From positions 15,312-79,311 of IMG/VR virus record IMGVR_UViG_3300020045_003390: 64,000 nucleotides of DNA; one strand, written 5' to 3'. The notes beneath the pieces were generated by a model, which was not told the origin of the DNA, did not search any database, and was given only the letters and a program-made list of their open reading frames with translations. Made by a program: the position numbers and the translations under genes. Position 1 is the stretch's first letter. Each line of letters opens with the position of its first letter. This document shows, piece by piece, positions 1-64,000 of this stretch. The stretch is from a virus (Duplodnaviria > Caudoviricetes).

Positions 1-2
1 GA

Positions 3-356
3 GCTACTTTTGTAACTCTTGAACCTCAAGACGAAGATGGAATGACTACAGACCTTCAGGGAGATTGGTACTCTGAAGAAGAAGTAGCAGAAGCATGTTA
101 CTCATTCAATAAATTCTGCCGTAAGGCAAATCTCTTACACTTAATTGATACCAATGGTTTTCAGTTCATTGAGTCTTATGTTCTACCTACGAAAGCAACC
201 ATCGGTGAAACCCAAGTAAAAAAGGGTAGCTGGGTGCAGACAATCGAAGTTGAAGATGAAGAACGTCACGATTGGATTTGGGAAGGCATTAAGGATGGTA
301 CATTTAACGGATTATCCATTCAGTGCGATGCATATGAAGAATTAATGGAGGACTGA
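3..356 (+). CDS. XkdF-like putative prohead serine protease (5' partial)
   Basis: Frame is open from the window edge: ATFVTLEPQDEDGMTTDLQGDWYSEEEVAEACYSFN...KGSWV...GTFNGLSIQ resembles the XkdF family; lies upstream of scaffold and capsid genes. Confidence 0.75.
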   Translation, partial: ATFVTLEPQDEDGMTTDLQGDWYSEEEVAEACYSFNKFCRKANLLHLIDTNGFQFIESYVLPTKATIGETQVKKGSWVQTIEVEDEERHDWIWEGIKDGTFNGLSIQCDAYEELMED

Positions 357-1297
357 TGGAAAATAAACGAAAAGCAACGCGAAAGCTGAAAGGCTTTGAT
401 TTCTCAAAGAACGGTGCAGCCGTTGCACTAGTAGGCCCATCAGTTGGTGGTCCAGCAAATGGGATTCCTACACTGATTGCTAAGGCGAATAACTTCTCCC
501 CTGAGTTTATTAAGAAAGCTCAAGAAGTTCAGATCACTATGGAACTCCCAGATTTCTTGGAAAAGTTCTTTTACATTTGGGGTGAAGACGCGAAGTTTCT
601 GGCGGGGCTTATGGGTTACGTAGAGCCCCCTGAAGATGAAGTTCAAGAAGCTAAAGATGAATACATGAACTGGGTTGAAGATCGTTTCACATCCTTTAGT
701 ATTATCAAATCCCTGCATGAAGCAAAGAATCTTCCAGAAGCCCTTTCGCAACTGACAGAACAAGATTATTTGGACGTTCTCACCGATCAGGTAGAAATTG
801 AGAAAGCCTTAAAAAGTTTCGATGATAAAAAGTCGGAAGCCTCAACCAAAGTTGAGAAACAAGTTGAGGCCCCCGCCTCTAAGCAAGTAAAGAAAAACAA
901 GGAAAAAGTAATGACCCAAGCCGTTGATATGGTTGAAAAGTCTGAACTTGTTGCATTGCAAAAATCGCTAGAAGATCAGAAAGTCTCTCTGGAGAAAGCG
1001 CTCGCACAAGTCAAACAATTTGAAGAAGAAAAGAAACAAGCAATTGTTAAGTCCAAGACTGATGCTGTCAAGGCTGTGGTCAAAGATGAAAAGCAAGCTG
1101 CTGTGATTGTGAAGGCAGCACTGGCTTTGGAATCGCAAGAAGATTTTGATGCACTGGTTGAAGTGTTCAAGAGCCTGAATGAACTGGTTGAGAAATCGGA
1201 TGCTTTCAAGGAAATCGGTGTATCGGCTGAAGCTGGTGAAACACCAAAAAAGAACGGTGTTCTTGAAATCATCAAGTCGCAACAGTCTAAGAAATAA
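356..1297 (+). CDS. Capsid scaffolding / head assembly protein with coiled-coil C-terminal half
   Basis: Between protease and decoration protein; K/E/A-rich helical C-terminus; internal SD AAGGA (899-903) and ATG at 911. Confidence 0.65.
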   Translation: MENKRKATRKLKGFDFSKNGAAVALVGPSVGGPANGIPTLIAKANNFSPEFIKKAQEVQITMELPDFLEKFFYIWGEDAKFLAGLMGYVEPPEDEVQEAKDEYMNWVEDRFTSFSIIKSLHEAKNLPEALSQLTEQDYLDVLTDQVEIEKALKSFDDKKSEASTKVEKQVEAPASKQVKKNKEKVMTQAVDMVEKSELVALQKSLEDQKVSLEKALAQVKQFEEEKKQAIVKSKTDAVKAVVKDEKQAAVIVKAALALESQEDFDALVEVFKSLNELVEKSDAFKEIGVSAEAGETPKKNGVLEIIKSQQSKK

Positions 1298-1316
1298 ATA
1301 ATACTAGGAGAAAAAT

Positions 1317-1712
1317 ATGGCTACAATCGCTGTTGAAAAATATCGCTACTCTAATCTTGTCAAAGAAGAACTGTGGCACGAAAAGGGCTTCTGCACTAAA
1401 CAAGTAGTTGTTAACGATGCTGCTGCTACATTGGCTTTGGGTACTGTTCTTGGGGTAGTTACTGCTACTGGTAAGTACAAAGTTGCTAAGGAAACTGCTG
1501 TTGACGGTTCTAAAGTCGGGGGTGCTATTGTCGTGGAAGCTATCACGATTCCTGCAACTACTGACACCAAAGTTCTGGTGATGTATCGCGGTCCTGCTGA
1601 AGTCTCCAAGGGTGCTTTGGTAATTGACGCTACCTACAATGACGCTACTAAGCTCGGTGTGCTGTACGCAGACCTTGAAGCTAAGTGGATTCAAGTGTCG
1701 GATTCGATTTAA
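1317..1712 (+). CDS. Head decoration protein (lambda gpD-like)
   Basis: 131 aa beta-rich protein immediately before the MCP; LALGTVLGVVTATGKY pattern typical of the family. Confidence 0.8.
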   Translation: MATIAVEKYRYSNLVKEELWHEKGFCTKQVVVNDAAATLALGTVLGVVTATGKYKVAKETAVDGSKVGGAIVVEAITIPATTDTKVLVMYRGPAEVSKGALVIDATYNDATKLGVLYADLEAKWIQVSDSI

Positions 1713-1742
1713 TTTATAACTACAACAATAAGGAAATAAATC

Positions 1743-2756
1743 ATGGCAATTCGTGATTATGCAGAACCGTTTAAGGTCATTGACCAAACAGAAGCTATTA
1801 TCTCTATCCCTAATCAATGGGGTCTGATCAATGAACTTGGTCTGTTTCAACAAGAGGGTGTTACACAGCACACTGTTTCTGTTGAAAGCCAAAATGGTAC
1901 TTTGGCTCTGATTGGTGATACCAAACGTGGCACCCGCAATCAAGTCAATAAAGATGACCTCCGTACTATCCGTACTTTCGCTATTCCTAACTTCTCTGTG
2001 GATGATGCAGTGTTCCCTGAAGATGTGCAAGGTCAACGTGCTTACGGTAGTGACAATCCTGATACTACCGATGCTGTTATGGCTCGTAAGCTAGGCCGTC
2101 TGCGTCAGAACCACGCTGCTACTCTGGAGTATGCTCGTGCTCAAGCAATCTGTACTGGTGGTGTGTATGCCCCCAATGGTACTGTTGTTGCACAGAATGC
2201 ATACACTGAGTTCGGTGTTGCCCGTAAAGAAGTTGACTTCGTATTTGGTACTGCTACCACGGATATGATTGCTAAGGGTGAAGAAGGACTGGCTCATATC
2301 CAAGACAATATCCAAACTGGTGATGTTGTTAATCGTATGGTTGCACTTTGCTCTCCGGGCTTCTTTGGTAAGCTGATTGCTCATGCTACCATCAAAGACG
2401 CTTACAGATTCTACACAAGTTCTCAGGAACCTCTGCGTAATCGCCTTGGCTCTGGTCTGTATCGCAGGTTTGAGTTTGGTGGCGTTGAATACATTGAATA
2501 TCGTGGCAGCTACGCTGGTAGCGCACTGATTACCGCTGGCGAAGCATTCCTTATGCCTGTCGGTGTGATGGATATGTTCAAGACGTTCAATAGCCCAGCT
2601 AACAAGTTTGGCTCTGTGAACGCAACTGGTGAACCGCTGTATGCTTTCACTTACTATGATCCGAGAGATGAGAAAATTGCTATTCAAACGGAACAAAATA
2701 TGATGAATCTCGTGACACGTCCGCAAGGCGTGGTCCGTTTGTTCTCTACAACGTAA
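1743..2756 (+). CDS. Major capsid protein (lambda gpE-like family)
   Basis: 337 aa; LGLFQQEGV, H-x-x-T-x-E-x-x-R-x-Q-A-I and FEFGGVEYIEY patterns; strong RBS; followed by a terminator. Confidence 0.9.
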   Translation: MAIRDYAEPFKVIDQTEAIISIPNQWGLINELGLFQQEGVTQHTVSVESQNGTLALIGDTKRGTRNQVNKDDLRTIRTFAIPNFSVDDAVFPEDVQGQRAYGSDNPDTTDAVMARKLGRLRQNHAATLEYARAQAICTGGVYAPNGTVVAQNAYTEFGVARKEVDFVFGTATTDMIAKGEEGLAHIQDNIQTGDVVNRMVALCSPGFFGKLIAHATIKDAYRFYTSSQEPLRNRLGSGLYRRFEFGGVEYIEYRGSYAGSALITAGEAFLMPVGVMDMFKTFNSPANKFGSVNATGEPLYAFTYYDPRDEKIAIQTEQNMMNLVTRPQGVVRLFSTT

Positions 2757-2762
2757 GTAACT

Positions 2763-2784
2763 GGGTTCTAATGAACCCTTTCTT
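2763..2784 (+). terminator. Intrinsic terminator after MCP
   Basis: GGGTTC-TAAT-GAACCC followed by TTTCTT. Confidence 0.7.
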
Positions 2785-2849
2785 ACTGCAGAATCTTGTA
2801 ACAACAGGGTTCTGTGTTAAGAAAATATAACCAAACAAAGGAGCCTACG

Positions 2850-3272
2850 ATGGCCTTAACAGACATAGCTAAGCTTCGAATTGAGATTGGTGACACAGAC
2901 GTAAGTTTCCCAATCCTAGATGATACGTCCTATGACTATTTTCTCAGTAAGCACAGTAACAACATCCCCCGTGCAGCCTTAGACGCAGCAAGAGCTATCT
3001 TGTTTCAGTTGTCTACAATGAACTCTGAAACAGTTTCTATCTTTAGTGTAAAGAATACTTCTGCTGAGGCATATCGTCAAGCACTGTTACTCTATATCAA
3101 AGATCAGAATTTGAATCCGCTGTATCAGAACTTGAAGGGCTACTTTGGCGGTGTCTCCATTACTGACATGGGGGCCAACGTAAACAACACAGACAACAAC
3201 ATTGTACAGAATCCCGGTAAGACTGATGAGTTGTACCAAACAGGTCCGTTTACTCTTGGGAGTAGATTCTGA
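2850..3272 (+). CDS. Head-tail adaptor protein
   Basis: Follows MCP; LRIEIGDTD...ILDD..Y..FL pattern; RBS AAGGAG before ATG 2850. Confidence 0.65.
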   Translation: MALTDIAKLRIEIGDTDVSFPILDDTSYDYFLSKHSNNIPRAALDAARAILFQLSTMNSETVSIFSVKNTSAEAYRQALLLYIKDQNLNPLYQNLKGYFGGVSITDMGANVNNTDNNIVQNPGKTDELYQTGPFTLGSRF

Positions 3273-3625
3273 TGGATTGGTCTGTACGAGCCACTAAACG
3301 TGCCTTAGAGCGTCACGGACAGCTTCTCCCTTACTCTACCATCACCCGAACCGTAGACCATATCCTAGGCTCTGCTAGTGAGGTTGTAACGACTACCAGC
3401 CTGAAGATTTATCCAGAGCCATTAGTCGCCAATCAGTACAACTACCCTACGCTTGTAGGTAAGCAAACTGTAATGTTCTATCTTGCTGCTGACGGTCTAC
3501 TCTTTACGCCTAAGCCTTCTGATGAGATTACTTATCAAGGTGAAGTATACAGGGTTAATTCTTATCAAGCATTTACAGCTCACGGCAAGACTATTCTCTA
3601 CAAGCTGCTTGGTGTGAAAGGCTAG
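3272..3625 (+). CDS. Head closure / stopper protein
   Basis: Synteny; C-terminal PKPSDEITYQGEVYRV beta pattern. Confidence 0.55.
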   Translation: MDWSVRATKRALERHGQLLPYSTITRTVDHILGSASEVVTTTSLKIYPEPLVANQYNYPTLVGKQTVMFYLAADGLLFTPKPSDEITYQGEVYRVNSYQAFTAHGKTILYKLLGVKG

Positions 3626-3626
3626 C

Positions 3627-4118
3627 ATGATTTCTGTTGACGTATCAAAGGTACTAGAAGAATTAAAAGCATACCATCAGGATACTGTCCGCAGACTCGA
3701 AAATATGGTGAAGGGTTTCTCTTACATCATATCCAAGACTGCTATTGAGAACACTCCACTTGGTGATGCGGAAACATACTTCAAGTTGTACGAACTAAGG
3801 CAAGGTAGAACTGGACTTGAACCAACAGAAGGCTTTGCAAGAGGTTCTTGGCAAGTTAATACTTCTGGTCAGTTCAGTATGCAAGCCTTCTACGGTGCTA
3901 ACTCCGGTAGTGAAGCCCTTTCGTTAGTACAGTCTGATCTTGGTAGTTACAAACTTGGTGATACTGTCTTTGTTGGTAACAAAGGTTTCTACATCAAACA
4001 ACTTGAAAACAATTACAGTTCTCAGACGAACAATCTTGGTATCATGCAACCCACATTGGACAGCATCATGCAAACATACCAAGTTGATCTTGTCAGATTA
4101 TTTAATGAAACCTCTTAA
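3627..4118 (+). CDS. Neck / tail completion protein (HK97 gp10-like)
   Basis: TPLGD...GFARGSWQV...VFVGNKGFYIKQLE pattern; synteny. Confidence 0.6.
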   Translation: MISVDVSKVLEELKAYHQDTVRRLENMVKGFSYIISKTAIENTPLGDAETYFKLYELRQGRTGLEPTEGFARGSWQVNTSGQFSMQAFYGANSGSEALSLVQSDLGSYKLGDTVFVGNKGFYIKQLENNYSSQTNNLGIMQPTLDSIMQTYQVDLVRLFNETS

Positions 4119-4138
4119 CAAAAATTAACTTTTAAACA

Positions 4139-4216
4139 TTGGATAGGCTGATCCCCGAAAAGACGATTCATCACCGTCCTGCCAATTGTTCTTTGTGATG
4201 CATTTTCTTGATGAGG
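4139..4216 (+). ncRNA. Putative structured cis-regulatory RNA leader of homing endonuclease 1
   Basis: Stem TTGG(A)TAG/CTGCCAA encloses a small hairpin, GAAAAG and hairpin GACG/CGTC; its loop TCATCAC is complementary to downstream GTGATG and TGATGA(GG). Confidence 0.5.
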
Positions 4217-4227
4217 AAATAATAAAA

Positions 4228-5040
4228 ATGAAAAATGATTATTACGTGTATCTGCATAAGACTTTGGATGGTAAGGTGTTTTATGTGGGTAAAGGGAGAA
4301 ATAAGAGGGCTTGGCAGAAGTTTAATAGAGGTAGAGGGTGGACTGAAGTTTCTTCCAATGGATATTCTATTGAGATGTACGCTGGAAACTTATTTGAAAA
4401 AGATGCATTAGCTATTGAGCGCGGGTTAATTGAAACCCTCCCCAATCTGGTAAATATAAGAGCACTTAGTAGTGTAGAGTTTGATGATTATTCAGAATAT
4501 TTTGAATATGATTCAAACTCTCCTAGTGGGTTGACGCGAATCAAAGGTGTATTCACCGGAAGGTATGAACAAGGTAAACTTGGGCATTGTGGTTTAAAGG
4601 TAAAGCGTTCATGTGGTGGGCAACACTGGATGATCAAATTTAAAAACAGAAATACACAAATACATAGGATCATATGGCAACTAGTTAATGGGAAAATCCC
4701 TGAAGGTTACGTTGTCGATCATATTAATGGTGATTCTCTGAATAATAATATCTTAAATCTCAGGGTAGTGGAAAAAGTTAAAAACAGTCGAAACACAAGG
4801 AAACGTAAAAATAACACTAGTGGTGTAGTAGGGGTTACTTTAATTGTAAACATTAAAAGGAATTCTGCCATGTGGCAGGCATTCTTTAAGGACTTAAGTG
4901 GTAAACAAACTAGTAAATGTTTCTCAATTGCTAAACTTGGTTACGATGAAGCTTTCCGCTTAGCCTGTGAATGGCGTGTAGAACAAATCAGACTTCTAAA
5001 CGAACAAGGCGCGGGTTACACATCACGCCACGGAATATAA
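4228..5040 (+). CDS. Free-standing homing endonuclease (GIY-YIG-like N-terminus + HNH + AP2-like C-terminus)
   Basis: YYVYLHK...VFYVGKG; IHRIIW...VDHINGDSLNNNILNLR; NNTSGVVGV...FSIAKLGYDEAFRLACEWR. Confidence 0.85.
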   Translation: MKNDYYVYLHKTLDGKVFYVGKGRNKRAWQKFNRGRGWTEVSSNGYSIEMYAGNLFEKDALAIERGLIETLPNLVNIRALSSVEFDDYSEYFEYDSNSPSGLTRIKGVFTGRYEQGKLGHCGLKVKRSCGGQHWMIKFKNRNTQIHRIIWQLVNGKIPEGYVVDHINGDSLNNNILNLRVVEKVKNSRNTRKRKNNTSGVVGVTLIVNIKRNSAMWQAFFKDLSGKQTSKCFSIAKLGYDEAFRLACEWRVEQIRLLNEQGAGYTSRHGI

Positions 5041-5054
5041 TAAGAAGGGTAAGA

Positions 5055-5462
5055 ATGAGTATTATTATAGCCCAGACAGCAGTACGAAGAAGACTTGCCG
5101 CTCTTACCCCTTCCTTACCAACAGCGTTTGAGGGTATACCTTTTACAGCGCCTACAGGGATGTATCAAAGATTGCAGTTCGTGATTAGTCCTCCGACTGA
5201 TCCTACTTTTGGTACTTATTTCTACAGAGAGAATATTCAAGTTCAGATATTCGTAGCTGACAAACTTGACGTTGGAACCGCTGGAGCAATTGTTAGGGCA
5301 CAACTAATCAGAGATTGGTTTCACAAGGGTTTGACGTTAGAAGAAAGCGGAGTTCGTATGCATGTACTGAGAACTCCTCAAATCGCTGGTGCAACGGTTA
5401 CTAGTGATAGGATTATTGTTCCTGTACTTATCCCTCTTACTGTGGAAGTGTACAACCAATAA
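5055..5462 (+). CDS. Tail terminator protein (DUF4128-like)
   Basis: Just before the tail tube; QVQIF...GTAGAIVRAQLIRDWFHKGLTL pattern; ATG 5055 after AAGGG. Confidence 0.7.
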   Translation: MSIIIAQTAVRRRLAALTPSLPTAFEGIPFTAPTGMYQRLQFVISPPTDPTFGTYFYRENIQVQIFVADKLDVGTAGAIVRAQLIRDWFHKGLTLEESGVRMHVLRTPQIAGATVTSDRIIVPVLIPLTVEVYNQ

Positions 5463-5551
5463 ATACGCCTTTGGCGATGAGGAAAGCTTTGCTGTCCGAA
5501 GACCGCAGGGTGTGATAATTATTTTGCAAAATAATAAACAAGGAAATTAAA

Positions 5552-6763
5552 ATGGCAATTGCTAAAGGTGTATCGAAATTAGTGGCGGTAAAAAAAGAGA
5601 CTACATGGGGGACTCCTGCAGGAGCTTCTGGAGCTAAGTTGCTCCGTCGAGTTACTGCTGATTTTAATCTCGTAAAGGAAAATTATGAGTCCGGAGAAAT
5701 AAATCCTTCATTCCAAACAATTGACTCACGTCACGGTGTCCGCAGTGTAGAAGGTTCTCTGGAAGCTGAACTTTCTCCAGGTACTTATTCAGATTTTATT
5801 GGTTCTATTCTCGCCAAGGATTTCGCTGTTGGTGGTACTACTTCTGGCGCTTCATTGACTGTTGCAGCTTCTGGCTCATTCTACACCATTACTCGGGCTG
5901 CTGGCTCATGGCTGACTGATGGCTTCTTTGTTGGCAATATTGTTCGTTTGACCGGAGCAGGTTTTGCTCCTGCAAACGTTGGCAATAACATTTTGATCGT
6001 TAGCTTGACAGCGTTGGTCGCTACTGTAGTGCTGCTGTCCGGTACACCGCTAGTTGCAGAAGGCCCTATCGCTACTGCTGGCATGTCCGCAATTGGCAAG
6101 CAATCGTATGTGCCTCTCACTGGTCATACTGATGATAGTTATACAGTTGAACAATACTTCAGTGATATTTCTCAGTCTGAAGTTTACACAGGTCTTAAAC
6201 CAAGTTCAATTGCTCTGTCACTGCCCTCTACCGGGTTGGTCACAGCATCTCTCTCGTTCGCTGGTAAAGACTTGACCCAAACTGGTACTTCGCAATATTT
6301 TACATCACCAACTCCGACAAATACCGAAGGTATCTTCGCTGCTGTGTCCGGTGCTGTGGTTGTGAATGGTGCACCTATTGGTTTGATCACCAGTATGGAT
6401 ATGGATATTTCTCGCAATCAGGAAGTTGCAAATGTCGTCGGGTCTAATTCCGCTGCTGCTATCTTCGTGGGTCGTGTAACCGTAAGTGGTTCACTTTCCG
6501 TGTACTTCCAAGATGCTGTTTTCCGGGACTACTTTGACGATGAAGCTAAGATTAGCCTTGTTGTTGCTTTGACTACTGGGATTGAAAAAACTGCATCAGC
6601 AATGTCCTTTACAATGGGCAAGGTTAAAGTCAACGGTTCGTCAAAAGCAGATGCGGAACTCGGTTTGATCCAATCTATGGATTTCCAAGCATTGCAGAAT
6701 GACGTTACTACTGGTGGCTTGGTGGCGAGTACTATTCTGGTTCAGGATACTACGCTTGTTTGA
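5552..6763 (+). CDS. Major tail tube protein with inserted beta domain
   Basis: 403 aa; KETTWGTP, YTVEQYFSDI, GRVTVSGSLSVYFQD patterns; no sheath gene nearby. Confidence 0.85.
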   Translation: MAIAKGVSKLVAVKKETTWGTPAGASGAKLLRRVTADFNLVKENYESGEINPSFQTIDSRHGVRSVEGSLEAELSPGTYSDFIGSILAKDFAVGGTTSGASLTVAASGSFYTITRAAGSWLTDGFFVGNIVRLTGAGFAPANVGNNILIVSLTALVATVVLLSGTPLVAEGPIATAGMSAIGKQSYVPLTGHTDDSYTVEQYFSDISQSEVYTGLKPSSIALSLPSTGLVTASLSFAGKDLTQTGTSQYFTSPTPTNTEGIFAAVSGAVVVNGAPIGLITSMDMDISRNQEVANVVGSNSAAAIFVGRVTVSGSLSVYFQDAVFRDYFDDEAKISLVVALTTGIEKTASAMSFTMGKVKVNGSSKADAELGLIQSMDFQALQNDVTTGGLVASTILVQDTTLV

Positions 6764-6792
6764 TTGACATAATCTAAAACCTCTGTTATAAT
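6764..6792 (+). promoter_or_regulatory. Consensus sigma70 promoter
   Basis: TTGACA-17 nt-TATAAT with TG extension. Confidence 0.85.
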
Positions 6793-6826
6793 CCTCCTTT
6801 AGCTCGACGGCTTTAGGGGGATTTTT
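6791..6826 (+). terminator. Intrinsic terminator after tail tube
   Basis: ATCCTCCT...AGGGGGAT stem followed by a T-tract. Confidence 0.65.
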
Positions 6827-6850
6827 CATTTGTACTGCTGAATAATTCTC

Positions 6851-6879
6851 TTGTAAAAGCGGGGGATGTATGTTATAAT
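6851..6879 (+). promoter_or_regulatory. Second sigma70-like promoter
   Basis: TTGTAA-17 nt-TATAAT with TG extension. Confidence 0.7.
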
Positions 6880-6920
6880 AGAGTCTAGATAGATAATAAA
6901 ATCTAGTCATCTAATCACTT

Positions 6921-6952
6921 AAGCCCTTCGCTTTTAGTCAAGGGCTTTTGTT
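6921..6952 (+). terminator. Terminator-like hairpin upstream of tail chaperone
   Basis: AAGCCCTT/AAGGGCTT stem followed by TTGTT. Confidence 0.5.
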
Positions 6953-6979
6953 CGTTATAACAAAGAAAGGAAAATAAAT

Positions 6980-7387
6980 ATGGCACTTGATCTTGCAAAG
7001 ACCAATATCGCAGCAGAGGCTGAGTCTGGTTATGAATTTGAATTGTTGCATCCTGCAACTGGAGAGGGTACTGAGGGTTTCGTCAAAATCCGAGGTGAGA
7101 AATCCAAGGTTGTTCAGACTCATGCCCGTAAAGTAGTTACCGAAATGCAGAAGCGTGAAAAAGTAGCTAAGGGCAAAAACAAAGAAGTTGAACTCTCGAT
7201 TGAGGAATTGGAAGACATGGCTATTGATCGTGCATTTGTCCGCATTATCTCTTGGCGTGGTATTCAGGAAGATGGTGTTGATATTCCGTTTAACCGTGAA
7301 AATGCAGAGCGTGTACTGAAAGAACACCCGTGGATTCGGGAAATCGTGATGGAGGAGTCTGGAACGCTCCTCAACTTTCGACTCTGA
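6980..7387 (+). CDS. Tail assembly chaperone (gpG-like)
   Basis: Between tail tube and tape measure; FELLHPATGE, IISWRGI, NAERVLKEHPWIREIV. Confidence 0.85.
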   Translation: MALDLAKTNIAAEAESGYEFELLHPATGEGTEGFVKIRGEKSKVVQTHARKVVTEMQKREKVAKGKNKEVELSIEELEDMAIDRAFVRIISWRGIQEDGVDIPFNRENAERVLKEHPWIREIVMEESGTLLNFRL

Positions 7388-7760
7388 AGACTTAGAACAA
7401 GCCTTAGCCTACGCAAAACAAGAGTTCCAACTGTCAGAGACTCAACCAGACGGTAATACCCTAAAAGATGCTTTACTGAATGTACAGCGTCAAATAGGTA
7501 GAGTCCCTAAAGAGTTAGAAGACTTGGTTGAGTTACCTGAATGTATGCAGGAGTACTGGTCATGGTTTCTACGGCTCTCCAATCGTAGGCCTTCAGGAAT
7601 GGGAGTATCAGCAATTTCTTACGTTGAGATGCTTGCATTCTTTCAGCTCATTGGTGTTGTTCCTGAAAGCTACGAAATTGAAGTGCTTGAAGCATTCGAT
7701 AAGGTAGCTTTGAAGCATTACTCCAAGCAACAGAAAAAAGAACAAAAGGAGGCTAAGTAG
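7380..7760 (+). CDS. gpT-like extension of tail chaperone, reached by a +1 frameshift
   Basis: +1 frame open 7350-7760 with no ATG until deep inside; LPECMQEYWSWFLRLSNRRPSGMG-ISYVEM is typical of gpT-like segments. Confidence 0.7.
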   Translation, partial: DSEDLEQALAYAKQEFQLSETQPDGNTLKDALLNVQRQIGRVPKELEDLVELPECMQEYWSWFLRLSNRRPSGMGVSAISYVEMLAFFQLIGVVPESYEIEVLEAFDKVALKHYSKQQKKEQKEAK

Positions 7761-7785
7761 GAATTGCCCCGAAAGGGGCGTTCTT
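7761..7785. terminator. GNRA-capped hairpin terminator between convergent genes
   Basis: GCCCC-GAAA-GGGGC with T-rich flank. Confidence 0.7.
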
Positions 7786-7820
7786 AATGTGTAGTTTATT
7801 CATAGACTGCAAATTAAGGG

Positions 7821-8120
7821 TTATTGCTGTGTCATACAACGAAGAAGTGACAGCTTGCGTAAGAGGTCATCAGACAAATCTTTTCGGTTGTAGGTCCAGT
7901 ACAGGCGTTCTACAAAATCAGCCTTTGCTTCTGGCGTGTTGTCAGATTTCTCAATGACACCAATCAGGTGCTGAAGGACACTTGGGTGTTTCTGCAGAAG
8001 CTGCTTTGCGACTACATCTGTTTCTGCTTTGCGATAGCAAAGTTCTTCACCCCCAATTGCAAAAGTTGCTGTTGAGGTGATCAGTGTAAGTGCAAGCGCA
8101 ACGGTCTTAATAAAGTTCAT
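7821..8120 (-). CDS. Antisense moron: 99-aa exported protein
   Basis: Signal peptide MNFIKTVALALTLITSTATFA; two Cys; RBS AAGGAG; own promoter. Confidence 0.75.
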   Translation of the reverse strand: MNFIKTVALALTLITSTATFAIGGEELCYRKAETDVVAKQLLQKHPSVLQHLIGVIEKSDNTPEAKADFVERLYWTYNRKDLSDDLLRKLSLLRCMTQQ

Positions 8121-8153
8121 TTGAAAACTCCTTAGTTGGTGAATGAAGCCTAA

Positions 8154-8182
8154 ATCATAAACGACAACTTCTACGTTGTCAA
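8154..8182 (-). promoter_or_regulatory. sigma70 promoter of moron with overlapping inverted repeat
   Basis: TTGACA-17 nt-TATGAT on - strand; GACAAC-N6-GTTGTC at 8163-8180. Confidence 0.8.
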
Positions 8183-8196
8183 CACAAATTTTGTTG

Positions 8197-8289
8197 TAAG
8201 AGAGCTACACAGGAGTAATTACCTTGTGGAAAAGCGTTAACCCTAGCCTGCTCGTCTTATTTTTCTTTAGGGTTGTTAAGTAAGGGTTT
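8197..8289 (+). ncRNA. Putative structured cis-regulatory RNA leader of homing endonuclease 2
   Basis: Stem TAAGA-GAGC/GCTC-G-TCTTA encloses hairpin CACAGG/CCTTGTG, GAAAAG and AACCCTA, which is complementary to downstream TAGGGTT and AAGGGTT. Confidence 0.5.
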
Positions 8290-8292
8290 GAT

Positions 8293-9120
8293 ATGAATAA
8301 TAAATACTATGTGTATGTGCACAAGATTGCAGATACTGGTGAAGTGTTCTATGTTGGTAGCGGAACTGGGAACCGGTGGCGCACCAGCAGCAATCGATCT
8401 GAATTATGGCACGAATCTAGCGCAAATGGCTTCGCACCGGAAAAAGTTTGGTGCGACTTGACGGTAAACGCAGCAAGAGAAGTTGAAGAACTGCTGATTG
8501 AACTTATTGGTATAGACAATCTAGTTAACAAACACCTCCCAATGAAAACTATTGTGCTAGACAATTCAGTATTGAAGCAGTTTATTTACTCTGAAGATAG
8601 TCCTAGTGGTCTAGTTTGGGCAGTTGATCAACACAGGGGCATAAATATACACAGTATTGGTGACGTTGCTGGGGGAAAAGAGTCTAGGAATAATCAACCT
8701 CACAGGTGGAGGGTGAAGCCATCAGGTACAAATCAATCTGTAGCTATTCACCGGATTGTATGGGCACTCCATTCCCCTATTTCAGAGGATAAGGTGATTG
8801 ACCACATTGATGGTAATCCTTGGAATAATAGAATTGAAAACTTACGAGAAGTTGATAGAGCAACGAACTCTCGAAATACAAAGAAGCATACCAGTAATCG
8901 TTCAGGTGTCGCTGGTGTGCATTTTAAAAGAAATAGGGATGGGCATACTTATTGGTCTGCTACGTGGAGGGACGTTGACCAAAAGTCACGTAGCAAGAGT
9001 TATATGATAGAGAAATATGGAAATGATGAAGCCTTCAAACTAGCTTGTGATTTTCGTAAGAATAAAATAGAAGAATTAAAAGCAAGAGGATTTGGGTACA
9101 CAGATCGACACATTGCTTAA
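8293..9120 (+). CDS. Free-standing homing endonuclease (GIY-YIG-like + HNH + AP2-like), paralog of 4228-5040
   Basis: YYVYVHK...VFYVGSG; IHRIVW...IDHIDGNPWNNRIENLR; SNRSGVAGV...YGNDEAFKLACDFR. Confidence 0.85.
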   Translation: MNNKYYVYVHKIADTGEVFYVGSGTGNRWRTSSNRSELWHESSANGFAPEKVWCDLTVNAAREVEELLIELIGIDNLVNKHLPMKTIVLDNSVLKQFIYSEDSPSGLVWAVDQHRGINIHSIGDVAGGKESRNNQPHRWRVKPSGTNQSVAIHRIVWALHSPISEDKVIDHIDGNPWNNRIENLREVDRATNSRNTKKHTSNRSGVAGVHFKRNRDGHTYWSATWRDVDQKSRSKSYMIEKYGNDEAFKLACDFRKNKIEELKARGFGYTDRHIA

Positions 9121-9135
9121 ATAAGAAAGAAAATT

Positions 9136-12100
9136 ATGGCTTTGGAATTGTCATCCCTCCTTTTTAAAACGGATACCAGTGAACTTGAAAAGGCAAGTCA
9201 AGTTATTGGTACACTCGTTCAAAATGTCGCAAAGTTAGATAAAGCGTCTAAGGATGTAGCACGTACTGAAGCTACACTCGCAAAGGCTGCAAAAGATTCA
9301 GCTAAGGCGAATCTTGACAATGCTAAAGCCGTAGAAAGCACCGAGAAAGCTCAAAAGATCGCTGCCGTTGCTGTAGCGAAAAGTACCACTATTCTTGAAC
9401 GTCAGAAGGATATTCTTGACTTCCAAACTCAAGGTTTTTCCAAAGGTCAGTCCAGTATTCTAGCTTATGGCAAGGCTGCTGGACTTGCTGCTTCTGATAT
9501 TAACGAACTTGGTAAGGTGCTGGAGACTCAGCGTAAATTAATCGGGAATGACCCGTTCGACAAGTCCCTTTCAGGTATTAAGTCTCTGCAAAACCAATAC
9601 ACTGAACTTAAAGAGTCTATTCGCCAGTACGCTACAGATTCTAACCTGTCTGCAAAGCAAACTCGTGAATTAGCTCGGGATAAAGAACGCCTTATTGAGA
9701 AGATGAAAGTTGAAGGTGCGTCTTTCTCTGAAATCCGTACCGCAGTTCGCGGCCATAATGATGAGTACGTAAAACTTGCTACATCTTATAACAAAACAAT
9801 CTCCGCAGAAGATGCAGTGATTAAGGGGCGTAAAGATGCAGTAAACGCCACTAACTACTTGACTCAGGCAGATCAAAGAATGTCCGCTGCTCTGAGCACT
9901 TCCAATATGGCATTAGATAAGTCTGGTACAGACTCTCTTGTGAGATATGAGTCTGCTCTAAGAAAGTCTGGTCTTGCTCAAGATATTGTTACTCAAAAAC
10001 TTTCCACATACAAGGTACAACTTGCTCAGGTTCAAGCACAAGAAGCAAAACGTAGTGAACAACATCTAGCACGGGCACTGCCAGCTCAGTTTACCGATAT
10101 TGGGGTTTCATTATATTCAGGACAAAATCCACTTACTGTTCTGCTGCAACAATCTGGTCAGATTTTAGACATTTTCCAACTCTCTGGTGTGGCTGCTGAC
10201 AAATTTGCAGAATCTACCAAAAGGGCTTTTTACAGTATGGTCCCGGCAATGGCTACCGTCGCTAAGGGGTTAGCTGGTCTTGTCACCGGGTTGTTCATAG
10301 ACGCAGGTAGTGCTGTCACTCGCTTTGTTGGTAATGTTACTGGCATCTCTGCTGCAATGGACATCGCAAAACGAGCGATTGTATCCGGTGGTGAAGAAAA
10401 CTTTAAGTACGTTGCATCTTTGGAGAAGATCAGTAAGGCCGCCGCTGCAACTGCTGCTGGTGGTATCGCTGCGCTTATTCTTGTCATAACCCTTCTTGCC
10501 CTTGAATACAAAAAGATTATTCAAGCTGAGTCTGATTTGTCTAAAGCCCTTGCTACTTCTGGTGGTGCTCTTGGTCTTACTAGGGATCAAGCTGTAGCAG
10601 CAGCAGAGGGTATGAGTTCCCTTGGTGTGGGTACTCTGAAAGCAATGAGCGCCTTTACCGAAATTGCCAAAGCTGGAAACATTGGAAAATCCTCTCTTGA
10701 ACTTGTCACTAAGGCTGCGGTTGATCTTGAGAAAACTGCTGGTGTAAGTATTGAAGAGACTGCAAAACAGTACGCTAAACTCCAGGAAGAGCCTGCTAAA
10801 GCACTGATTGAAATTGCTCAGAAAACAGGCCTTGTAGATAAGGAAACACTCGCCTACGTTGCTTCTCTTGAGCATCAGGGTGACAAAACTGAAGCTGCTA
10901 GGATCGCTACGCTTGCTTTGGCATCAGCTCATGCTCAAGTTGCGTCTGAGATTATAAGCAATTGGGCACCTGTTGAAGTTCTTTGGAATGACATTAAATC
11001 TGCTATCAATGGTGTAAAACAAGAAATCTATGATCTTGCTACATCTAATGCTGCTGTTGGTGCAATGCGGACCATCTGGGAGACTATCTCTGTAGTTATC
11101 TCTGAGGTGTGGTTCACAATCAAGGGTGTTGGTAAAGAGATTGGTGGTATTGGTGCACAGATTGCTGCAGTGATGCGTGGAGACTTCTCAGGTGCTGCAT
11201 CAATTGGTGAGCAAATGAAGGTTGATGCTGAATCAGCAGCACAAGCACAGAAGAAGTTTGTTGCTTCAATCTTAGACCGTAGTGCAGTAGAACAAAAATC
11301 CTTCAATCAAAGCAAGGAACAAAACTCTCAGTACGCTAAGTGGCTTAAAGAAAATGATCAAGCTCTGGACAAGTCTATCAGCAAAGAAGACAAGTACAAA
11401 GCTAAACAACTAGAAGTCCAAAAGGCTGTTCTATCTGGTACTGTAAGTCAGGCTGAAGCCGATAAGGCATTATCTGGTTGGAAGAAGATTATCTACGGGG
11501 ATAGCAAACCCAAGAAAGACCCTTCCGAAAACTACTTCGCAACCTTAATGCGCGAAGCAACAAACAACACGATCAAAGCTGACACTGCTACACAAGGGCT
11601 TACCAAGTCTGAACTAAAACTTTTAGAAGTCCAATCTGATTCTCGTTTCGAGAAACTTACTGCTGATCAAAAGTCCCAAGTTGCTGCTAAGTACAATAAT
11701 GCTGCTGCTACTGAAAAATTAGCAGAGGCTGAAAAACAGCGCTCAAAAATTGAAGATGATGCATTGGCAAGTGCCCTCAAGATCATTGAAAAGAATGATG
11801 AGATTGCTCTCTCTTATGAGAACGCACGAGAAGCAGCAATTGAATACCTTGATACTCTTCGCTTACAATCTTCTCGTACAAACGAGGGCGTAGGTAAAGG
11901 TACAGAGTATCGTGCAGATCAATCTGGGCTAAACAGTATTGAAGATAAGTTCAATACTAAGAAAGCCTCTCTAGCAAAAAGCAGCGGTACTAAGGGTGAA
12001 TATTGGTATAACCAAGAGCTTGAATTAGCGAAAAACACTTACGAACAAGAAGTAGAAATCTACAAGAAGAGTGTAGATGACAAACTTGCTGCACAAGGTA

Positions 12101-12780
12101 AGTGGTCCACCGGTGCATCTGAATCTCTTTCTAACTATCTATCAGAAATCCAAAACGTTGCTAAATCCACCGAGAACCTTTTCACCAAAGCGTTCAAAGG
12201 TATGGAAGACGCAATAGTGGAGTTTGTTAAGACTGGCAAGTTAGATTTCTCTAGCTTAGTTGATAGTATGATTGCTGACCTGATCCGTATTCAAGTCCAA
12301 AAGAACGTAATGCCAATGTTGTCTAGTGGATTTGATTCAGCGGTTTCTTGGGCTGCGAGCCTATTCAGTGCTAACGGTAATGCCTTCGATGGCTCTGGAC
12401 AAGTTCAGAAATTCAAAAATGGTGGTACTTTTACTAACCAGATTGTTGATCAACCTACACCATTTAAGTTTGCCAAAGGTACTGGCATTATGGGTGAAGC
12501 AGGTCCAGAAGCAATCATGCCTTTGAGCCGTGGATCAGACGGTAAACTAGGTGTGCAATCTTCCGGTGGCGGCGGTAATAATGTAATTGTAAACGTAGTT
12601 GAGTCCCCCGGTAGAGGTGGTCAACAAACCAGAACTAACGAAAATGGAACCGATATGATTACTGTATTTGTTGAACAAATTAAAACTTCTTTAGCCACGG
12701 ATATCCGTAAAGGCTCTGGAGCCGTGCCTGATGCTATGAGTCAAACATACGGCCTTAACCGCGTAGCAGGAGCTTATTAA
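9136..12780 (+). CDS. Tail tape measure protein (lambda-type)
   Basis: 1214 aa Ala-rich helical; AQFTDIGVSLYSGQNPLTVLLQQ motif; C-terminal FVKTGKLDFSSLVDSMIADL and GIMGEAGPEAIMPL. Confidence 0.92.
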   Translation: MALELSSLLFKTDTSELEKASQVIGTLVQNVAKLDKASKDVARTEATLAKAAKDSAKANLDNAKAVESTEKAQKIAAVAVAKSTTILERQKDILDFQTQGFSKGQSSILAYGKAAGLAASDINELGKVLETQRKLIGNDPFDKSLSGIKSLQNQYTELKESIRQYATDSNLSAKQTRELARDKERLIEKMKVEGASFSEIRTAVRGHNDEYVKLATSYNKTISAEDAVIKGRKDAVNATNYLTQADQRMSAALSTSNMALDKSGTDSLVRYESALRKSGLAQDIVTQKLSTYKVQLAQVQAQEAKRSEQHLARALPAQFTDIGVSLYSGQNPLTVLLQQSGQILDIFQLSGVAADKFAESTKRAFYSMVPAMATVAKGLAGLVTGLFIDAGSAVTRFVGNVTGISAAMDIAKRAIVSGGEENFKYVASLEKISKAAAATAAGGIAALILVITLLALEYKKIIQAESDLSKALATSGGALGLTRDQAVAAAEGMSSLGVGTLKAMSAFTEIAKAGNIGKSSLELVTKAAVDLEKTAGVSIEETAKQYAKLQEEPAKALIEIAQKTGLVDKETLAYVASLEHQGDKTEAARIATLALASAHAQVASEIISNWAPVEVLWNDIKSAINGVKQEIYDLATSNAAVGAMRTIWETISVVISEVWFTIKGVGKEIGGIGAQIAAVMRGDFSGAASIGEQMKVDAESAAQAQKKFVASILDRSAVEQKSFNQSKEQNSQYAKWLKENDQALDKSISKEDKYKAKQLEVQKAVLSGTVSQAEADKALSGWKKIIYGDSKPKKDPSENYFATLMREATNNTIKADTATQGLTKSELKLLEVQSDSRFEKLTADQKSQVAAKYNNAAATEKLAEAEKQRSKIEDDALASALKIIEKNDEIALSYENAREAAIEYLDTLRLQSSRTNEGVGKGTEYRADQSGLNSIEDKFNTKKASLAKSSGTKGEYWYNQELELAKNTYEQEVEIYKKSVDDKLAAQGKWSTGASESLSNYLSEIQNVAKSTENLFTKAFKGMEDAIVEFVKTGKLDFSSLVDSMIADLIRIQVQKNVMPMLSSGFDSAVSWAASLFSANGNAFDGSGQVQKFKNGGTFTNQIVDQPTPFKFAKGTGIMGEAGPEAIMPLSRGSDGKLGVQSSGGGGNNVIVNVVESPGRGGQQTRTNENGTDMITVFVEQIKTSLATDIRKGSGAVPDAMSQTYGLNRVAGAY

Positions 12781-13139
12781 TGGCAACTTATCCTAGTACT
12801 TTACCATACCCGGAAACTGATTACACACTTGAGCCTGTTGATACAATTGTGCGTACTGATATGGAAAGTGGAGCCACAAGATCAAGACGGAGAACAAAAG
12901 CCCGGAATGATCATGTAAATGTTTCTTGGAATCTATCAGATGCCCAGCTAAAAACATTCAGAGATTGGTACGACGATGACACCACTGGTATTAATGGTGG
13001 TGCTTCGTGGTTTACTATTGACTTGCTTATTGGTAATACAGGCTTTGATACTGTAACTGCAAAGTTTGCAAGTATCTATACAGTAAAATACACTCAAGTC
13101 ATGCGGTGGGTAGTCTCTGCTAAATTGGAAATTAGATAA
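12780..13139 (+). CDS. Distal tail protein
   Basis: Follows TMP; VRTDMESGATRSRRR, GGASWFTIDL. Confidence 0.7.
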   Translation: MATYPSTLPYPETDYTLEPVDTIVRTDMESGATRSRRRTKARNDHVNVSWNLSDAQLKTFRDWYDDDTTGINGGASWFTIDLLIGNTGFDTVTAKFASIYTVKYTQVMRWVVSAKLEIR

Positions 13140-13663
13140 TGCCAGATACTACTTTATCACAAGCACTCAAAGAAGCATATGCAAGTGCTCCAGCAAATAT
13201 AGTCATCTATCATACACTGGAACTGAATCATCCTGCGTTTACTACTCCAATCAGGGTGGTTCGAGATTATGTGGACTTAATAGCTACGCTTGAACCAACA
13301 GCCCCAATAAATCCAAGTGAAGTTGTGACATTTATTGGCTTTAGTTTTGACTTTACTAAACCTGAAGTCTCATCTACTGGTGTTCCGCAGATTACCATTA
13401 CAATGGATAATGTAGATAGGAGTATTGTTGCGAACATTGAAGCTGCGTTAGGTAGTACAGAGATGGTTACGGTTATTTATAGGGAGTTTATCAGCACTGA
13501 TTTGAGTTCTCCCCAGAATGACCCACCTTTGCAATTAACTATAACTAATATTGTTGCAGATGTATTTAAGGTTACAGCTACTGCTGGCTTTCCTAATCTA
13601 CAAAATAAGCGATTCCCAACTACGGAATATAGCCCTGAAGTCTTTGTAGGGTTGACAACTTAA
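13139..13663 (+). CDS. Tail tip protein (DUF1833-like)
   Basis: IYHTLELNHPAFTTPIRVV, ITMDNV, NKRFPT patterns. Confidence 0.75.
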   Translation: MPDTTLSQALKEAYASAPANIVIYHTLELNHPAFTTPIRVVRDYVDLIATLEPTAPINPSEVVTFIGFSFDFTKPEVSSTGVPQITITMDNVDRSIVANIEAALGSTEMVTVIYREFISTDLSSPQNDPPLQLTITNIVADVFKVTATAGFPNLQNKRFPTTEYSPEVFVGLTT

Positions 13664-13681
13664 ATAAGGAGAGATCACGCC

Positions 13682-14068
13682 ATGAGTTTTGCAAAATATA
13701 TCGGTATACCTTGGGTAGAAGGTGCACAAGGACCAGATGCTTTTGACTGCATGGCATTCTTCCGGCATGTTCAAAAAGAACAATTTAATATTGATGTTCC
13801 AAGTATTATTGCCCCGGACTACGATGATGCAAATGCGATTGCGGATTTATTTAGTACTCACCCCGAGCGTCAAAAATGGCCAAAGATTACTAAACCTATT
13901 CATGGTTGTGCTGTGATAATCCACAGGCCACTGCATGTTGGTACTTGGCTAGATATTGATGGTGGGGGTGTGTTGCATTGCGCACGTGGTTGCGGTGTGA
14001 TCTTTACTTCTGATAGTGCATGGGCTTTAAGTGGGTTCGGACGCAAAGAATATTTTAGGCATATGTAA
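13682..14068 (+). CDS. NlpC/P60-family tail tip protein (gpK-like)
   Basis: YIGIPW...AFDCMAF, LHVGTW, VLHC catalytic Cys/His pattern. Confidence 0.85.
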   Translation: MSFAKYIGIPWVEGAQGPDAFDCMAFFRHVQKEQFNIDVPSIIAPDYDDANAIADLFSTHPERQKWPKITKPIHGCAVIIHRPLHVGTWLDIDGGGVLHCARGCGVIFTSDSAWALSGFGRKEYFRHM

Positions 14069-14081
14069 TGAGTACAAAAAT

Positions 14082-17000
14082 ATGAGTTCAGTAATTTATC
14101 TTGAAAATGGACTATGCCCACAAAACCGAAGAGTAGAGCAACTTACTGGAAGTATCCAAGAACTCTCCCCTGATTGGCAAACACCTTATGTTGCGTTTGT
14201 TGATGGAAAACCTATACTTCGTGCAGACTGGAATTTAATTCCTAATGACGACCAGTCTTTAGTCTTTATTGATGCGGACGCAATACCTCAAGGTGGGGGA
14301 GGTGGTGGGTCAAACCCATTGCGTACAATTCTGATGATAGTTGTAATGATTTATGCCCCAGCGATTGCCGCCCAGATGTCCTATGCCATGGGCGGGGGTA
14401 TGGTCTTAGGGTCGGTCGGTGGACTTGCTGCTATGCAGGCTGGTGTGATGTTTGCAGGTATGGCTTTAGTCAATGCTATTGCGCCAGCACCAAAGCCCAC
14501 AAGCCCTCAACAAGCGGCGGCACTGGCGGCGGCTAGCCCCACATATAGCTTGCAAGCACAAGGTAATACTGCTCGTTTAGATGCTGCGATTCCTGAGCAT
14601 TTCGGACGGCATATAGTATACCCGGACTTTGCCGCAACCCCCTATACGGAGTATGCAGGTAATGAACAATACCTTTATCAACTCCTTTGTGTAGGCAGGG
14701 GTAGCTACGATCTTGAACCTTTAAAGATTGAAGACACCCCAATTTCAAGTTTTGATGAAATCACCACTGAAGTTATTCAGCCGTACGGCCAAGTCACCTT
14801 ATTCCCTGCTAGCGTCACTACAAGTATAGAGGTTGCGGGGCAGAGTCTCTCTACTGCCTTTACTGGACCATTTATCGCAAATGCCTCTGGAACTGAAACA
14901 AACAGACTGTCATTTGATTTTGTAGCGAGTAGGGGACTTTATTATGCTAACGACAATGGTTCATTGTCGGCAGTCAGTGTGGATTTTCAAATAGAGGTTG
15001 CCTCCGTAGATGATTATGGTAACTTGATTAGTGGCTGGACAGCACTTACTATGTCATATACTAGCTGGTCAGACTGGACGTTTGTCTCGACTCAACAAAC
15101 ATCAGTTAATCCATATACAGATACAGATACCCAACAGTGGCAAGTTAGCGACAAGCCATTAGGATCACTTGCTGGTCAACTAGCACAGCAAGGCTTATCA
15201 ACTTGGGCACTTTATACAAGAACTAGATCAACTCATGTAGGGCTTATACAATCTGGAGCGACGACAACTGCACAACGCTGGAGCTGGAGTTTTGATATCC
15301 CTGTTGGTCGGTACACTACTCGTGTCAGGAGGCTTTCCACAGAAAGTACAGATACAAGATATTCTGATGGTATATCTTGGGTTGGCTTACGTGCATATCA
15401 CCCTGATCCGGTTGGTAAGAACTACGGCGACGTTACCTTAATCGCAGTTCGAATGAGAGCGACCGATAGCCTCAGCTCGCAGTCAAGCCGGAAACTAAAT
15501 CTCATTGCAACACGAAAACTTCCTATTTGGAATGGTTCATCTTGGAGTGGATTGACTGCTACACGAAACCCAGCTTGGGCACTTGCATACGCAGCTAAGC
15601 AAGTTGGGCAAAATGATTCAACCATTGACCTTTCTGGGCTATTAACACTCGCGAATGGGTGCACCGCTAGAGGTGATAATTTCGATGCCCGGTTTGATAG
15701 CTTTTTAAGTTTCTGGGAGGCAGCAACAAAAATATGCCAAGCAGTTAGAGCAAAACCCTTCATCCAGGGTAGTGTTTTAAGGGTTGTTCGTGACCAATCA
15801 AGTACTATTCCAGTTGCGATGTTTAGCCAAAGAAACATTGTAAAAGGCTCTTTTTCAGTTAACTATTTAATGCCAACTGAAGATACCGCTGATAGTGTTG
15901 ACGTTTCTTACTTTGATGAGATTACTTGGAAGAGCGCCAAGGTACGCTCTACCCTTGCGGGTAGCACAGCAGACAAGCCAGCTAAAATTGATTTGTTTGG
16001 GGTGATTGATCGCACCAAGGCTTGGCAAGAGGGGTTATACCAAGCTGCTTGTAATAGGTATCGTCGTAAGATGATAACCTTTAAGACAGAGATGGAAGGT
16101 TTCATCCCTTCATTCTTAGACCTCGCTACAGTTCAGCATGATATGCCAGCTTGGGGGCAATCTGGTGAAGTTGTTGCTTGGAATTCTGGTACAAAAACCT
16201 TGACCCTAAGTGAACCTCCTGTTTTTACGACAGGTACTCATTATATCGCTTTACGTGATAGAGGTGGCGCTCCCAAAGGGCCGTATGCTTGTGTAGTAGG
16301 AAGTAGCCCTTACGAAGTTGTACTATCAGAATTACCTGCAATAACACCGTATGTAGGAATGGATGAAGAGCGTACTCATTTTGCATTTGGCCCTGGAATT
16401 GCTTGGAGTCAACCGATACGTGTACTTACAGCAAAGCCCACTGGTGTTAATCAAGTAGAGATAACTGCTGTAAACGAAGATGCAAGTGTACACACTGCGG
16501 ATGTCGGTGTAACAATGCCAAGGCAGATATTTTCGCAGTTAGCAACTTATCAAAATGCACCTACTGTTTTAGGTGTAACTGCATACCCTGCACCATTTGC
16601 ACCAAATAAACTCCTCGTTCAATGGAGTCCTAGCCCGTGGGCAACGCACTATTATGTAGAACAAAGTCAAGATAGGGTTAACTGGACTAGAAGTGCTGAT
16701 GTTGAGTCTAATAATGTAACATTTCAGAAGCTTTTTTCTGGTAGTGCTTACGTCCGTGTTGCTGCAGTTAACCTTACCCGAGGTCCATGGTTTGAAGTTC
16801 CTATAACACCATCCCCAGTACCTGAAGATGTTTCTGCATTAGCCATAGAAGATATTAATCTATCTTGGCCTGCGGTTAGTGATCAGGATATTGTAGGTTA
16901 TAGAATTAAGTTTCATTATGGCACAAATCTAGAATGGGGGACAGCAAACCTTCTTTATGATGGTCTAGTGACATCATCCCCATACCTCATGCAAGTTGTC

Positions 17001-17831
17001 CCCCCCGGACAAATAACGATTATGGTCCGGGCTGTTGATAGTGAAGGACAGGAGTCTAAAAATTCTGCATATGTTATCAAAGATATGGGCGACCCATTAG
17101 TTGAAAACGTTCTAGAGACTTATGACTACAAAGCGGCATCATGGCCGGGGGCTATTACAAACGGATCAATAATCAGCGGTAATCTAGTTGCAAGCCAAGG
17201 GGATATATTTTATCGCGTGGATGAATCTAATTTTTACAGAATAGATACCTCCATTTTTTACAGTGATACTTATAATTCTTTAATCTGGGAGAGTTCTGGT
17301 TGGACACCTAGTTCTGCAGCGGTTGGATACAACATGACAGTATCTTGGTCACTTAATGGTAACACCCAAAGTATCGAATATAGAAAAACGTCCAATGACC
17401 CATTCTATAAACCTGATGCGGATGCATTTTATAATACCGATGATTCTTCTCGGTATTATACAGAGACTGCAATTTGGCAAGCGTGGCCTGGGGCTATAGT
17501 TGCAGAATTTGTAGAGTACCAATGGCGTGTGGAATCCGGTGCTGGTCCCGTCGAGGGCAGTCTATCAGATTTTACAGTGTCAGTAGATGTACCAGATAAA
17601 TTGCTAAAACTAGATAATGTTTCTATATCCTCCAGTGGTACTAGACTTACAGGGGCTATAGGGCAATTTAATTCTATACAAAACATCCAATTAACATTAC
17701 AAGGAAGTACGACTGCAATGAAAGTTGAAGTTATTGACAAATCATTATCACTAGGCCCATTAGTTATAGCAAAAGATGCTTCTAACACTGGGGTTTCCGC
17801 AATTATCGACGCTTTAATTCAAGGATTTTAA
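14082..17831 (+). CDS. Tail tip hub / host specificity protein (gpI-gpJ-like fusion with FN3-like repeats)
   Basis: PQGGGGGSNPLR, ARLDAAIPEHFGRH, TRNPAWALAY; about 1250 aa. Confidence 0.85.
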   Translation: MSSVIYLENGLCPQNRRVEQLTGSIQELSPDWQTPYVAFVDGKPILRADWNLIPNDDQSLVFIDADAIPQGGGGGGSNPLRTILMIVVMIYAPAIAAQMSYAMGGGMVLGSVGGLAAMQAGVMFAGMALVNAIAPAPKPTSPQQAAALAAASPTYSLQAQGNTARLDAAIPEHFGRHIVYPDFAATPYTEYAGNEQYLYQLLCVGRGSYDLEPLKIEDTPISSFDEITTEVIQPYGQVTLFPASVTTSIEVAGQSLSTAFTGPFIANASGTETNRLSFDFVASRGLYYANDNGSLSAVSVDFQIEVASVDDYGNLISGWTALTMSYTSWSDWTFVSTQQTSVNPYTDTDTQQWQVSDKPLGSLAGQLAQQGLSTWALYTRTRSTHVGLIQSGATTTAQRWSWSFDIPVGRYTTRVRRLSTESTDTRYSDGISWVGLRAYHPDPVGKNYGDVTLIAVRMRATDSLSSQSSRKLNLIATRKLPIWNGSSWSGLTATRNPAWALAYAAKQVGQNDSTIDLSGLLTLANGCTARGDNFDARFDSFLSFWEAATKICQAVRAKPFIQGSVLRVVRDQSSTIPVAMFSQRNIVKGSFSVNYLMPTEDTADSVDVSYFDEITWKSAKVRSTLAGSTADKPAKIDLFGVIDRTKAWQEGLYQAACNRYRRKMITFKTEMEGFIPSFLDLATVQHDMPAWGQSGEVVAWNSGTKTLTLSEPPVFTTGTHYIALRDRGGAPKGPYACVVGSSPYEVVLSELPAITPYVGMDEERTHFAFGPGIAWSQPIRVLTAKPTGVNQVEITAVNEDASVHTADVGVTMPRQIFSQLATYQNAPTVLGVTAYPAPFAPNKLLVQWSPSPWATHYYVEQSQDRVNWTRSADVESNNVTFQKLFSGSAYVRVAAVNLTRGPWFEVPITPSPVPEDVSALAIEDINLSWPAVSDQDIVGYRIKFHYGTNLEWGTANLLYDGLVTSSPYLMQVVPPGQITIMVRAVDSEGQESKNSAYVIKDMGDPLVENVLETYDYKAASWPGAITNGSIISGNLVASQGDIFYRVDESNFYRIDTSIFYSDTYNSLIWESSGWTPSSAAVGYNMTVSWSLNGNTQSIEYRKTSNDPFYKPDADAFYNTDDSSRYYTETAIWQAWPGAIVAEFVEYQWRVESGAGPVEGSLSDFTVSVDVPDKLLKLDNVSISSSGTRLTGAIGQFNSIQNIQLTLQGSTTAMKVEVIDKSLSLGPLVIAKDASNTGVSAIIDALIQGF

Positions 17832-18782
17832 ATGGCACTCTTACCCGCACGAAATATTTTTGATGGTAGTTCTATACCTACAACTGGTACAATGAAATCT
17901 GCAATGGGGAGTCTAAGAGACTTCCTTTCTGATTTGCTTGGAGCGGACAGTGGTAACCCAACTGCAGCCCGTGCTGCACTGGTAGCAGCTAAATCTGGTG
18001 CAAATGATGACATCACAAGCCTGGGTACAATTGCAAATATCAATGGAGGGCAACTTGCTGGAATGCGAAGTCGCATTATCAACGGTAATTTTGCAATCAA
18101 TCAACGGATGATGTCAGGTACTGTTACGCTGGCTGCTGGAGCATACGGACATGACCGTTGGAAAGCGGGTTCTTCCGGGTGTACATATACTTTCTCCACA
18201 ACTAGTGGGGTTACTACGCTGAATATTACGGCAGGTTCATTGATGCAAGTGATTGAAGGGGTAAATCTTGATAGTAACTCCTTCATTTTATCTTGGGGGG
18301 GGACCTCAACAGGTCGTATTGATTCGGGCACCTTTGGTGTATCAGGTAGAGTTGGTACTGCTGTTGGTGGTACAAATCAGACAGTCGAATTCAGCACCGG
18401 AACTCTTAGTCGTGTGCAGTATGAAGTGGGGACAGTATCCACAACATTTGAGCAACGACCTTACGGGCTTGAATTAAGTCTGTGCCAGAGATATTTTGAG
18501 CGTATGGGCTTTGGCTCAACCGCTGCACTATCATTACAGGGATATTCAACCAGTCCTATTATATCGTTGGCATCTTGGATTCCATTTAAAGTTGAAAAAC
18601 GGGTAATCCCCACGATTGGGATATTTGGAGTATTTGTTGCTACTAATTGTGGACAGCCACAAATAGGGGGGATTACAGTTGATGGATTTAGCAGGTATGT
18701 AATCACATCCGGTGCGGCAGGGCAAACAACATCAGAGACAAATAATACATCATCGGGCATTACTGCCACATCTGAATTATAA
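17832..18782 (+). CDS. Tail fibre / receptor-binding protein
   Basis: RSRIINGNFAINQR domain, TFEQRPYGLELSLCQRYF motif. Confidence 0.8.
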   Translation: MALLPARNIFDGSSIPTTGTMKSAMGSLRDFLSDLLGADSGNPTAARAALVAAKSGANDDITSLGTIANINGGQLAGMRSRIINGNFAINQRMMSGTVTLAAGAYGHDRWKAGSSGCTYTFSTTSGVTTLNITAGSLMQVIEGVNLDSNSFILSWGGTSTGRIDSGTFGVSGRVGTAVGGTNQTVEFSTGTLSRVQYEVGTVSTTFEQRPYGLELSLCQRYFERMGFGSTAALSLQGYSTSPIISLASWIPFKVEKRVIPTIGIFGVFVATNCGQPQIGGITVDGFSRYVITSGAAGQTTSETNNTSSGITATSEL

Positions 18783-18789
18783 GAATAAA

Positions 18790-19110
18790 ATGTATAAATT
18801 AACTAACTCAACATCAATTATACGTATTTTAGATTCTGCAATTATCCCACCCGATAAAGAAAATATTGATTATATTAACTATCTAAAATGGAGATCTGAG
18901 GGTAACAAACCTCATCCATGTGATGATCAAGTTCCATATGCAGAAATTGCATATGAACAGATTATTCGTCTTGAACGCGAAAATATTTTACCAAGAATCT
19001 TGCGTGAGGATTTGCTTAATAGGGCTACTGAACTGGATTTGTTAACCCCTGGATACCAAAAACTAAAAAAATTGGATGACACAATTAAATTACTGAGGAA
19101 TTCATTATGA
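18790..19110 (+). CDS. Tail fibre-associated small protein / chaperone
   Basis: IIPPDKENIDYINYLKWRSEGN pattern usual after such fibres. Confidence 0.6.
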   Translation: MYKLTNSTSIIRILDSAIIPPDKENIDYINYLKWRSEGNKPHPCDDQVPYAEIAYEQIIRLERENILPRILREDLLNRATELDLLTPGYQKLKKLDDTIKLLRNSL

Positions 19111-19631
19111 GCTTTTTATTGATAAAAAATACAGTAGGAGTAGTGATCGGTCATCTGGACTTTGATGCGGTGGTGTTGGCTGAAGGTTTCACAAAAGAAA
19201 TTGTCGATACACCACCAGACGGAACGGTTGTAGTTCCACCAGCTACAGTCAGTAGACTGCTAGCCTATGCTCAAAACACTGCATTTACTCCACAGACCAC
19301 TCAAACAATTGATGACTGCCTTGGGTTATCAATTACCATTAATGTACTTGAGGGGCAGGTTGTCAAACTATCCGCTTATCAACCCGCAATGTCTTGCTTT
19401 GTGACAACTGATAGATCGGATTTTTCAATTTGGGAGGGTGACACCCAGATTCAATGTGCGCAGGGTGCATCAACTCCAGTTGGTGTTGCATTAAGTCCCT
19501 CTATAGTTTTGATGCCCTCCCCCGGACAACATACATTCCGTGCTCGGTTTGCCAGTGCGACTGGTACAAATACAATGATTTGTAATGTATCGTCGTCTAT
19601 GCCTTCTTATATTATGGCAGAACTTTTATGA
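19107..19631 (+). CDS. Beta-sandwich protein, possible second adsorption protein
   Basis: LSITINV...PGQHTFRARF...SYIMAELL jelly-roll-like pattern; tail context. Confidence 0.45.
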   Translation: MSFLLIKNTVGVVIGHLDFDAVVLAEGFTKEIVDTPPDGTVVVPPATVSRLLAYAQNTAFTPQTTQTIDDCLGLSITINVLEGQVVKLSAYQPAMSCFVTTDRSDFSIWEGDTQIQCAQGASTPVGVALSPSIVLMPSPGQHTFRARFASATGTNTMICNVSSSMPSYIMAELL

Positions 19632-20356
19632 CTTACTTTTCATCATTATCAAAGAGCAATGTTTATGCTAATGAATTTGACGTAACTATTCGTAATCTGA
19701 GTGGTCCAAAGAAACGTGGAGTTTTATATGTGCATGGCTCTGAGGGGGTTAATGGTGGTGCATTCGAATGGCTAAAGCATTCCGAAAGGACAAAAATTAT
19801 CACTGCACTAGTGATGGCTGGATTTACTGTTGTATCTGCGGATCTTGGAGGTAATTATACCTGGGGTAATGATACTTCTATGTCTCGCATTACTGCAGCC
19901 AAAAATTATCTACACACTCTAGGGGTTCTTCCGGGAAAGATCGGTCTTATCGGATCATCTATGGGGGCGCTAAACGCACTCAACTGGGCTGCTGTAAACC
20001 CGTCCGATGTTGCTTGCGTTGTTGGAATGATCCCAGTTATTGACCTCACTGATGTACACGCAAATAATCGTGGAGGTTGTGCTGCATCAATCAATACCGC
20101 CTATACAGGTGGATACTCCGAAGGTGCATTTGGTGCAGTTCATAACCCTTCCACTAATGCCGTTACAAAATTCTCTAGTTTTCCCATTCAACTCTGGTAC
20201 GGCGTGTCTGATGTTATCGTTGCCCCGTCTACAGTTACTGCATTTAAGGATGCAGTAGGTGCCTCTTGCTCCACATATGCATTGGCGGGAGGACATGCCG
20301 AATCGACGTATGGTCTAATTGATATAAATAGTATCGTTTCTTTCATAGGCGCGTAA
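19628..20356 (+). CDS. Alpha/beta-hydrolase (putative esterase)
   Basis: LYVHG; G-S-S-M-G nucleophile elbow; candidate Asp in GVSDVIV and His in GGHAE. Confidence 0.8.
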   Translation: MTYFSSLSKSNVYANEFDVTIRNLSGPKKRGVLYVHGSEGVNGGAFEWLKHSERTKIITALVMAGFTVVSADLGGNYTWGNDTSMSRITAAKNYLHTLGVLPGKIGLIGSSMGALNALNWAAVNPSDVACVVGMIPVIDLTDVHANNRGGCAASINTAYTGGYSEGAFGAVHNPSTNAVTKFSSFPIQLWYGVSDVIVAPSTVTAFKDAVGASCSTYALAGGHAESTYGLIDINSIVSFIGA

Positions 20357-20411
20357 ATTAATAAAAGCCAAGAACTAAAATTGGCTTATTATAAAATAAT
20401 AATAAAAGTGT

Positions 20412-20783
20412 ATGGGAATTATGGAATATAAAAGAAAAGACGATAGTACAGTGCAAGTAATCGCTGAACGAATTGATAACCTCCACACTCACATTAGTGA
20501 CCTACGGGATTCGATGAAGGACAGCATGAAAGAAATGGCCGCTGCTGTTAATAAACTAGTCAAAATTGAAGAGGGGCAAGTACACATGATGCAAGCTCAT
20601 ATCCGATTGGTTGAATTGCAAGATAAACAAGTACAGCGATGCGATGAATTGGAGAAACGCTTGGATGCTCTAGAAGCAGATGTTCCGATGAATCGGCAGA
20701 TTCGTAACTGGGTGATCAGTGCTGTAACAGGCATTGTAGCACTAGTAGGAATGTTTGCAGCTAAGTTCATGGGTTTGATGTAG
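20412..20783 (+). CDS. Holin-like / lysis membrane protein
   Basis: Coiled coil plus a single C-terminal TM helix, directly upstream of endolysin. Confidence 0.55.
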   Translation: MGIMEYKRKDDSTVQVIAERIDNLHTHISDLRDSMKDSMKEMAAAVNKLVKIEEGQVHMMQAHIRLVELQDKQVQRCDELEKRLDALEADVPMNRQIRNWVISAVTGIVALVGMFAAKFMGLM

Positions 20784-20804
20784 CTATAGAAAAGAAATCA
20801 GCAT

Positions 20805-21344
20805 ATGTCTAAATTAAAATACTTTCCGCATATTGCTGGCTCCTTAGTCTTGGCAAGTGCAGCAAGTGTAGGTATTCTACACAAGTGGGAACCTGCTAAG
20901 GGTGCTCCTGATGCTCATCTATTTGTGTACGAAGATAAGATTGCCCACAATGTTTTGACTGTCTGTTCTGGGATAACCAATGCAGTCAGCAAGAAAAAAC
21001 TTCTCAAGGGTGATAAGTGGACAGAGCAGGAGTGCACTGAAAATGAAGAGTACGCCTTGGAGAAACTTCAAACTAAACTTGCTTTGTGCTTTACTAGATT
21101 ACCACCTCAAAGTATCTTCGATGCTGCTACATCACACGGATGGAACTTTGGTGTAGGAAAGACTTGTGGTTCTGTTGCTATGACGCAATGGAATCTAGGA
21201 AATTATAGAATTGGTTGTCAACTACTTGCTTATCAGTACGATGGCAAGACTCCCGCTTGGAGCTACTCCGATGGGAAGTTTTACAAAGGCTTGCATAATC
21301 GTAGAATTGATGAAATGAATGTTTGCTTAAAGGATGTGAAATGA
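20805..21344 (+). CDS. SAR-type endolysin (GH24 lysozyme)
   Basis: Weakly hydrophobic Ala/Gly/Ser-rich N-terminus before catalytic WE; YED...LTVCSGIT; FNFG-like WNFGVG; GLHNRRIDE. Confidence 0.85.
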   Translation: MSKLKYFPHIAGSLVLASAASVGILHKWEPAKGAPDAHLFVYEDKIAHNVLTVCSGITNAVSKKKLLKGDKWTEQECTENEEYALEKLQTKLALCFTRLPPQSIFDAATSHGWNFGVGKTCGSVAMTQWNLGNYRIGCQLLAYQYDGKTPAWSYSDGKFYKGLHNRRIDEMNVCLKDVK

Positions 21345-21865
21345 TTAAAGACATGCTATCATTTTTTGTTGATTGGAAAGTCAAGTTAGCTATCGTCCTC
21401 TTTGTTCTAGCTGGACTATTCACTTATCACAAAGTGATTGTACATGAAGCTGTCACAGAAGCTATTTCAGATATTCAAACCCAGCAAGTAAAAGAAAACT
21501 TCAAGCTAAAAGAACGCTCTCTTAATACTCAGATTGCTCTGCAAGAATATTTCGATAAAATTCAAAAGGACAAGGATGAAAAACTTAAATCTCTTAATTC
21601 TCGTGTTGCTTCTCTCACTCTCAGCCTGCAGCAACGTCCCTCTCGCGCAGAGCCAAGCGGAGTTTCCGACAATCCCGGAAATGAAGAAACTAGACAAGGA
21701 AGTACTGGAGCTGAACTTTATAGAGAGGATTCAGAATTTTTACTCAGGGAAGCTACCAGAGCAGAACTGATTAAGGAAGAGTTGCTCACCTGCTACAGAA
21801 GATATGACACAGCAAAAGAAACCTTAGACAAGTTCAAAGCAGATAATGCCTCTAGCAAGCCTTAA
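21341..21865 (+). CDS. i-spanin (Rz-like)
   Basis: N-terminal TM helix plus coiled coil after endolysin. Confidence 0.8.
   Translation: MIKDMLSFFVDWKVKLAIVLFVLAGLFTYHKVIVHEAVTEAISDIQTQQVKENFKLKERSLNTQIALQEYFDKIQKDKDEKLKSLNSRVASLTLSLQQRPSRAEPSGVSDNPGNEETRQGSTGAELYREDSEFLLREATRAELIKEELLTCYRRYDTAKETLDKFKADNASSKP
21576..21770 (+). CDS. o-spanin (Rz1-like) embedded lipoprotein
   Basis: MKNLNLLILVLLLSLSA-C lipobox in alternative frame; RBS AAGGACAAGG. Confidence 0.8.
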   Translation: MKNLNLLILVLLLSLSACSNVPLAQSQAEFPTIPEMKKLDKEVLELNFIERIQNFYSGKLPEQN

Positions 21866-21931
21866 AACACCCCTAGAATCGTTTAGAAATAAAAAGAAGT
21901 ACAGTGGTATCAAAATCAGGGAAAGACGATT

Positions 21932-22279
21932 ATGGAAGTGTTAAAGCTCTTGAAGGATTCTCCTAAGAAAAGCAATTGCTTGCTATGGGCAATCCCCAGA
22001 TGGATTGCTAAAGGTAGACAAGACCAGTCTCCTTATTTTATTATCCCATTGGGTAAATGGAAATTACTCCTGAGATGGTCACGTATCCCTTGGGGATTCC
22101 TTCATTGTCTCTTAGGGGAGATGGACCCAGTAACAGGACAGATACAAGTCATAAGCTATAAGCCTCCGCTTGGTCATCATAAGACTGGGATTGCACTTAC
22201 TTTTGAAGGCCATGTAGTTGAAGGTGATTCTATTATTCGATGGGTAGAAATGTCCGAAGAAGTATCAGGGCATGGTTAG
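21932..22279 (+). CDS. Hypothetical protein after lysis cassette
   Basis: ORF with NCLLWAIPRW...RWSR...HCLLG; function unknown. Confidence 0.55.
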   Translation: MEVLKLLKDSPKKSNCLLWAIPRWIAKGRQDQSPYFIIPLGKWKLLLRWSRIPWGFLHCLLGEMDPVTGQIQVISYKPPLGHHKTGIALTFEGHVVEGDSIIRWVEMSEEVSGHG

Positions 22280-22297
22280 TACAATTTAGAAATGAAT

Positions 22298-22337
22298 AAA
22301 CCCCGTACGGCATCTCGCTATACGGGGTTTTGTTTTT
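22298..22337. terminator. Bidirectional terminator between convergent gene blocks
   Basis: AAACCCCGTA...TACGGGGTTTTGTTTTT. Confidence 0.85.
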
Positions 22338-22338
22338 G

Positions 22339-23418
22339 TCAGCGCGGAATATTATTCTCGTCACACCACTTATAGAAGCTCTTTTCTGAAAATCCATCAC
22401 TAATACTGATGAAATCATGGCCAATCTTTTTCATATACGCGCAACGTTGAAGTTCAGCTTTCCATGCTTTTATATTGTCTTCGTAGAAGTACCAACTTCC
22501 CATCCACGATGTATCACCTCTAGATGAGTTCTCATACTTCCAGCCGAAAAGTTTAGGCAAGAGTTTATTTTCATATTCAACCTTGCACTTTTGGTAGTCT
22601 TCTTTCGCTTTTAGGTTCTTGTGCTCAGCCAGCCCCAATTGAAGTCTGATGTATGGGGTATAGTCTTGAATCCTAATTAAATCTTTCATGTTTTTCCCTT
22701 CTTTGTCTATTCTTTTACTTTATCAAAGCTCAGATAGTCTGTGTAGATATACTCAACCGTTTCAGCAGGCACATCTTCAAACTTAAAGCTAAAATAATCT
22801 GAAGGGTCACTGATTTTTGCCCCTAGTTTTTCTTTTGTATCAAAGTCTTCTAGAGATGGGCTGCCACAACAACCACATCCATAAATGAAAATTTTGTACT
22901 TCTGGCTGAGATTTGTAAGTTCTTTCAGGAACTCTTGTTCACGTTCTTCGTAGTTCATTTGTACTCCTTTCATTTACTATCCTCTATCATCTTAGAGACA
23001 ATCCCTTTCAGAACATCCCACTCTTCATTGCCAGATTCCCACCACTGTACTAACTCTGTCCAACTTACTTTCATTGATGATGTAGTAAATTCTTCTGGAA
23101 ATGAGAAGACTTCTTCTACGTGCAAGCTTCTGCACTGTCCTGCAATACAATCTTGATTACCACAGAATGGGCATCCACCAATTAGAAAAGTTTGCATTTA
23201 GATTCCTTTAATTTACGTTTCTCAAACATTATATACCGAGCATGGTGACAGTAGTGATAGCCCTGTGTGAGTAGCCATTCAAAATCAAGTACAGCCTCGT
23301 GTATCGTATCTTTGCAACCTACTGGTTCCATGCACACAATGTAGTGCTCTGTCTCTGCTATAACATTATACTTAGTTCCACGAGGGGTTTTTATCGTTCT
23401 TAATATAGGTTGAATCAT
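22339..23418 (-). CDS. Four tandem small hypothetical proteins (22339-22689, 22707-22958, 22970-23197, 23182-23418)
   Basis: Closely packed ORFs with RBSs. Confidence 0.55.
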
Positions 23419-23422
23419 CTTG

Positions 23423-23989
23423 TTATCCTTTCAAAACTTTCATATCGTTCGCAGCAAAGCTGTTCACTTTCAATTCATAATACCTAGCCAAGAACAAATT
23501 CTTAGCATCTTCTGGTGACAACGGAACAATCTTCTCAGGATGTGGTTCGATCCCTTCAATGCACTCCCAAGGTAAACCATCAATAGCGTCCGGCATTAGA
23601 TCACGTTTTTCAGTAGCTAAGGCTCGTAGATCAGCCTGCTTAACACTCGGATGCATTATAACAGGTAAACCGAAGTGTCCTAGCACTGCTGCTTCTACTC
23701 TGTGTTCAATAGTCTTGTAATCTGAGAGCATAGCCTTCAAAGGTGTTGCTACGTCACCAATGTATGCTTCTCCAGCATCATGCATAAGACCTTCCATTGC
23801 ATGTTCTGGTGGGACTAAGTAGCTGACTAAAACACAATGTTGCGAGACTGGGTAGAACAAAGTCACATGACCTGTAAACCTACAGATGTGACTCAGTGCA
23901 TGAGCAATTGTATCAATATCAATGTAGCTCTTCTCAGGTTCATCAAAGTTGAAGTAATGTCCTGATTGTGTAAGAATACTCGGATGCAT
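23423..23989 (-). CDS. HD-domain 5'-deoxynucleotidase (YfbR/YfdR-like)
   Basis: IAHALSHICRFTGH...YPVSQHC...LMHDAGEAYIGD...VKQAD. Confidence 0.85.
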   Translation of the reverse strand: MHPSILTQSGHYFNFDEPEKSYIDIDTIAHALSHICRFTGHVTLFYPVSQHCVLVSYLVPPEHAMEGLMHDAGEAYIGDVATPLKAMLSDYKTIEHRVEAAVLGHFGLPVIMHPSVKQADLRALATEKRDLMPDAIDGLPWECIEGIEPHPEKIVPLSPEDAKNLFLARYYELKVNSFAANDMKVLKG

Positions 23990-23999
23990 TATTTTCCTT

Positions 24000-24194
24000 T
24001 CAAATAGCAGGGAGTTTAAGCACTAAACAAACATATCCAGCACCTTGCTTGAGTAGTTCATCTTTGTTTTCTTGATTCTGCTTCTGTGCATCAATCAGAC
24101 AAGACTCAACTGATTTGTAAGGTTTAACGAGTGTAGGTGCTTCTGTTCCTATAGCAGATGCAGCAGTGATAAGACTTAAGATGGCTTGAATCAT
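24000..24194 (-). CDS. Small exported protein
   Basis: Hydrophobic N-terminus, two Cys. Confidence 0.5.
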   Translation of the reverse strand: MIQAILSLITAASAIGTEAPTLVKPYKSVESCLIDAQKQNQENKDELLKQGAGYVCLVLKLPAI

Positions 24195-24197
24195 GGG

Positions 24198-24953
24198 TTA
24201 CTCCTCTGGTTTAGGTGGTAAGTTATTCTCTGCTACATTCTTTGCAATAAGTTGTTCTGTCATCTTCACTGCATGATTAACAGCATCTTCAGTAGCCCAG
24301 AATGCATAGCAGTTGTCATGATTTACAACATTTACCCACTGAGAGTCCCAAAGGCGAACTTCTGTAGGTTCTGTGCATACTGTAAGTAAGTCTCGTAAAT
24401 CTTGGGCAAACGATTCCAAAGTAGAACTCTTCACAGTGACGTTGTTGATGGCTCGGGTATCCATGGCGTCTGCGAGTTCATACAACTTTGATACTGCACT
24501 TTCAATCTTCCGTCCCTGCAATTGCCCAAAGTCACTGATGTATTGCAGGTTTAGTTCTTGGATTTCTTCACGAAGCCTGTTACGCTGCTTGCGATACGCA
24601 TCCGCTGCGAGGGATTTGGCATCTAGTTTAGCTTGTAGTTCCTGATTTTCTTTCCGAAGTTCGTAGTTTCGAGTTGACACTTTATCTAGCTCTTCACGGT
24701 ATGCCTGCTCCAAGTATGCAAGTGCTACACGAAGTTCATCATTCTCTGCTTTCATTCCCGCCATTATACTATGTGGGCCTGCGTTATGCGAGACACGTTT
24801 GTTCCATGTCTCGATTTTACTTGTAGATAACTTCTTCAGCAATGCAGCCTCAATCTCAGCAGCAAAGCACCCCTCAAGATCGCGTCCTTCTCCCATCACC
24901 TTACGGGCAGCAGTCATGCACTCTTGGATTTCATCTGGTGTAAGTATACTCAT
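24198..24953 (-). CDS. Coiled-coil hypothetical protein
   Basis: 251-aa ORF with heptad-rich middle. Confidence 0.6.
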   Translation of the reverse strand: MSILTPDEIQECMTAARKVMGEGRDLEGCFAAEIEAALLKKLSTSKIETWNKRVSHNAGPHSIMAGMKAENDELRVALAYLEQAYREELDKVSTRNYELRKENQELQAKLDAKSLAADAYRKQRNRLREEIQELNLQYISDFGQLQGRKIESAVSKLYELADAMDTRAINNVTVKSSTLESFAQDLRDLLTVCTEPTEVRLWDSQWVNVVNHDNCYAFWATEDAVNHAVKMTEQLIAKNVAENNLPPKPEE

Positions 24954-25047
24954 TGTTCGTCTCCTTCACACATTAGCACTACAGCAATAAGCATAATAAA
25001 GTACAAAGCAGAGTCTGTGATGAAGTTCTTGATTTTGGTGTAAGTGT

Positions 25048-25364
25048 TCATTGCTGGCCTTTCATGGCTGCGTCTACAAGCGCGTCTGCTTCTTCTTCAT
25101 ACACAGCTTCTTCATCACTTGCACGGACAAGTAGAAGCCAATCCTCTGCAACAGGTACAGCATTTGGATCGCGCAGCCACCGATACCGCTCCGCATCAGC
25201 CTTGTCCGAGTTGCAATCATTGCTTCGTTCAAGTCAACCTTGTATTGCTCAAGCTCCATCTCCAACTGTCGCAATACACCCCTATTGATCAGCAGTGTAT
25301 TGTGGTCTGTAATTTTGCCTGTGATATCATAAAGACTTGGCAGGTCATCACTCATTGTAGTCAT
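25048..25364 (-). pseudogene. Frameshifted Ead/Ea22-like gene
   Basis: N-terminal frame starts at RBS+ATG 25364; DAERYRWLRD...LVDAAM motif lies in the -1 frame, whose TGA overlaps the next ATG. Confidence 0.6.
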
Positions 25365-25385
25365 TTCAAACTCCTTTCGTATAGA

Positions 25386-25426
25386 TAAAAGAAAACCCAA
25401 CACAAACCTTGCGATCCATGTTGGGC
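25386..25426 (-). terminator. Terminator after RNR
   Basis: CCCAACA/TGTTGGG stem with GCAA-capped inner hairpin and U-tract on - strand. Confidence 0.7.
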
Positions 25427-25455
25427 ATCTTACTGCATTAAATTTTAGTTGTCAA
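25427..25455 (-). promoter_or_regulatory. sigma70 promoter abutting the terminator
   Basis: TTGACA-17 nt-TAAGAT. Confidence 0.75.
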
Positions 25456-25478
25456 GTGGTTTTGCTGAAAACTTTTGT

Positions 25479-27407
25479 TTACTTGATTGGGCACATCCCG
25501 CCAGCACAGTCATCAGCAGCTTCAAAGTCAATGCCACCAGCAACACCAGTGATCAAACGAGTCCTAGCCACAAGTTCATTGTACTGCTGTTCAGAGATTT
25601 CTTCCATAGGAGCCTGATCAAATCCATGATCATTGTGCAAAAGAAATGATAGACTCTTGTGACAGTCTTTGTAGTTCTTTGCAAGGTACTCCTTGATTGT
25701 AGGGAGTTCCTCTTTACGATAATACACTGTACAGCTTACACTGTTGTCTGACCAATCCTTCTGGAGTTTCTTCACCGCTTCAAGTTGCTGAATTGCAGTC
25801 ATCTCAGATGCCAACACTGTACCTCCTGGGTACTTGAATGGAAAAGAAACAACAACTGTACTACGGTCTTCTGAACCATCAAAGTTCCGTTGGTATTCAA
25901 CAGGATAACCATGATCTTTACAGACTTGCACCAGAGAGTGCGAAGAACTGATACGAATACGGCGAATCATGAACTGACTGTAAGCAGGGTGAATACCTGG
26001 GGTTACACCGGGCAATAAACTCAGTGTTCCTGATGGTTTGCATGTCGCCAACTTGATACTGACAGGCCATTTCTGTTTTGCTGAATACTCCTTATCGAAT
26101 GCCCTCAATTCTACATACGCCTTTTCTAGCCAACTTCTTTGCTCTGCTGTAGCCTGTAGTACGCCTGTCACTCCAATGCCCATACGCATGTTCGTATTCA
26201 CAACTTTTTCTGTTTCCTTGTTGTGGCAAGGCAAAGCAAGGCTGTGTTTGTTAATACGGTATAGCAGTTTTGAAAGATCAACAAACTCTTCATAAGAAGG
26301 TACGTTTGGTAGGAACACTTCTGCAAGGCAGCAAGTTTCAAAGTTAGCCAGAGATTGCTCAGCACAAGGATTGTAACCTTGCACATCAGGATCAGGATAA
26401 TTAGTATCTCCCAATCGTCCAACCTTACGGCTAAGATCAAGATTAATCAAACCAAATGGTTCACCTTTACCTTCGTAGCCTTCCCAGAAGTAATCATGCA
26501 ATTCACTGATGTCATTACAGACTACACTGTTATTTGACATTGCTCTCCACGAAGGAATCGTGCCCATGTCCCAACGCTTGGACAACAAGAATTCCACATC
26601 GTCAGCATCACCGATTGCAATCTGAGCACTTCTACGAACATTACCTGCAACCACTACAGCACCAATGATGTTCATAATATCAAGGCAGTCAATCGGTCGA
26701 ACTTTTTTACCTTTTCGTTTCTCAAGTACTTTAGAGATTTGTTCAACTCCCCAGCAAAGGTCTTCAGGACCTGAAGCAGTACCACCAAAGCCTTTAATTG
26801 GGGCACCCTTACCACGAATCAATTGTGTGCTGTATGTAAACGTCTGATGACCTGTTTCATGCGCAAGGAAGGCAGCTTTTAGAGTCTTACCTAGGAGTGC
26901 TACCCAACCCTCTCGCGTGTCTGGAACAATGAAATCTGCACTAGACAAGTCAACCCTTTTAGGTGCTTTAAAATTCTTTCGTACTTTCGGTAGCTTGTCT
27001 ACATTATATTTCTGAATGTTGTAACCAACCCCAGAACCAAGCATTAGCATATCCATGGCCCAAGTAAAAGGTCTAACAGGAGCATCGACTACAACAAAGG
27101 CACAATTCTGAAGTGAAGCCAGCCCAAGTTTACCTACTGTATCAGTTCCGAGTTGCCAGAGGAAACGACCTGCTACTGTACCTTTCAATTGCAGCATGTA
27201 GTCTTTAAGTCGGGTTTCTTCTTCTGTGGTGAAGTTACATTTCAATTGGGACTGTGAAGCAGACACAACACGGTTGACTGTATCTTTCCATTCTTCGGTT
27301 GTACTGTTTGTATCTTGCTCATCTAACCTTCGAGCGTAGGTTCTTTTATATGTGAGGTAGCCAACACTAGACCACGGGGTTGTTTGTTCTTGTTTTGTTT
27401 CTTGCAT
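25479..27407 (-). CDS. nrdJ: Class II (adenosylcobalamin-dependent) ribonucleotide reductase
   Basis: AGRFLW, SLQNC, VVAGNVRRSA, YNPCAE, TCKPSGT; no beta subunit gene nearby. Confidence 0.92.
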   Translation of the reverse strand: MQETKQEQTTPWSSVGYLTYKRTYARRLDEQDTNSTTEEWKDTVNRVVSASQSQLKCNFTTEEETRLKDYMLQLKGTVAGRFLWQLGTDTVGKLGLASLQNCAFVVVDAPVRPFTWAMDMLMLGSGVGYNIQKYNVDKLPKVRKNFKAPKRVDLSSADFIVPDTREGWVALLGKTLKAAFLAHETGHQTFTYSTQLIRGKGAPIKGFGGTASGPEDLCWGVEQISKVLEKRKGKKVRPIDCLDIMNIIGAVVVAGNVRRSAQIAIGDADDVEFLLSKRWDMGTIPSWRAMSNNSVVCNDISELHDYFWEGYEGKGEPFGLINLDLSRKVGRLGDTNYPDPDVQGYNPCAEQSLANFETCCLAEVFLPNVPSYEEFVDLSKLLYRINKHSLALPCHNKETEKVVNTNMRMGIGVTGVLQATAEQRSWLEKAYVELRAFDKEYSAKQKWPVSIKLATCKPSGTLSLLPGVTPGIHPAYSQFMIRRIRISSSHSLVQVCKDHGYPVEYQRNFDGSEDRSTVVVSFPFKYPGGTVLASEMTAIQQLEAVKKLQKDWSDNSVSCTVYYRKEELPTIKEYLAKNYKDCHKSLSFLLHNDHGFDQAPMEEISEQQYNELVARTRLITGVAGGIDFEAADDCAGGMCPIK

Positions 27408-27431
27408 TAATTATTTCCTTTGTTGTTAATC

Positions 27432-27776
27432 TTACTCAATTTCTACCTCACCACGCAATCTGTAGCAATCCACCAAAAGACGATTTCCAATTGCTTTATC
27501 TTTTGCTGCCTTAGATGCATATGGACTATCAATCCATGCCTTATCCAAACGGGAATTACACACCCAACGCCAAGTAGTTATGATATTTCCAAAACGATTC
27601 CTGTGTGTACAGTACTGTTTATCAACAGGAAAGTTATATACATCCAGTCCCAGATCAAAGAGCATCTCATTAAGCGTATCTGGATTTTCATCAATCCACT
27701 CTTCTATCAACCATGGCATAACCGTTTGTAGTTCTGAGAGGCTGATTGCCTCAAAAGCTGCAATATTTAAACTCAT
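27432..27776 (-). CDS. Hypothetical protein
   Basis: 114-aa ORF with RBS and own promoter. Confidence 0.6.
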   Translation of the reverse strand: MSLNIAAFEAISLSELQTVMPWLIEEWIDENPDTLNEMLFDLGLDVYNFPVDKQYCTHRNRFGNIITTWRWVCNSRLDKAWIDSPYASKAAKDKAIGNRLLVDCYRLRGEVEIE

Positions 27777-27808
27777 TTTTCTCCTTTCACGGAAGAAAGG
27801 GAATAGTC

Positions 27809-27837
27809 ATTATACCCTTGACTTCCTTAATTGTCTA
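27809..27837 (-). promoter_or_regulatory. sigma70 promoter upstream of RNR operon
   Basis: TAGACA-17 nt-TATAAT. Confidence 0.7.
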
Positions 27838-27842
27838 GTTAA

Positions 27843-28601
27843 TTATTTTGCTTCCAACAAAGCAGGCACTGATACAGGGAACAAAGGTTCAATGATTGCC
27901 TTTACTTTCTCAGCAACAATTCGACTTTCCTTTTGTGTATGTGGATCAAGCCTGAGTTTCAACATATCGCAATATGCCCCTAGAGTTCCACTCCACCACC
28001 AACTCGTTAGCATATTCTGAGGAAGAATCATCCTGGCTTGTTCTGCTGCGATGCCTGCATGAATCATAGCCTTGTACAACGTAACAGTATTTGCGAGATG
28101 ACTCTCAAGCATCTCTACCCCTTGATCAACACCCCACTGAAACTCCTGCGGGACATCCTTACCAAACTCGTGAACAATGTACCCTTCGAAACGTTCATCT
28201 GAACTTCCTTGCTTTACATTCTCTGCTTTCTTACGCCAGTATTCTGGAAAGTAAAATTCAGGCTCTGAATCGACGTATCTTCGACTGACTTCATTAATTG
28301 GCATGAACTTATGTTTCACTAACTGGCGGGCAACAAATATCGGAGCCTTGATTCGTAGAGTGATAAACGAATGATTAAACGGAGAGAAGTGCTTGTGCTT
28401 TGCTAGGTACTTAATCAGATTGGTGTCTTTTTGTGAAAGTACATTAACAAACTCAGCGTTGCGTTCCCGCTCATCTTCTCCGTAAGTCTCTACGACATCC
28501 CAAGAACTTTCCTTATCAAAACTCACCCTTGCTGCGTTAGCCACCATAAGGTCACTGCCTGTATGCTGGATATACTCAACCGAAATATCTGCTGTTTTCA
28601 T
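27843..28601 (-). CDS. thyX: Flavin-dependent thymidylate synthase
   Basis: VANAARVSF, HKHFSPF, APIFVARQLVKH...NEVSRRY, QARMILPQ. Confidence 0.95.
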   Translation of the reverse strand: MKTADISVEYIQHTGSDLMVANAARVSFDKESSWDVVETYGEDERERNAEFVNVLSQKDTNLIKYLAKHKHFSPFNHSFITLRIKAPIFVARQLVKHKFMPINEVSRRYVDSEPEFYFPEYWRKKAENVKQGSSDERFEGYIVHEFGKDVPQEFQWGVDQGVEMLESHLANTVTLYKAMIHAGIAAEQARMILPQNMLTSWWWSGTLGAYCDMLKLRLDPHTQKESRIVAEKVKAIIEPLFPVSVPALLEAK

Positions 28602-29201
28602 TTATACTCACCTACAGTAAAAACTGCATCTGTGATTCGCCAAACTACTTGATCTTTTCCAATCTTTTCAGTTTCGCCTGCGTTCATCAATCCTGCAACC
28701 TTGTAGATAACTACAGCCGTATCATCAGATGTTTTTAAGTAAACACCTGTCTCATAATGAAATAGTTTTCCTTTATAAATCTCGGAAAAATTGCACTGAC
28801 CGGGTTTAATTATTTGAATTTTCATTATTCTCCTTATACTTTTTAAAAACTTGCAACTCGTGCTCACATGCCCATGCTTTCGTACCGTCTACCATTTGGA
28901 CTAAAAGTACTTTTGGATTTTCAGTATATCCTAGACACTTAACAAGTCTCCGGTAGAGTGTCCTATTAGATGTATAAGTATAGAGGTGAGTAGCTTCACT
29001 CCACATTTTCATTCTTCCCTTTCATTCGGTCTTAGTACGCAAGTGTTTCGCATCGTTTCAGCATAGAACTCAAATCTACTGGTTTATCCGGTCCTGCAAC
29101 TGTAATCTCGTTGTTGATTACTACCTCAAGCCTTGCATTGATCTTCTTCAACTCAACCAAAATCTGAGCAAGTGCTGCAGACGTTTCTTCTTTTGTCATA
29201 T

Positions 29202-29687
29202 TTAGTTTCCTTTCTTCTTTGCTTCTTCAAGTTCAAGTTCTAAATTAGCCAATGCCCTCCAAGCAAGCTTTGCACTATGCCGTTGACCATCAGTATCAAA
29301 CTTACCCCTATCAATCAGGTGTCTACCAATACAATCTGGGTGATCAATAGATTTAGTCCTATCCCAGAATAATTCTTCACCCGGATGGTGTTGGTCATTC
29401 CCTGCTTTAGAGCACTTAGCAACCTCTGCAATCGCAAGTGGAAAGTAATCTAGTACACCTGTAACAATCGGAATTTGTTTTCGTTCTTGAGCATCTGTTG
29501 GGAGGATCATGTTTACTGTAAATGGAATTTCTTTTAAGTCCTTCTGAAAAATAGTCCATCTCTCTCCATTACTTCGGAGAACAATTGGGCACCTTTCCGT
29601 CCCCCAAGGATAGAACCCACCAACAAGTACATTTTCATTGGGGAAATCTTTTCCAATGTAGCGATAATATTTACCATTTTCAATCAT
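29202..29687 (-). CDS. dATP/dGTP diphosphohydrolase-like protein (DUF5664-like)
   Basis: LDYFPLAIAEVAKCS..GNDQH...WDR...RHL...GQRHSAKLAWRALA. Confidence 0.75.
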   Translation of the reverse strand: MIENGKYYRYIGKDFPNENVLVGGFYPWGTERCPIVLRSNGERWTIFQKDLKEIPFTVNMILPTDAQERKQIPIVTGVLDYFPLAIAEVAKCSKAGNDQHHPGEELFWDRTKSIDHPDCIGRHLIDRGKFDTDGQRHSAKLAWRALANLELELEEAKKKGN

Positions 29688-29698
29688 TAAATCCCCTT

Positions 29699-30109
29699 TC
29701 AGTAAGCCTTTCCATTATCCTTCATACGACTCTCGATCTTGTGATCAGACCTTGTGGAGTTATAGGCCAACTTCTCCTGAATAGCCCCAGCAAGATCAAG
29801 GTTCAAAGCACCGCACAAATCCAAAATACGAATCACAGCATCTGCAAGCTCCACTTCAATACCCTTACGATGTGGAAGTTTATCATCCATGAGGTTCTTC
29901 CGCGCAGCTTCCATAGACTCAGAAACTTCACTGTGGATCAAAACTAGTTTCTCAGCAACAAGAGCTTTACCAAATCGAGTACCTTTTCTGCATTCTTCTG
30001 CTAGGTCTTGATTTGTACTAAGACCGGTCCACCAACCAGCTGCAATATTTCCTTGGTGAATCTTTCGTTGTAAAGTTTCAATAGCGTACTGTTCATCCAT
30101 ATCCATCAT
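29699..30109 (-). CDS. MazG-like NTP pyrophosphohydrolase
   Basis: LIHSEVSESMEA...EVELADAVIRILDL...EKLAYN. Confidence 0.85.
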   Translation of the reverse strand: MMDMDEQYAIETLQRKIHQGNIAAGWWTGLSTNQDLAEECRKGTRFGKALVAEKLVLIHSEVSESMEAARKNLMDDKLPHRKGIEVELADAVIRILDLCGALNLDLAGAIQEKLAYNSTRSDHKIESRMKDNGKAY

Positions 30110-30954
30110 TCAATCTTCCTCCTTTACTTCTTTATCAATTTTCTGGATGTTTTCCACAGGAATAATCTCATAAGTCAAGGTAACAGTTGGAATTTCCCCA
30201 GGGACAACTCTTAATTTTGACTCGCAAAATCCCATGCGTTGCGTTCCACAGAAAGAGATAATCTCTTGTGGGATACCCATCACACTCTGTAAAGAAAATT
30301 CTGTAGGTTGTTTCTGAACAGCACCTCGGCCTCTATAAGAGTCATTGAAAGTAAAGTATCTACCGTCAATGTTTTCAGTATATTGCAGCTTAGAAAATTG
30401 GTCTGTATCGTCCACAAGCCCCGCAAGTCCTTTTATCCAAAACCAAACACCAGTTACACAGTCCATCATTCAATCTTCCTCCTTATTAACGACGCAATGC
30501 TTTGCAATACTTTCCCTCAATGTGGGTTCGCAGCTTGTACCCACTAATAAGAGCCTCTCCACAATACTGGCACCTATAGTAACCCATTTATTCAACCTCC
30601 TTATCTAATACTTTGCAATCTATACCTTCTCTAGATAAGACTTTAGGGTTGTAACCTTCTCTCCACAACAACGTAGAATTTGACAATTGAGCCGATCTTT
30701 TCTAGACCGGATACATTTTACGAACTCGTGTGGGAAGTCTGGTCCAACGTATTTATAGCAATCTTCTTCCATAACCTCAAAAGAATCTAGCCCCATTATC
30801 TCTCCAATTTTTTCGAGAGATTCTATATAGTAGGCGGTAGTATCATCCCGAGCTGCTTGAATATCCAAGTGGTGCCTAACCATTGGTTCAACATAGGGTT
30901 GCCGAATTAACCACCAAAAACAGTCCTGATAAAAATCCATCATTCTTCCTCCTT
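30102..30954 (-). repeat. Gene-boundary direct repeats (30102-30124, 30462-30484, variant 30936-30954)
   Basis: AAGGAGGAAGATTGAATGATGGA twice exactly, 360 bp apart; third copy lacks 4 nt. Confidence 0.9.
30486..30587 (-). CDS. 33-aa C2HC zinc-finger miniprotein
   Basis: AAGGAGG RBS; MGYYRCQYCGEALISGYKLRTHIEGKYCKALRR. Confidence 0.65.
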   Translation of the reverse strand: MGYYRCQYCGEALISGYKLRTHIEGKYCKALRR

Positions 30955-31118
30955 CTCTAATACTTCACAATCTTTCTTGAGCACAATATTCAAGCATCCG
31001 TATTCATTCCTCTCACGGCACCAGAATACATCATGACTAATACGTTGTACGTCAAAGATTTCTCCAACGTGAGAACTGTACCAGAACATACTATCGCTGC
31101 AATCAATGATTTTGATTT

Positions 31119-31985
31119 TCATTCTGGTCCTTTCCAACACCCCGAAGGAAGCAATACCATTGGCTCGACAATTGGGAGTGAATCAATAATTAGTCCAGTT
31201 CCAATCAACTGCTTTTTGACATTCACATTAGAGTAAGCGTATGCATAAGAGTCACGATCAATTAAACAACCACATTGTAAACCAAAATACAGCCCAGTTG
31301 GGTTAGCCCAATATTTAGCTCCAAGATCACAGTGGTAATGTCCTTGTACAGCACTCATCCCCATTAGCTGTGACAACTTTAGAACATCTGCTGCTTTACC
31401 ATGATGCACATAACATTGTGTACCATCAGGCAAAGTAAGTGTCATATCAAAGTGCCACTTCCATCCAGACCCTACACCCAACACATCTTGATAACTCTTA
31501 ATGTAATGCTTAGGAATACCATTAGTCTTCGCTTTACGCCACACAAGACTACCATGATTGGACTCTAGGATATCCATCTTTGGAAAGATTTCTTCAAGTT
31601 CTTGAATGAACGGAAGGCTTACTTTCAGCTCATGTCCTGGGGAATAAAGGTCAGGGTCTTTCTCATGATAACTTAAACTATGTTGGTCCAATTCATCACC
31701 CAAGCAAATCACGCGTGTTGGATTGTACTTCTGTTTGAGGTGTAGGAGAAATGCAAAGCTGTCCTGATGATGAAAAGGTATGTGTAAGTCTGAAATGAAA
31801 AGAATTCTAGAATTATCTTCTTTGCTCTGGTTTACTTTGGTATTCTTATTTCCCGAATTCAGAATGTTGCAAACACTACTCTTCTTACTCTCTGACCCAA
31901 GAACAATCTTAGCAATCTCCCGAGAAGAAAATCCAAGTTCACTCAGAGCTTTAATTTTATCTTTTGTTTCTTGTGGATGTTGCAA
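31119..31985 (-). CDS. Calcineurin-like metallophosphoesterase with N-terminal HTH
   Basis: ISDLHIP, GDELD, ESNH, VHHG, GHYH; N-terminal GFSSREIAK; TTG start. Confidence 0.85.
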   Translation of the reverse strand: MQHPQETKDKIKALSELGFSSREIAKIVLGSESKKSSVCNILNSGNKNTKVNQSKEDNSRILFISDLHIPFHHQDSFAFLLHLKQKYNPTRVICLGDELDQHSLSYHEKDPDLYSPGHELKVSLPFIQELEEIFPKMDILESNHGSLVWRKAKTNGIPKHYIKSYQDVLGVGSGWKWHFDMTLTLPDGTQCYVHHGKAADVLKLSQLMGMSAVQGHYHCDLGAKYWANPTGLYFGLQCGCLIDRDSYAYAYSNVNVKKQLIGTGLIIDSLPIVEPMVLLPSGCWKGPE

Positions 31986-32203
31986 GTCTCACTCCTCTTC
32001 AAATGTAGTAATATTAGCTAGTGGGTAGTCTTCAATGCCATAATGATTAAGGGAGATATTAATCCCTACGCTATTATTTTCAATATCATATCCACACCCA
32101 CGAAGAAACTTCACAAACTGATCCAAGGCTAGATACCACACTGGACAATCAGATTCGTGAGTGATAACAGTTCCTTCATCATCCGTGGCTTGAAATGTAA
32201 GTT

Positions 32204-32707
32204 TCATTTATCTTTCCTTTCTTGAATTAACTTCTTTACTTCTGCAAACGTAAACTTCCTAGTCATCAAGGCCGAACGAAAAAGTTTCTTACGTTCAGTT
32301 GCATTACTACCTTGAGGTTGTCCCAGTAAGTGCAGGACTTCTTTCTTTTGTCCTTCTGGGAGTTTATTGAACAATATTCCAGACTTCTTCAACCACTGAT
32401 CATGCCGAAAGCGTTTATCATGAGGTCTTTCGAGAAACGTCGCACACTGCCTCAAGAACTCCGATATTGTACCACTAAACCACCACGACATGTAACGTTT
32501 AAAATTATTTTCTATGACACCTAGTAGACTATTTGCTGCTCTACTAGTAACACCACGAACAAACATTTCGTCATCGTGAGCATGTTCCAAAATTGCTTGG
32601 GACTTATCTAATGGTAAACCTGTTAGTGCACACTTGTTTCCTTGCTCTTTCAGGAGTAAGTCTCGAACTTCTGCTTTATCTTTGGGGCTGTACAACTCAC
32701 GAGTCAT
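32204..32707 (-). CDS. Recombination endonuclease VII-like protein
   Basis: CALTG...LEHAHD...VRG...AANSLLG. Confidence 0.75.
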   Translation of the reverse strand: MTRELYSPKDKAEVRDLLLKEQGNKCALTGLPLDKSQAILEHAHDDEMFVRGVTSRAANSLLGVIENNFKRYMSWWFSGTISEFLRQCATFLERPHDKRFRHDQWLKKSGILFNKLPEGQKKEVLHLLGQPQGSNATERKKLFRSALMTRKFTFAEVKKLIQERKDK

Positions 32708-32919
32708 ACACTGAAGAACTCCTGCCAACCCTCAGAACCAAAGAAATCTTCTGCTGAGAGTGGGTCTAGAAAGTATTCAACCAAAACCTCTAGGGCAAGA
32801 TCAACTTCATCAGTATCTTCATTTTCTGCTGCATCTTGAATGTACTTTGCAACCTTTGTGAGAATTTCACGCTTTGCTTTTGTGTTTAGTTTATTAATGT
32901 TCATATTTCACCTCCAAAG

Positions 32920-33141
32920 TTACTCACCATAAACAACCTCACGCCAATTGTCAATCTCATCATCAGTTAACTGAATGTGCTCTACATATTCAGCAACCCC
33001 TTGATAATTCTTGAAGAACTGCACAAACCAATATCCTCGTGGATAGTCATGGCCTTCGTGAACCACTTCACCATCTAGGACAACTACACACCAATCTCCT
33101 GATTCATCGTTGTTGTCAATGAATTTAATGTTGCTGCTTAT
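32920..33141 (-). CDS. 73-codon ORF with ATA in the start position (missed by ORF track)
   Basis: GAGGA-N6-ATA overlapping the upstream TAA; reads ISSNIKFIDNNDESGDWCVVVLDGEVVHEGH... Confidence 0.5.
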   Translation of the reverse strand: MSSNIKFIDNNDESGDWCVVVLDGEVVHEGHDYPRGYWFVQFFKNYQGVAEYVEHIQLTDDEIDNWREVVYGE

Positions 33142-33334
33142 TCTACATCCTCATAAGCAAATAGTTCATTACCGTCAAAGTAATAGATTGTTTGCTTACC
33201 ATTTCTTTCATAAGTCTCGTGGCAGAAATTCCCTGAAAACTGCCCGTCACTACTGTCAATTAATTCAGCATGTTCTTTACTGAATTCGTAAGTTGCTTGA
33301 ACAGCATTACGTTGTTGCTGTGTTTTGATTTCAA

Positions 33335-34312
33335 TCATATTTCCACCCCCAATCCTTTAAAAGCTTTTCTAAGGTCAATCTTGTCACCTTCCCAACGCCT
33401 CAGATGTGCAAGTTGGAACATCTCATTCATTACATAAAACCAATCAATCTCGAAAGATTCGTTACGCCAATTGGTTATTACTTTTGGTTCCGGGTAGAGA
33501 TATTGGAAATGATCTTTCATAGCAATAAAAGCCTCTGTGTCGTTCTTGCAATCCTTGAGGGCATTGTAGGCTGTTACAGGGCCGTTCTCTTTGTCGGAGA
33601 AGCAGTGTGCTCGGTAGTTATCAGAATCATCTGAACTACAAGCCTGATAGTACTTAAACATCCTGCCATAACCATCAACACCATCTGGCCCTCGCCACAG
33701 TTTACCAAACCCTCTGATTTTCTTCATGTCCTGCTTGGTGTAATCATACCAGTCACCGTCACAACCTTTGTAGTCCTTTTCAGCAATAATTCCCAGCCAA
33801 GGTTTCTTTTCTTTTAATGCCTTATAAGCATCAGTCACGAGATGATCGTCACTCTCGGAACCGTTAGCTACTTTTGCATTATGATTTGAAATCACATAGT
33901 CTCTGCAAGCTGCATGATGTACAGGTTTTGGTGCAGTGCGGTTTCCCTTATAGGGAAGTAAAGTAGCAATGTCAAGTCTAAAGTTTCCAGTGCCCCCAAC
34001 ATAACCATAATAGTTCTTGCAATCAAACTTATCAAGAATAGCTCCAATAGTCACCTTTACTGTATGCAAGGCATTCTCTACAGGTTCTGGTGTAACTACA
34101 CTCTGAATCTCAAAGTCTTCCAGTACGAAACCCTCTTGACCAGATAACCATCCACCAGATTTCTTCTTATCACGCCCATAGAATTCAGTGCGGGTATCAA
34201 AAGTAAAAACTTCTCCTGTAGGTTTGTGCAAACATGAAATACTATTCTTTTGTGCCATTGCAGAACTTCTGTGAATTACTGCATCGTAATCAAAGCATAA
34301 AATCTTACTCAA
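33335..34312 (-). CDS. 5'-3' exonuclease / flap endonuclease (T7 gp6-like)
   Basis: FDYDAVIHR, NFRLDIA..LPYKGNR..PKP, ESDD, EKDY; TTG start after AAGGGGG. Confidence 0.85.
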   Translation of the reverse strand: MSKILCFDYDAVIHRSSAMAQKNSISCLHKPTGEVFTFDTRTEFYGRDKKKSGGWLSGQEGFVLEDFEIQSVVTPEPVENALHTVKVTIGAILDKFDCKNYYGYVGGTGNFRLDIATLLPYKGNRTAPKPVHHAACRDYVISNHNAKVANGSESDDHLVTDAYKALKEKKPWLGIIAEKDYKGCDGDWYDYTKQDMKKIRGFGKLWRGPDGVDGYGRMFKYYQACSSDDSDNYRAHCFSDKENGPVTAYNALKDCKNDTEAFIAMKDHFQYLYPEPKVITNWRNESFEIDWFYVMNEMFQLAHLRRWEGDKIDLRKAFKGLGVEI

Positions 34313-34334
34313 TAACTACCCCCTTTCCTAGAAA

Positions 34335-34348
34335 GACCCTTTCGGGTC
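34335..34348 (-). terminator. GNRA hairpin terminator
   Basis: GACCC-GAAA-GGGTC followed by TTTCT on - strand. Confidence 0.55.
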
Positions 34349-34353
34349 AATCC

Positions 34354-34596
34354 TTAACTCCGAACCTCCTCAATAATCTCCTGAATCTCTTCAGACTGTG
34401 CAAGCAACTCACCAGTCTTTGCTGCACAGATTGCTTTTGCAACCTTAGCTAGCAGGGCAGATTTATAGCCAATTTTCTTGGCTTCATCTTTCACTTCCCT
34501 TACCTGTTCATTGATCGAATCCTGTTCACTGTACAAACGAACCAAGCGGTTAACGATGTCTTTTTGTGATTGATGTACTTTTTCTTGATTTTCCAT
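34354..34596 (-). CDS. GapR/DUF2312-like DNA-binding protein
   Basis: RLVRLYSEQDSINEQVREVKDEAKKIGY..ALLAKV pattern. Confidence 0.65.
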   Translation of the reverse strand: MENQEKVHQSQKDIVNRLVRLYSEQDSINEQVREVKDEAKKIGYKSALLAKVAKAICAAKTGELLAQSEEIQEIIEEVRS

Positions 34597-35745
34597 ATAT
34601 TTCTCCTTTAAATTAATCCTTTAAATTACAGAATGTAAGCCAGTGAACTTAACAGTGGACTAAAATAAATTATAACCGACACCACAGCCACCACTGCACC
34701 AACAATAAGATACTTCATTTCTTGTCCTTAGTAAATTTACTCAATACCCACTCCCACACCCTAAACGGATAATACCCCACCAAAGCAATCCCCGCTGCTG
34801 CAATACTCAGAACACCTCCGATGCTAATCACAGCAAGCAAGAAAAGAACAAAGGCCAGATATCCGATTACTACAATGAATGCACGATAGCTATTCATCAC
34901 CGCCCCGGAATTACTTGAATAGCAATTTTGCGAACGTGAAGTTTTGCATCCTCCTCATATTCAATCAATGATGCATTACGAATCCAACGTGCAGTACTAC
35001 GAGTCTCAAAAATATTTGAAGGCTCAATTCCTCCGTTTACCTCCACTGCCCATGCAATAATAGGAATTTCTCGTGCTGTTTTGGTGACAGAGTTTTTAAC
35101 TTTGTTAGTCATTGTTCTTTCCTTTCTTTGGTTTGTTAGCCTTGTTCCACTCTGCGTTCTTACGCAAACGGTCTGCTGCACGTTTCTTCTCCGCTTCGTT
35201 ACGCTCTTTGGCTTCTTTGCGCATATCTTCCAAAATCTCTTGTTCACTCATTACTTACCTCCTCGTTGGTTATTCATCCGTTTAACTGCTTCATCCACAT
35301 CACGCTGAAGATAGAAAACACGAATGTTCTCATAGGCTTCTGTGTCGAAAATACAGTGGTAGCCATTTACAAATTTAGCCACGTAGCGTTCTTGATTGTT
35401 TTGCATGTTTACTCCTTATTAGCTAATTTAGCTGCTTCTTTTTGGTTAATCCAATTACGCAGACCTTTACCGTAAGAACCTGCTACAAGTTTCATCTTAC
35501 CTTCACTGCAAAGACGATCACGGACTAATTGTCGAGTAGTTCGTTTACCTTGACCAATGCTTGCATTAGCTTTTGCCATAGCATTGGATTCATTACGACG
35601 AGAACGATAGTCCTCAAAGGATTCACCCTCGTAGCGAGCTGGGTTATGGATATTCTTTTCTTCTTGCTTGGCGCTCGTAACTTCGTTACTCTCTTGCATG
35701 TATTTTCTCCTTTACATTAATTCATTTTACCCTAAGACCCTTAGA

Positions 35746-35821
35746 TGGTCCGTCTGGAGAGATTCAAACTCCCGGCTAATCGTGTAGAAAACGACTACTC
35801 TATTCACTGAGTTACAGACGG
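35746..35821 (-). tRNA. tRNA-Arg (anticodon TCT)
   Basis: CCGTCTG/CAGACGG acceptor stem, ACTC/GAGT D-arm, GTCGT-TT TCT AC-ACGAT, T-arm, encoded CCA. Confidence 0.9.
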
Positions 35822-35914
35822 TCAATCTAAAGGCCCTAGAGCCTCGTATAAGCCCCTGAAACAATCTAGGCTAAGGCAGAGTACCTTGAACCTAGAAAGT
35901 TTAACTGAGGGTGT

Positions 35915-36409
35915 TTAATCATCACCATAAACCCTATGCACTTTTCCATGACAACTGGTACAAAGCCAAGTAACCAGTAAAGCCATTTCAATAGAGTACG
36001 AAGAATGGTGTCCGTGAGGGGTACATTGCTTACCACAAAATTCACAAAAACCAGGCCTAAAGATTTTACCATCCCTAATAGCATTTGAGAGGGTGTACCT
36101 GCATACACTTTTGTGTGGGTATCTATCCGCAGACATCTTCTTAATAACTCTACTCCGTTTGAGAACTTCTGGTCTTTTACTATATTCCCTCTGCTTTTGA
36201 ATTCTGTCAGACTCACGATCTTTACTTCGCTCTCTGTCATATTCCTGATAGTAATCCAATCTAGTTTCTCTGTTTTCACGTACATCTTTCTTATTGCACT
36301 CTTTGCACTTGTTAACATGTCCGTCAGCCATCTTTGGGTGCTTGTAAAAGTCGGAGAGTGGTTTAGTCTCTCCGCACTTGAAACACCTCTTATGTTCCTC
36401 TTCTTGCAT
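35915..36409 (-). CDS. HNH-type endonuclease with N-terminal Zn ribbon
   Basis: CFKC...KCKEC; CEFC...HGHH..Y...WLCTSCH..H. Confidence 0.75.
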   Translation of the reverse strand: MQEEEHKRCFKCGETKPLSDFYKHPKMADGHVNKCKECNKKDVRENRETRLDYYQEYDRERSKDRESDRIQKQREYSKRPEVLKRSRVIKKMSADRYPHKSVCRYTLSNAIRDGKIFRPGFCEFCGKQCTPHGHHSSYSIEMALLVTWLCTSCHGKVHRVYGDD

Positions 36410-36414
36410 TTACA

Positions 36415-37461
36415 TCAAAAAGGATCGGAATCCGAGTTTGGATCAAAATCATCCACAGGAGGCTTCGCAGCCTTCTTAGGAACAGCCTTAGCCTTTGCTT
36501 TCTCTGGTACTTTGACCTCGCCTCCATTACCATCATCAGCACCATCAGAATCATCATCCTGGGGTGTGTCTCGTTGGTTGTTGTCATACAAAGCATCAAG
36601 TTGTTTTTGAATCTTGCTACCTTCGTAGTTAGATGCACGTTTGATTGTGTTCTTCACATGATTACGCAACTCCTTCAAGGCTTCAGGATCATTGTCTTGA
36701 TTGAACTGAATTAAGTTCTTTGCAACTTCACAATCGGGGGCTTTCTGACCACGCCCAAGACCACTCACGAACTTGATGTACTCTGTGAAGTATTCCTTAC
36801 CTTTGGACTCTTTGAAGAACACCTGTGCTTCAAAACAGAAAGCCTTACCAACCAACTTGTCAATATCCTTTGGCAAGAAAGGTTCGTCCTTGGATGGGTC
36901 AATCAGCTTTGCAGCAGATGCCATCTGATAGAACAGGTGCTTCTTGTTGAATGACCACTGGTCCTTAGTGTTCTTTGTAACCTTCAGGGGAGTTGGGCGT
37001 CCCACGATCATTCCGACCTCTGGGACGTAGAAACTACCACCAAGCCACAAACGAAGAGGTTTTTCTTCAGCTTCTTTACTGCCAAAGAACTGACCTTTGT
37101 CCAGCATGATATCTGGGAAGTCAACCGAGATTGCAACAGACTGAATAGGCTTCTGAGGCCACCGTTTCAGACGAACTTGTTTCTTTCGCTTTGGATCATT
37201 GGGGTCAATACCATCTTCAAAGTAAGTATTGGGATTCTTAGCAATCTCTACTGCTTCATCATCTTCATTACCTGTGAACGGAACTGCTGCATCATCTTGT
37301 GCTTGTGTGCCAAGATCAACAATAGAGGACACAACACCAACAAGAACCTCTCGATTCTGCAACCCTGCTGCTTCAACCACATAGTGATTCAGAGCATCAA
37401 AGTCAACTTCAGTTTTTTGTTTACCGGAACTAGAACCAGTACTATACGCATCAAAACTCAT
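36415..37461 (-). CDS. Single-stranded DNA-binding protein
   Basis: Replication-cluster context; SSIVDLGTQ; acidic tail ending DDFDPNSDSDPF. Confidence 0.6.
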   Translation of the reverse strand: MSFDAYSTGSSSGKQKTEVDFDALNHYVVEAAGLQNREVLVGVVSSIVDLGTQAQDDAAVPFTGNEDDEAVEIAKNPNTYFEDGIDPNDPKRKKQVRLKRWPQKPIQSVAISVDFPDIMLDKGQFFGSKEAEEKPLRLWLGGSFYVPEVGMIVGRPTPLKVTKNTKDQWSFNKKHLFYQMASAAKLIDPSKDEPFLPKDIDKLVGKAFCFEAQVFFKESKGKEYFTEYIKFVSGLGRGQKAPDCEVAKNLIQFNQDNDPEALKELRNHVKNTIKRASNYEGSKIQKQLDALYDNNQRDTPQDDDSDGADDGNGGEVKVPEKAKAKAVPKKAAKPPVDDFDPNSDSDPF

Positions 37462-37534
37462 ATTTACTCCTTTTAAAAATATCCCTTTTCGGTAGAAGGA
37501 CTAACTACATAAATTCCTAACGAAGTAGGAAATT

Positions 37535-37609
37535 TGGTGCAACAGAGTTGATTCGAACAACTGACCAAGAAATTATGAGTTTCCAGCTCTTCCACTGAGC
37601 TACTGTTGC
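37535..37609 (-). tRNA. tRNA with CAT anticodon (Ile2-like rather than initiator; elongator Met not excluded)
   Basis: GCAACAG/CTGTTGC, GGAAA-CT CAT AA-TTTCT with G27.U43, variable loop TGGTC, TTCGAAT, CCA; extended -10 TGCTATAAT at about 37619-37627. Confidence 0.9.
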
Positions 37610-38825
37610 TTAAACCGAATTATAGCACAGATTTTGCAGGTTTACTCATCTATTTGATCTTTTTGTTTATGTGTTGTTTGATTGCAACAAGTCTGGTGTA
37701 AACCCATCAAGAATAAAAATCCTCTCCGGCATAGAAAGAGTTGAAGTCTTGTTGTCAACTTTAGATTTTTCTTCTTCGGACATTTCTTTGAAGTGCGACT
37801 CTCCTCCTGGATTGTAAACAAATTTGCAGTACTTTCGTGGTGCAGTTTTACCATCTTGTAAATTGACATCCCAATTCGGTTGTCCATAAGACGATTCAAG
37901 TTTGATTGCCTTAATCTTATCCTCAAGAACTTCCTTCACTTGGTACACAGCAAGATTTGCTGATCGTCCAACTGTAAGAGCATAGCAGATGTAGTGCCCA
38001 ACTTGGACTTCTCTTCCTAGTAGGTCTTTCATACCTTCTCCATATATTTCAAAGTTTGCCAGAACATAGGTGCAGCCATATCCATGAAGGTGTCTTTTGC
38101 AAGCGGACTCAAACGAAGTTCATCCTCTAAATAGAACCACTGAACTTGTGCATGATACGTATCCCCAGCGATTTCTTTTCCTAGTGCCTCAAAGAACGAT
38201 GCTTGTTGATCAGCGCACATACTCCAGAAAGTCTTTGCCATCATTTCAGGCGTAATTTCAACTTCTATAGGAATTTCCATGTTACTCCTCCAACTCTTTG
38301 ATGTACGATTTGACCTTAGCAATGTTGCCATCTCTATCATTATCATAACCACCACACGACAAGTAGAATTTATCAGACTGCAAATACTCTACTGTAGTTT
38401 CTTCTGGTTCAAACTGTCCTTCAAACCCATAGCAAGAGCAATGGCTTCCATGTGTTTCATACAGATTACCGGACTTTCTATCTCTAAGCAGGAACCAAGA
38501 TGAACTATCACAACCCCATGAGCCTACACTTTCGTAAGCCACAAGCACTTGATACTTCTTTACTTCGCTCAGCGGTACTTCATAGTTATCAGAAATATGT
38601 TTATACACATCTTCTTGTGTGTAGGTTGCCAAATCTTCAAGATACAATCGTTTCATATTTACTCCTTTTCCAAATTAAGTTTATCAATTGAATTCTCCCA
38701 GCAAACCAAGGCTAACTCCATCAGGTCACATCTCTGGATGAAGAAGCGTTGGATGATTTCTCCTGATTCGGTTAGCTTGAGTATACAGGAGAATTTGGTG
38801 TCGTAGAGGTAGTGATAGATAGTCA

Positions 38826-40967
38826 TTAGTGAATCTCCGAGTAACGCTTACCCACTTGGCTTTCACAACCCAACAATCTACGAAGTTTAAAGTCTTTATT
38901 CACTTTGTCAATAGAAGTCTTAACAATCTCTGTCACAACCTCAATGACTTTAGGGTCATCCTTGACTGTAATAATTTGTTCATCATGAAATCCCCCTGTT
39001 AAAGTTTTCCTACGCCAACGTCTTTGCATTTCTTCTAAGATGTTGTCCACCCACATATCAAAGAAAAAACTCCCAGTCCCTTGAGCTAATGTAGAGAACC
39101 TATCAGAGTCTTTACGCAAAGAGTAGCAGAATCCGTTTACAGGATTAACCAACCACTTAGCACCTCTTGAGTCTTCAATCACAATTTGCTCCTCAGCGAT
39201 AGCCTTTACGGACCAGTTAAGTTTCCAATATGCAGTGTGCAGAGTCTTACCCTCTTCCAGTGATACACCTGCAGCTTGGGCAATCTTTGGTGCCCCCGCG
39301 TTGTACACACTAGCATAATTTGTAGTCTTGCCCTTCTTTCGACTAGCTTTTGCGTTATCTGATTTAATCCCCTTCTTAAAGTCATCATACTCTTTCTGAG
39401 TAACCATTTTAGCGGTCAAGGCCATCAAAATATGCGGATCATAATCGTCTTCCTGCATTGTTTTCACGTATTCTGGGTCATGAGGCAACATCAGGTGATG
39501 CTTAACGCGGTCCTCAAGGCTGCTCATGTCTGAGCCTATGTGAACTTTACCCTCACCAGCAATCAAAACTCCACGGACAATCTTACCGTACATCTTGTCA
39601 ATCCCAGGCAGATTTACGATTTCGGCATGCCGAACCCTGAGCGTATTAGTCAGACCTCCAATACGAGCACGTAAGAACTTTCCGTCAACCAAATCCCGCT
39701 CAAAGCCCTTCAAAATACTGAGTCGGTGCTTTGCAACATTGAATGCAGCATAAGCTTCAATCTCAGGAACTTCTTCTGACAATCGTTCAACAGAAGGGCA
39801 CAACTCTTTTCCGCTTTCACCTGTAACCGTAATCTGTGGAATTGCCCTTTCTTTTGGCTTAGTGTCTTTCCAGTGAGTCCATGCAGAGTGATGAGAGCCT
39901 TCTTTTGGCTTCTTTGAAATCCACTTATTGAATGCCTCTTCGTCCTTCTCGAATTTAAAACTCTCTGGCTTCCAGCCTTTTGAGTACAGCAATGCTTTGA
40001 TCTGTTCTGAACTATTAGCGTTCGGCTCTTCATAAGACTTCAGGACTTTTAATTCATCTGGCTTATCACTCCTAGCTACAATCAAAGTACCAAACTCGTC
40101 CACTGCTTTTGTACGAAACTGCTCAATAACTTCTTCCCATGACTTACCCGAAGAAGACAACTCACCATTTTTCAAATAAGGTTTAGCTGGCTTATGTTTT
40201 GGTGAATACTTAGGAATCTTGGGCATCACAGCCTCAAGGGCACTCTTGGACTTCTCTACTTCTATTTCCAATTCTGCAATCGAAGTCTCAAGTAGTTCAA
40301 CATCAACCTCCCAACGAGTCTTTTCTTGAAGCCTTGCACAGTCAGCTTTGAACATCAAGAATGTCAAGATACGATCAATAGCATCATCTACGGACTCTTC
40401 CCGGAATTGGTCTAGATAAATCTCTTCATCTGGACTCACCCTCGTACCACCTACAGAACCATTTGCTACAAGAGGATTAGACTTGGAGTAAATGTCAATC
40501 AACCTTGCCTTCTGATCTTCCCAAAGTGCTTTGTTGATTTTAACGTCCTCTTGGCAACGGTACGTGTACTCTTCACGAGTTAGGTTTTGCCAGTCATCAA
40601 TCTTTGGCTTCGCAATACCGAAGTCTTCAAAGAAAGAATCCAAGCCATGTTTCATTCGGTTAAAGTACAAGTACCAAGACACATACAAAGAGTCAATCAA
40701 CATTACTTCTGATAAGTCAATTCCAAGTAATTTTTCAATCAGTGGAATGTCATAAGTAATGCCGTTGTGGATGACAATAGGAATACCGTTGTCAATGTGG
40801 TATTGGAAAAACTTCTGAATCCGTTGGTGATCTTCCCCTTGAATATCAAAAGTCTTTCCATCTTGAAGTTCACAACACAAGATGTGAATCAAGGTTGCTT
40901 CATCAAGTAGGGCATCAGCCTCCAAGTCAGCAACAGTAGCATTCTTCCAGTTTGTGATTTTCTTCAT
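38826..40967 (-). CDS. polA: Family A DNA polymerase with 3'-5' exonuclease
   Basis: ADLEAD ExoI; motif A DMSSLEDR; motif B RKKGKTTNYASVY (Tyr at the 762-equivalent position); motif C FHDE. Confidence 0.93.
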   Translation of the reverse strand: MKKITNWKNATVADLEADALLDEATLIHILCCELQDGKTFDIQGEDHQRIQKFFQYHIDNGIPIVIHNGITYDIPLIEKLLGIDLSEVMLIDSLYVSWYLYFNRMKHGLDSFFEDFGIAKPKIDDWQNLTREEYTYRCQEDVKINKALWEDQKARLIDIYSKSNPLVANGSVGGTRVSPDEEIYLDQFREESVDDAIDRILTFLMFKADCARLQEKTRWEVDVELLETSIAELEIEVEKSKSALEAVMPKIPKYSPKHKPAKPYLKNGELSSSGKSWEEVIEQFRTKAVDEFGTLIVARSDKPDELKVLKSYEEPNANSSEQIKALLYSKGWKPESFKFEKDEEAFNKWISKKPKEGSHHSAWTHWKDTKPKERAIPQITVTGESGKELCPSVERLSEEVPEIEAYAAFNVAKHRLSILKGFERDLVDGKFLRARIGGLTNTLRVRHAEIVNLPGIDKMYGKIVRGVLIAGEGKVHIGSDMSSLEDRVKHHLMLPHDPEYVKTMQEDDYDPHILMALTAKMVTQKEYDDFKKGIKSDNAKASRKKGKTTNYASVYNAGAPKIAQAAGVSLEEGKTLHTAYWKLNWSVKAIAEEQIVIEDSRGAKWLVNPVNGFCYSLRKDSDRFSTLAQGTGSFFFDMWVDNILEEMQRRWRRKTLTGGFHDEQIITVKDDPKVIEVVTEIVKTSIDKVNKDFKLRRLLGCESQVGKRYSEIH

Positions 40968-40979
40968 TGTTTCCTCTAT

Positions 40980-41531
40980 TTATTTTCCGTGGCGTTCAGT
41001 GTAGTCAGCACCTTCACTAACTAACTTAAGAATCATATCATCCCTGAGTTTTGAGGCCAGTTCAAACGCTTTCTCAGTGCCATATTTATTACAAGAAAAA
41101 CTTCTAAGTTTCAACTTCCCACACTTATCAACCCAACAAGCACACCATGCGTTGTGGTTTGCTGAGTACGAAACCCCGACTTTACCTGATGAGTTACGTT
41201 TGGTTATCCCCACATTCTTTGAGTTATCAGGTGCTGGCTTTAGCTTTAAGTTTGAAATGCGATTGTCAAACGGTATGCCATTAAGATGATCCACAATCAT
41301 ACCCTCTATAATTTTGGCATTAAACATTTCCCAAATTACTACATGAACTTGGTATCCACTCCCGTCGACTACTACCCGCCAGTAACTAGGTTTTCCTTTT
41401 CTCTTGTACTGACAGCCAACACGATCACCACTCCTGTGTAAAAACTGCCCCCAATTTCCCTTTTTAGAATTTTTCCAAATCAGACAAGATGGGGACGATT
41501 CGTCATAAATAAAATAATCACTCCAATTCAT
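40980..41531 (-). CDS. HNH endonuclease with AP2-like C-terminus
   Basis: VHVVIW...VDHLNG...NRISNL; NSSGKVGV...KYGTEKAFELA. Confidence 0.85.
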   Translation of the reverse strand: MNWSDYFIYDESSPSCLIWKNSKKGNWGQFLHRSGDRVGCQYKRKGKPSYWRVVVDGSGYQVHVVIWEMFNAKIIEGMIVDHLNGIPFDNRISNLKLKPAPDNSKNVGITKRNSSGKVGVSYSANHNAWCACWVDKCGKLKLRSFSCNKYGTEKAFELASKLRDDMILKLVSEGADYTERHGK

Positions 41532-41533
41532 TT

Positions 41534-43273
41534 TTAGACTTGTTTATTTAAATAATCTTCCAAATCCCACATTGTATGCGATTCATTGTCGTAGTAGTAC
41601 TTCCCGGCGATACCTGTCTTACCAGTCCACCTGATTTTAGTAGCTTTCATAATAGTTGTATTCCTTTCAATGTCGTCCTCAGATTCTTTATTTCTACTGA
41701 ACATTAAGTTACAAGCTGCACTTTTGTATAAATCTGAAGTGCCCATCATATCCTCTTCATGTAAATCAGCGCCTGCACTACCCGCTTTCTGACCATTTTG
41801 GGTCTTTCTGGTGTGTGCCACATTGTAGAACGTGCAAGAATGAGATTTTACCATACCTTTCTGCCAGTTCACAAACTTAATTTGCTCTTCTAGCGGTAGG
41901 CAGGACACGATGTCATGAACAGGGTCAAGAACAATGACCTTACACCCGCAAGCTACAATGAGATTTTCAATCGCCTCTTGCACCCCCACAACTTCACCTC
42001 CCCGATCATCCACTAGATAGAAGCGTGGCTCTCCGTTTTCAAGGTTAAAAAGTTCGTACTCCTTCTCCTTGATGTCCTCCCTTCCAAGAATAGCCAATGC
42101 ATCCGAGTTTTCTAACAACTCAAGTTTTTGACTGATATGTCGAGAGAGTAACTTAATACCATACTGACCCTTTGTACTCTCTAAAGTAACAACCCCAACC
42201 TTATGTGGAGAGTTAAAAAGCATATAGTAGATAATTTCGTCAACAATGGTCGATTTGCCAGTTCCACTGGCTGAACTCAAGTTCAGGATTCTTCCGAGGG
42301 GTACACCCCCTGCCATCATACCTTGCAGCTTATGCATAAATGGTGGCAGGGGGATTTTGGGGACCATGAACTCTTCCCGCATTGAATCAGAAATCTGGTT
42401 ACTACCAACTACGCCCACAGGCACATACGTCTTAGCATTGTAGAAATCACTGATAAAAGACTTTTGATCACCTTTTGTCAAATACTCGTTTGCATCCTTA
42501 TGCTTCATCTGCATGATCTTAATTTTGCCTTTTGGCATAACCTTCACAATGCTATCAATAGCTTTCTGTCCAGGCTCATCTCCGTCATATGAGATTATGA
42601 TTTGTTCAAACATGTCATAGAAAGCATAATTGTTTGCAATCTGCTTTGCTGACTGCGCACCAGTAGTTGCAGAAACAACTGCTACTTCATAATCACTTCC
42701 TCGTTTCTCATTATACTCCTTGAGCATCTGATACGCGGATAGGGCATCAATTTCCCCCTCCGTCAAAATAACGTACTTCCCGCCACGAGGAAAACGGAAC
42801 TGCATGAAGCATTCTGTAGTTGCTCCTGTACGACCAATACTCTTAAAGTCCTTTGGAACTTCACGTACCTTGTACCCTGTCAACTTCCCCTGTTGTGTGC
42901 AAGGGTAGTATTGTTCAATCACAGAGCCATCTTCCTCGGAGAAACTATGACGTACACCGAAGTAAGATGTAATACTGTCACTCAGCCCACGGTAGCCATT
43001 ACAACGTGTAGAAGTCTCATCCTTGATCTGCTGTGCTTTCTCTTCTGAGATAGCCTCTTTTTCTTTAACAGGTTTTCCTGTAGTTTCTTGTTGCATTACT
43101 TCCTTTCGTATTTTTGGTTTATTCTTTGTGTTGTGTTCTTCTTTGTACTCTTCACTAGGAATTGTGTATCCGCACCCTGCAACGAAGCAATGCACTGATC
43201 CATCATCATACTCAGCACAACCATCTGAGCTTCCGCATTTGGGGCAGCTTGTGTGTTTAACGAAGTTTGCTAT
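41534..43273 (-). CDS. Primase-helicase (Zn finger + TOPRIM + SF4 helicase), extended to ATA start
   Basis: CPKC...HC...C finger upstream of the ORF-track start; LTEGEIDAL, YDGDEPG, SGTGKST, VLDP, AHTRK. Confidence 0.9.
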   Translation of the reverse strand: MANFVKHTSCPKCGSSDGCAEYDDGSVHCFVAGCGYTIPSEEYKEEHNTKNKPKIRKEVMQQETTGKPVKEKEAISEEKAQQIKDETSTRCNGYRGLSDSITSYFGVRHSFSEEDGSVIEQYYPCTQQGKLTGYKVREVPKDFKSIGRTGATTECFMQFRFPRGGKYVILTEGEIDALSAYQMLKEYNEKRGSDYEVAVVSATTGAQSAKQIANNYAFYDMFEQIIISYDGDEPGQKAIDSIVKVMPKGKIKIMQMKHKDANEYLTKGDQKSFISDFYNAKTYVPVGVVGSNQISDSMREEFMVPKIPLPPFMHKLQGMMAGGVPLGRILNLSSASGTGKSTIVDEIIYYMLFNSPHKVGVVTLESTKGQYGIKLLSRHISQKLELLENSDALAILGREDIKEKEYELFNLENGEPRFYLVDDRGGEVVGVQEAIENLIVACGCKVIVLDPVHDIVSCLPLEEQIKFVNWQKGMVKSHSCTFYNVAHTRKTQNGQKAGSAGADLHEEDMMGTSDLYKSAACNLMFSRNKESEDDIERNTTIMKATKIRWTGKTGIAGKYYYDNESHTMWDLEDYLNKQV

Positions 43274-45018
43274 TTTAATCCCCCTTAACTCACATGCGGT
43301 GTAACATACATCAACAATTCAATATCATCCCGAATTAAAATCTCCGGTACTTCTTCATGAATATTAGAGATTTGATACCCAAGATCATAGTGGCTTTTCT
43401 TTTTCGCTGGAATCTCCACCCCAACAATCCAATAATCCCTATCAGAATCATACCAAGGACTTGCATAATCTAAATCATCGTTATCAAGCATTTCATCGAC
43501 TTCATCCAAAATATCTTCTGGAAGGTCTTTATACTTTACTCCGTATATCAACTTAGCTTCAATATCAATACTCATAATCTCCTCCTTTCAACCAACCCTG
43601 AATAGCCTCCGCTGCTTTCTCCAAATATTCTAGCCGTTCCTCTTCATCATCGAAGCAACCCTTCCAGTCATCATCAAAGCTACAAGGGTAAACTTCTTTA
43701 CCATAGACATCAGGACACTCTGCACGAAGTCTCCCGTGCCGCAAGCGAACGTAACCAACTTGAAATCGTTGGTCATCCTTCAATAAAACCACATCATACT
43801 GCTCAGGACAAGCTCCGCAAGTGCACAAAAACGAAAGGTTATCAAATACATAACCCGGCGCATTGTTTTCATATCCACTCTTATCATAAACCCTAAGATC
43901 AGTCATACTCAACCTCATTCTCCAGAACAGCCTTATAAGCAAAATACAGATATTCAATATCGGAATAATCCAAATTAAACACACGATCAGGTTGAACGGA
44001 AGTATAACTCTTACTTTTCACATAGTACCCATTTCCGTTATCCTTGAGAATCAGTAAGTCTTTTACATTAGAGCAATAACCTTCTTTCGCTTGGACTTTG
44101 ATCTTATTACCTTTGATTTTTACTTTGACTGTCATACAAGTCCTTTCCTAAACTCAATCTCATCAATAAACATATCCTTGATATGCTCAGGAATATGCCT
44201 CTGTGTTTCAATAATAGCTTGGATATGAGATGTCTCTAAATCCTTTAGAAGAACCCACTTACAAGGTTGATCTCCTTTAGGTCCGTAGGTTCCCCACCTG
44301 AATGCTTCCCGCTTCTTCTCGTGCAAGTCATCCGAATATACACAGAGATTCTCCCACTTAGCATCATCCCAACCAAGGCAGTCTGCACCACCCATACGAA
44401 TATAACCTTCTAGACCACCATCTATGAAATAGCCATATTCATCTTGCACGAAGTCATACCTATGTTTACTCTGCAAGATAGCACCCGATGGTGTACGCCA
44501 GATATTAGCGATTAGTTTAGGTTCTTGAGTATCTTCCATACTAATCGTGCATGAGACTAAAGAGAGCATTTAAAATTTGCACTAACTGGACTTGTTCCAC
44601 AGGATGAAGATCATGGTATTTCCGATGTACTCCAAATTTAGCAGAAGTTGCATCCCAGAACTTTTCTACTTCGCTGCGTGTATCTTGTTTATCTTCACTC
44701 ATTCTGATTCCCCTTTAATATCATCCCAAGTAAACTCCCCGAAGCCATCGTTGTAAATTTCAACCCAGTTGGCCCCCATGAAGTCACGACCAGCCATGCA
44801 CTGCTTAAGGCGGTAATGAAAATCTTCAAAAGTCTCAATGACGTTTTCACGATCATACCTGCACTTAGCAATGTACTTGCCATCAATAAAGTACAAGTGC
44901 AATTCTGATTTCATTCCAGTATTGAAATCAATATACCACTCACCCATGTGATCTGTGCAAATTGTAATAGGTACACCACAAAGTTCAATAAGTTTCAGTG
45001 GCATATTATGCAGGATAC

Positions 45019-45339
45019 TCATAATACCTCCTTTCGTTCCAAATATCTCCGTTTCAACTCCTCCTGAAAAGCAGGAGACACAACAAACTTCATTGTCATT
45101 CCAGCAGGAACTTCATAATCCTTGTCCGTAAGTCCTGAGTGCATCACCCTTGGCTTGCTGTATTTTGGACTGAACGTACCAAATCCTGTAAGAGACACCT
45201 GAGAACCTTCAAGCATCAGTTCTTCAATCGTCTTACGGAAGATATCCAAGAAGTCTTGGCACTCGTAGATAGTGTACATCTTATCGGATGTATTTGACAT
45301 AGCTTTTGCTAGGTCTTTTGGGAAGAGTTTGGTTGTCAT
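45019..45339 (-). CDS. HU/IHF-like DNA-binding protein
   Basis: VSLTGFGTFS....R......T.....VPA....KF. Confidence 0.85.
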   Translation of the reverse strand: MTTKLFPKDLAKAMSNTSDKMYTIYECQDFLDIFRKTIEELMLEGSQVSLTGFGTFSPKYSKPRVMHSGLTDKDYEVPAGMTMKFVVSPAFQEELKRRYLERKEVL

Positions 45340-45564
45340 TTAATAACAACATCCATTCCAAACAACACTAGATGGTCAGATTTGTCTTTTGATTCTTGGT
45401 ATCCAATATACTGCTTAAAATACTTATCAATTACATCAATCTCTTCCTTCGTCATTTCAATCTTATTTGGTACTTTACCAGTCAAGACCTCATAATCACA
45501 AGCAAGTTTGATTGCTGCATTTATCAACTTTTCAGCAGTAGGTTTTTCGTAGTAGACTTTCATT

Positions 45565-45978
45565 TTACTCCCAATTAATAATTTTCCAAGATTCAATCTT
45601 ATCGTTTGAATTTAGATTATCAAAGAACTTATCCTGAGCAATCTCAAAAGCATAAGCAGCTTCATCATAAAGACGGTCTGTATCATCAGTACCAACTTCG
45701 TCTGCAATCTGTTTGTACGTTGCAACTTCCTTTTCAGTTGTGCTGGTGTTGCTGACTGCTACATTGTTGCCAGATTGCAGTGCAAGGAGGGTACGCTCTT
45801 GACAAAATGAATGTGCTTTTCCAAGCAGGCTTGGGTTGAAGACATACGTACCATCCTGTTGAATAAAGTACTCGTCAGCTTCAATGACTGCATCAACAAC
45901 CCCACCTTGAAAAAGATCATGCGCAAAGCTACTTTTTCCTGAGCCTGGGGCACCCCTAATCAAATACAGTGTTTTCAA
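45565..45978 (-). CDS. P-loop kinase (AAA_33/PNK-like), apparently truncated or chimeric
   Basis: LIRGAPGSGKS, EADEYF, AH..CQ, VAVSNTST; C-terminus looks unrelated. Confidence 0.75.
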   Translation of the reverse strand: MKTLYLIRGAPGSGKSSFAHDLFQGGVVDAVIEADEYFIQQDGTYVFNPSLLGKAHSFCQERTLLALQSGNNVAVSNTSTTEKEVATYKQIADEVGTDDTDRLYDEAAYAFEIAQDKFFDNLNSNDKIESWKIINWE

Positions 45979-46009
45979 TCTCTACTCCTTTGGTTAAACT
46001 TCTCTCTGC

Positions 46010-46037
46010 ATTATAACAGCCTCTTTCTTGGAGTCAA
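46010..46037 (-). promoter_or_regulatory. sigma70-like promoter
   Basis: TTGACT-16 nt-TATAAT with TG extension. Confidence 0.65.
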
Positions 46038-49000
46038 GAACTTTCATTGATCTTTTTCTTCATGATGCTAAACTTAAGCGTAGTGATGTCATACCCACGA
46101 AGTTCAAGTTCCTTGATTAGACTTGGGTTCATCTTACTGAAAAGTGGTTTCGTATGCAAATCAGGTTGATCTGTTGCCATTGCACAATACAACAAAGTAC
46201 TATCCCTACGCATACTTGAATCACCTTGCCAAGCAAAAATGATATCGGGATTGTCATTAGGAAGTCTTCCCCAGTACACCCGAAGTTCTCCATCTTTAAG
46301 TTTTGGTTTACGAAGTCGTTTCATAATTACGTCCACATCGAAGAAAAGTACACCCCAAAAAGTCTATGTCCATTTTCCATGCGTTTGTCGTGTACTTGAT
46401 ACTTATCAAAATCATGGTTAGAAGCACCAAACCCATATTTCTCTTCCCAATCAGGATCAAAACTCCAGATCATTTCGTCTAGTGCCCACGACCAAGCTTC
46501 TTCGCTGTATGCGTCTGTAAAGTCCCCAAGTTTACCATAGGTGTCATGAAACTCTTCCGGTACATCTGCTTTGTCTACTGCTGGTGTTCCAGCTTTAGCC
46601 TCTTTGAGTTTAATCAACATTGGATGAATGATGTAACACAAAGTGCTATCCATAGAGAACAAATCATAGCCGTCAATCCTGACATTGATCTTACGTTTCC
46701 TCTTAGAATGAATCCATTCACAAGCTTTTGCAAATATAGATTCATCCCCATTCTTATCCTTGGCTAACCACTTACCAAAGTTGTATACGCTTTCATCTTC
46801 ATCTGTGTCTCGCCAGAATAGAATCTTTTTAGCGATTTGAAAAGGCCCAGTCCATGATGGGTAATCACCAATATGTACTTTCATTTATTTCTCCACTTCA
46901 ATCACACCATCAGAGAATCGCTTAGACCGATCAATCTCCTCTTCATTCTCTAATTCATTTGCCCAAATCTCAATAAAATCTTCACCGAAATTTTCACAAG
47001 CAATATCAAGCGCGGCGTCTGCATTCTCTGCTTGAATCATATATACCTTATTTGCTACTACAGTTACCTCAAAATACTTCATAAAACCTCCCATGATTGG
47101 TTGTTTATCTATTAGGCTACCAACACCCTTACCTCATGCATTTACAAGCCCCGTAGGGGTTATAAAGTGCCCTATTAAGCCTTTGCTATAATCTTATGCT
47201 TCAGCCTGTGCTGCAAAGCAGCTAGCTTCTTCAAATAAGCCTTCACTTCTCGATGTTCTTTGAAAAGAAGATGACGAAGAGTATCCTTAACTTCATACGT
47301 AAGTGCTTCTTCCTTGATTTCCTTTCGGACTTGATCTGCTGCTTTGATATGTTTTGAAACGATGTGAGTAAGTATCTGTAAGTCACGTTGTGTAAGGCTT
47401 TCACTGTGCTTGTAAGACAAAGATAGAAAATTAGGCCAATCACTCACTGCAAAAACAGGTGGTGCAAACTGCCCACCAGAGCCTTTAAAAATAAACAAAG
47501 CATCACGAAAGATATTACGAATAAATCCAAACATTAGGTTCTCCTTTAGGTTAAGTTCAATCAATTTTCTTCTGAATAACGTTCGCTGCTAATATGCAGT
47601 GTTTGTAGCAATGACTACAGCGGAGTATACACCATCTGCGATGCTACCACAAGCAACTAAGATTGCAGCACTCAGAATAGCTAAGGCTGCAATGATGAAC
47701 TTACGTGAAAGCAGATGTGAGTAGTCTTTAATAACTTCAAGTTCTTGAGATTCCATTACAATTCCTTTACTTATTTAATAGATTTTCTGGTGAGACTTCG
47801 TAGATTGCACTGATATCATCTTTAATCCAGTGGTAGTTATCCCTACTTTCATCAACTACAGAAAGCATATCATGTGTTTCTTCTGTTACAACACATGCCA
47901 TCAACAGGTTCAATGATTCACTCTCCACAACAACCCTCTTCCCAACCAACGTAGAAACAAAAGGTCGAGTAACTGCAGCTTCAATTTTTGGTTCTGAGAA
48001 GAAAAGTGCTCGTGGTCCTTTTGTTTCAAACTTACCATCAAGTGTATAGTAATTAAAGTCCCCATGGTCATAAGCAACTCGAACAGGGTAAACTTCATCT
48101 TCACTTTCAATAAGACTTACCTTGCCTTTCCCGTGGTAAATATCCCAAACAACATCCCCAACCTGAAACTCATCTTGCTTCTCAGTCACGATAAAAGATT
48201 TCTCCCAGTCTTCTTGGGTTACAGATTTAATAGTGTCATTGCTGTTTTTCATCTCTCCTCCTTGTTTAATAAAGCCTAGTGAAATTGGATACCATCCGTA
48301 GTATTTACTACCATCCTTATCTTCTTCAACAACGCGTAATGAATCGGAGTCATTGTTTACGTCAATCACTTCAAGAAATTCTTCCCATTCTTTCAACTTC
48401 ACAAAATCACCGATTTTAAATTGCATTCTTTTTTCCTTAAAAGCCTAAGAAATCACAAGACACACATCATAATTCCCACAGGGATTTGCGTCAAGGATTT
48501 TCTTCAAATCCTCTTCAGCATCTTCCGGTGTTGCGTAAGAATTACGAGTGTCGCATTGCTTACCTGTGTAAGTGCAATGAGCACTGTAACTTACGTGACA
48601 TCCTACTTTAGGATCGTCATAAAAGTACGTCTCCCAAGCACCATCTGCTGCGTGTTTTACGATAATATAACTCATTGTGATTCCTTAAAACAGTTTATGA
48701 AAATCTTTTTGGTAAACCCAAGAAATACCCCCGAAAGCCTCTTTGACTTCTTTCTTGGTGCAGTAAGTCTTACCTGTGCGGGTGTCCCATTGGCTACCTA
48801 CATAGCCGAATGTGGTACACCCCTCTTTAACACCGATAGTTGGTCCACTAGGATCATAGTCTACCACGAACTCTCCTGTCAAGATTCCGTTACCATCATA
48901 AATAATAGCACCTTCACTCTGTGCTTGCTTGATCTTATCAACAAGGCTTAGAGCATACAAGAATGCTTCATACGAAGTCTTGTTGTGGAACCAGTCTGGT

Positions 49001-49650
49001 TGTACTTGATTGTTCATTCTTCCTCCAAGAGTTTTGTCAAAGCATTACGAAGTTCATATGCCGCTGAACGTTCCATGAATACACCTTGTCTTTTCAATGT
49101 GTTCGTAAACCACAATTGCACTGGTTCACCCGACTCTTCATTGTATGTCAAATGAAACTGGCACTTCACTTGGTTACGGGGTTCTGCTTGCCCAGCAGAG
49201 AGTTTCTCATGCATTTTCATAATTAACTCCTTCTTTAAAACAAAGCTTTCCATTTCTGGTTATTCATCAAGTCTACCAACTCTTCCGTGTTAGCAGCCTT
49301 CTTCAGTATAGCACCAGCTTGGTTAGCTATCTTTTGCTCATCAGGTTGCATTCTAACAAAGGGGTTATGGGCAGCAAGATTGCGTGAAGCGTCTAGGGCT
49401 TGTTGTAGGGTCATGCTTGTTCCTTGCTTCCTTCAACTTCATCACAAACTTTCAAGATGGCTTTTGCCAAGAGTCGCATGAACTCCACAGGCATGTCAAG
49501 ACGAAGATCACCAAAGTAATCCTTGTCTTTTACACCTTTTGTAAAGATAACTACACCCTCTCCAGGAAAGTCTGCGGATTCAGCAACAGTGATTACATTG
49601 TGATCTTCACCGACTTGGTAAGAAGGGGATGAGTAGAAGTTGCGAGTCAT
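46034..49650 (-). CDS. Run of about 10 hypothetical genes (including 46327-46884, 47175-47534, 47767-48426, 48685-49017, 49411-49650)
   Basis: Contiguous ORFs with RBSs; no function recognised. Confidence 0.6.
47557..47756 (-). pseudogene. Small two-TM membrane protein with a 1-nt frameshift
   Basis: SRKFIIAALAIL...ADGVYSAVVIATNTAY then TAG; shifted frame continues (L)AANVIQKKID*. Confidence 0.5.
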
Positions 49651-49684
49651 GGTAAGTCCTTTCAGTTGGTTTGTTGATTGATAT

Positions 49685-49718
49685 TTGCAAGGCGACGGCA
49701 GAATGCCTAGCCGTCTTT
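49685..49718 (-). promoter_or_regulatory. Leader hairpin element, copy 1
   Basis: AAAGACGGC-N10-GCCGTC-GCCTTGCAA. Confidence 0.75.
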
Positions 49719-49720
49719 GC

Positions 49721-49749
49721 AGTGTAACACACCTTTTCATGGTCGTCAA
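49721..49749 (-). promoter_or_regulatory. Leftward sigma70 promoter of the replication arm
   Basis: TTGACG-17 nt-TACACT with TG extension. Confidence 0.75.
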
Positions 49750-49761
49750 CAAAAATTTTAC

Positions 49762-49791
49762 TTGCTTGATTTGTTGCGTTTATGCTATGAT
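49762..49791 (+). promoter_or_regulatory. Rightward sigma70-like promoter
   Basis: TTGCTT-18 nt-TATGAT with TG extension. Confidence 0.6.
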
Positions 49792-49816
49792 AGCACTTTT
49801 AAAGAAAGGAGGTCAA

Positions 49817-50155
49817 GTGAAACACAACGAACAACAATGGCTCAAGCTTCCGCTTGGCCTTCTGCAACACAAAGAACTTAGTTTAAGCGCAAAAGTGATC
49901 TATGTCTACATGCTCTGGAGATTTCAGTTCTTCACCAAAGTACAGAAAGCATCATACTTTGAGGCACAAGAGACAATTGCTGATGCAACAGGTGTAAGCC
50001 GCAAGACAGTCAATGAAAGCATTCAACAACTTTCAAAGCTAGGTTTTGTATCTTACAAAAAGACTAAGCGAAGCAGTGTCTACGAAGTCAAAGATGTGTT
50101 TCATATTTACAACAACAAAAAGGGGGTACACATGGAATCAGAAGAACCCTTCTAG
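49817..50155 (+). CDS. Winged HTH protein (replication-initiator N-terminal / HTH_36-like)
   Basis: AAGGAGG + GTG; LSLSAKVIYVYM...AQETIADATGVSRKTVNESIQQLSKLGFV. Confidence 0.8.
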   Translation: MKHNEQQWLKLPLGLLQHKELSLSAKVIYVYMLWRFQFFTKVQKASYFEAQETIADATGVSRKTVNESIQQLSKLGFVSYKKTKRSSVYEVKDVFHIYNNKKGVHMESEEPF

Positions 50156-50159
50156 TTGT

Positions 50160-50192
50160 AAAGACGGCACCAGCGGGGCTGTCGCCTTGTAA
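50160..50192 (+). promoter_or_regulatory. Leader hairpin element, copy 2
   Basis: AAAGACGGC-N9-GCTGTC-GCCTTGTAA. Confidence 0.75.
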
Positions 50193-50246
50193 CCTTTTTA
50201 CACAAGGTGTGTAACTTTTTCTCTCTTTGGGTTGTAACCTTTTTAC
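50187..50246 (+). repeat. Three iteron-like direct repeats
   Basis: TTGTAACCTTTTTAC at 50187 and 50232 plus GTGTAACTTTTT between; TGTAAC at 50188, 50210, 50233. Confidence 0.75.
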
Positions 50247-50645
50247 GCACTAATAAGAAAGAAGGAGTAAGAAAGAGAATAATAAGAAAGATTGTATTTT
50301 AAGAAAGGAATAATTATGTTTGTGATTACAAAAGAATGGTTTGACTCCAATAGGGACTTTGTTAGTGGTTTAAATCGTGCTCAAGCAGACGCTGTAGATG
50401 TACCTTACCCATTAAAGAAGGGTTGGAAAATTGATGTACTTGGAAAGAATATTACTCTAGAGCAAAAAGAGAACTTTGAAAAACTTAAAGGTTGTGTGTA
50501 CTCCGTAAGGAAGAAACGAATCAAGTCTTCCAGAACTATCAAGTCCCTTGAGTCAGAAAGAGAAGTTCTTGAACTACAGCTTGAGATTGCAAGGATGAAA
50601 GTTGAACTTAAGAAATTGAACAAGAAAGCTAAGTAGCGCTTGCAC

Positions 50646-50677
50646 CTCCTATGGCATCCAAGCTGTAGGAGGTTTTT
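50646..50677 (+). terminator. Intrinsic terminator
   Basis: CCTCCTA/TAGGAGG stem followed by TTTTT. Confidence 0.8.
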
Positions 50678-50745
50678 ATTTGTCTGAAAGACTTCTATAT
50701 GTCTGTTGTGTAAGCACAACAACTAAAAGTAAACACAAAAACATC

Positions 50746-53700
50746 TTGACTGCATACGAAAATCTGGTACAGTACGTTCTATCGCAAACAACTTTAGGAG
50801 AGAGCAGTGAAGATCGTTGAAACAGAATTTTACATTTCTTGGATTCAAGCCAACCCTGAACTTTATCAGAAGTTCTTTTCTGAGTTCATGGAAAAGCACC
50901 AATCATCGCACAGGATCAGTTCTGAGGCCCGTAATGGAAGTAAGATCGTTATAATTGCAGAGTATAAAGATTACACAGAATAAACATCCTGTGTACAATA
51001 CATCATTACAAAACAGCAGATGTTGTACTAATCAAACGGTACGAAGTTAATTTAAAGGAGTAGCCAAATGAATAAGCGAATCAAGGAACTGATTGACCAA
51101 TGCACAGAAACCTTTACATCATACGTTGATGGTCGTGGTAACATTACCGAGACTTACTTCAATAAGGACAAGTTCGCGGAACTGATCATCAAAGAGTGTG
51201 CACACATTGCATGGTTGAACACCCCTGATGAGAACATCGCACACCTCAAGATTAGAAAACACTTTGGAATTAAGGAGTAAATCATGAAGATGAAACTGTA
51301 CTATGTCGTGGAAGATTTAGGCTATGAGGCGATTGATTACGTAGCAGGGCCATTCACTTTTGATGGTGCTCGTGCTTACAAGGAAAAACTTCTCAACCCT
51401 TGTGCTTACAGTATTGTTGATCAAACTGTAGAAGTAGATTACTAATCTCAAGTAAAATTCAAGGAATTTAACCTCATGTACCACCTCGTAAAACACCGCT
51501 GCTTTTACTACGTGTACTTCGCTGATGTAAAAATCTCCGAAGGGTCGTATTTGGTGCAAGCTGAGAGAGAAGTTGCAAGGTTGATTGCTTTGTGTTACAG
51601 TACAGACATCTAAACAAACTTTGAAAGGACCCTAAAATGCTCTTCGCCTTCCTTGTATTCTCCTCTATCTTTACTGCATATTTATCCTGTGTCTGGAACA
51701 CAAGAAATGCTACGAATATTTTTGTCAAGATGTACTTGCTGCTGTTGGCGGTATACTTCGGGTACAATGCATTCGTGCATCCTATTTTTCAATCTATTCT
51801 GTAAGAGGAACCTACTATGACTATCGCAACTGACATGGGATTTAAGATTGGTGAACTGTATCGTGTTGTTGCCCATAACGGATGCTCGTATTACGCGCAG
51901 GATATGGTTCTGAGGTTTAAAACTGATGATGACAGTGACTCTCCTTGGTTTGAGTACGTTTCTGGGCCAGAAGGGTTTAATAAAACACCAGATGGTCTTA
52001 TCGCTGTCTCTCTGAACACCCTTGCACCAGCAAAACAGCAAAACAAATCTCTTCTCCTCTTGTACATCCAGCAACAATACCCAGATGACAAGGTGTTGAA
52101 GGCTCTGGTAGAATCTCTTTAAAAAGGAATAATCATGAAAGTAACCAAAACCCAAGCTGAACCAGCATTCCAACCTATCGAACTCAAGATTACAATCGAG
52201 AGTGCAGAGGAACTTCGTGTGTTGAAAAATATTACAGCAGCAAACCAGACAAATGCTCAGGCCATGACTATTGAAGGTACTCTTTCGTCTTATAATGTAG
52301 ATACAGTTGCCAACATATTGGCTGAGATTTATAAAGCACTCTAAAACCCACCAGAAAGCCCTACAAGCCACTAACAGCAGAAAGCTAAGGGGTGTGTAGC
52401 CTGAAAGACTACAACCTTGTTGTAGGCGCTATAAAGGCGCTAGAGAGGCTTATAAAACGTTTAAATCAATATGAAAGGAAAAGTATGATCCTAACCCCAG
52501 CAGTTCTAAAGAAACTCAACGAAGTTCCACTTGAGGTGTCCTTATGGAATGGTAACTTCAACAAATGCGTTGTTGAGAAAACAATCAACCGAAGGAACTA
52601 TCGTATTGAAGTAAAAGATGCTCACCCCCTTGTTCAACAGTTTGTAATGAAATCTGTCATGGAGCAGCCTATAGAAGTTTGGTACAATTACCGCATGGTT
52701 AACTACAAGAATGCCCCCATCCCATATGAACTTCTTCCTCTGATTGACAAAATGAAAACAGTGTGTAAAATGCAAGAAGATCAGGCACTTGAAGTTTACG
52801 CAGGTATGCAAGATTGTGTTAAACAGTTTCGTAGAGATTTTTACGGAGAAGATTAAATTTATTTAAAGGGTGAAAATCATGTCAGAACAGGAAAAACTTC
52901 TATATAATCTCATCAAGGACTTCGTTCATGCTGTACGAATTGATCGGCATGATTGGGAAGATTGGCCTGATGATTCCCGTGAAGCTTTTGAGAAAATGCT
53001 CAAGTGGGCTAAGAATAATTGATTAATAATTTAAAAGGAGTAAAACATGACTAAAGTGACTATTAAACCAAGCACAGGACTTCAACAACCAGTGGAACAT
53101 CAGATTGGTAATTGGTATAAGACTAACGATGATGAGTACGTATTGCTAGCTAATGTTCAAGCGAAAGCTGTGTTAGTCTACATAGATGGTAACTTCCATA
53201 CTAATCCGGTAGAATACTGTGCTTTTCAAACACTTACCCAAGAAGAATTCAATAAATGCTGTGGTAACACGCAGGGTGAGTTCCACTTAGTTCCTAACAT
53301 CACAATCTCAGAGGAATAAACATGCAAGTAAAACAAATCAATACCCAACCAGCCTTCAAGCCAATCTCATTTGCACTCACCTTCGACACAGCAGAAGAAC
53401 TTGCTGTAATCCGTGATATGCTAGGCTGGGATTCAAGTATTCCTGAGCTTGTATACCCAGGGGATATACGCACACAGAGGGTACTGATTGCAACGATGAA
53501 GAGTATTTTTGATGTTATTTGTGATGTAGAATAAGGGGAGTAAACCTTGCTAAAAGAACAAAACAAAAATTATGGGGTTATTCCCACTGCAAATACATTG
53601 GAACAGGACTTCTTTTATTACGTCAATAAAGAAGATGAAGATGAAGCCTTTGAATCTTTGGGGTATAATCCAAGGTGTGTGAATAACACAGAAGATGATT

Positions 53701-56700
53701 TTCGGGTTAATAAGTTTTGGTAATTTATAAAGGATTAAACATGCAATATACAGACGAACAAAACGAAACTCAAATCAACCCAGACGATATCGCAGGATAC
53801 ATCATTCGACGTAGCCCTACTTCACGATTGCTTTTTAATGTCTACGCAGTATCCCCCAAGGATGAACTTCTGTTCTGTGCAGCAAGTGATCTTAGTGCTG
53901 AGAAAGCTATGGCGTTTGCTGAGGCTTTGAATGAGGAGTACTATCCGGCGGTTCCTACGCCAACAGAGGCTGCATTTATTGAGGTTGGAGGGGTGGAGAA
54001 GGTTTATAACATTACTAGTACAACAAAGGGTTGATATGATTACTTATGAAGCCTTTTGCAAAATGTACCAACATATCAATCCTCATCCTACTCCGGGGGA
54101 TTTCAAGAATCTGAAACCAGGGATTACTAAAGTTCCTCCTACTAAGCATATTGCTGTATCTGTTGGGGCAGTTCACCAACTTATGCACATGAAGCCAATT
54201 CACTCTGATGGTTTGGAAAACATTAATAATCTTGATTGGGAGCTTTTCACAGTCAGCTACGAAGGGGTTATTGAAGGTGTAAATTACTACTGGGGTATGT
54301 TCGTAGAAGGAATTGGGGCTTTCAATGTAATGGTGGTCAAAGAATTTACCCGAGAACTTACACAGCAAGAACGGGACACTTGGAGTAAGAAAACACTTGG
54401 TATGTATGGTTCTCACTCTGGGAAACTTTCTTACACTTTTTCATCTGGTGTGGGGGGCCAGTTAACATGAAACCAACTGACACCCTCTCTGGCTTTGTTC
54501 GTACAATCAATCTCTTAGGACATGGAAAGGATAAGCAGCCTTACGAAAAGAGTAAAAGCAAAGAAAAGCGCAAGGATTATTCTAATGAGAGAAATAAGAA
54601 AAGGAACTGGGAATGAAAGTATTTTATAAATCTATCATTAACGAAATTAATGAACTTGCTATCAAGTACTACAAAGAAAATGGTATTCATCCAACCCATG
54701 CAGAAATAACAAAGGGAGAGTGGAACTTACTAAAGAGTGAACTGCGTAAAAATGGTATGATTTTTGAAAATGCTCCTGATTTTAGTCGTTGTATGATTCT
54801 TGGCCTTTTGATTGAGGTTAAGTAATGAAGATTAACAAAACACTTAAAGCATTTATTTATGCCCTTTTGACAGTTATTCTCGCATGTGTTCTTGCTGCTG
54901 GTATTATTTGTCTTAAACTTTTCTTTGGCCCTACAGGGATACTAATTCTCTACGGTACGTTTGTTTTGGTGGCCTTGACTTGCATGTTCCGGGTAGTATC
55001 CAATGACTAAACCCCTACCCGTTAAGGAGCGTGACATCGTTCAGATTCTCCCAGGTTGCCCCTTCAGTTCTTTGGTGCACTCCAAAGGAATTGTCCGAAG
55101 TTCTTTAGGTCTTATGAGTTGTATTGTAGAATTTCCTACGGAGAAACGTAGCCAAGACTTTGATACAATGGAGGTGCTTCAAGGAAAGTTCTGGTGCATT
55201 CATTGGAAGTATCTGCGAGTAATTGAGAGTGCTTATGATGATAGACTTGGGGAACTTGAGCACAAGATACAAGACCTTGAGGATAATTTAGTGTTCTCTC
55301 AAAGCTGTTTGTCAATGAGTGAACAACTCAGGGATCAGCAAGCGGATTTGATTGAAAGGCTTGTAGAAGAGCTTGACATTTTGAAAGCAAAGGTTTATCA
55401 CCTGAGCAATGGTAACAACTAACGAAAGGAAAATCATGTTTTATCATTATTCACAAAATAACTCAGGTGGAAGTTTCATTTTCAATGAAGAAGATGGGAT
55501 TACACATCATGTTGTGATTGAAGCTGGCTCTGTAGGTGAGTCTCACAAGAGGGCACAAAATATTGGGCTGTACTTTGATGGTCGTTCTGAAGGGTTAGAC
55601 TGTGACTGTTGCGGGGATCGTTGGTATGCGTTGGGATGTGAAGACGGGGATGAAAAACCCTCTGTCTATGGTTCTGTATTGGGCATTAAGACTAAAGAAG
55701 GCTGGGGATGGATGAAGGATGGTTATGAGACTGTTGTTCATTTCAAAGATGGAACCAAGAAATGGTACGGAAATGACAACGTAGAGAACACTAATACTTA
55801 AGAAAGGAAGACATATGCCAGACACCAAGAAACTTAATGCAGCAGTTGCTATTATTAGTTTGCAACTTATGGATGCACAAGGTGGGCTAACTGAAGAGGA
55901 AGTATCAAAGGTAACAACATTGTGTGATCGTCTTATTGAGACAGACTTGTACAAAGAAGATGGTGAGCATCAAAATAAGTCTTGCATCCAGCACGCAATC
56001 AAACTGATTGAAGAATACCTAGAGGAAGAAGGGGTTTGATCGTGATTGAATCTCAAGACCAACTAACCAACGCTAAACTTTCCATCTACCTCTTGATGTA
56101 CTCTATCATCAAGGTAAATCCTAGTTACTTCAGTGAAGATGTGTATAAAGCTGTCTCTTTGCATGAAAAGGATTTCATTAAGCAAGTACAAAATATGGAT
56201 GAAGGTGTTACAATTAATGATTTATTAGTTAGTTTATTTGAAAAAGAAAGGATGCACTGATGATTGAACCAACTTGGCTAACAGGGCCAGAACCTACACA
56301 AGAACGAATATTTGCAGAGTGGTTAAACACTAAAAGAGATTTTACAGTCCAAGAAGTGTTTCATGAAATTATGCAATGGTATGCCAAAAAACCTTACTTA
56401 AAGGAACAACATGACCACATCGGTTAAAGATATCACAGAACTTGTTGACTTGCATTGCACAAGCATTCGTTTCACTGAACTCGATAGGCTTCTCAAGAAG
56501 TTAGATCATGAAGACTTGGATGTACTTCGTGCTATGTTTGAAGAGGTTTATGATCCAATAGAAGCAATTGCGGATGCGTACATACAAGACTTACAAGATG
56601 AATATTACGACAAGGGTTACAAGGAAGGATATGATGTCGCTGTTTCTGAAATTAAAGCAGATGATCGTTATGAAGAGGGTTACTCGGATGGGTACAACAA

Positions 56701-59553
56701 GGGTTATGCAGATCACGAGTAAATTTCAAAAATTCTTAGCAGTATTCCTACTTGTTTTCTTAATTTCATACCCCTCCTTTATCTCTACCAAAAGTTCAGA
56801 TATCGGGGGTGTTTTTGTTTCAGAAGATCACAAAGAGTTCAACTGCATCGTCAACGGATTGTGGCATGAAGCTCGTGGAGAACCAGAAGCAGGCATCAGA
56901 GCAGTCATGTCAGTTATTTACAACAGAAAGAACCACAAAGACTACCCTTCTTCCTTTTGCGGGATTATACTCCAGCACAAGCAGTTCAGTGCTTTTGATA
57001 ATAATAAAGAGCTAGCTACAAAGGCTTTAAAGCCCACAGGATCAAAAGATAAGCGAGCGCATAGATTGGTATCATATGTAGCACATCAGGTGATCCTAGG
57101 TCGTTTTGAGCCTGTTCTGGAGAGGGATGTGTTGTTTTATTCGCATGTTAGCGTGAAGAATCGGTGGACGAGACGGATGAAGGTGGTTATGATTTTGAAG
57201 TCGCATCAATTTTTAAAGGAGATTTAAATGAAGGAATTATTTGAGATTGAACCCGAGCTGGAGGGCTACGAACGTAATGGTCGTGAACCAAGTCTTCGTT
57301 CATTGATTTTTAATTACTACCGTGAACACTGTAGTTTTGGTGATGCTGTGGTACACACTAATCAATACATAGATGCAGTTATTAAACAATCAAAGGAGTA
57401 AATCATGTCATTCAAAGTTGGAGATAAAGTCAAGTGCATTGATAATGAATACGTTGAAGATTTTTTCACTCTTGGTGAAACTTACGTAATTGATGAAGTA
57501 CAACAGGATGGTCACATCGGTTTTCTACACACTGGTTATACTTTGTGGCATTCAGATCGTTTTGAACTTATCGAAAAGGAAAAAGATATGGAAAAGCAAT
57601 TCAACCCCCAACTAGGGGATAGGATCATCTGTAATAACGGTGAAGAGTATACTTGCTGTACTCTGGAGTTTTTGCAGGAAAATATTGCATCAGGGATTGA
57701 TAGTACTAAACCTATTCTTGGTTACAGTTCACATGGTTGGTGTGGGTGGTGGGCCAATGGTAAATATGACAGTCTCTTATCAGAGTGGACCATCCGAGAA
57801 GTAATCTCACAGAAGCGAGAGCAACCTTTACCAGAAGAAACAGAAGTTAAACCAGAAATCACATACTCAGTAGAAGACATCCGAAAAGCCGTCATTGATG
57901 ATCTTGGTTGGCAGAATTTATCTCTTGATTTGATTATGAAAGCGTTAGATAGGGTTACTAACCCTGAGTACAATGAGTACCTTCGGTTGAAGGCTATGTT
58001 TGAAAGTGCAGAAACGGATGAGGAATAAGGAGTAATACTATGAAATTTAAAAAAGGTGACACTGTTAGAATTATTAGTCAAGAATCGACTTTTCATTCTT
58101 TTGGTATCGTTCGTCAAATGGAGAGAATACTTGGTACAATACAAGTCGTTGATGACGATGAAGAGTATGGTGATGAAGGTGGGTATGAAATCAATGGTTA
58201 TACTTGGCATGAAGATGACCTAGAACTAGCCAGTGCTCCTGCTAAAGAGAAGTCCTACGTACGACAACATATCCTTGATTTGATTGAACGTATTGCACAA
58301 GAGTTTGATGTTGAGTGGAATGGAGATTCTGATACAGTAGAAGAGTCTTTCATATTGAATGGGTGTGCAGAAACTATTCGTTCGTACAAGGCAGACTATG
58401 AATAGAACAGACCTAATCACCCTAGCAGAATCCATTGGGCTTCTTTATCCGAATGATAATCCTTCATTGGACTATAACTCTCCTGCACACATGAGATTAA
58501 TTTCTAAGTTAGAGAAGCTTGCTCAGGAGTGCTATGATAATGGGTTTGCTTCTGGGTGGGATGAAGCCAAGGAAGTCTACGAAGAAAAGTCAAATTTCTT
58601 GTAGCAAAAGGTAGAAGTATTCTGGATTAAATAGGAGGACACATGCAGACTACAGACAATATTGACTTCATTGACTACGACAAGTACGATGAGTCTGATT
58701 TAGATGTACGTGCTTACTTTGGTGGTAGGGGAGGGGGTAAGGCAAAGTCTCACTTTGAAGCCCAAACAAAGCATTATTACTTCCCTTATCAGGACTCACA
58801 AGGAAATGAGCAAGAGTTGATTACACATGTTGAGTGCTTGTATAGAGTCACTCATGGCACATTCAGTCCAACAGAGGACTCAGACTGGGACTTCCGTGGC
58901 TATACAGACCTTGTATCGTGGGATGTACTGCAGGTAGAAAACAACAAAGGAGATGAGGTTGATCCTGAAAAGGTGTTGACACCAGAGCAGTTTTTGGAGT
59001 ATAGTCAAGTCTTGGATTCATTTATAGGAGACTAATCGTGCAACAATTCAAATTCAATCATAATGACTACGTTACAGTTACCTTGACTAAAGAGGGGGCT
59101 GAGCATCTTTCTCAGATAAGACATGAATTCAATTGTTGTTATCCTCAATTAGAACCTAGGAGTACTTCATATGAAGAAGGTGATTTGTATAGGTCTCAGT
59201 TTTGGTCATTGATTAATGATTTTGATGAGATGCTGCACCTTGGTATGATGTCTCCGTTTAAACTTGGAGAGATTACAGTTGAGAGCAGCCTAGAAGGCTT
59301 AGGCGAAGCCTAGTAGTCTAGAAAATTGAATAATCTTAAAGGAAAACCTATGAATATTCAGGAATTACAATCAGAACGTGATGCTTTGCAGAACCGTTTG
59401 CGGAGTATTATTCAAGAAGAGTTGGATCAATTTCAGAATAAAACTGGAGTTGGTGTTAATTCAGTGATGAGTTATCTTGTAAGCTTTCAAACAATTAGTG
59501 GAACAAAAGCTACATATATTATTAATAAAGTGCAAGTAGATTTGGACATTTGA
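50746..59553 (+). CDS. Early region: about 30 small hypothetical genes behind a TTGACT-16-TACAGT promoter (50746-50773)
   Basis: Dense + strand ORFs with AAGGAG-type RBSs; mostly no recognisable function. Confidence 0.65.
56706..57227 (+). CDS. SleB-like cell wall hydrolase (Hydrolase_2) with N-terminal membrane anchor
   Basis: LWHEARGEP...AVMSVIYNR...YP...C.II.QHKQFS; LFY...H.FL. Confidence 0.85.
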   Translation: MQITSKFQKFLAVFLLVFLISYPSFISTKSSDIGGVFVSEDHKEFNCIVNGLWHEARGEPEAGIRAVMSVIYNRKNHKDYPSSFCGIILQHKQFSAFDNNKELATKALKPTGSKDKRAHRLVSYVAHQVILGRFEPVLERDVLFYSHVSVKNRWTRRMKVVMILKSHQFLKEI

Positions 59554-59613
59554 AAATTCTTATAGCAAAAGCAAATATCTTGTAGGAATTGCTGGAAAAT
59601 CTCAGAAACATCC

Positions 59614-59642
59614 TTGATTTTACTACCGTTTCGGTATATACT
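59614..59642 (+). promoter_or_regulatory. sigma70 promoter with palindrome in spacer
   Basis: TTGATT-17 nt-TATACT; TACCG-TTT-CGGTA in spacer. Confidence 0.65.
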
Positions 59643-60069
59643 GCATTTCTGCTTGATAACACCGAAGATAGAGCATTTCAGTAATAATTATTAATGGAAG
59701 CAAACCATGTGTAATAAACCACTAGAGGATAACAACTTATGAAACTACTGATTAACGAACAATTAACATTGACTTATTTATATGACTGTCAACCAGAATC
59801 ATTTGAAGAAGACGCTTCAGAACTTTATAATGACTTTTTAGAGAATGAAATTAAAATACTGCAAGCATTCAATGTTGATCATGCATTCATAAACAACTAC
59901 ACATCTTGCAATCTCATCTTATACCCTCAGAAAGTCACTTTAGATGAGGTGGCTATGAATACGTTGTTTTCTTGTGTGTTACAATCTTTTGATACACCAT
60001 ATAATATTAGGTATGTTTGCTTAGGTTATATGGGTTGTGATTTTTCTTTTGAGTTATTCATTTAATATA

Positions 60070-60122
60070 AACCCCTTGATTTATTTCTCTTAACCGGGAA
60101 GTAACCAAGGGGTTTCTTTTTG
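60070..60122 (+). terminator. Intrinsic terminator
   Basis: AACCCCTTG...CAAGGGGTT followed by TCTTTTT. Confidence 0.7.
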
Positions 60123-61147
60123 TTGATGAAAATTCCTATTACTGTATTTGAAATTATATGGCAAAGAAAATCAAATGAAAAACCGCATAGGGCGAGGCGG
60201 CTATGGGTGGTTTAGTACATAGGAATTCCTACATTTCCCCTTCAAAAACCCACATAGTCTAAACTTCAATAAAAAATCCTATGGGGGTGCTGGAAATAAA
60301 ATGGTATAGGGGCCCGATTTCATCAAATTTGCAGGATTTTGACAAATTTTGTCAATTTCTACCAAATAGCAGGATTTACCCTTGATTTGCATTGGCAAAC
60401 CATCAGGTAAGCCGAATCGACGCACTAGAATCACTCAGGATCAATGAACAGGACTAGGGTGATATGGGTATGGCTTGGATGGTCTATCGTTGATCCTAGG
60501 GCGTTTAAATCGATGCATTGTAAAGTGAACCTAAAGGGTGAACGGGTTTGTAAAGTACAAAGTATTTTCAGGTTTAGGGGTTGACACGGGTAAAGTTATG
60601 ATAGAATTTCAGCACACAAACCAACAGAGCTATACACTATGAACATCTACGACAAAGCTTATGACCGCGCTGCAAAAATGGCCGCAAAAGCTCAGCCAGG
60701 GCATATGACTATTGACGGTAAGATTTATACTTTTGTTTTCTGCCAGCGTGAATGGCACTATGAGATTTATGAGGACGGTTTTCTGCTCATGCAAGTAAAG
60801 GAGTTCACCTTAGCAAAAGCTAAAAAATATTTACAGTGGTGGCTTGCAAACTGAATTTATGCTAGAATTTAGGCCGGATCAATCAACTACTGGAGATATC
60901 ACCATGCAAAGCCACCATCTTATTGACTGGATCAACACAAGCCCAACAGGAGTAAAAGCCCCAAACAATGAATTCAAAGCTGGATATGCTTCAGCCGTAG
61001 AGGATGATCCATTGTTTACCCTTGACGGTAAGACACCTGAATTTATTGCTGGCTTTACACAATGCTTGTATGAACAGGAATTGTTAGCTGGCAACGAAGA
61101 TACGGACTCATTTGATTATTAACATCTATTCAACCGGAGTAAACACC

Positions 61148-61537
61148 ATGGCAACACCTGACCAAATCGACACAACCACAAAGCATTACCTTATTGCACT
61201 CCTTTGGACTATGCCGGGTGATGATGAATGTGAAACCCCTGGGGACAACATTTGGTATGATGATTTGCCGGATGAAACAATAGACGAAGCAAAAGCAGAC
61301 GTTACCTGTTTTGTTGAATTGTGTGGGTCATTGTTTGATCAAACTATGGAATGCTTTAGTGAAGCTGCATTCGGGCATGATTTTGCATTGACACGTAACC
61401 GCCAAGGTGTAGGCTTTTGGGATAGATCAAACGAGGGTTTGCCTAAGTTTTTAGGGGATGCTTTGACCCGTGTTTGTCAAAAGAACTTTAGCGAAGCTGA
61501 TCTATACATTGGAGACGATGGAAAAGCGTATTTCTAA
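61148..61537 (+). CDS. Acidic early protein (GHDF-x-LTRN-x-x-G-x-GFWD family)
   Basis: RBS GGAG; about 20% Asp/Glu by hand count. Confidence 0.7.
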   Translation: MATPDQIDTTTKHYLIALLWTMPGDDECETPGDNIWYDDLPDETIDEAKADVTCFVELCGSLFDQTMECFSEAAFGHDFALTRNRQGVGFWDRSNEGLPKFLGDALTRVCQKNFSEADLYIGDDGKAYF

Positions 61538-61605
61538 GGGTTTACACCTAGAAAATAATTCATTTAGACGTATTGACAAGCCCTTCAAACAGCCTATAAT
61601 TCAAA

Positions 61606-61672
61606 GCATCAAACAAGACAAACAGCGAAACACCCAAGGGCAAGCGATACGTGCCCGAAGCTGACAGGATGC
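61606..61672 (+). ncRNA. Putative structured leader or small RNA
   Basis: Nested stems GCATC/GATGC, CAGC/GCTG, GGGCA/TGCCC starting about at +1 of the 61573 promoter; no ORF before the next promoter. Confidence 0.45.
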
Positions 61673-63557
61673 AAAGGCGGGGTTAGATAAATTTTATCGA
61701 AGCTAGTTTTGTTTGATTGGTTAAATGTATGATAGAATGTAGGCATCACTCAGGAGTTATCATGAAATCAGAACGTAAAGCTAACGATTACCTCTCGCAA
61801 ACCGCTGAAGCTTTTCAGGCTGAACGCGCATTGTGGGCTAAGAAGCTGTCACCACCTGCTAAGGTTGTCCGTCCTGTGGCGAAGCCTGTTAATAGTGGTT
61901 TCTTTGGATTTTTCTTTAAGTTGGCCTGAAATAAATTCAAGATGTTGTAACCAAACAACACCTTTTTGTGTATAATTCACTACATCAACACACTGGAGCT
62001 ATCCAAATGAACAACCAAAGTATTTTTGCCAAGCACTCAAACAAAGATATTACCTCTCTTACAATCCTGGCTGCAAAAGGCTGGAAAATCTGGGGTCGAT
62101 ACGCTGCTGAACGTTTCGCAATTCGGCATGGTTTGGATTTGAGGCTTGTTAGACTGGCACGGCAATTGGAAGTAACTAAGGGGATTTGAATGAAACAGAA
62201 ATTATTGGACTTGATTGCTGACTATGCTCAAGAGGTAAAAGATTTTGGCTATTTGGACAATAGCCCTACATTGGCCGTTCTACAATCTTTTATTGATAGT
62301 CTTAACATTTAACTTAAACAAGGGGTAATATCATGGAAAACACAAAACGCACAAATCAAGGTAAGCCCTCACGTGACCGCAAAGAAGCACGGGAAAATAA
62401 AAGATACAATCAAGGTTGATAAGTTAACAAAAGTAGCATAGAATTCAATCATTCAATCAAACAAGGGTCTTATCATGAAAGTAAACGATAAAGTAATTTT
62501 CAAAGCTAGCGTTATCCGTCAATGCGGGCATAGTAGCAGTGTCGCGGGTATGCGTGGGGTTGTCTTGTCAGTCAGTGGAAAAGTGGCTGAAGTTGACTGC
62601 CTTGGCACATACAACAATGAAGAAGGTAACCGCGTGCGCTTTATTCCCGTGGCTAATTTGTGTGTATTCTCTGAAAAGCTTGGAATTTTCCCTGATGTAT
62701 CGTAAAAGTATGTTAGAATTTCAGTTATCAAAGCAATTAAGGTTATAGTGTATGAAGACAATCAATGATGTGTATGTAACCCGTAATCGCGGGCCATGGA
62801 ATGTCCCTAAGTCCCTTCAAAGTGTTATCGGGGTTCGTGAGTCTAGAATACTTAATTCTACAACATGTGAAGTGTTTCCGCATAAACTGAACAAAGATTG
62901 TGATTTTTATTTGTCGGATGACTGCACAACATATTATTGCCCAGCCAGTGGTATGTTTACAATTCAGGGTAATTCTAAAATCGTCAACTAAGGAGTAATT
63001 TATCATGTCTATTCAATCATACAAATCATTCAAGGGCACAGCACGGGAATTCATCCAAGCTGGTGTAATGATCAATGGAAAAGATATTAATCAGCCAGGG
63101 CTTAGCCTGATTGCTCAGTATGGGGTAGCTAAGATTGTGGGAGAGGTGGCACGTCCAATGGGAAAGCGGGGGCATCCTGAAAAGATTTATTTTTTACAGG
63201 GTAAAAGTGGGTTACGTGTAGAGTGGGCGGAAGTTAAACAGGATCAATTGGAGTTTGCATAATGGCACATATTACAAACATTCGTTTTCATGCTATTTAT
63301 GATCTGTTTCTGGCAGATTTGGACAACGGTGGCATTCGTGTAGGTATGGTTGACGGAGAAATTTTCGACTACCCTAGGGATCACCCTAAATATGATGAGG
63401 TTTCTAATTTGACACCTCACACAATCGAGGAGTTTTTTGATGAGCGTTATTTGAAATATGCTGGGAATGCTTGAAATGTTTTTTCCATTGGGTTCTGATT
63501 TTATGCGGTAGACGCTTGTAAAAGCGGATAGAGTAAGTTAGAATCCCTTGGAAAGCA

Positions 63558-63588
63558 ATAGACGGCTAGACAAGTCGTCGCCTTACAA
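63558..63588 (+). promoter_or_regulatory. Leader hairpin element, copy 3
   Basis: ATAGACGGC-N7-GTCGTC-GCCTTACAA, 14 nt after a -10 box. Confidence 0.75.
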
Positions 63589-63622
63589 ATTTTCAACCCC
63601 GCTAACTACTGGAGATAGCAAA

Positions 63623-63961
63623 ATGTCAATCGTTCAAACTGTCAGCCTTTATCAATTCCGTGGTGCTTTTTACAAAGCTGATCGTAAAGATAACTTTACT
63701 TATGAAGGCTTGGAAGTCCTTTTTGATTACTTGGAAAACTACAGCGACGAAACAGGCGAACCCATCGAGTTAGATGTAATCGCTTTGTGCTGTGAATATG
63801 ACGAATCAAGTATTGAAGAGATCATCAGTAATTACAGCATTGATGTATCGGACGCTGATGGTGATGATTATGAAACTCGGGTGATTGTCCGGGAATATCT
63901 GGAGGAAAACACATCAGTGTGTGGTGAGACAGATGGTGGATTTGTTTACGCTGCGTTTTGA
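63623..63961 (+). CDS. Highly acidic early protein
   Basis: 112 aa; 27 Asp/Glu versus 6 Lys/Arg by hand count; NFTYEGLEVLFDYLE...ELDVIALCCEY. Confidence 0.75.
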   Translation: MSIVQTVSLYQFRGAFYKADRKDNFTYEGLEVLFDYLENYSDETGEPIELDVIALCCEYDESSIEEIISNYSIDVSDADGDDYETRVIVREYLEENTSVCGETDGGFVYAAF

Positions 63962-64000
63962 TTTAACACTTGACTATTTGGAGTAATTACCATGTCAAAA

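Follow-up and report, generated by a model that had tools for sequence, protein, structure and literature searches.

Free-standing homing endonucleases are needed in small amounts and must leave the operon that they invade undisturbed, and the means by which this is achieved outside the T-even phages are largely unknown. Several control RNAs offer points of comparison. The cobalamin, SAM-II and preQ1-II riboswitches have expression platforms that use a pseudoknot or kissing contact between a loop and the ribosome-binding site (RBS). The RNA family int-alpA is reportedly one of the candidate RNAs described by Weinberg et al. 2017 and is said to owe its name to nearby integrase and alpA genes; in Rfam it is entry RF02996, typed 'Gene; sRNA', with a gathering threshold of 35.8 bits. 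It is not mentioned in the main text of Weinberg et al. 2017 (PMC5737381), and we found no functional study of int-alpA. In the T-even phages, RNA structures that sequester the RBS control I-TevI, I-TevII, I-TevIII and segB of T4 and mobE of Aeh1 (PMC2988022), which bears out the premise, on which the original prediction for the present locus was built, that T4 homing endonucleases are under such control.

The DNA analysed here (the window) is a stretch of 64,000 nucleotides, bases 15312-79311 of a 79.3-kb contig from an uncultured phage. Its closest named phage by protein is Curvibacter phage P26059A, while a DNA search of named phages with the leader and endonuclease region, in near and distant mode, gave no match. 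Two paralogous endonuclease genes on the plus strand lie in a neighbourhood that includes tail terminator, tail tube and tape-measure genes. The first, HE1 (4228-5040), encodes a homing endonuclease of 270 amino acids with an HNH_3 domain (Pfam E = 1.9e-17), an AP2 match that is under its cut-off (E = 5e-07) and a weakly GIY-YIG-like N-terminus, a resemblance seen in sub-threshold matches only. The second, HE2 (8293-9120), encodes 275 amino acids with HNH_3 and AP2 and is 40% identical to HE1 (E = 2e-52). The leader that is our main subject is placed between a 163-amino-acid structural gene (3627-4118) and the HE1 open reading frame (ORF); no such leader stands in front of a third HNH gene in the window (41531-40986, minus strand).

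The leader fold and its conservation

In the HE1 leader (plus strand throughout), a helix P1 is predicted between AUUGG (4138-4142) and CCAAU (4182-4186), whose homologous columns covary in the 31 aligned leaders described below. The junction that follows (4143-4145) consists of an A and an invariant UA, where the RF02996 consensus has C-UA; most relatives carry at the first position (4143) a C, which is paired there with the G of CUG. The P1a position, GG-CUGAUCC-CC (4146-4156), falls within a 20-base core that is invariant in all 31 aligned leaders, and the GAAAA strand after it (4157-4161) is likewise invariant and is part of the RF02996 model. The P2 hairpin (4162-4178) would pair GACG (4162-4165) with CGUC (4175-4178) around a 9-nt loop, AUUCAUCAC (4166-4174), and its inner pairs covary. 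Alignment and covariation place the CUG junction and the 3' strand of P1 at 4179-4186, with CU at 4179-4180. A U-rich linker, UGUUCUUU (4187-4194), then leads to two boxes with which the loop could form near-equal pairings: box 1, GUGAUG (4195-4200), is the decoy or pseudoknot partner of loop bases CAUCAC (6 bp, -6.3 kcal/mol), and box 2, UGAUGAG (4209-4215), is complementary to loop bases UUCAUCA (7 bp, -6.9 kcal/mol) and overlaps the Shine-Dalgarno (SD) sequence GAGG (4213-4216), so that box and SD together span 4209-4216. The start codon AUG is at 4228.

All of the sequence elements that the original prediction had named in this leader are present at these positions. One detail differs, in that its closing stem and its small 2-bp hairpin cannot both use G4146. 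A UAG/CUG extension may lengthen P1, and the two local readings of the junction, with G4146 in P1 or in P1a, are indistinguishable because those bases never vary. Taken alone, the HE1 leader has a minimum free energy of -15 kcal/mol (z = +0.85), a value that 161 of 200 shuffles equal or better; the consensus three-way junction, at -4.7 to -6.0 kcal/mol versus -9.2 kcal/mol for a competing nested fold, is not the minimum-energy structure. The folding energy of this copy by itself is compatible with chance, and it is the comparison between leaders that decides for a real structure.

Relatives of HE1 in viral contigs (L006-L009, 38-60% identity) and in the Curvibacter phage have an equivalent leader in front, in which helices and loop-box pairs change in step. 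When viral contigs were scanned for the 15-base core TGATCCCCGAAAAGA, 119 stretches came up; roughly half of them were chance matches inside coding DNA and were discarded, leaving 56 distinct leader sequences. These share a common plan, which reads P1, C/A, UAGG(C/U)UGAUCCCCGAAAAGA, P2, CUG, P1'. The alignment of 31 leaders has 88.5% of its cells paired, compared with 67.7% after shuffling and at most 52.5% with slid partners, and the covariation score is 0.538 versus 0.150 in shuffles (none of 500 shuffles scored as high). Double-sided changes affect seven pairs of P1 and two of P2. The latter helix is 99.2% paired, and its column pair 30-46 is CG in 12 leaders, AU in 8, UA in 8 and GC in 3, with none unpaired. 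Both main helices thus covary strongly when the upstream regions of homologs are compared, a check that had been suggested together with the fold itself. The two GG/CC pairs of P1a are invariant in these leaders and are therefore neutral on whether P1a folds. G·U pairs are present on the coding strand only, which argues for an RNA rather than a DNA element. A model built from the copies that contain the 15-mer (R1) recovered the Curvibacter phage leader at 38.1 bits, and with default filters it did not recover the HE2 leader. Comparative analysis confirms the HE1 leader as a conserved RNA with a predicted common structure.

The second copy in the genome has the same parts in other letters. The HE2 leader (plus strand, core at 8202-8253) opens with P1, GAGC/GCUC (8202-8205 with 8250-8253), and UA (8206-8207), followed by a 6-bp P1a hairpin, CACAGG/CUUGUG (8208-8228), the GAAAA strand (8229-8233), and a P2 of only 2 bp, GC/GC, with a 10-nt loop, GUUAACCCUA (8236-8245); CU (8248-8249) closes the junction. 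Its box 1, UAGGGUU (8268-8274), is complementary to loop bases AACCCUA over 7 bp, for which duplexfold gives a helix of 8 pairs and -9.8 kcal/mol. Box 2, AGGGUU (8283-8288) within the SD sequence AAGGG (8282-8288 for box and SD together), is complementary to AACCCU over 6 bp, and here the duplexfold optimum is a longer, bulged helix of -8.3 kcal/mol. In a relative with 79% identity (L148), a G·U pair of P1a has turned into A-U. The suggestion that the paralog at 8293 is preceded by a like architecture of different sequence was accurate.

Relation to int-alpA and the genes downstream

At gathering thresholds, an Rfam search of the whole window returned only a tRNA. In E-value mode, a 241-nt search aligned the HE1 leader end to end with RF02996 (26.2 bits, E = 1.2e-3), and a search of the whole 79-kb genome with this model gave exactly two matches, the HE1 leader at 26.2 bits and the HE2 leader (8198-8272) at 22.8 bits, the latter also aligning over the full length of the model. 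The cmscan comparison proposed with the original prediction finds RF02996, below the cut-off for both copies, an independent model that matches at both places. Five leaders with the shared 20-base core exceed the cut-off (L047, 47.5; L070, 45.2; L037, 37.1; L009, 36.6; L073, 36.4 bits), and that of L009 precedes an endonuclease 38% identical to HE1. We assign the window copies, whose own scores are below threshold, to int-alpA because they are homologous to members above it. Both have the P1-closed three-way junction of RF02996 with its UA (4144-4145, 8206-8207), GAAAA and CU strands. The family's P2 with a loop of about 9 nt is represented by 4 bp and a 9-nt loop in HE1 and by 2 bp and a 10-nt loop in HE2. 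Its P1a of about 4 bp, a true hairpin in the Rfam consensus, in P26059A and in HE2, has 6 bp in HE2 and at most GG/CC, with invariant bases, in HE1. The window copies lack the integrase and alpA neighbourhood and stand among structural genes of the phage and endonucleases. No RF02996 match was obtained for the leader in front of the HNH gene that adjoins the terminase. Judged by homology, the leaders at 4136-4227 and 8198-8292 are divergent members of int-alpA and not a new family. A self-cleaving ribozyme was considered separately and rejected, with no match to any ribozyme family (hammerhead, twister, pistol and hatchet included) up to E = 10 in 4060-4300; the motif CUGAUCC...GAAA lacks stem II and the G8/A9 of the hammerhead core.

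Of 55 copies, 52 have an SD sequence and an ORF start on their own strand, 25-60 nt downstream of P1, and the ORFs mostly encode HNH or GIY-YIG-like nucleases: HNH_3 is found in 16 of 35 distinct downstream proteins, and other domains are AP2, T5orf172/MUG113 (GIY-YIG superfamily), zf-His_Me_endon, NUMOD3, HNH and HNH_5. The remaining cargo includes AntA antirepressors (in Acinetobacter prophages), DUF1376 and proteins without a known family. A view of the RNA as novel or as specific to this endonuclease family is not supported, since it is a known RNA that also precedes antirepressors, DUF1376 and unrelated ORFs. In bacteria, the 20-base core is present in 13 species and seems to lie in prophages; among its carriers are Enterobacter, Serratia, several Acinetobacter, Panacagrimonas, Acidithiobacillus, Micavibrio, Rhodospirillales and an Acidobacteria MAG. 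Complete E. coli genomes do not contain the Acinetobacter-type leader, and among named phages it has only a partial match, at the AntB gene of an Acinetobacter phage.

In the window, the genes that flank leader and HE1 (3627-4118 and 5055-5462) are homologs of P26059A genes 0018 and 0019, which are 11 nt apart in that phage, and we therefore regard 4119-5054 (plus strand) as an inserted cassette. The second of these boundaries takes 5055 as the true start of the tail-terminator gene because the ORF as listed is homologous from residue 29 onward. Homologous leader-endonuclease units follow the capsid gene in other phages. The proposal that the RNA travels with the endonuclease gene has held up. 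A sigma-70-like promoter (at least 9 of 12 matches) ends 5-20 nt before P1 in 35% of copies, compared with 3.6% of background windows, and some other copies stand directly after a terminator. The HE1 leader has neither a promoter of its own (best 6 of 12 matches) nor a terminator directly upstream, and it begins 21 nt after the upstream gene's stop codon. The HE1 cassette is read from the late operon and resembles the promoter-less seg/mob cassettes of T4 (PMC2988022).

Loop pairing and a possible role in translation

About 20 different P2 loop sequences occur in the family, each matched by an exactly complementary sequence that P1 and a few U-rich bases precede (loop:box 1 types CAUCAC:GUGAUG, CUCCAC:GUGGAG, CGCUAG:CUAGCG, CCUUUG:CAAAGG, UAUUCAC:GUGAAUA, AACCCUA:UAGGGUU and many more); the linker in between is 59% U and 6% G family-wide, with a median of 7 nt. 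In 43 representatives, which are mutually related and not phylogenetically independent, the mean duplex energy of the loop with its own box 1 is -9.76 kcal/mol, versus -5.78 kcal/mol with swapped partners (p ≤ 1e-4). With box 1 masked, the same 43 give -6.96 kcal/mol for the loop with its own box 2 and -4.85 kcal/mol for swapped partners (p ≤ 1e-4), a signal that is partly compositional, the loops being pyrimidine-rich and SD regions purine-rich. The loop covaries more weakly with box 2 than with box 1. At its best, the pairing with box 2 generally stops 2-12 nt short of the start codon, at or next to the SD. Box 2 is all but missing from one clade of some eight leaders (loop ACUAUCCAC, SD GGGAGAA). 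In both window copies the two pairings are nearly equal, at -6.3 (box 1) versus -6.9 kcal/mol (box 2) in HE1 and -9.8 versus -8.3 kcal/mol in HE2. On the family average the decoy pairing is both stronger and nearer than the SD pairing. The two complementarities originally drawn for this loop, to GTGATG and to the box at the SD, are thereby confirmed and co-vary across copies, and covariation also supports the junction RNA with a pseudoknot-type pairing of loop to tail that had been envisaged.

Based on these patterns, we propose that the leader is probably, if by no means certainly, a cis-acting throttle or switch of translation in which the P2 loop would occupy either the decoy box or the SD box. 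A three-way junction with a variable P1, P1a and P2 hairpins and near-invariant UA, GAAAA and CU(G) strands would form in the 5' UTR of a mobile gene cassette, its P2 loop being complementary to box 1 and to box 2, and the two pairings would be mutually exclusive. The leader would act in cis on translation initiation, with the time that the loop spends on box 2 setting ribosome loading; the balance might be constant, making the leader a throttle, or might be tipped, as in a switch, by a factor recognising the conserved junction. That the pairing alters translation, the direction of its effect and any trigger are points that we infer from the sequences. Because the decoy pairing leads on the family average in both strength and proximity, the resting state may be one with an open SD, and the net effect of the leader could be mild or even protective. 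The idea that the leader limits production of a toxic nuclease is reasonable but unproven.

The switch could in turn depend on a sensor, in which the invariant junction (UAGGCUGAUCCCCGAAAAGA in the HE1 subfamily) would be the binding site for a small molecule, or for a conserved factor of host or phage, and binding would decide between decoy and SD; the leader would then be a riboswitch-like or protein-controlled switch and no constant throttle. The 20-base core is identical across very different hosts and dozens of phage contigs while the surrounding helices vary freely, and two alternative pairings of almost equal energy are what one expects of a switch. However, the wider family (HE2, the Curvibacter phage and the Rfam consensus) keeps only UA, GAAAA and CU(G), which is little sequence for a binding pocket, and has an ordinary, variable hairpin at P1a; no known riboswitch class was matched and no ligand or protein candidate emerged, and we consider a sensor unlikely. 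Equally doubtful to us is the broader notion of a portable bistable switch, not an sRNA, carried by selfish phage genes (homing endonucleases and antirepressors) whose junction would sense a universal signal; that this signal would be a metabolite, the ribosome or a host factor, and would time or limit expression, we hold to be just as doubtful. A possible lead to such a signal is the complementarity of UGAUCC, the invariant loop of P1a, to GGAUCA, which in 16S rRNA immediately precedes the anti-SD.

The remaining explanations place the function elsewhere than in a choice between the two boxes. Transcription could stop at P1 and the U tract, giving an RNA of about 65 nt that would use its P2 loop to act on its own mRNA or on others, or an attenuator. 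The 'Gene; sRNA' typing, the seven U after P1 in the RF02996 consensus, the terminator-like look of P1 with its U-rich tract, the promoters located immediately ahead of P1 in roughly one copy in three and a bacterial copy with no obvious ORF behind it (L146) all speak for such an RNA, but P1 is a short helix that closes a junction (5 bp, AUUGG/CCAAU, in HE1) and not a simple GC hairpin, and GC-rich copies lack the U tract. For the HE1 copy, which has no promoter of its own, an intrinsic terminator was rejected after the terminator scan found none at 4139-4200. Moreover, the sequences targeted by the loop are within 10-45 nt of it on one transcript and are not alike in the two copies of one genome, as fits action in cis, and we judge a terminated or trans-acting RNA quite unlikely. 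An insulator or stabiliser, by which the junction and pseudoknot would guard the 5' end or shield the RBS of a new cassette from its upstream context, with little regulation through the SD, would suit an element that moves with mobile cassettes into many contexts, often at a predicted transcript 5' end, and the stronger decoy pairing would leave the SD open. It leaves unexplained why box 2 still covaries with the loop once box 1 is masked, and why a loop complementary to the SD is retained, which makes this reading very unlikely. Many different cassettes have an identical 20-mer at their 5' border, which could also suggest a recombination or homing sequence that works as DNA. This we find scarcely credible, given compensatory changes that keep helices of wholly different sequence, the restriction of G·U pairs to the coding strand and the fixed orientation of the ORF.

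Comparison with known control RNAs

If the proposed throttle or switch is correct, one leader RNA would be a general, transferable control module for unrelated nucleases and antirepressors in phages of many Proteobacteria, and an orphan Rfam family filed as sRNA would gain a function. A design that sets a decoy against the SD might also find use as a compact means of throttling expression. With int-alpA the window leaders share P1, UA, GAAAA, the P2 hairpin, CU, P1' and the U-rich tail; the P1a hairpin of the family is present in the HE2 leader and is reduced in the HE1 leader to the invariant GG-CUGAUCC-CC. The loop-box pairings and the position of the leaders in a 5' UTR are absent from the RF02996 structure line reported by cmscan and from its sRNA typing.

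The expression platforms of cobalamin, SAM-II and preQ1-II riboswitches resemble the leader in that a structured, aptamer-like core lies upstream and long-range pairing governs, or in the leader would govern, access to the SD. They differ in that the leader matches no riboswitch family and the conserved core of the wider leader family is very small.

As in the T-even phages, the leader RNA of a phage homing endonuclease pairs, by prediction, with its RBS, and the cassette may be promoter-less, as that of HE1 is. The T-even hairpins are simple and lineage-specific, with no common sequence family, and are relieved by a late promoter inside the hairpin (PMC2988022). In the HE1 leader, by contrast, the predicted partner of the SD is a distant loop and not a local hairpin, and there is no promoter within the structure, which lies as a whole downstream of any promoter. 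By this comparison, the functional analogy with the T4-type RBS hairpin stands, while membership in that group does not: the HE1 leader is a conserved junction RNA with a putative decoy box, common to unrelated nuclease families and hosts.

Other HNH-type genes of the phage

The phage encodes further HNH-type genes besides HE1, the homing endonuclease gene that lies behind the leader RNA. The product of a third homolog (positions 40986-41531 of the window, minus strand) is 37% identical to residues 87-269 of HE1, and the gene starts only 3 nt past the point where the ORF preceding it stops. This gene has no leader, and the RNA is therefore not carried by every endonuclease of the phage. Outside the window, near the terminase gene on the same contig, another HNH-like gene is preceded (at about 8970-9100 of G000:C1, corresponding to 170-300 of locus L147) by a hairpin, an AAAAG and a loop complementary to sites downstream, followed by a long hairpin that covers the SD. 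No match to the int-alpA family (RF02996) was obtained here at E-values of 5 or less; the element could be a far more divergent relative, or unrelated.

Gene start, promoters and tRNA genes

As listed, the tail-terminator ORF (4971-5462) overlaps HE1 by 70 nt. Because homology to gene 0019 of Curvibacter phage P26059A begins only at residue 29 of this ORF, translation probably starts at the ATG at 5055, 14 nt past the HE1 stop. Further along the tail operon, an ORF-free gap holds two predicted promoters (within 6764-6879), a perfect TTGACA-17-TATAAT at 6764-6792 and a second strong one at 6851-6879. The window also contains a tRNA gene (37538-37609, minus strand, 64.7 bits), and on a contig with another copy of the leader a cluster of seven tRNA genes adjoins an endonuclease-like gene (L040, 252-1149).

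Possible alternative pairings in the HE1 leader

The invariant loop of hairpin P1a, UGAUCC (4150-4155), has predicted complementarity to GGAUCA, the stretch directly 5' of the anti-SD at the 16S rRNA 3' end; this loop is absent from the wider family. In addition, GACGAUU (4162-4168) could pair with AAUUGUU (4184-4190), in competition with both hairpin P2 and the closing helix P1. Similar alternatives are found at three other loci (L006, L008 and L017); given the tolerance for G·U pairs, the complementarity may be due to chance.

Antirepressor leaders in Acinetobacter prophages

The same leader precedes AntA/AntB antirepressor genes in Acinetobacter prophages (L020, L021, L035, L136, L140 and loci like them). 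There, P2 is enlarged and holds an inner hairpin (GUCGUUUCGAC), and its loop could form a helix of ~13 bp, paired by hand, between UCGACUAUUCAUU and AAUGAGUAGUCGG (-17.5 kcal/mol by duplexfold for a slightly longer version). This predicted helix extends to the GG of the SD, and it and the inner hairpin would be mutually competing. An antirepressor under such a leader could provide an input to the lysis-lysogeny decision.

Follow-up and report, generated by a model that had tools for sequence, protein, structure and literature searches.

A divergently transcribed phage locus with phased repeats and a winged-helix protein carrying an SSB-tip-like tail: a candidate replication origin

Replisomes of the T7 type can start from a transcript at a promoter and an AT-rich region, and no initiator protein is needed for this. 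To our knowledge, almost no origins of lytic phages with T7-type replisomes are known outside T7. The locus described here touches the question of how such a replisome reaches a defined site in a phage without its own RNA polymerase. The window that we analysed, i.e. the whole stretch of 64,000 nucleotides, corresponds to bases 15312-79311 of a 79,311-bp IMG/VR virus record, which is linear and estimated to be 97% complete. A first-pass annotation had marked a site in it where a small winged-helix (wHTH) gene is followed by repeats and a purine-rich tract, and had proposed either a replication origin or a master regulator. Is this locus an origin, and if so, of which kind?

The locus and its genome setting

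The genes of this phage form two transcription arms, one running leftward up to 49650 and the other rightward from 49817, and the wHTH locus lies exactly at the divergence, as expected from the strand flip noted earlier. The leftward arm (22.3-49.65 kb of the window) has genes for PolA (38826-40967) and a T7-type primase-helicase (41534-43195), for ribonucleotide reductase and thymidylate synthase, for an exonuclease and an HU/IHF-like protein, and several HNH/endonuclease VII genes. The presence of PolA and of the primase-helicase had been recognised before and holds. The nearest cultured relatives of the primase-helicase are found in Pseudomonas phiPsa374-like phages (49% identity). Small genes of unknown function open the rightward arm at 49.8 kb, and the arm runs on past the record end into packaging and structural genes; its largest ORF inside the window has 219 aa. 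A nucleotide search of a phage collection gave no match.

Several replication functions were looked for in the genome. No SSB or OB fold was detected in a PF00436 search of the genome (positive in 10 of 14 control genomes), nor an SSB in PHROG scans, 40 ORFs being covered, and PHROG and profile scans found no other initiator. A T7-type RNA polymerase was not found either, in a search that had no positive control. The cumulative GC-skew minimum, suggested earlier as a check for an origin, falls at about 49563 of the window, i.e. at the arm divergence. The minimum itself is where an origin would place it, but it is confounded by gene orientation and the strand switch and does not give independent support.

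From left to right, the locus contains the following features (positions in the window):

49689-49717, minus strand: hairpin element copy 1, located where the leftward transcript begins (pattern search)
49749 to 49721, minus strand: leftward sigma-70-type promoter of the replication and nucleotide-metabolism arm (consensus scan, 9/12)
49762-49791, plus strand: rightward promoter for the wHTH gene, the array and gene 2 (read from the sequence)
49817-50155, plus strand: gene for a predicted initiator-type winged-helix protein, 112 aa (GTG start behind a GGAGG site)
50161-50188, plus strand: hairpin element copy 2, between the wHTH stop codon and the first repeat (pattern search)
50188-50247, plus strand: three phased repeats, candidate iterons (units at 50188, 50210 and 50233; spacing 22 and 23 bp)
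50249-50310, plus strand: purine-skewed A+T-rich tract, candidate DNA-unwinding element (composition, duplex stability)
50316-50636, plus strand: second gene of the operon (gene 2), product of 106 aa (with homologues in L002 and L011)
50644-50683, plus strand: strong intrinsic terminator closing the two-gene operon (12-pair stem, then a T run)

For the comparison in cis there are four independent lineages, the relatives being L002/L003, L011 and L006. Scans of IMG/VR, metagenomes and genomes with the family alignment returned L002/L003 and L006 only. Scans of IMG/VR with DNA patterns returned mostly chance matches, L011 being the sole new relative.

The two promoters stand back to back, in agreement with the first-pass annotation. 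The leftward one reads TTGACG-17-TACACT, with TG ahead of the -10. In the rightward promoter the -35 is weak (3/6), which is below the scan criterion and explains why the scan missed this promoter; the -10 is extended and, like the bases around it, does not vary in L002/L003.

The wHTH gene had been described as bracketed by inverted copies of a hairpin element. These inverted copies are real (2 observed, 0 expected in shuffles), but they do not belong to the conserved module: in L002/L003 copy 2 is absent and the left flank, on the side of copy 1, is unrelated. More specifically, copy 2 is a 31-bp insertion relative to L002/L003, where the first repeat directly abuts the stop codon. A third copy lies at about 63555-63590 on the plus strand, 3' of a promoter. 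All three copies have the sense orientation of their own transcript and are located just past a promoter or a stop codon. Their predicted RNA folds are modest or weak and unlike between copies (copy 1, -15.9 kcal/mol, z -3.05; copy 2, -15.5 kcal/mol, z -1.4), and an Rfam search gave no match. A weak terminator-like call at copy 2 overlaps repeat 1; this copy is possibly a weak terminator or an RNA leader signal. The hairpins have the appearance of an RNA-level signal that moves about in this phage group, and not of a component of the origin core. A hairpin look-alike with identical loop letters occurs in L006, about 430 bp 3' of the array.

The winged-helix protein and its acidic tail

The 112-aa protein is the sole HTH_36 protein of the genome. 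In Pfam it matches HTH_36 (PF13730) with 30 bits (cut-off 25) and DUF6945 (PF22182) with 34 bits (cut-off 28), while Phage_rep_O (PF04492) is absent among its matches at E<=1. The best PHROG is phrog_8102, 'replication initiation protein' (E=2e-17), of which the match covers the first third of the profile only; DnaD-like and O-like initiator families follow, the O-like ones weakly (E 9e-6 to 4e-3). The AF2 model, made with 20 homologues, is a classic winged helix (pLDDT 82.8) with residues 101-110 disordered. Its top Foldseek match in the PDB is 4ro3, an uncharacterised N-terminal domain from Vibrio cholerae, which is also the sole match at the sequence level. The closest characterised PDB folds are the N-terminal domains of staphylococcal RepA_N proteins (4pql, 4pt7 and 5kbj; TM 0.59-0.63), in forms with and without iteron DNA. 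This similarity is by fold alone, as RepA_N (PF06970) has a cut-off of 30 bits and the protein reaches only 14. Its neighbours in BFVD, a library of viral structures, bear the names replication initiator, replisome organiser, GpO N-terminal and DUF6945. Among the weaker Pfam and fold matches, many belong to repressor families. Our results support the assignment of the protein, already made in the first-pass annotation, as an initiator-type winged helix, as far as profiles and a structural model can tell.

The same annotation had regarded the gene as a truncated initiator with iterons that are now non-coding, and had suggested looking for relatives with a longer ORF through the iterons. No such frame runs through the repeats in L002/L003, L011 or L006. 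A HMMER search over 1.84 billion cluster representatives gave 153 matches, mostly of 100-180 aa. Longer relatives contain two tandem HTH_36 domains together with RepL, RP-C, DnaD_N or Phage_rep_O signals, which is the classical initiator architecture. Judged by these sequences, the short form is a large and stable family of 100-200-aa proteins with a conserved C-terminal motif of its own and not a truncation, and the earlier interpretation finds no support. Protein searches detected only tail-less homologues in the phage collection, in rV5-like and Aeromonas phages, and no homologue on plasmids. When tail-bearing representatives were used as queries, one had no match in cultured phages and another matched the rV5-like group only.

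The protein ends about 12 disordered residues past the wing (tail codons at about 50117-50152). This tail is acidic, its last residues are S-E-E-P-F, and there is no C-terminal helicase-loader-binding domain. In the close family (52-93% identity) the C-terminal acidic run and the Pro-Phe are conserved. Among the 118 cluster representatives of up to 200 aa, an acidic run with an aromatic residue is terminal in 74 (about 63%), and the last two residues are PF in 51. Pro occupies position -2 in 55 of these 74 tails, Leu or Ile is frequent at -3, and Asp or Glu prevails from -4 to -8. Written as a consensus, the family tail reads four or five D/E, then D/L/I, then P-F. The tail of the L006 protein consists of acidic residues and Ala-Phe, and the L011 protein has a different C-terminal ending. 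Within the genome the wHTH ORF is the only one with an acidic C-terminal tail ending in Phe; PolA and the primase-helicase of the phage have no tail of this kind.

Acidic C-terminal tails with Phe are found in T7 gp2.5 and gp4. The C-terminal tip of bacterial SSB, DDDIPF, is described in two papers as the docking site of many replication, restart and repair proteins (PMC5872125, PMC7145534), and T7 gp2.5 is cited as needing its terminal Phe to act together with the polymerase (Ghosh et al. 2009, cited in PMC9917605). By its consensus, the family tail resembles the bacterial SSB C-terminal tip. It is important to note that the S-E-E-P-F of the 112-aa protein itself is a poorer fit to the SSB tip than the consensus of the family. 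The likeness to the SSB tip and to the tails of T7 gp2.5 and gp4 lies in the disordered acidic run at the C-terminus and in its last residues (Pro-Phe in SSB, Phe in T7); the difference from SSB is that here, according to the AF2 model, the tail is attached to a winged helix and not to an OB fold. A beta-clamp-binding motif of the QL[SD]LF type was also considered for the tail and rejected, given the Pro at -2 in 55 of the 74 tails and the lack of a conserved Gln. In the titles and abstracts covered by a literature search we found no description of a winged-helix initiator with an SSB-like tail. The new element would be an SSB-tip-like tail on a large family of what appear to be stand-alone initiator-type winged helices.

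The difference from the RepA_N initiators can now be stated. In these, the N-terminal domain binds the iterons and a separate part recruits primase. Our protein resembles the staphylococcal pSK41/pTZ2162 RepA in the predicted fold of the DNA-binding domain, but a short linear motif would replace the C-terminal host-specific domain, and the candidate iterons lie outside the gene, while those of RepA_N plasmids are inside it.

Phased repeats, the purine tract and their conservation

The array begins 33 nt past the wHTH stop codon. The 11-nt unit TGTAACYTTTT is present there in three exact copies, 22 and 23 bp apart as first described, and nowhere else in the 79-kb genome on either strand; each unit has a central T5 run. 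Tandem Repeats Finder did not pick up the array because of its unequal spacers. Units 1 and 3 are partial dyads of the form TGTAA-N5-TTACA. At up to one mismatch the full dyad is also confined to the array, chance-level matches aside. This confinement speaks against the master regulator proposed earlier. We regard the repeats as candidate binding sites, i.e. iterons, of the wHTH protein.

The adjoining tract was correctly described as A/G-rich with internal repeats. The 9-nt purine repeat TAAGAAAGA occurs in it three times, at 50254, 50268 and 50283 (14-15 nt apart), and 48 of 60 bases are purines, which ties for the genome maximum. Its nearest-neighbour duplex stability is among the lowest 0.02-0.2% of windows, where it ranks at about place four to six, according to the size of the windows compared; stretches of still lower stability exist elsewhere in the genome. 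The ribosome site of gene 2 lies within the tract as well. Three or more phased units adjoining an A+T-rich tract of low stability make up the general layout of iteron-type theta origins, and the locus shows this layout.

The order of gene, array, tract and gene 2 is kept in L002/L003 (79% protein identity) and in L011 (48%). In L002/L003 three units with the same 22- and 23-bp spacing follow directly past the stop codon, and the purine tract and gene 2 are alike. In L011 the array consists of four units spaced 22, 23 and 23 bp, each a near-perfect dyad TGTAA-N5-TTACA; next come a purine tract, whose 9-nt repeat differs slightly, and a gene 2 homologue. In L006, which is more distant (34% protein identity), two 19-nt repeats of a different sequence stand 24 bp apart directly past the stop codon. 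The start of the tract, CACTAATAAGA, is kept in L002, L011 and L006. The origin-like layout of repeats and purine tract, proposed in the first-pass annotation, is thus supported, and it is conserved together with the gene in relatives. The recognition helix (residues 62-75) differs at several positions in the L006 protein; the change in repeat sequence together with the change in the helix fits co-variation of protein and site, as a single case. The dyad does not qualify as a strict feature, being good in one of three units in L002, two of three here and all four in L011.

Identity between the window and L002 is 85% in the intergenic stretch, 79-82% in the flanking genes and 58% in the upstream spacer; the corresponding values for L011 are 60%, 55-59% and 43%. 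As intergenic identity is at or above that of the flanking genes, the non-coding stretch is under constraint. Gene 2 always follows the purine tract in those relatives where the stretch was read. Its product is predicted to consist of a small N-terminal domain and one long helix (AF2 pLDDT 84.7), with no family, function or fold match in Pfam, PHROG, Atlas or fold searches.

Phage lambda offers a close comparison. Its O protein has a winged-helix domain that acts on three or four partially dyadic sites, and transcription from an upstream promoter passes through the origin. The present locus is similar in having a winged helix, phased sites with A/T tracts, an adjoining AT-rich tract and an upstream promoter. 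It differs in that the sites are 3' of the gene and not inside it, that the winged helix is followed by only about 12 disordered acidic-tipped residues and not by a domain binding a P-type loader, and that the phage has its own PolA and primase-helicase, whereas lambda uses host DnaB and Pol III. In the lambda origin the iterons contain A-tracts and bend, and two iterons plus the AT-rich tract suffice for unwinding (PMC7466680).

With the T7 primary origin and with T4 oriF/ori(34) the locus shares a promoter reading into an A+T-rich strand-skewed tract, as well as a T7-like replisome. Those origins, however, need neither a sequence-specific initiator protein nor a repeat array.

A possible origin and the alternatives

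What this analysis gives directly is how the locus is built and conserved, to which fold and family the protein belongs, and which tail motif its family has. From these we infer binding of the protein to the repeats, unwinding of the tract, a partner for the tail and a start of replication at this place. We propose a lambda-like origin placed outside its gene, at which a minimal initiator would recruit replisome proteins through its SSB-tip-like tail, and we give this reading a probability of about 0.5. In this reading the locus would belong with iteron-type origins that have a cognate initiator.

The events could be as follows. The rightward promoter would express the minimal initiator, consisting of a winged-helix domain, a short disordered linker and the acidic Pro-Phe tail. 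Several copies of it would occupy the three phased repeats just 3' of the gene; these lie on roughly one face of the helix, and their central T5 runs should bend the DNA. The bound array would then stress the adjoining low-stability purine-skewed tract, and transcription through the tract would help to open it. Purine-rich RNA favours stable RNA-DNA hybrids, and the transcript of the tract would be purine-rich. The clustered SSB-tip-like tails would offer a platform to proteins whose usual docking site is SSB, the candidate partners being PolA or the primase-helicase of the phage, or host primosome proteins. Replication would run outward, co-directionally with both transcription arms.

A broader proposal is that the locus represents a widespread, undescribed class of minimal phage initiators, each of them a single winged helix with an SSB-tip mimic that would assemble at phased repeats next to an unwinding tract and bring SSB-docking replisome or primosome proteins to duplex DNA. 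We advance this tentatively, as somewhat less probable than the origin itself. That the mimic replaces the helicase-loader-binding domain of classical initiators in this class is a suggestion that we make with the same reserve.

The origin reading is favoured by the initiator-type fold and family matches, by a replication-linked tail motif that recurs in the family, and by phased T5-containing sites beside a strand-skewed low-stability tract, as in the lambda origin. Moreover, the arrangement of gene, array and tract is conserved in relatives, and PolA and the primase-helicase are present with no other initiator found. The position at the arm divergence and at the GC-skew minimum also fits, neither being independent of gene orientation. 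Some points weaken this reading. A T7-type replisome could start from a transcript only, winged helices of the HTH_36 family could equally be repressors, as the rV5-like homologue illustrates, and the tract, which holds the gene 2 ribosome site, might serve as a leader for translation. Stretches less stable than the tract exist in the genome, S-E-E-P-F is the weaker match to the SSB tip and the L011 ending differs.

The alternative that survives best, still an unlikely one, is local transcription control. The wHTH protein would then be a repressor that sits on the array and blocks rightward read-through, as a roadblock or early shut-off, and the tract would be the translation leader of gene 2. 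Partial dyads, present in two of the three units, are frequent in operators, the array is inside a two-gene operon with a strong terminator, and repressor families are numerous among the weaker Pfam and fold matches. The rV5-like homologue, which has no tail, is accompanied by two direct repeats 22 bp apart just 5' of its own gene, an arrangement that looks autoregulatory. At our locus, however, no repeat unit or dyad is found at either promoter, where there is only a lone 6-nt half-site at 49723 that relatives do not share; autoregulation by promoter occlusion is for this reason unlikely, and the choice narrows to an origin or a roadblock that acts locally, between the two genes of the operon. 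A repressor has no need for an SSB-tip-like tail kept across the family, the best family and fold matches are initiators, and the conserved strand-skewed low-stability tract beside the array would stay unexplained.

It is improbable that the protein serves to recruit the SSB interactome in another sense, either by bringing in repair or recombination enzymes of host or phage, e.g. to seed recombination-dependent replication, or as a decoy that titrates host partners of SSB, with the array as its anchor. The likeness of the tail consensus to the SSB tip would be explained in this way, and the exonuclease and endonuclease VII-like genes are typical of recombination-driven late replication. A pure decoy, on the other hand, requires neither a DNA-binding domain nor a conserved array in cis, and the layout of array and unwinding tract is specifically origin-like.

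We consider it equally improbable that the conserved stretch acts in RNA, with the purine-rich tract as a ribosome standby site or enhancer for gene 2, the U-rich repeats and the hairpin as attenuators or processing sites, and the protein unrelated to them. Several Shine-Dalgarno-like runs in the tract, including an AAGGAG with no subsequent start codon, would fit, as would the sense orientation of all hairpin copies and the weak terminator-like call over repeat 1. Against this, Rfam gave no match, the hairpin folds are weak and dissimilar, and the hairpin is absent in L002/L003. A phasing of 22-24 bp that is kept despite the changed units of L006 is a property of duplex DNA and not of an RNA fold.

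It is highly improbable that the protein is a small wHTH adaptor and the locus its packaging (pac) site or a centromere of the partition type: a weak PHROG match to small terminase (E=0.001), weak sequence or fold matches to the centromere-binding wHTH proteins TubR and AspA and the phased A/T tracts known from some pac sites are outweighed by a lytic-type genome and by the absence of a ParA, ParM or TubZ-size ORF nearby (219 aa being the maximum in the rightward arm inside the window), and with no motor gene nearby we rejected the small terminase or partition adaptor.

Returning to the origin reading, its meaning for these phages would be the following. If it is true, a short linear motif derived from SSB would suffice to make an initiator out of a DNA-binding domain. 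The occurrence of the motif in 74 of 118 short representatives suggests that this may be a general recruitment mechanism, and one that can be tested. It would also provide a rule for finding origins in uncultured phages, namely a short HTH_36 gene with a Pro-Phe tail, followed by phased repeats and then by a purine-skewed tract.

A conserved gene beside the purine tract

The following features of the window are treated here, with coordinates and strand:
45019-45339 (-), gene for an HU/IHF-like DNA-binding protein
49816-49787 (-), promoter-like site
50316-50636 (+), gene 2
54517-54620 (+), purine-rich stretch
63555-63590 (+), hairpin element, copy 3

Gene 2 is conserved, with 38 invariant positions among the 12 sequences compared, and the order of purine tract followed by gene 2 is also found in two relatives' loci, L002 and L011. 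Its product has a small N-terminal domain and a single 45-residue helix, and searches of Pfam, PHROGs, Atlas and PDB returned no match for it. At the locus of a distant relative (L006:425-485), three or four copies of a CTTCTTAGGA-like motif of about 10 nt, spaced by about 12 nt, sit 3' of the purine tract.

The wHTH homologue of the rV5-like phages, annotated as 'replication initiation protein', is 105 aa long and lacks the tail; a PRPP synthetase gene follows it directly. Upstream of GAP31_179 in Cronobacter phage GAP31 (L048:1399-1445), a pair of direct repeats, each some 20 nt long and the two 22 bp apart, adjoins the ribosome site of the tail-less homologue on its 5' side.

Other sites and an HU/IHF-like protein

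The lowest duplex stability per 100 bp in the genome is found at genome positions 15130-15229 (window -181 to -82), a stretch that may serve as an alternative site of unwinding. It contains a near-consensus promoter (TTGACT-17-TATAAT). The purine-rich stretch at 54517-54620 equals the purine tract in purine content (48/60) and lies between the ORFs at 54470 and 55003, directly 5' of a short unlisted reading frame.

The leftward promoter-like site (TTGACC-18-TATCAT with TG, 10/12) is stronger than the other leftward promoter. It overlaps the rightward -10 and, at the wHTH gene, both the ribosome site and the start codon; the site's own -35 is not kept in L002.

Origin bending in other systems is aided by HU/IHF-like proteins. 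The replication arm includes the gene for such a protein (106 aa, GFGTF motif, phrog_379).

Copies of the hairpin element

Directly upstream of copy 3 of the hairpin element, which is in the sense orientation, is a good promoter (TTGTAA-17-TAGAAT). The distant relative has a look-alike with identical loop letters (L006:781-816), about 430 bp 3' of its repeat array. The hairpin element seems to be mobile within this phage group.
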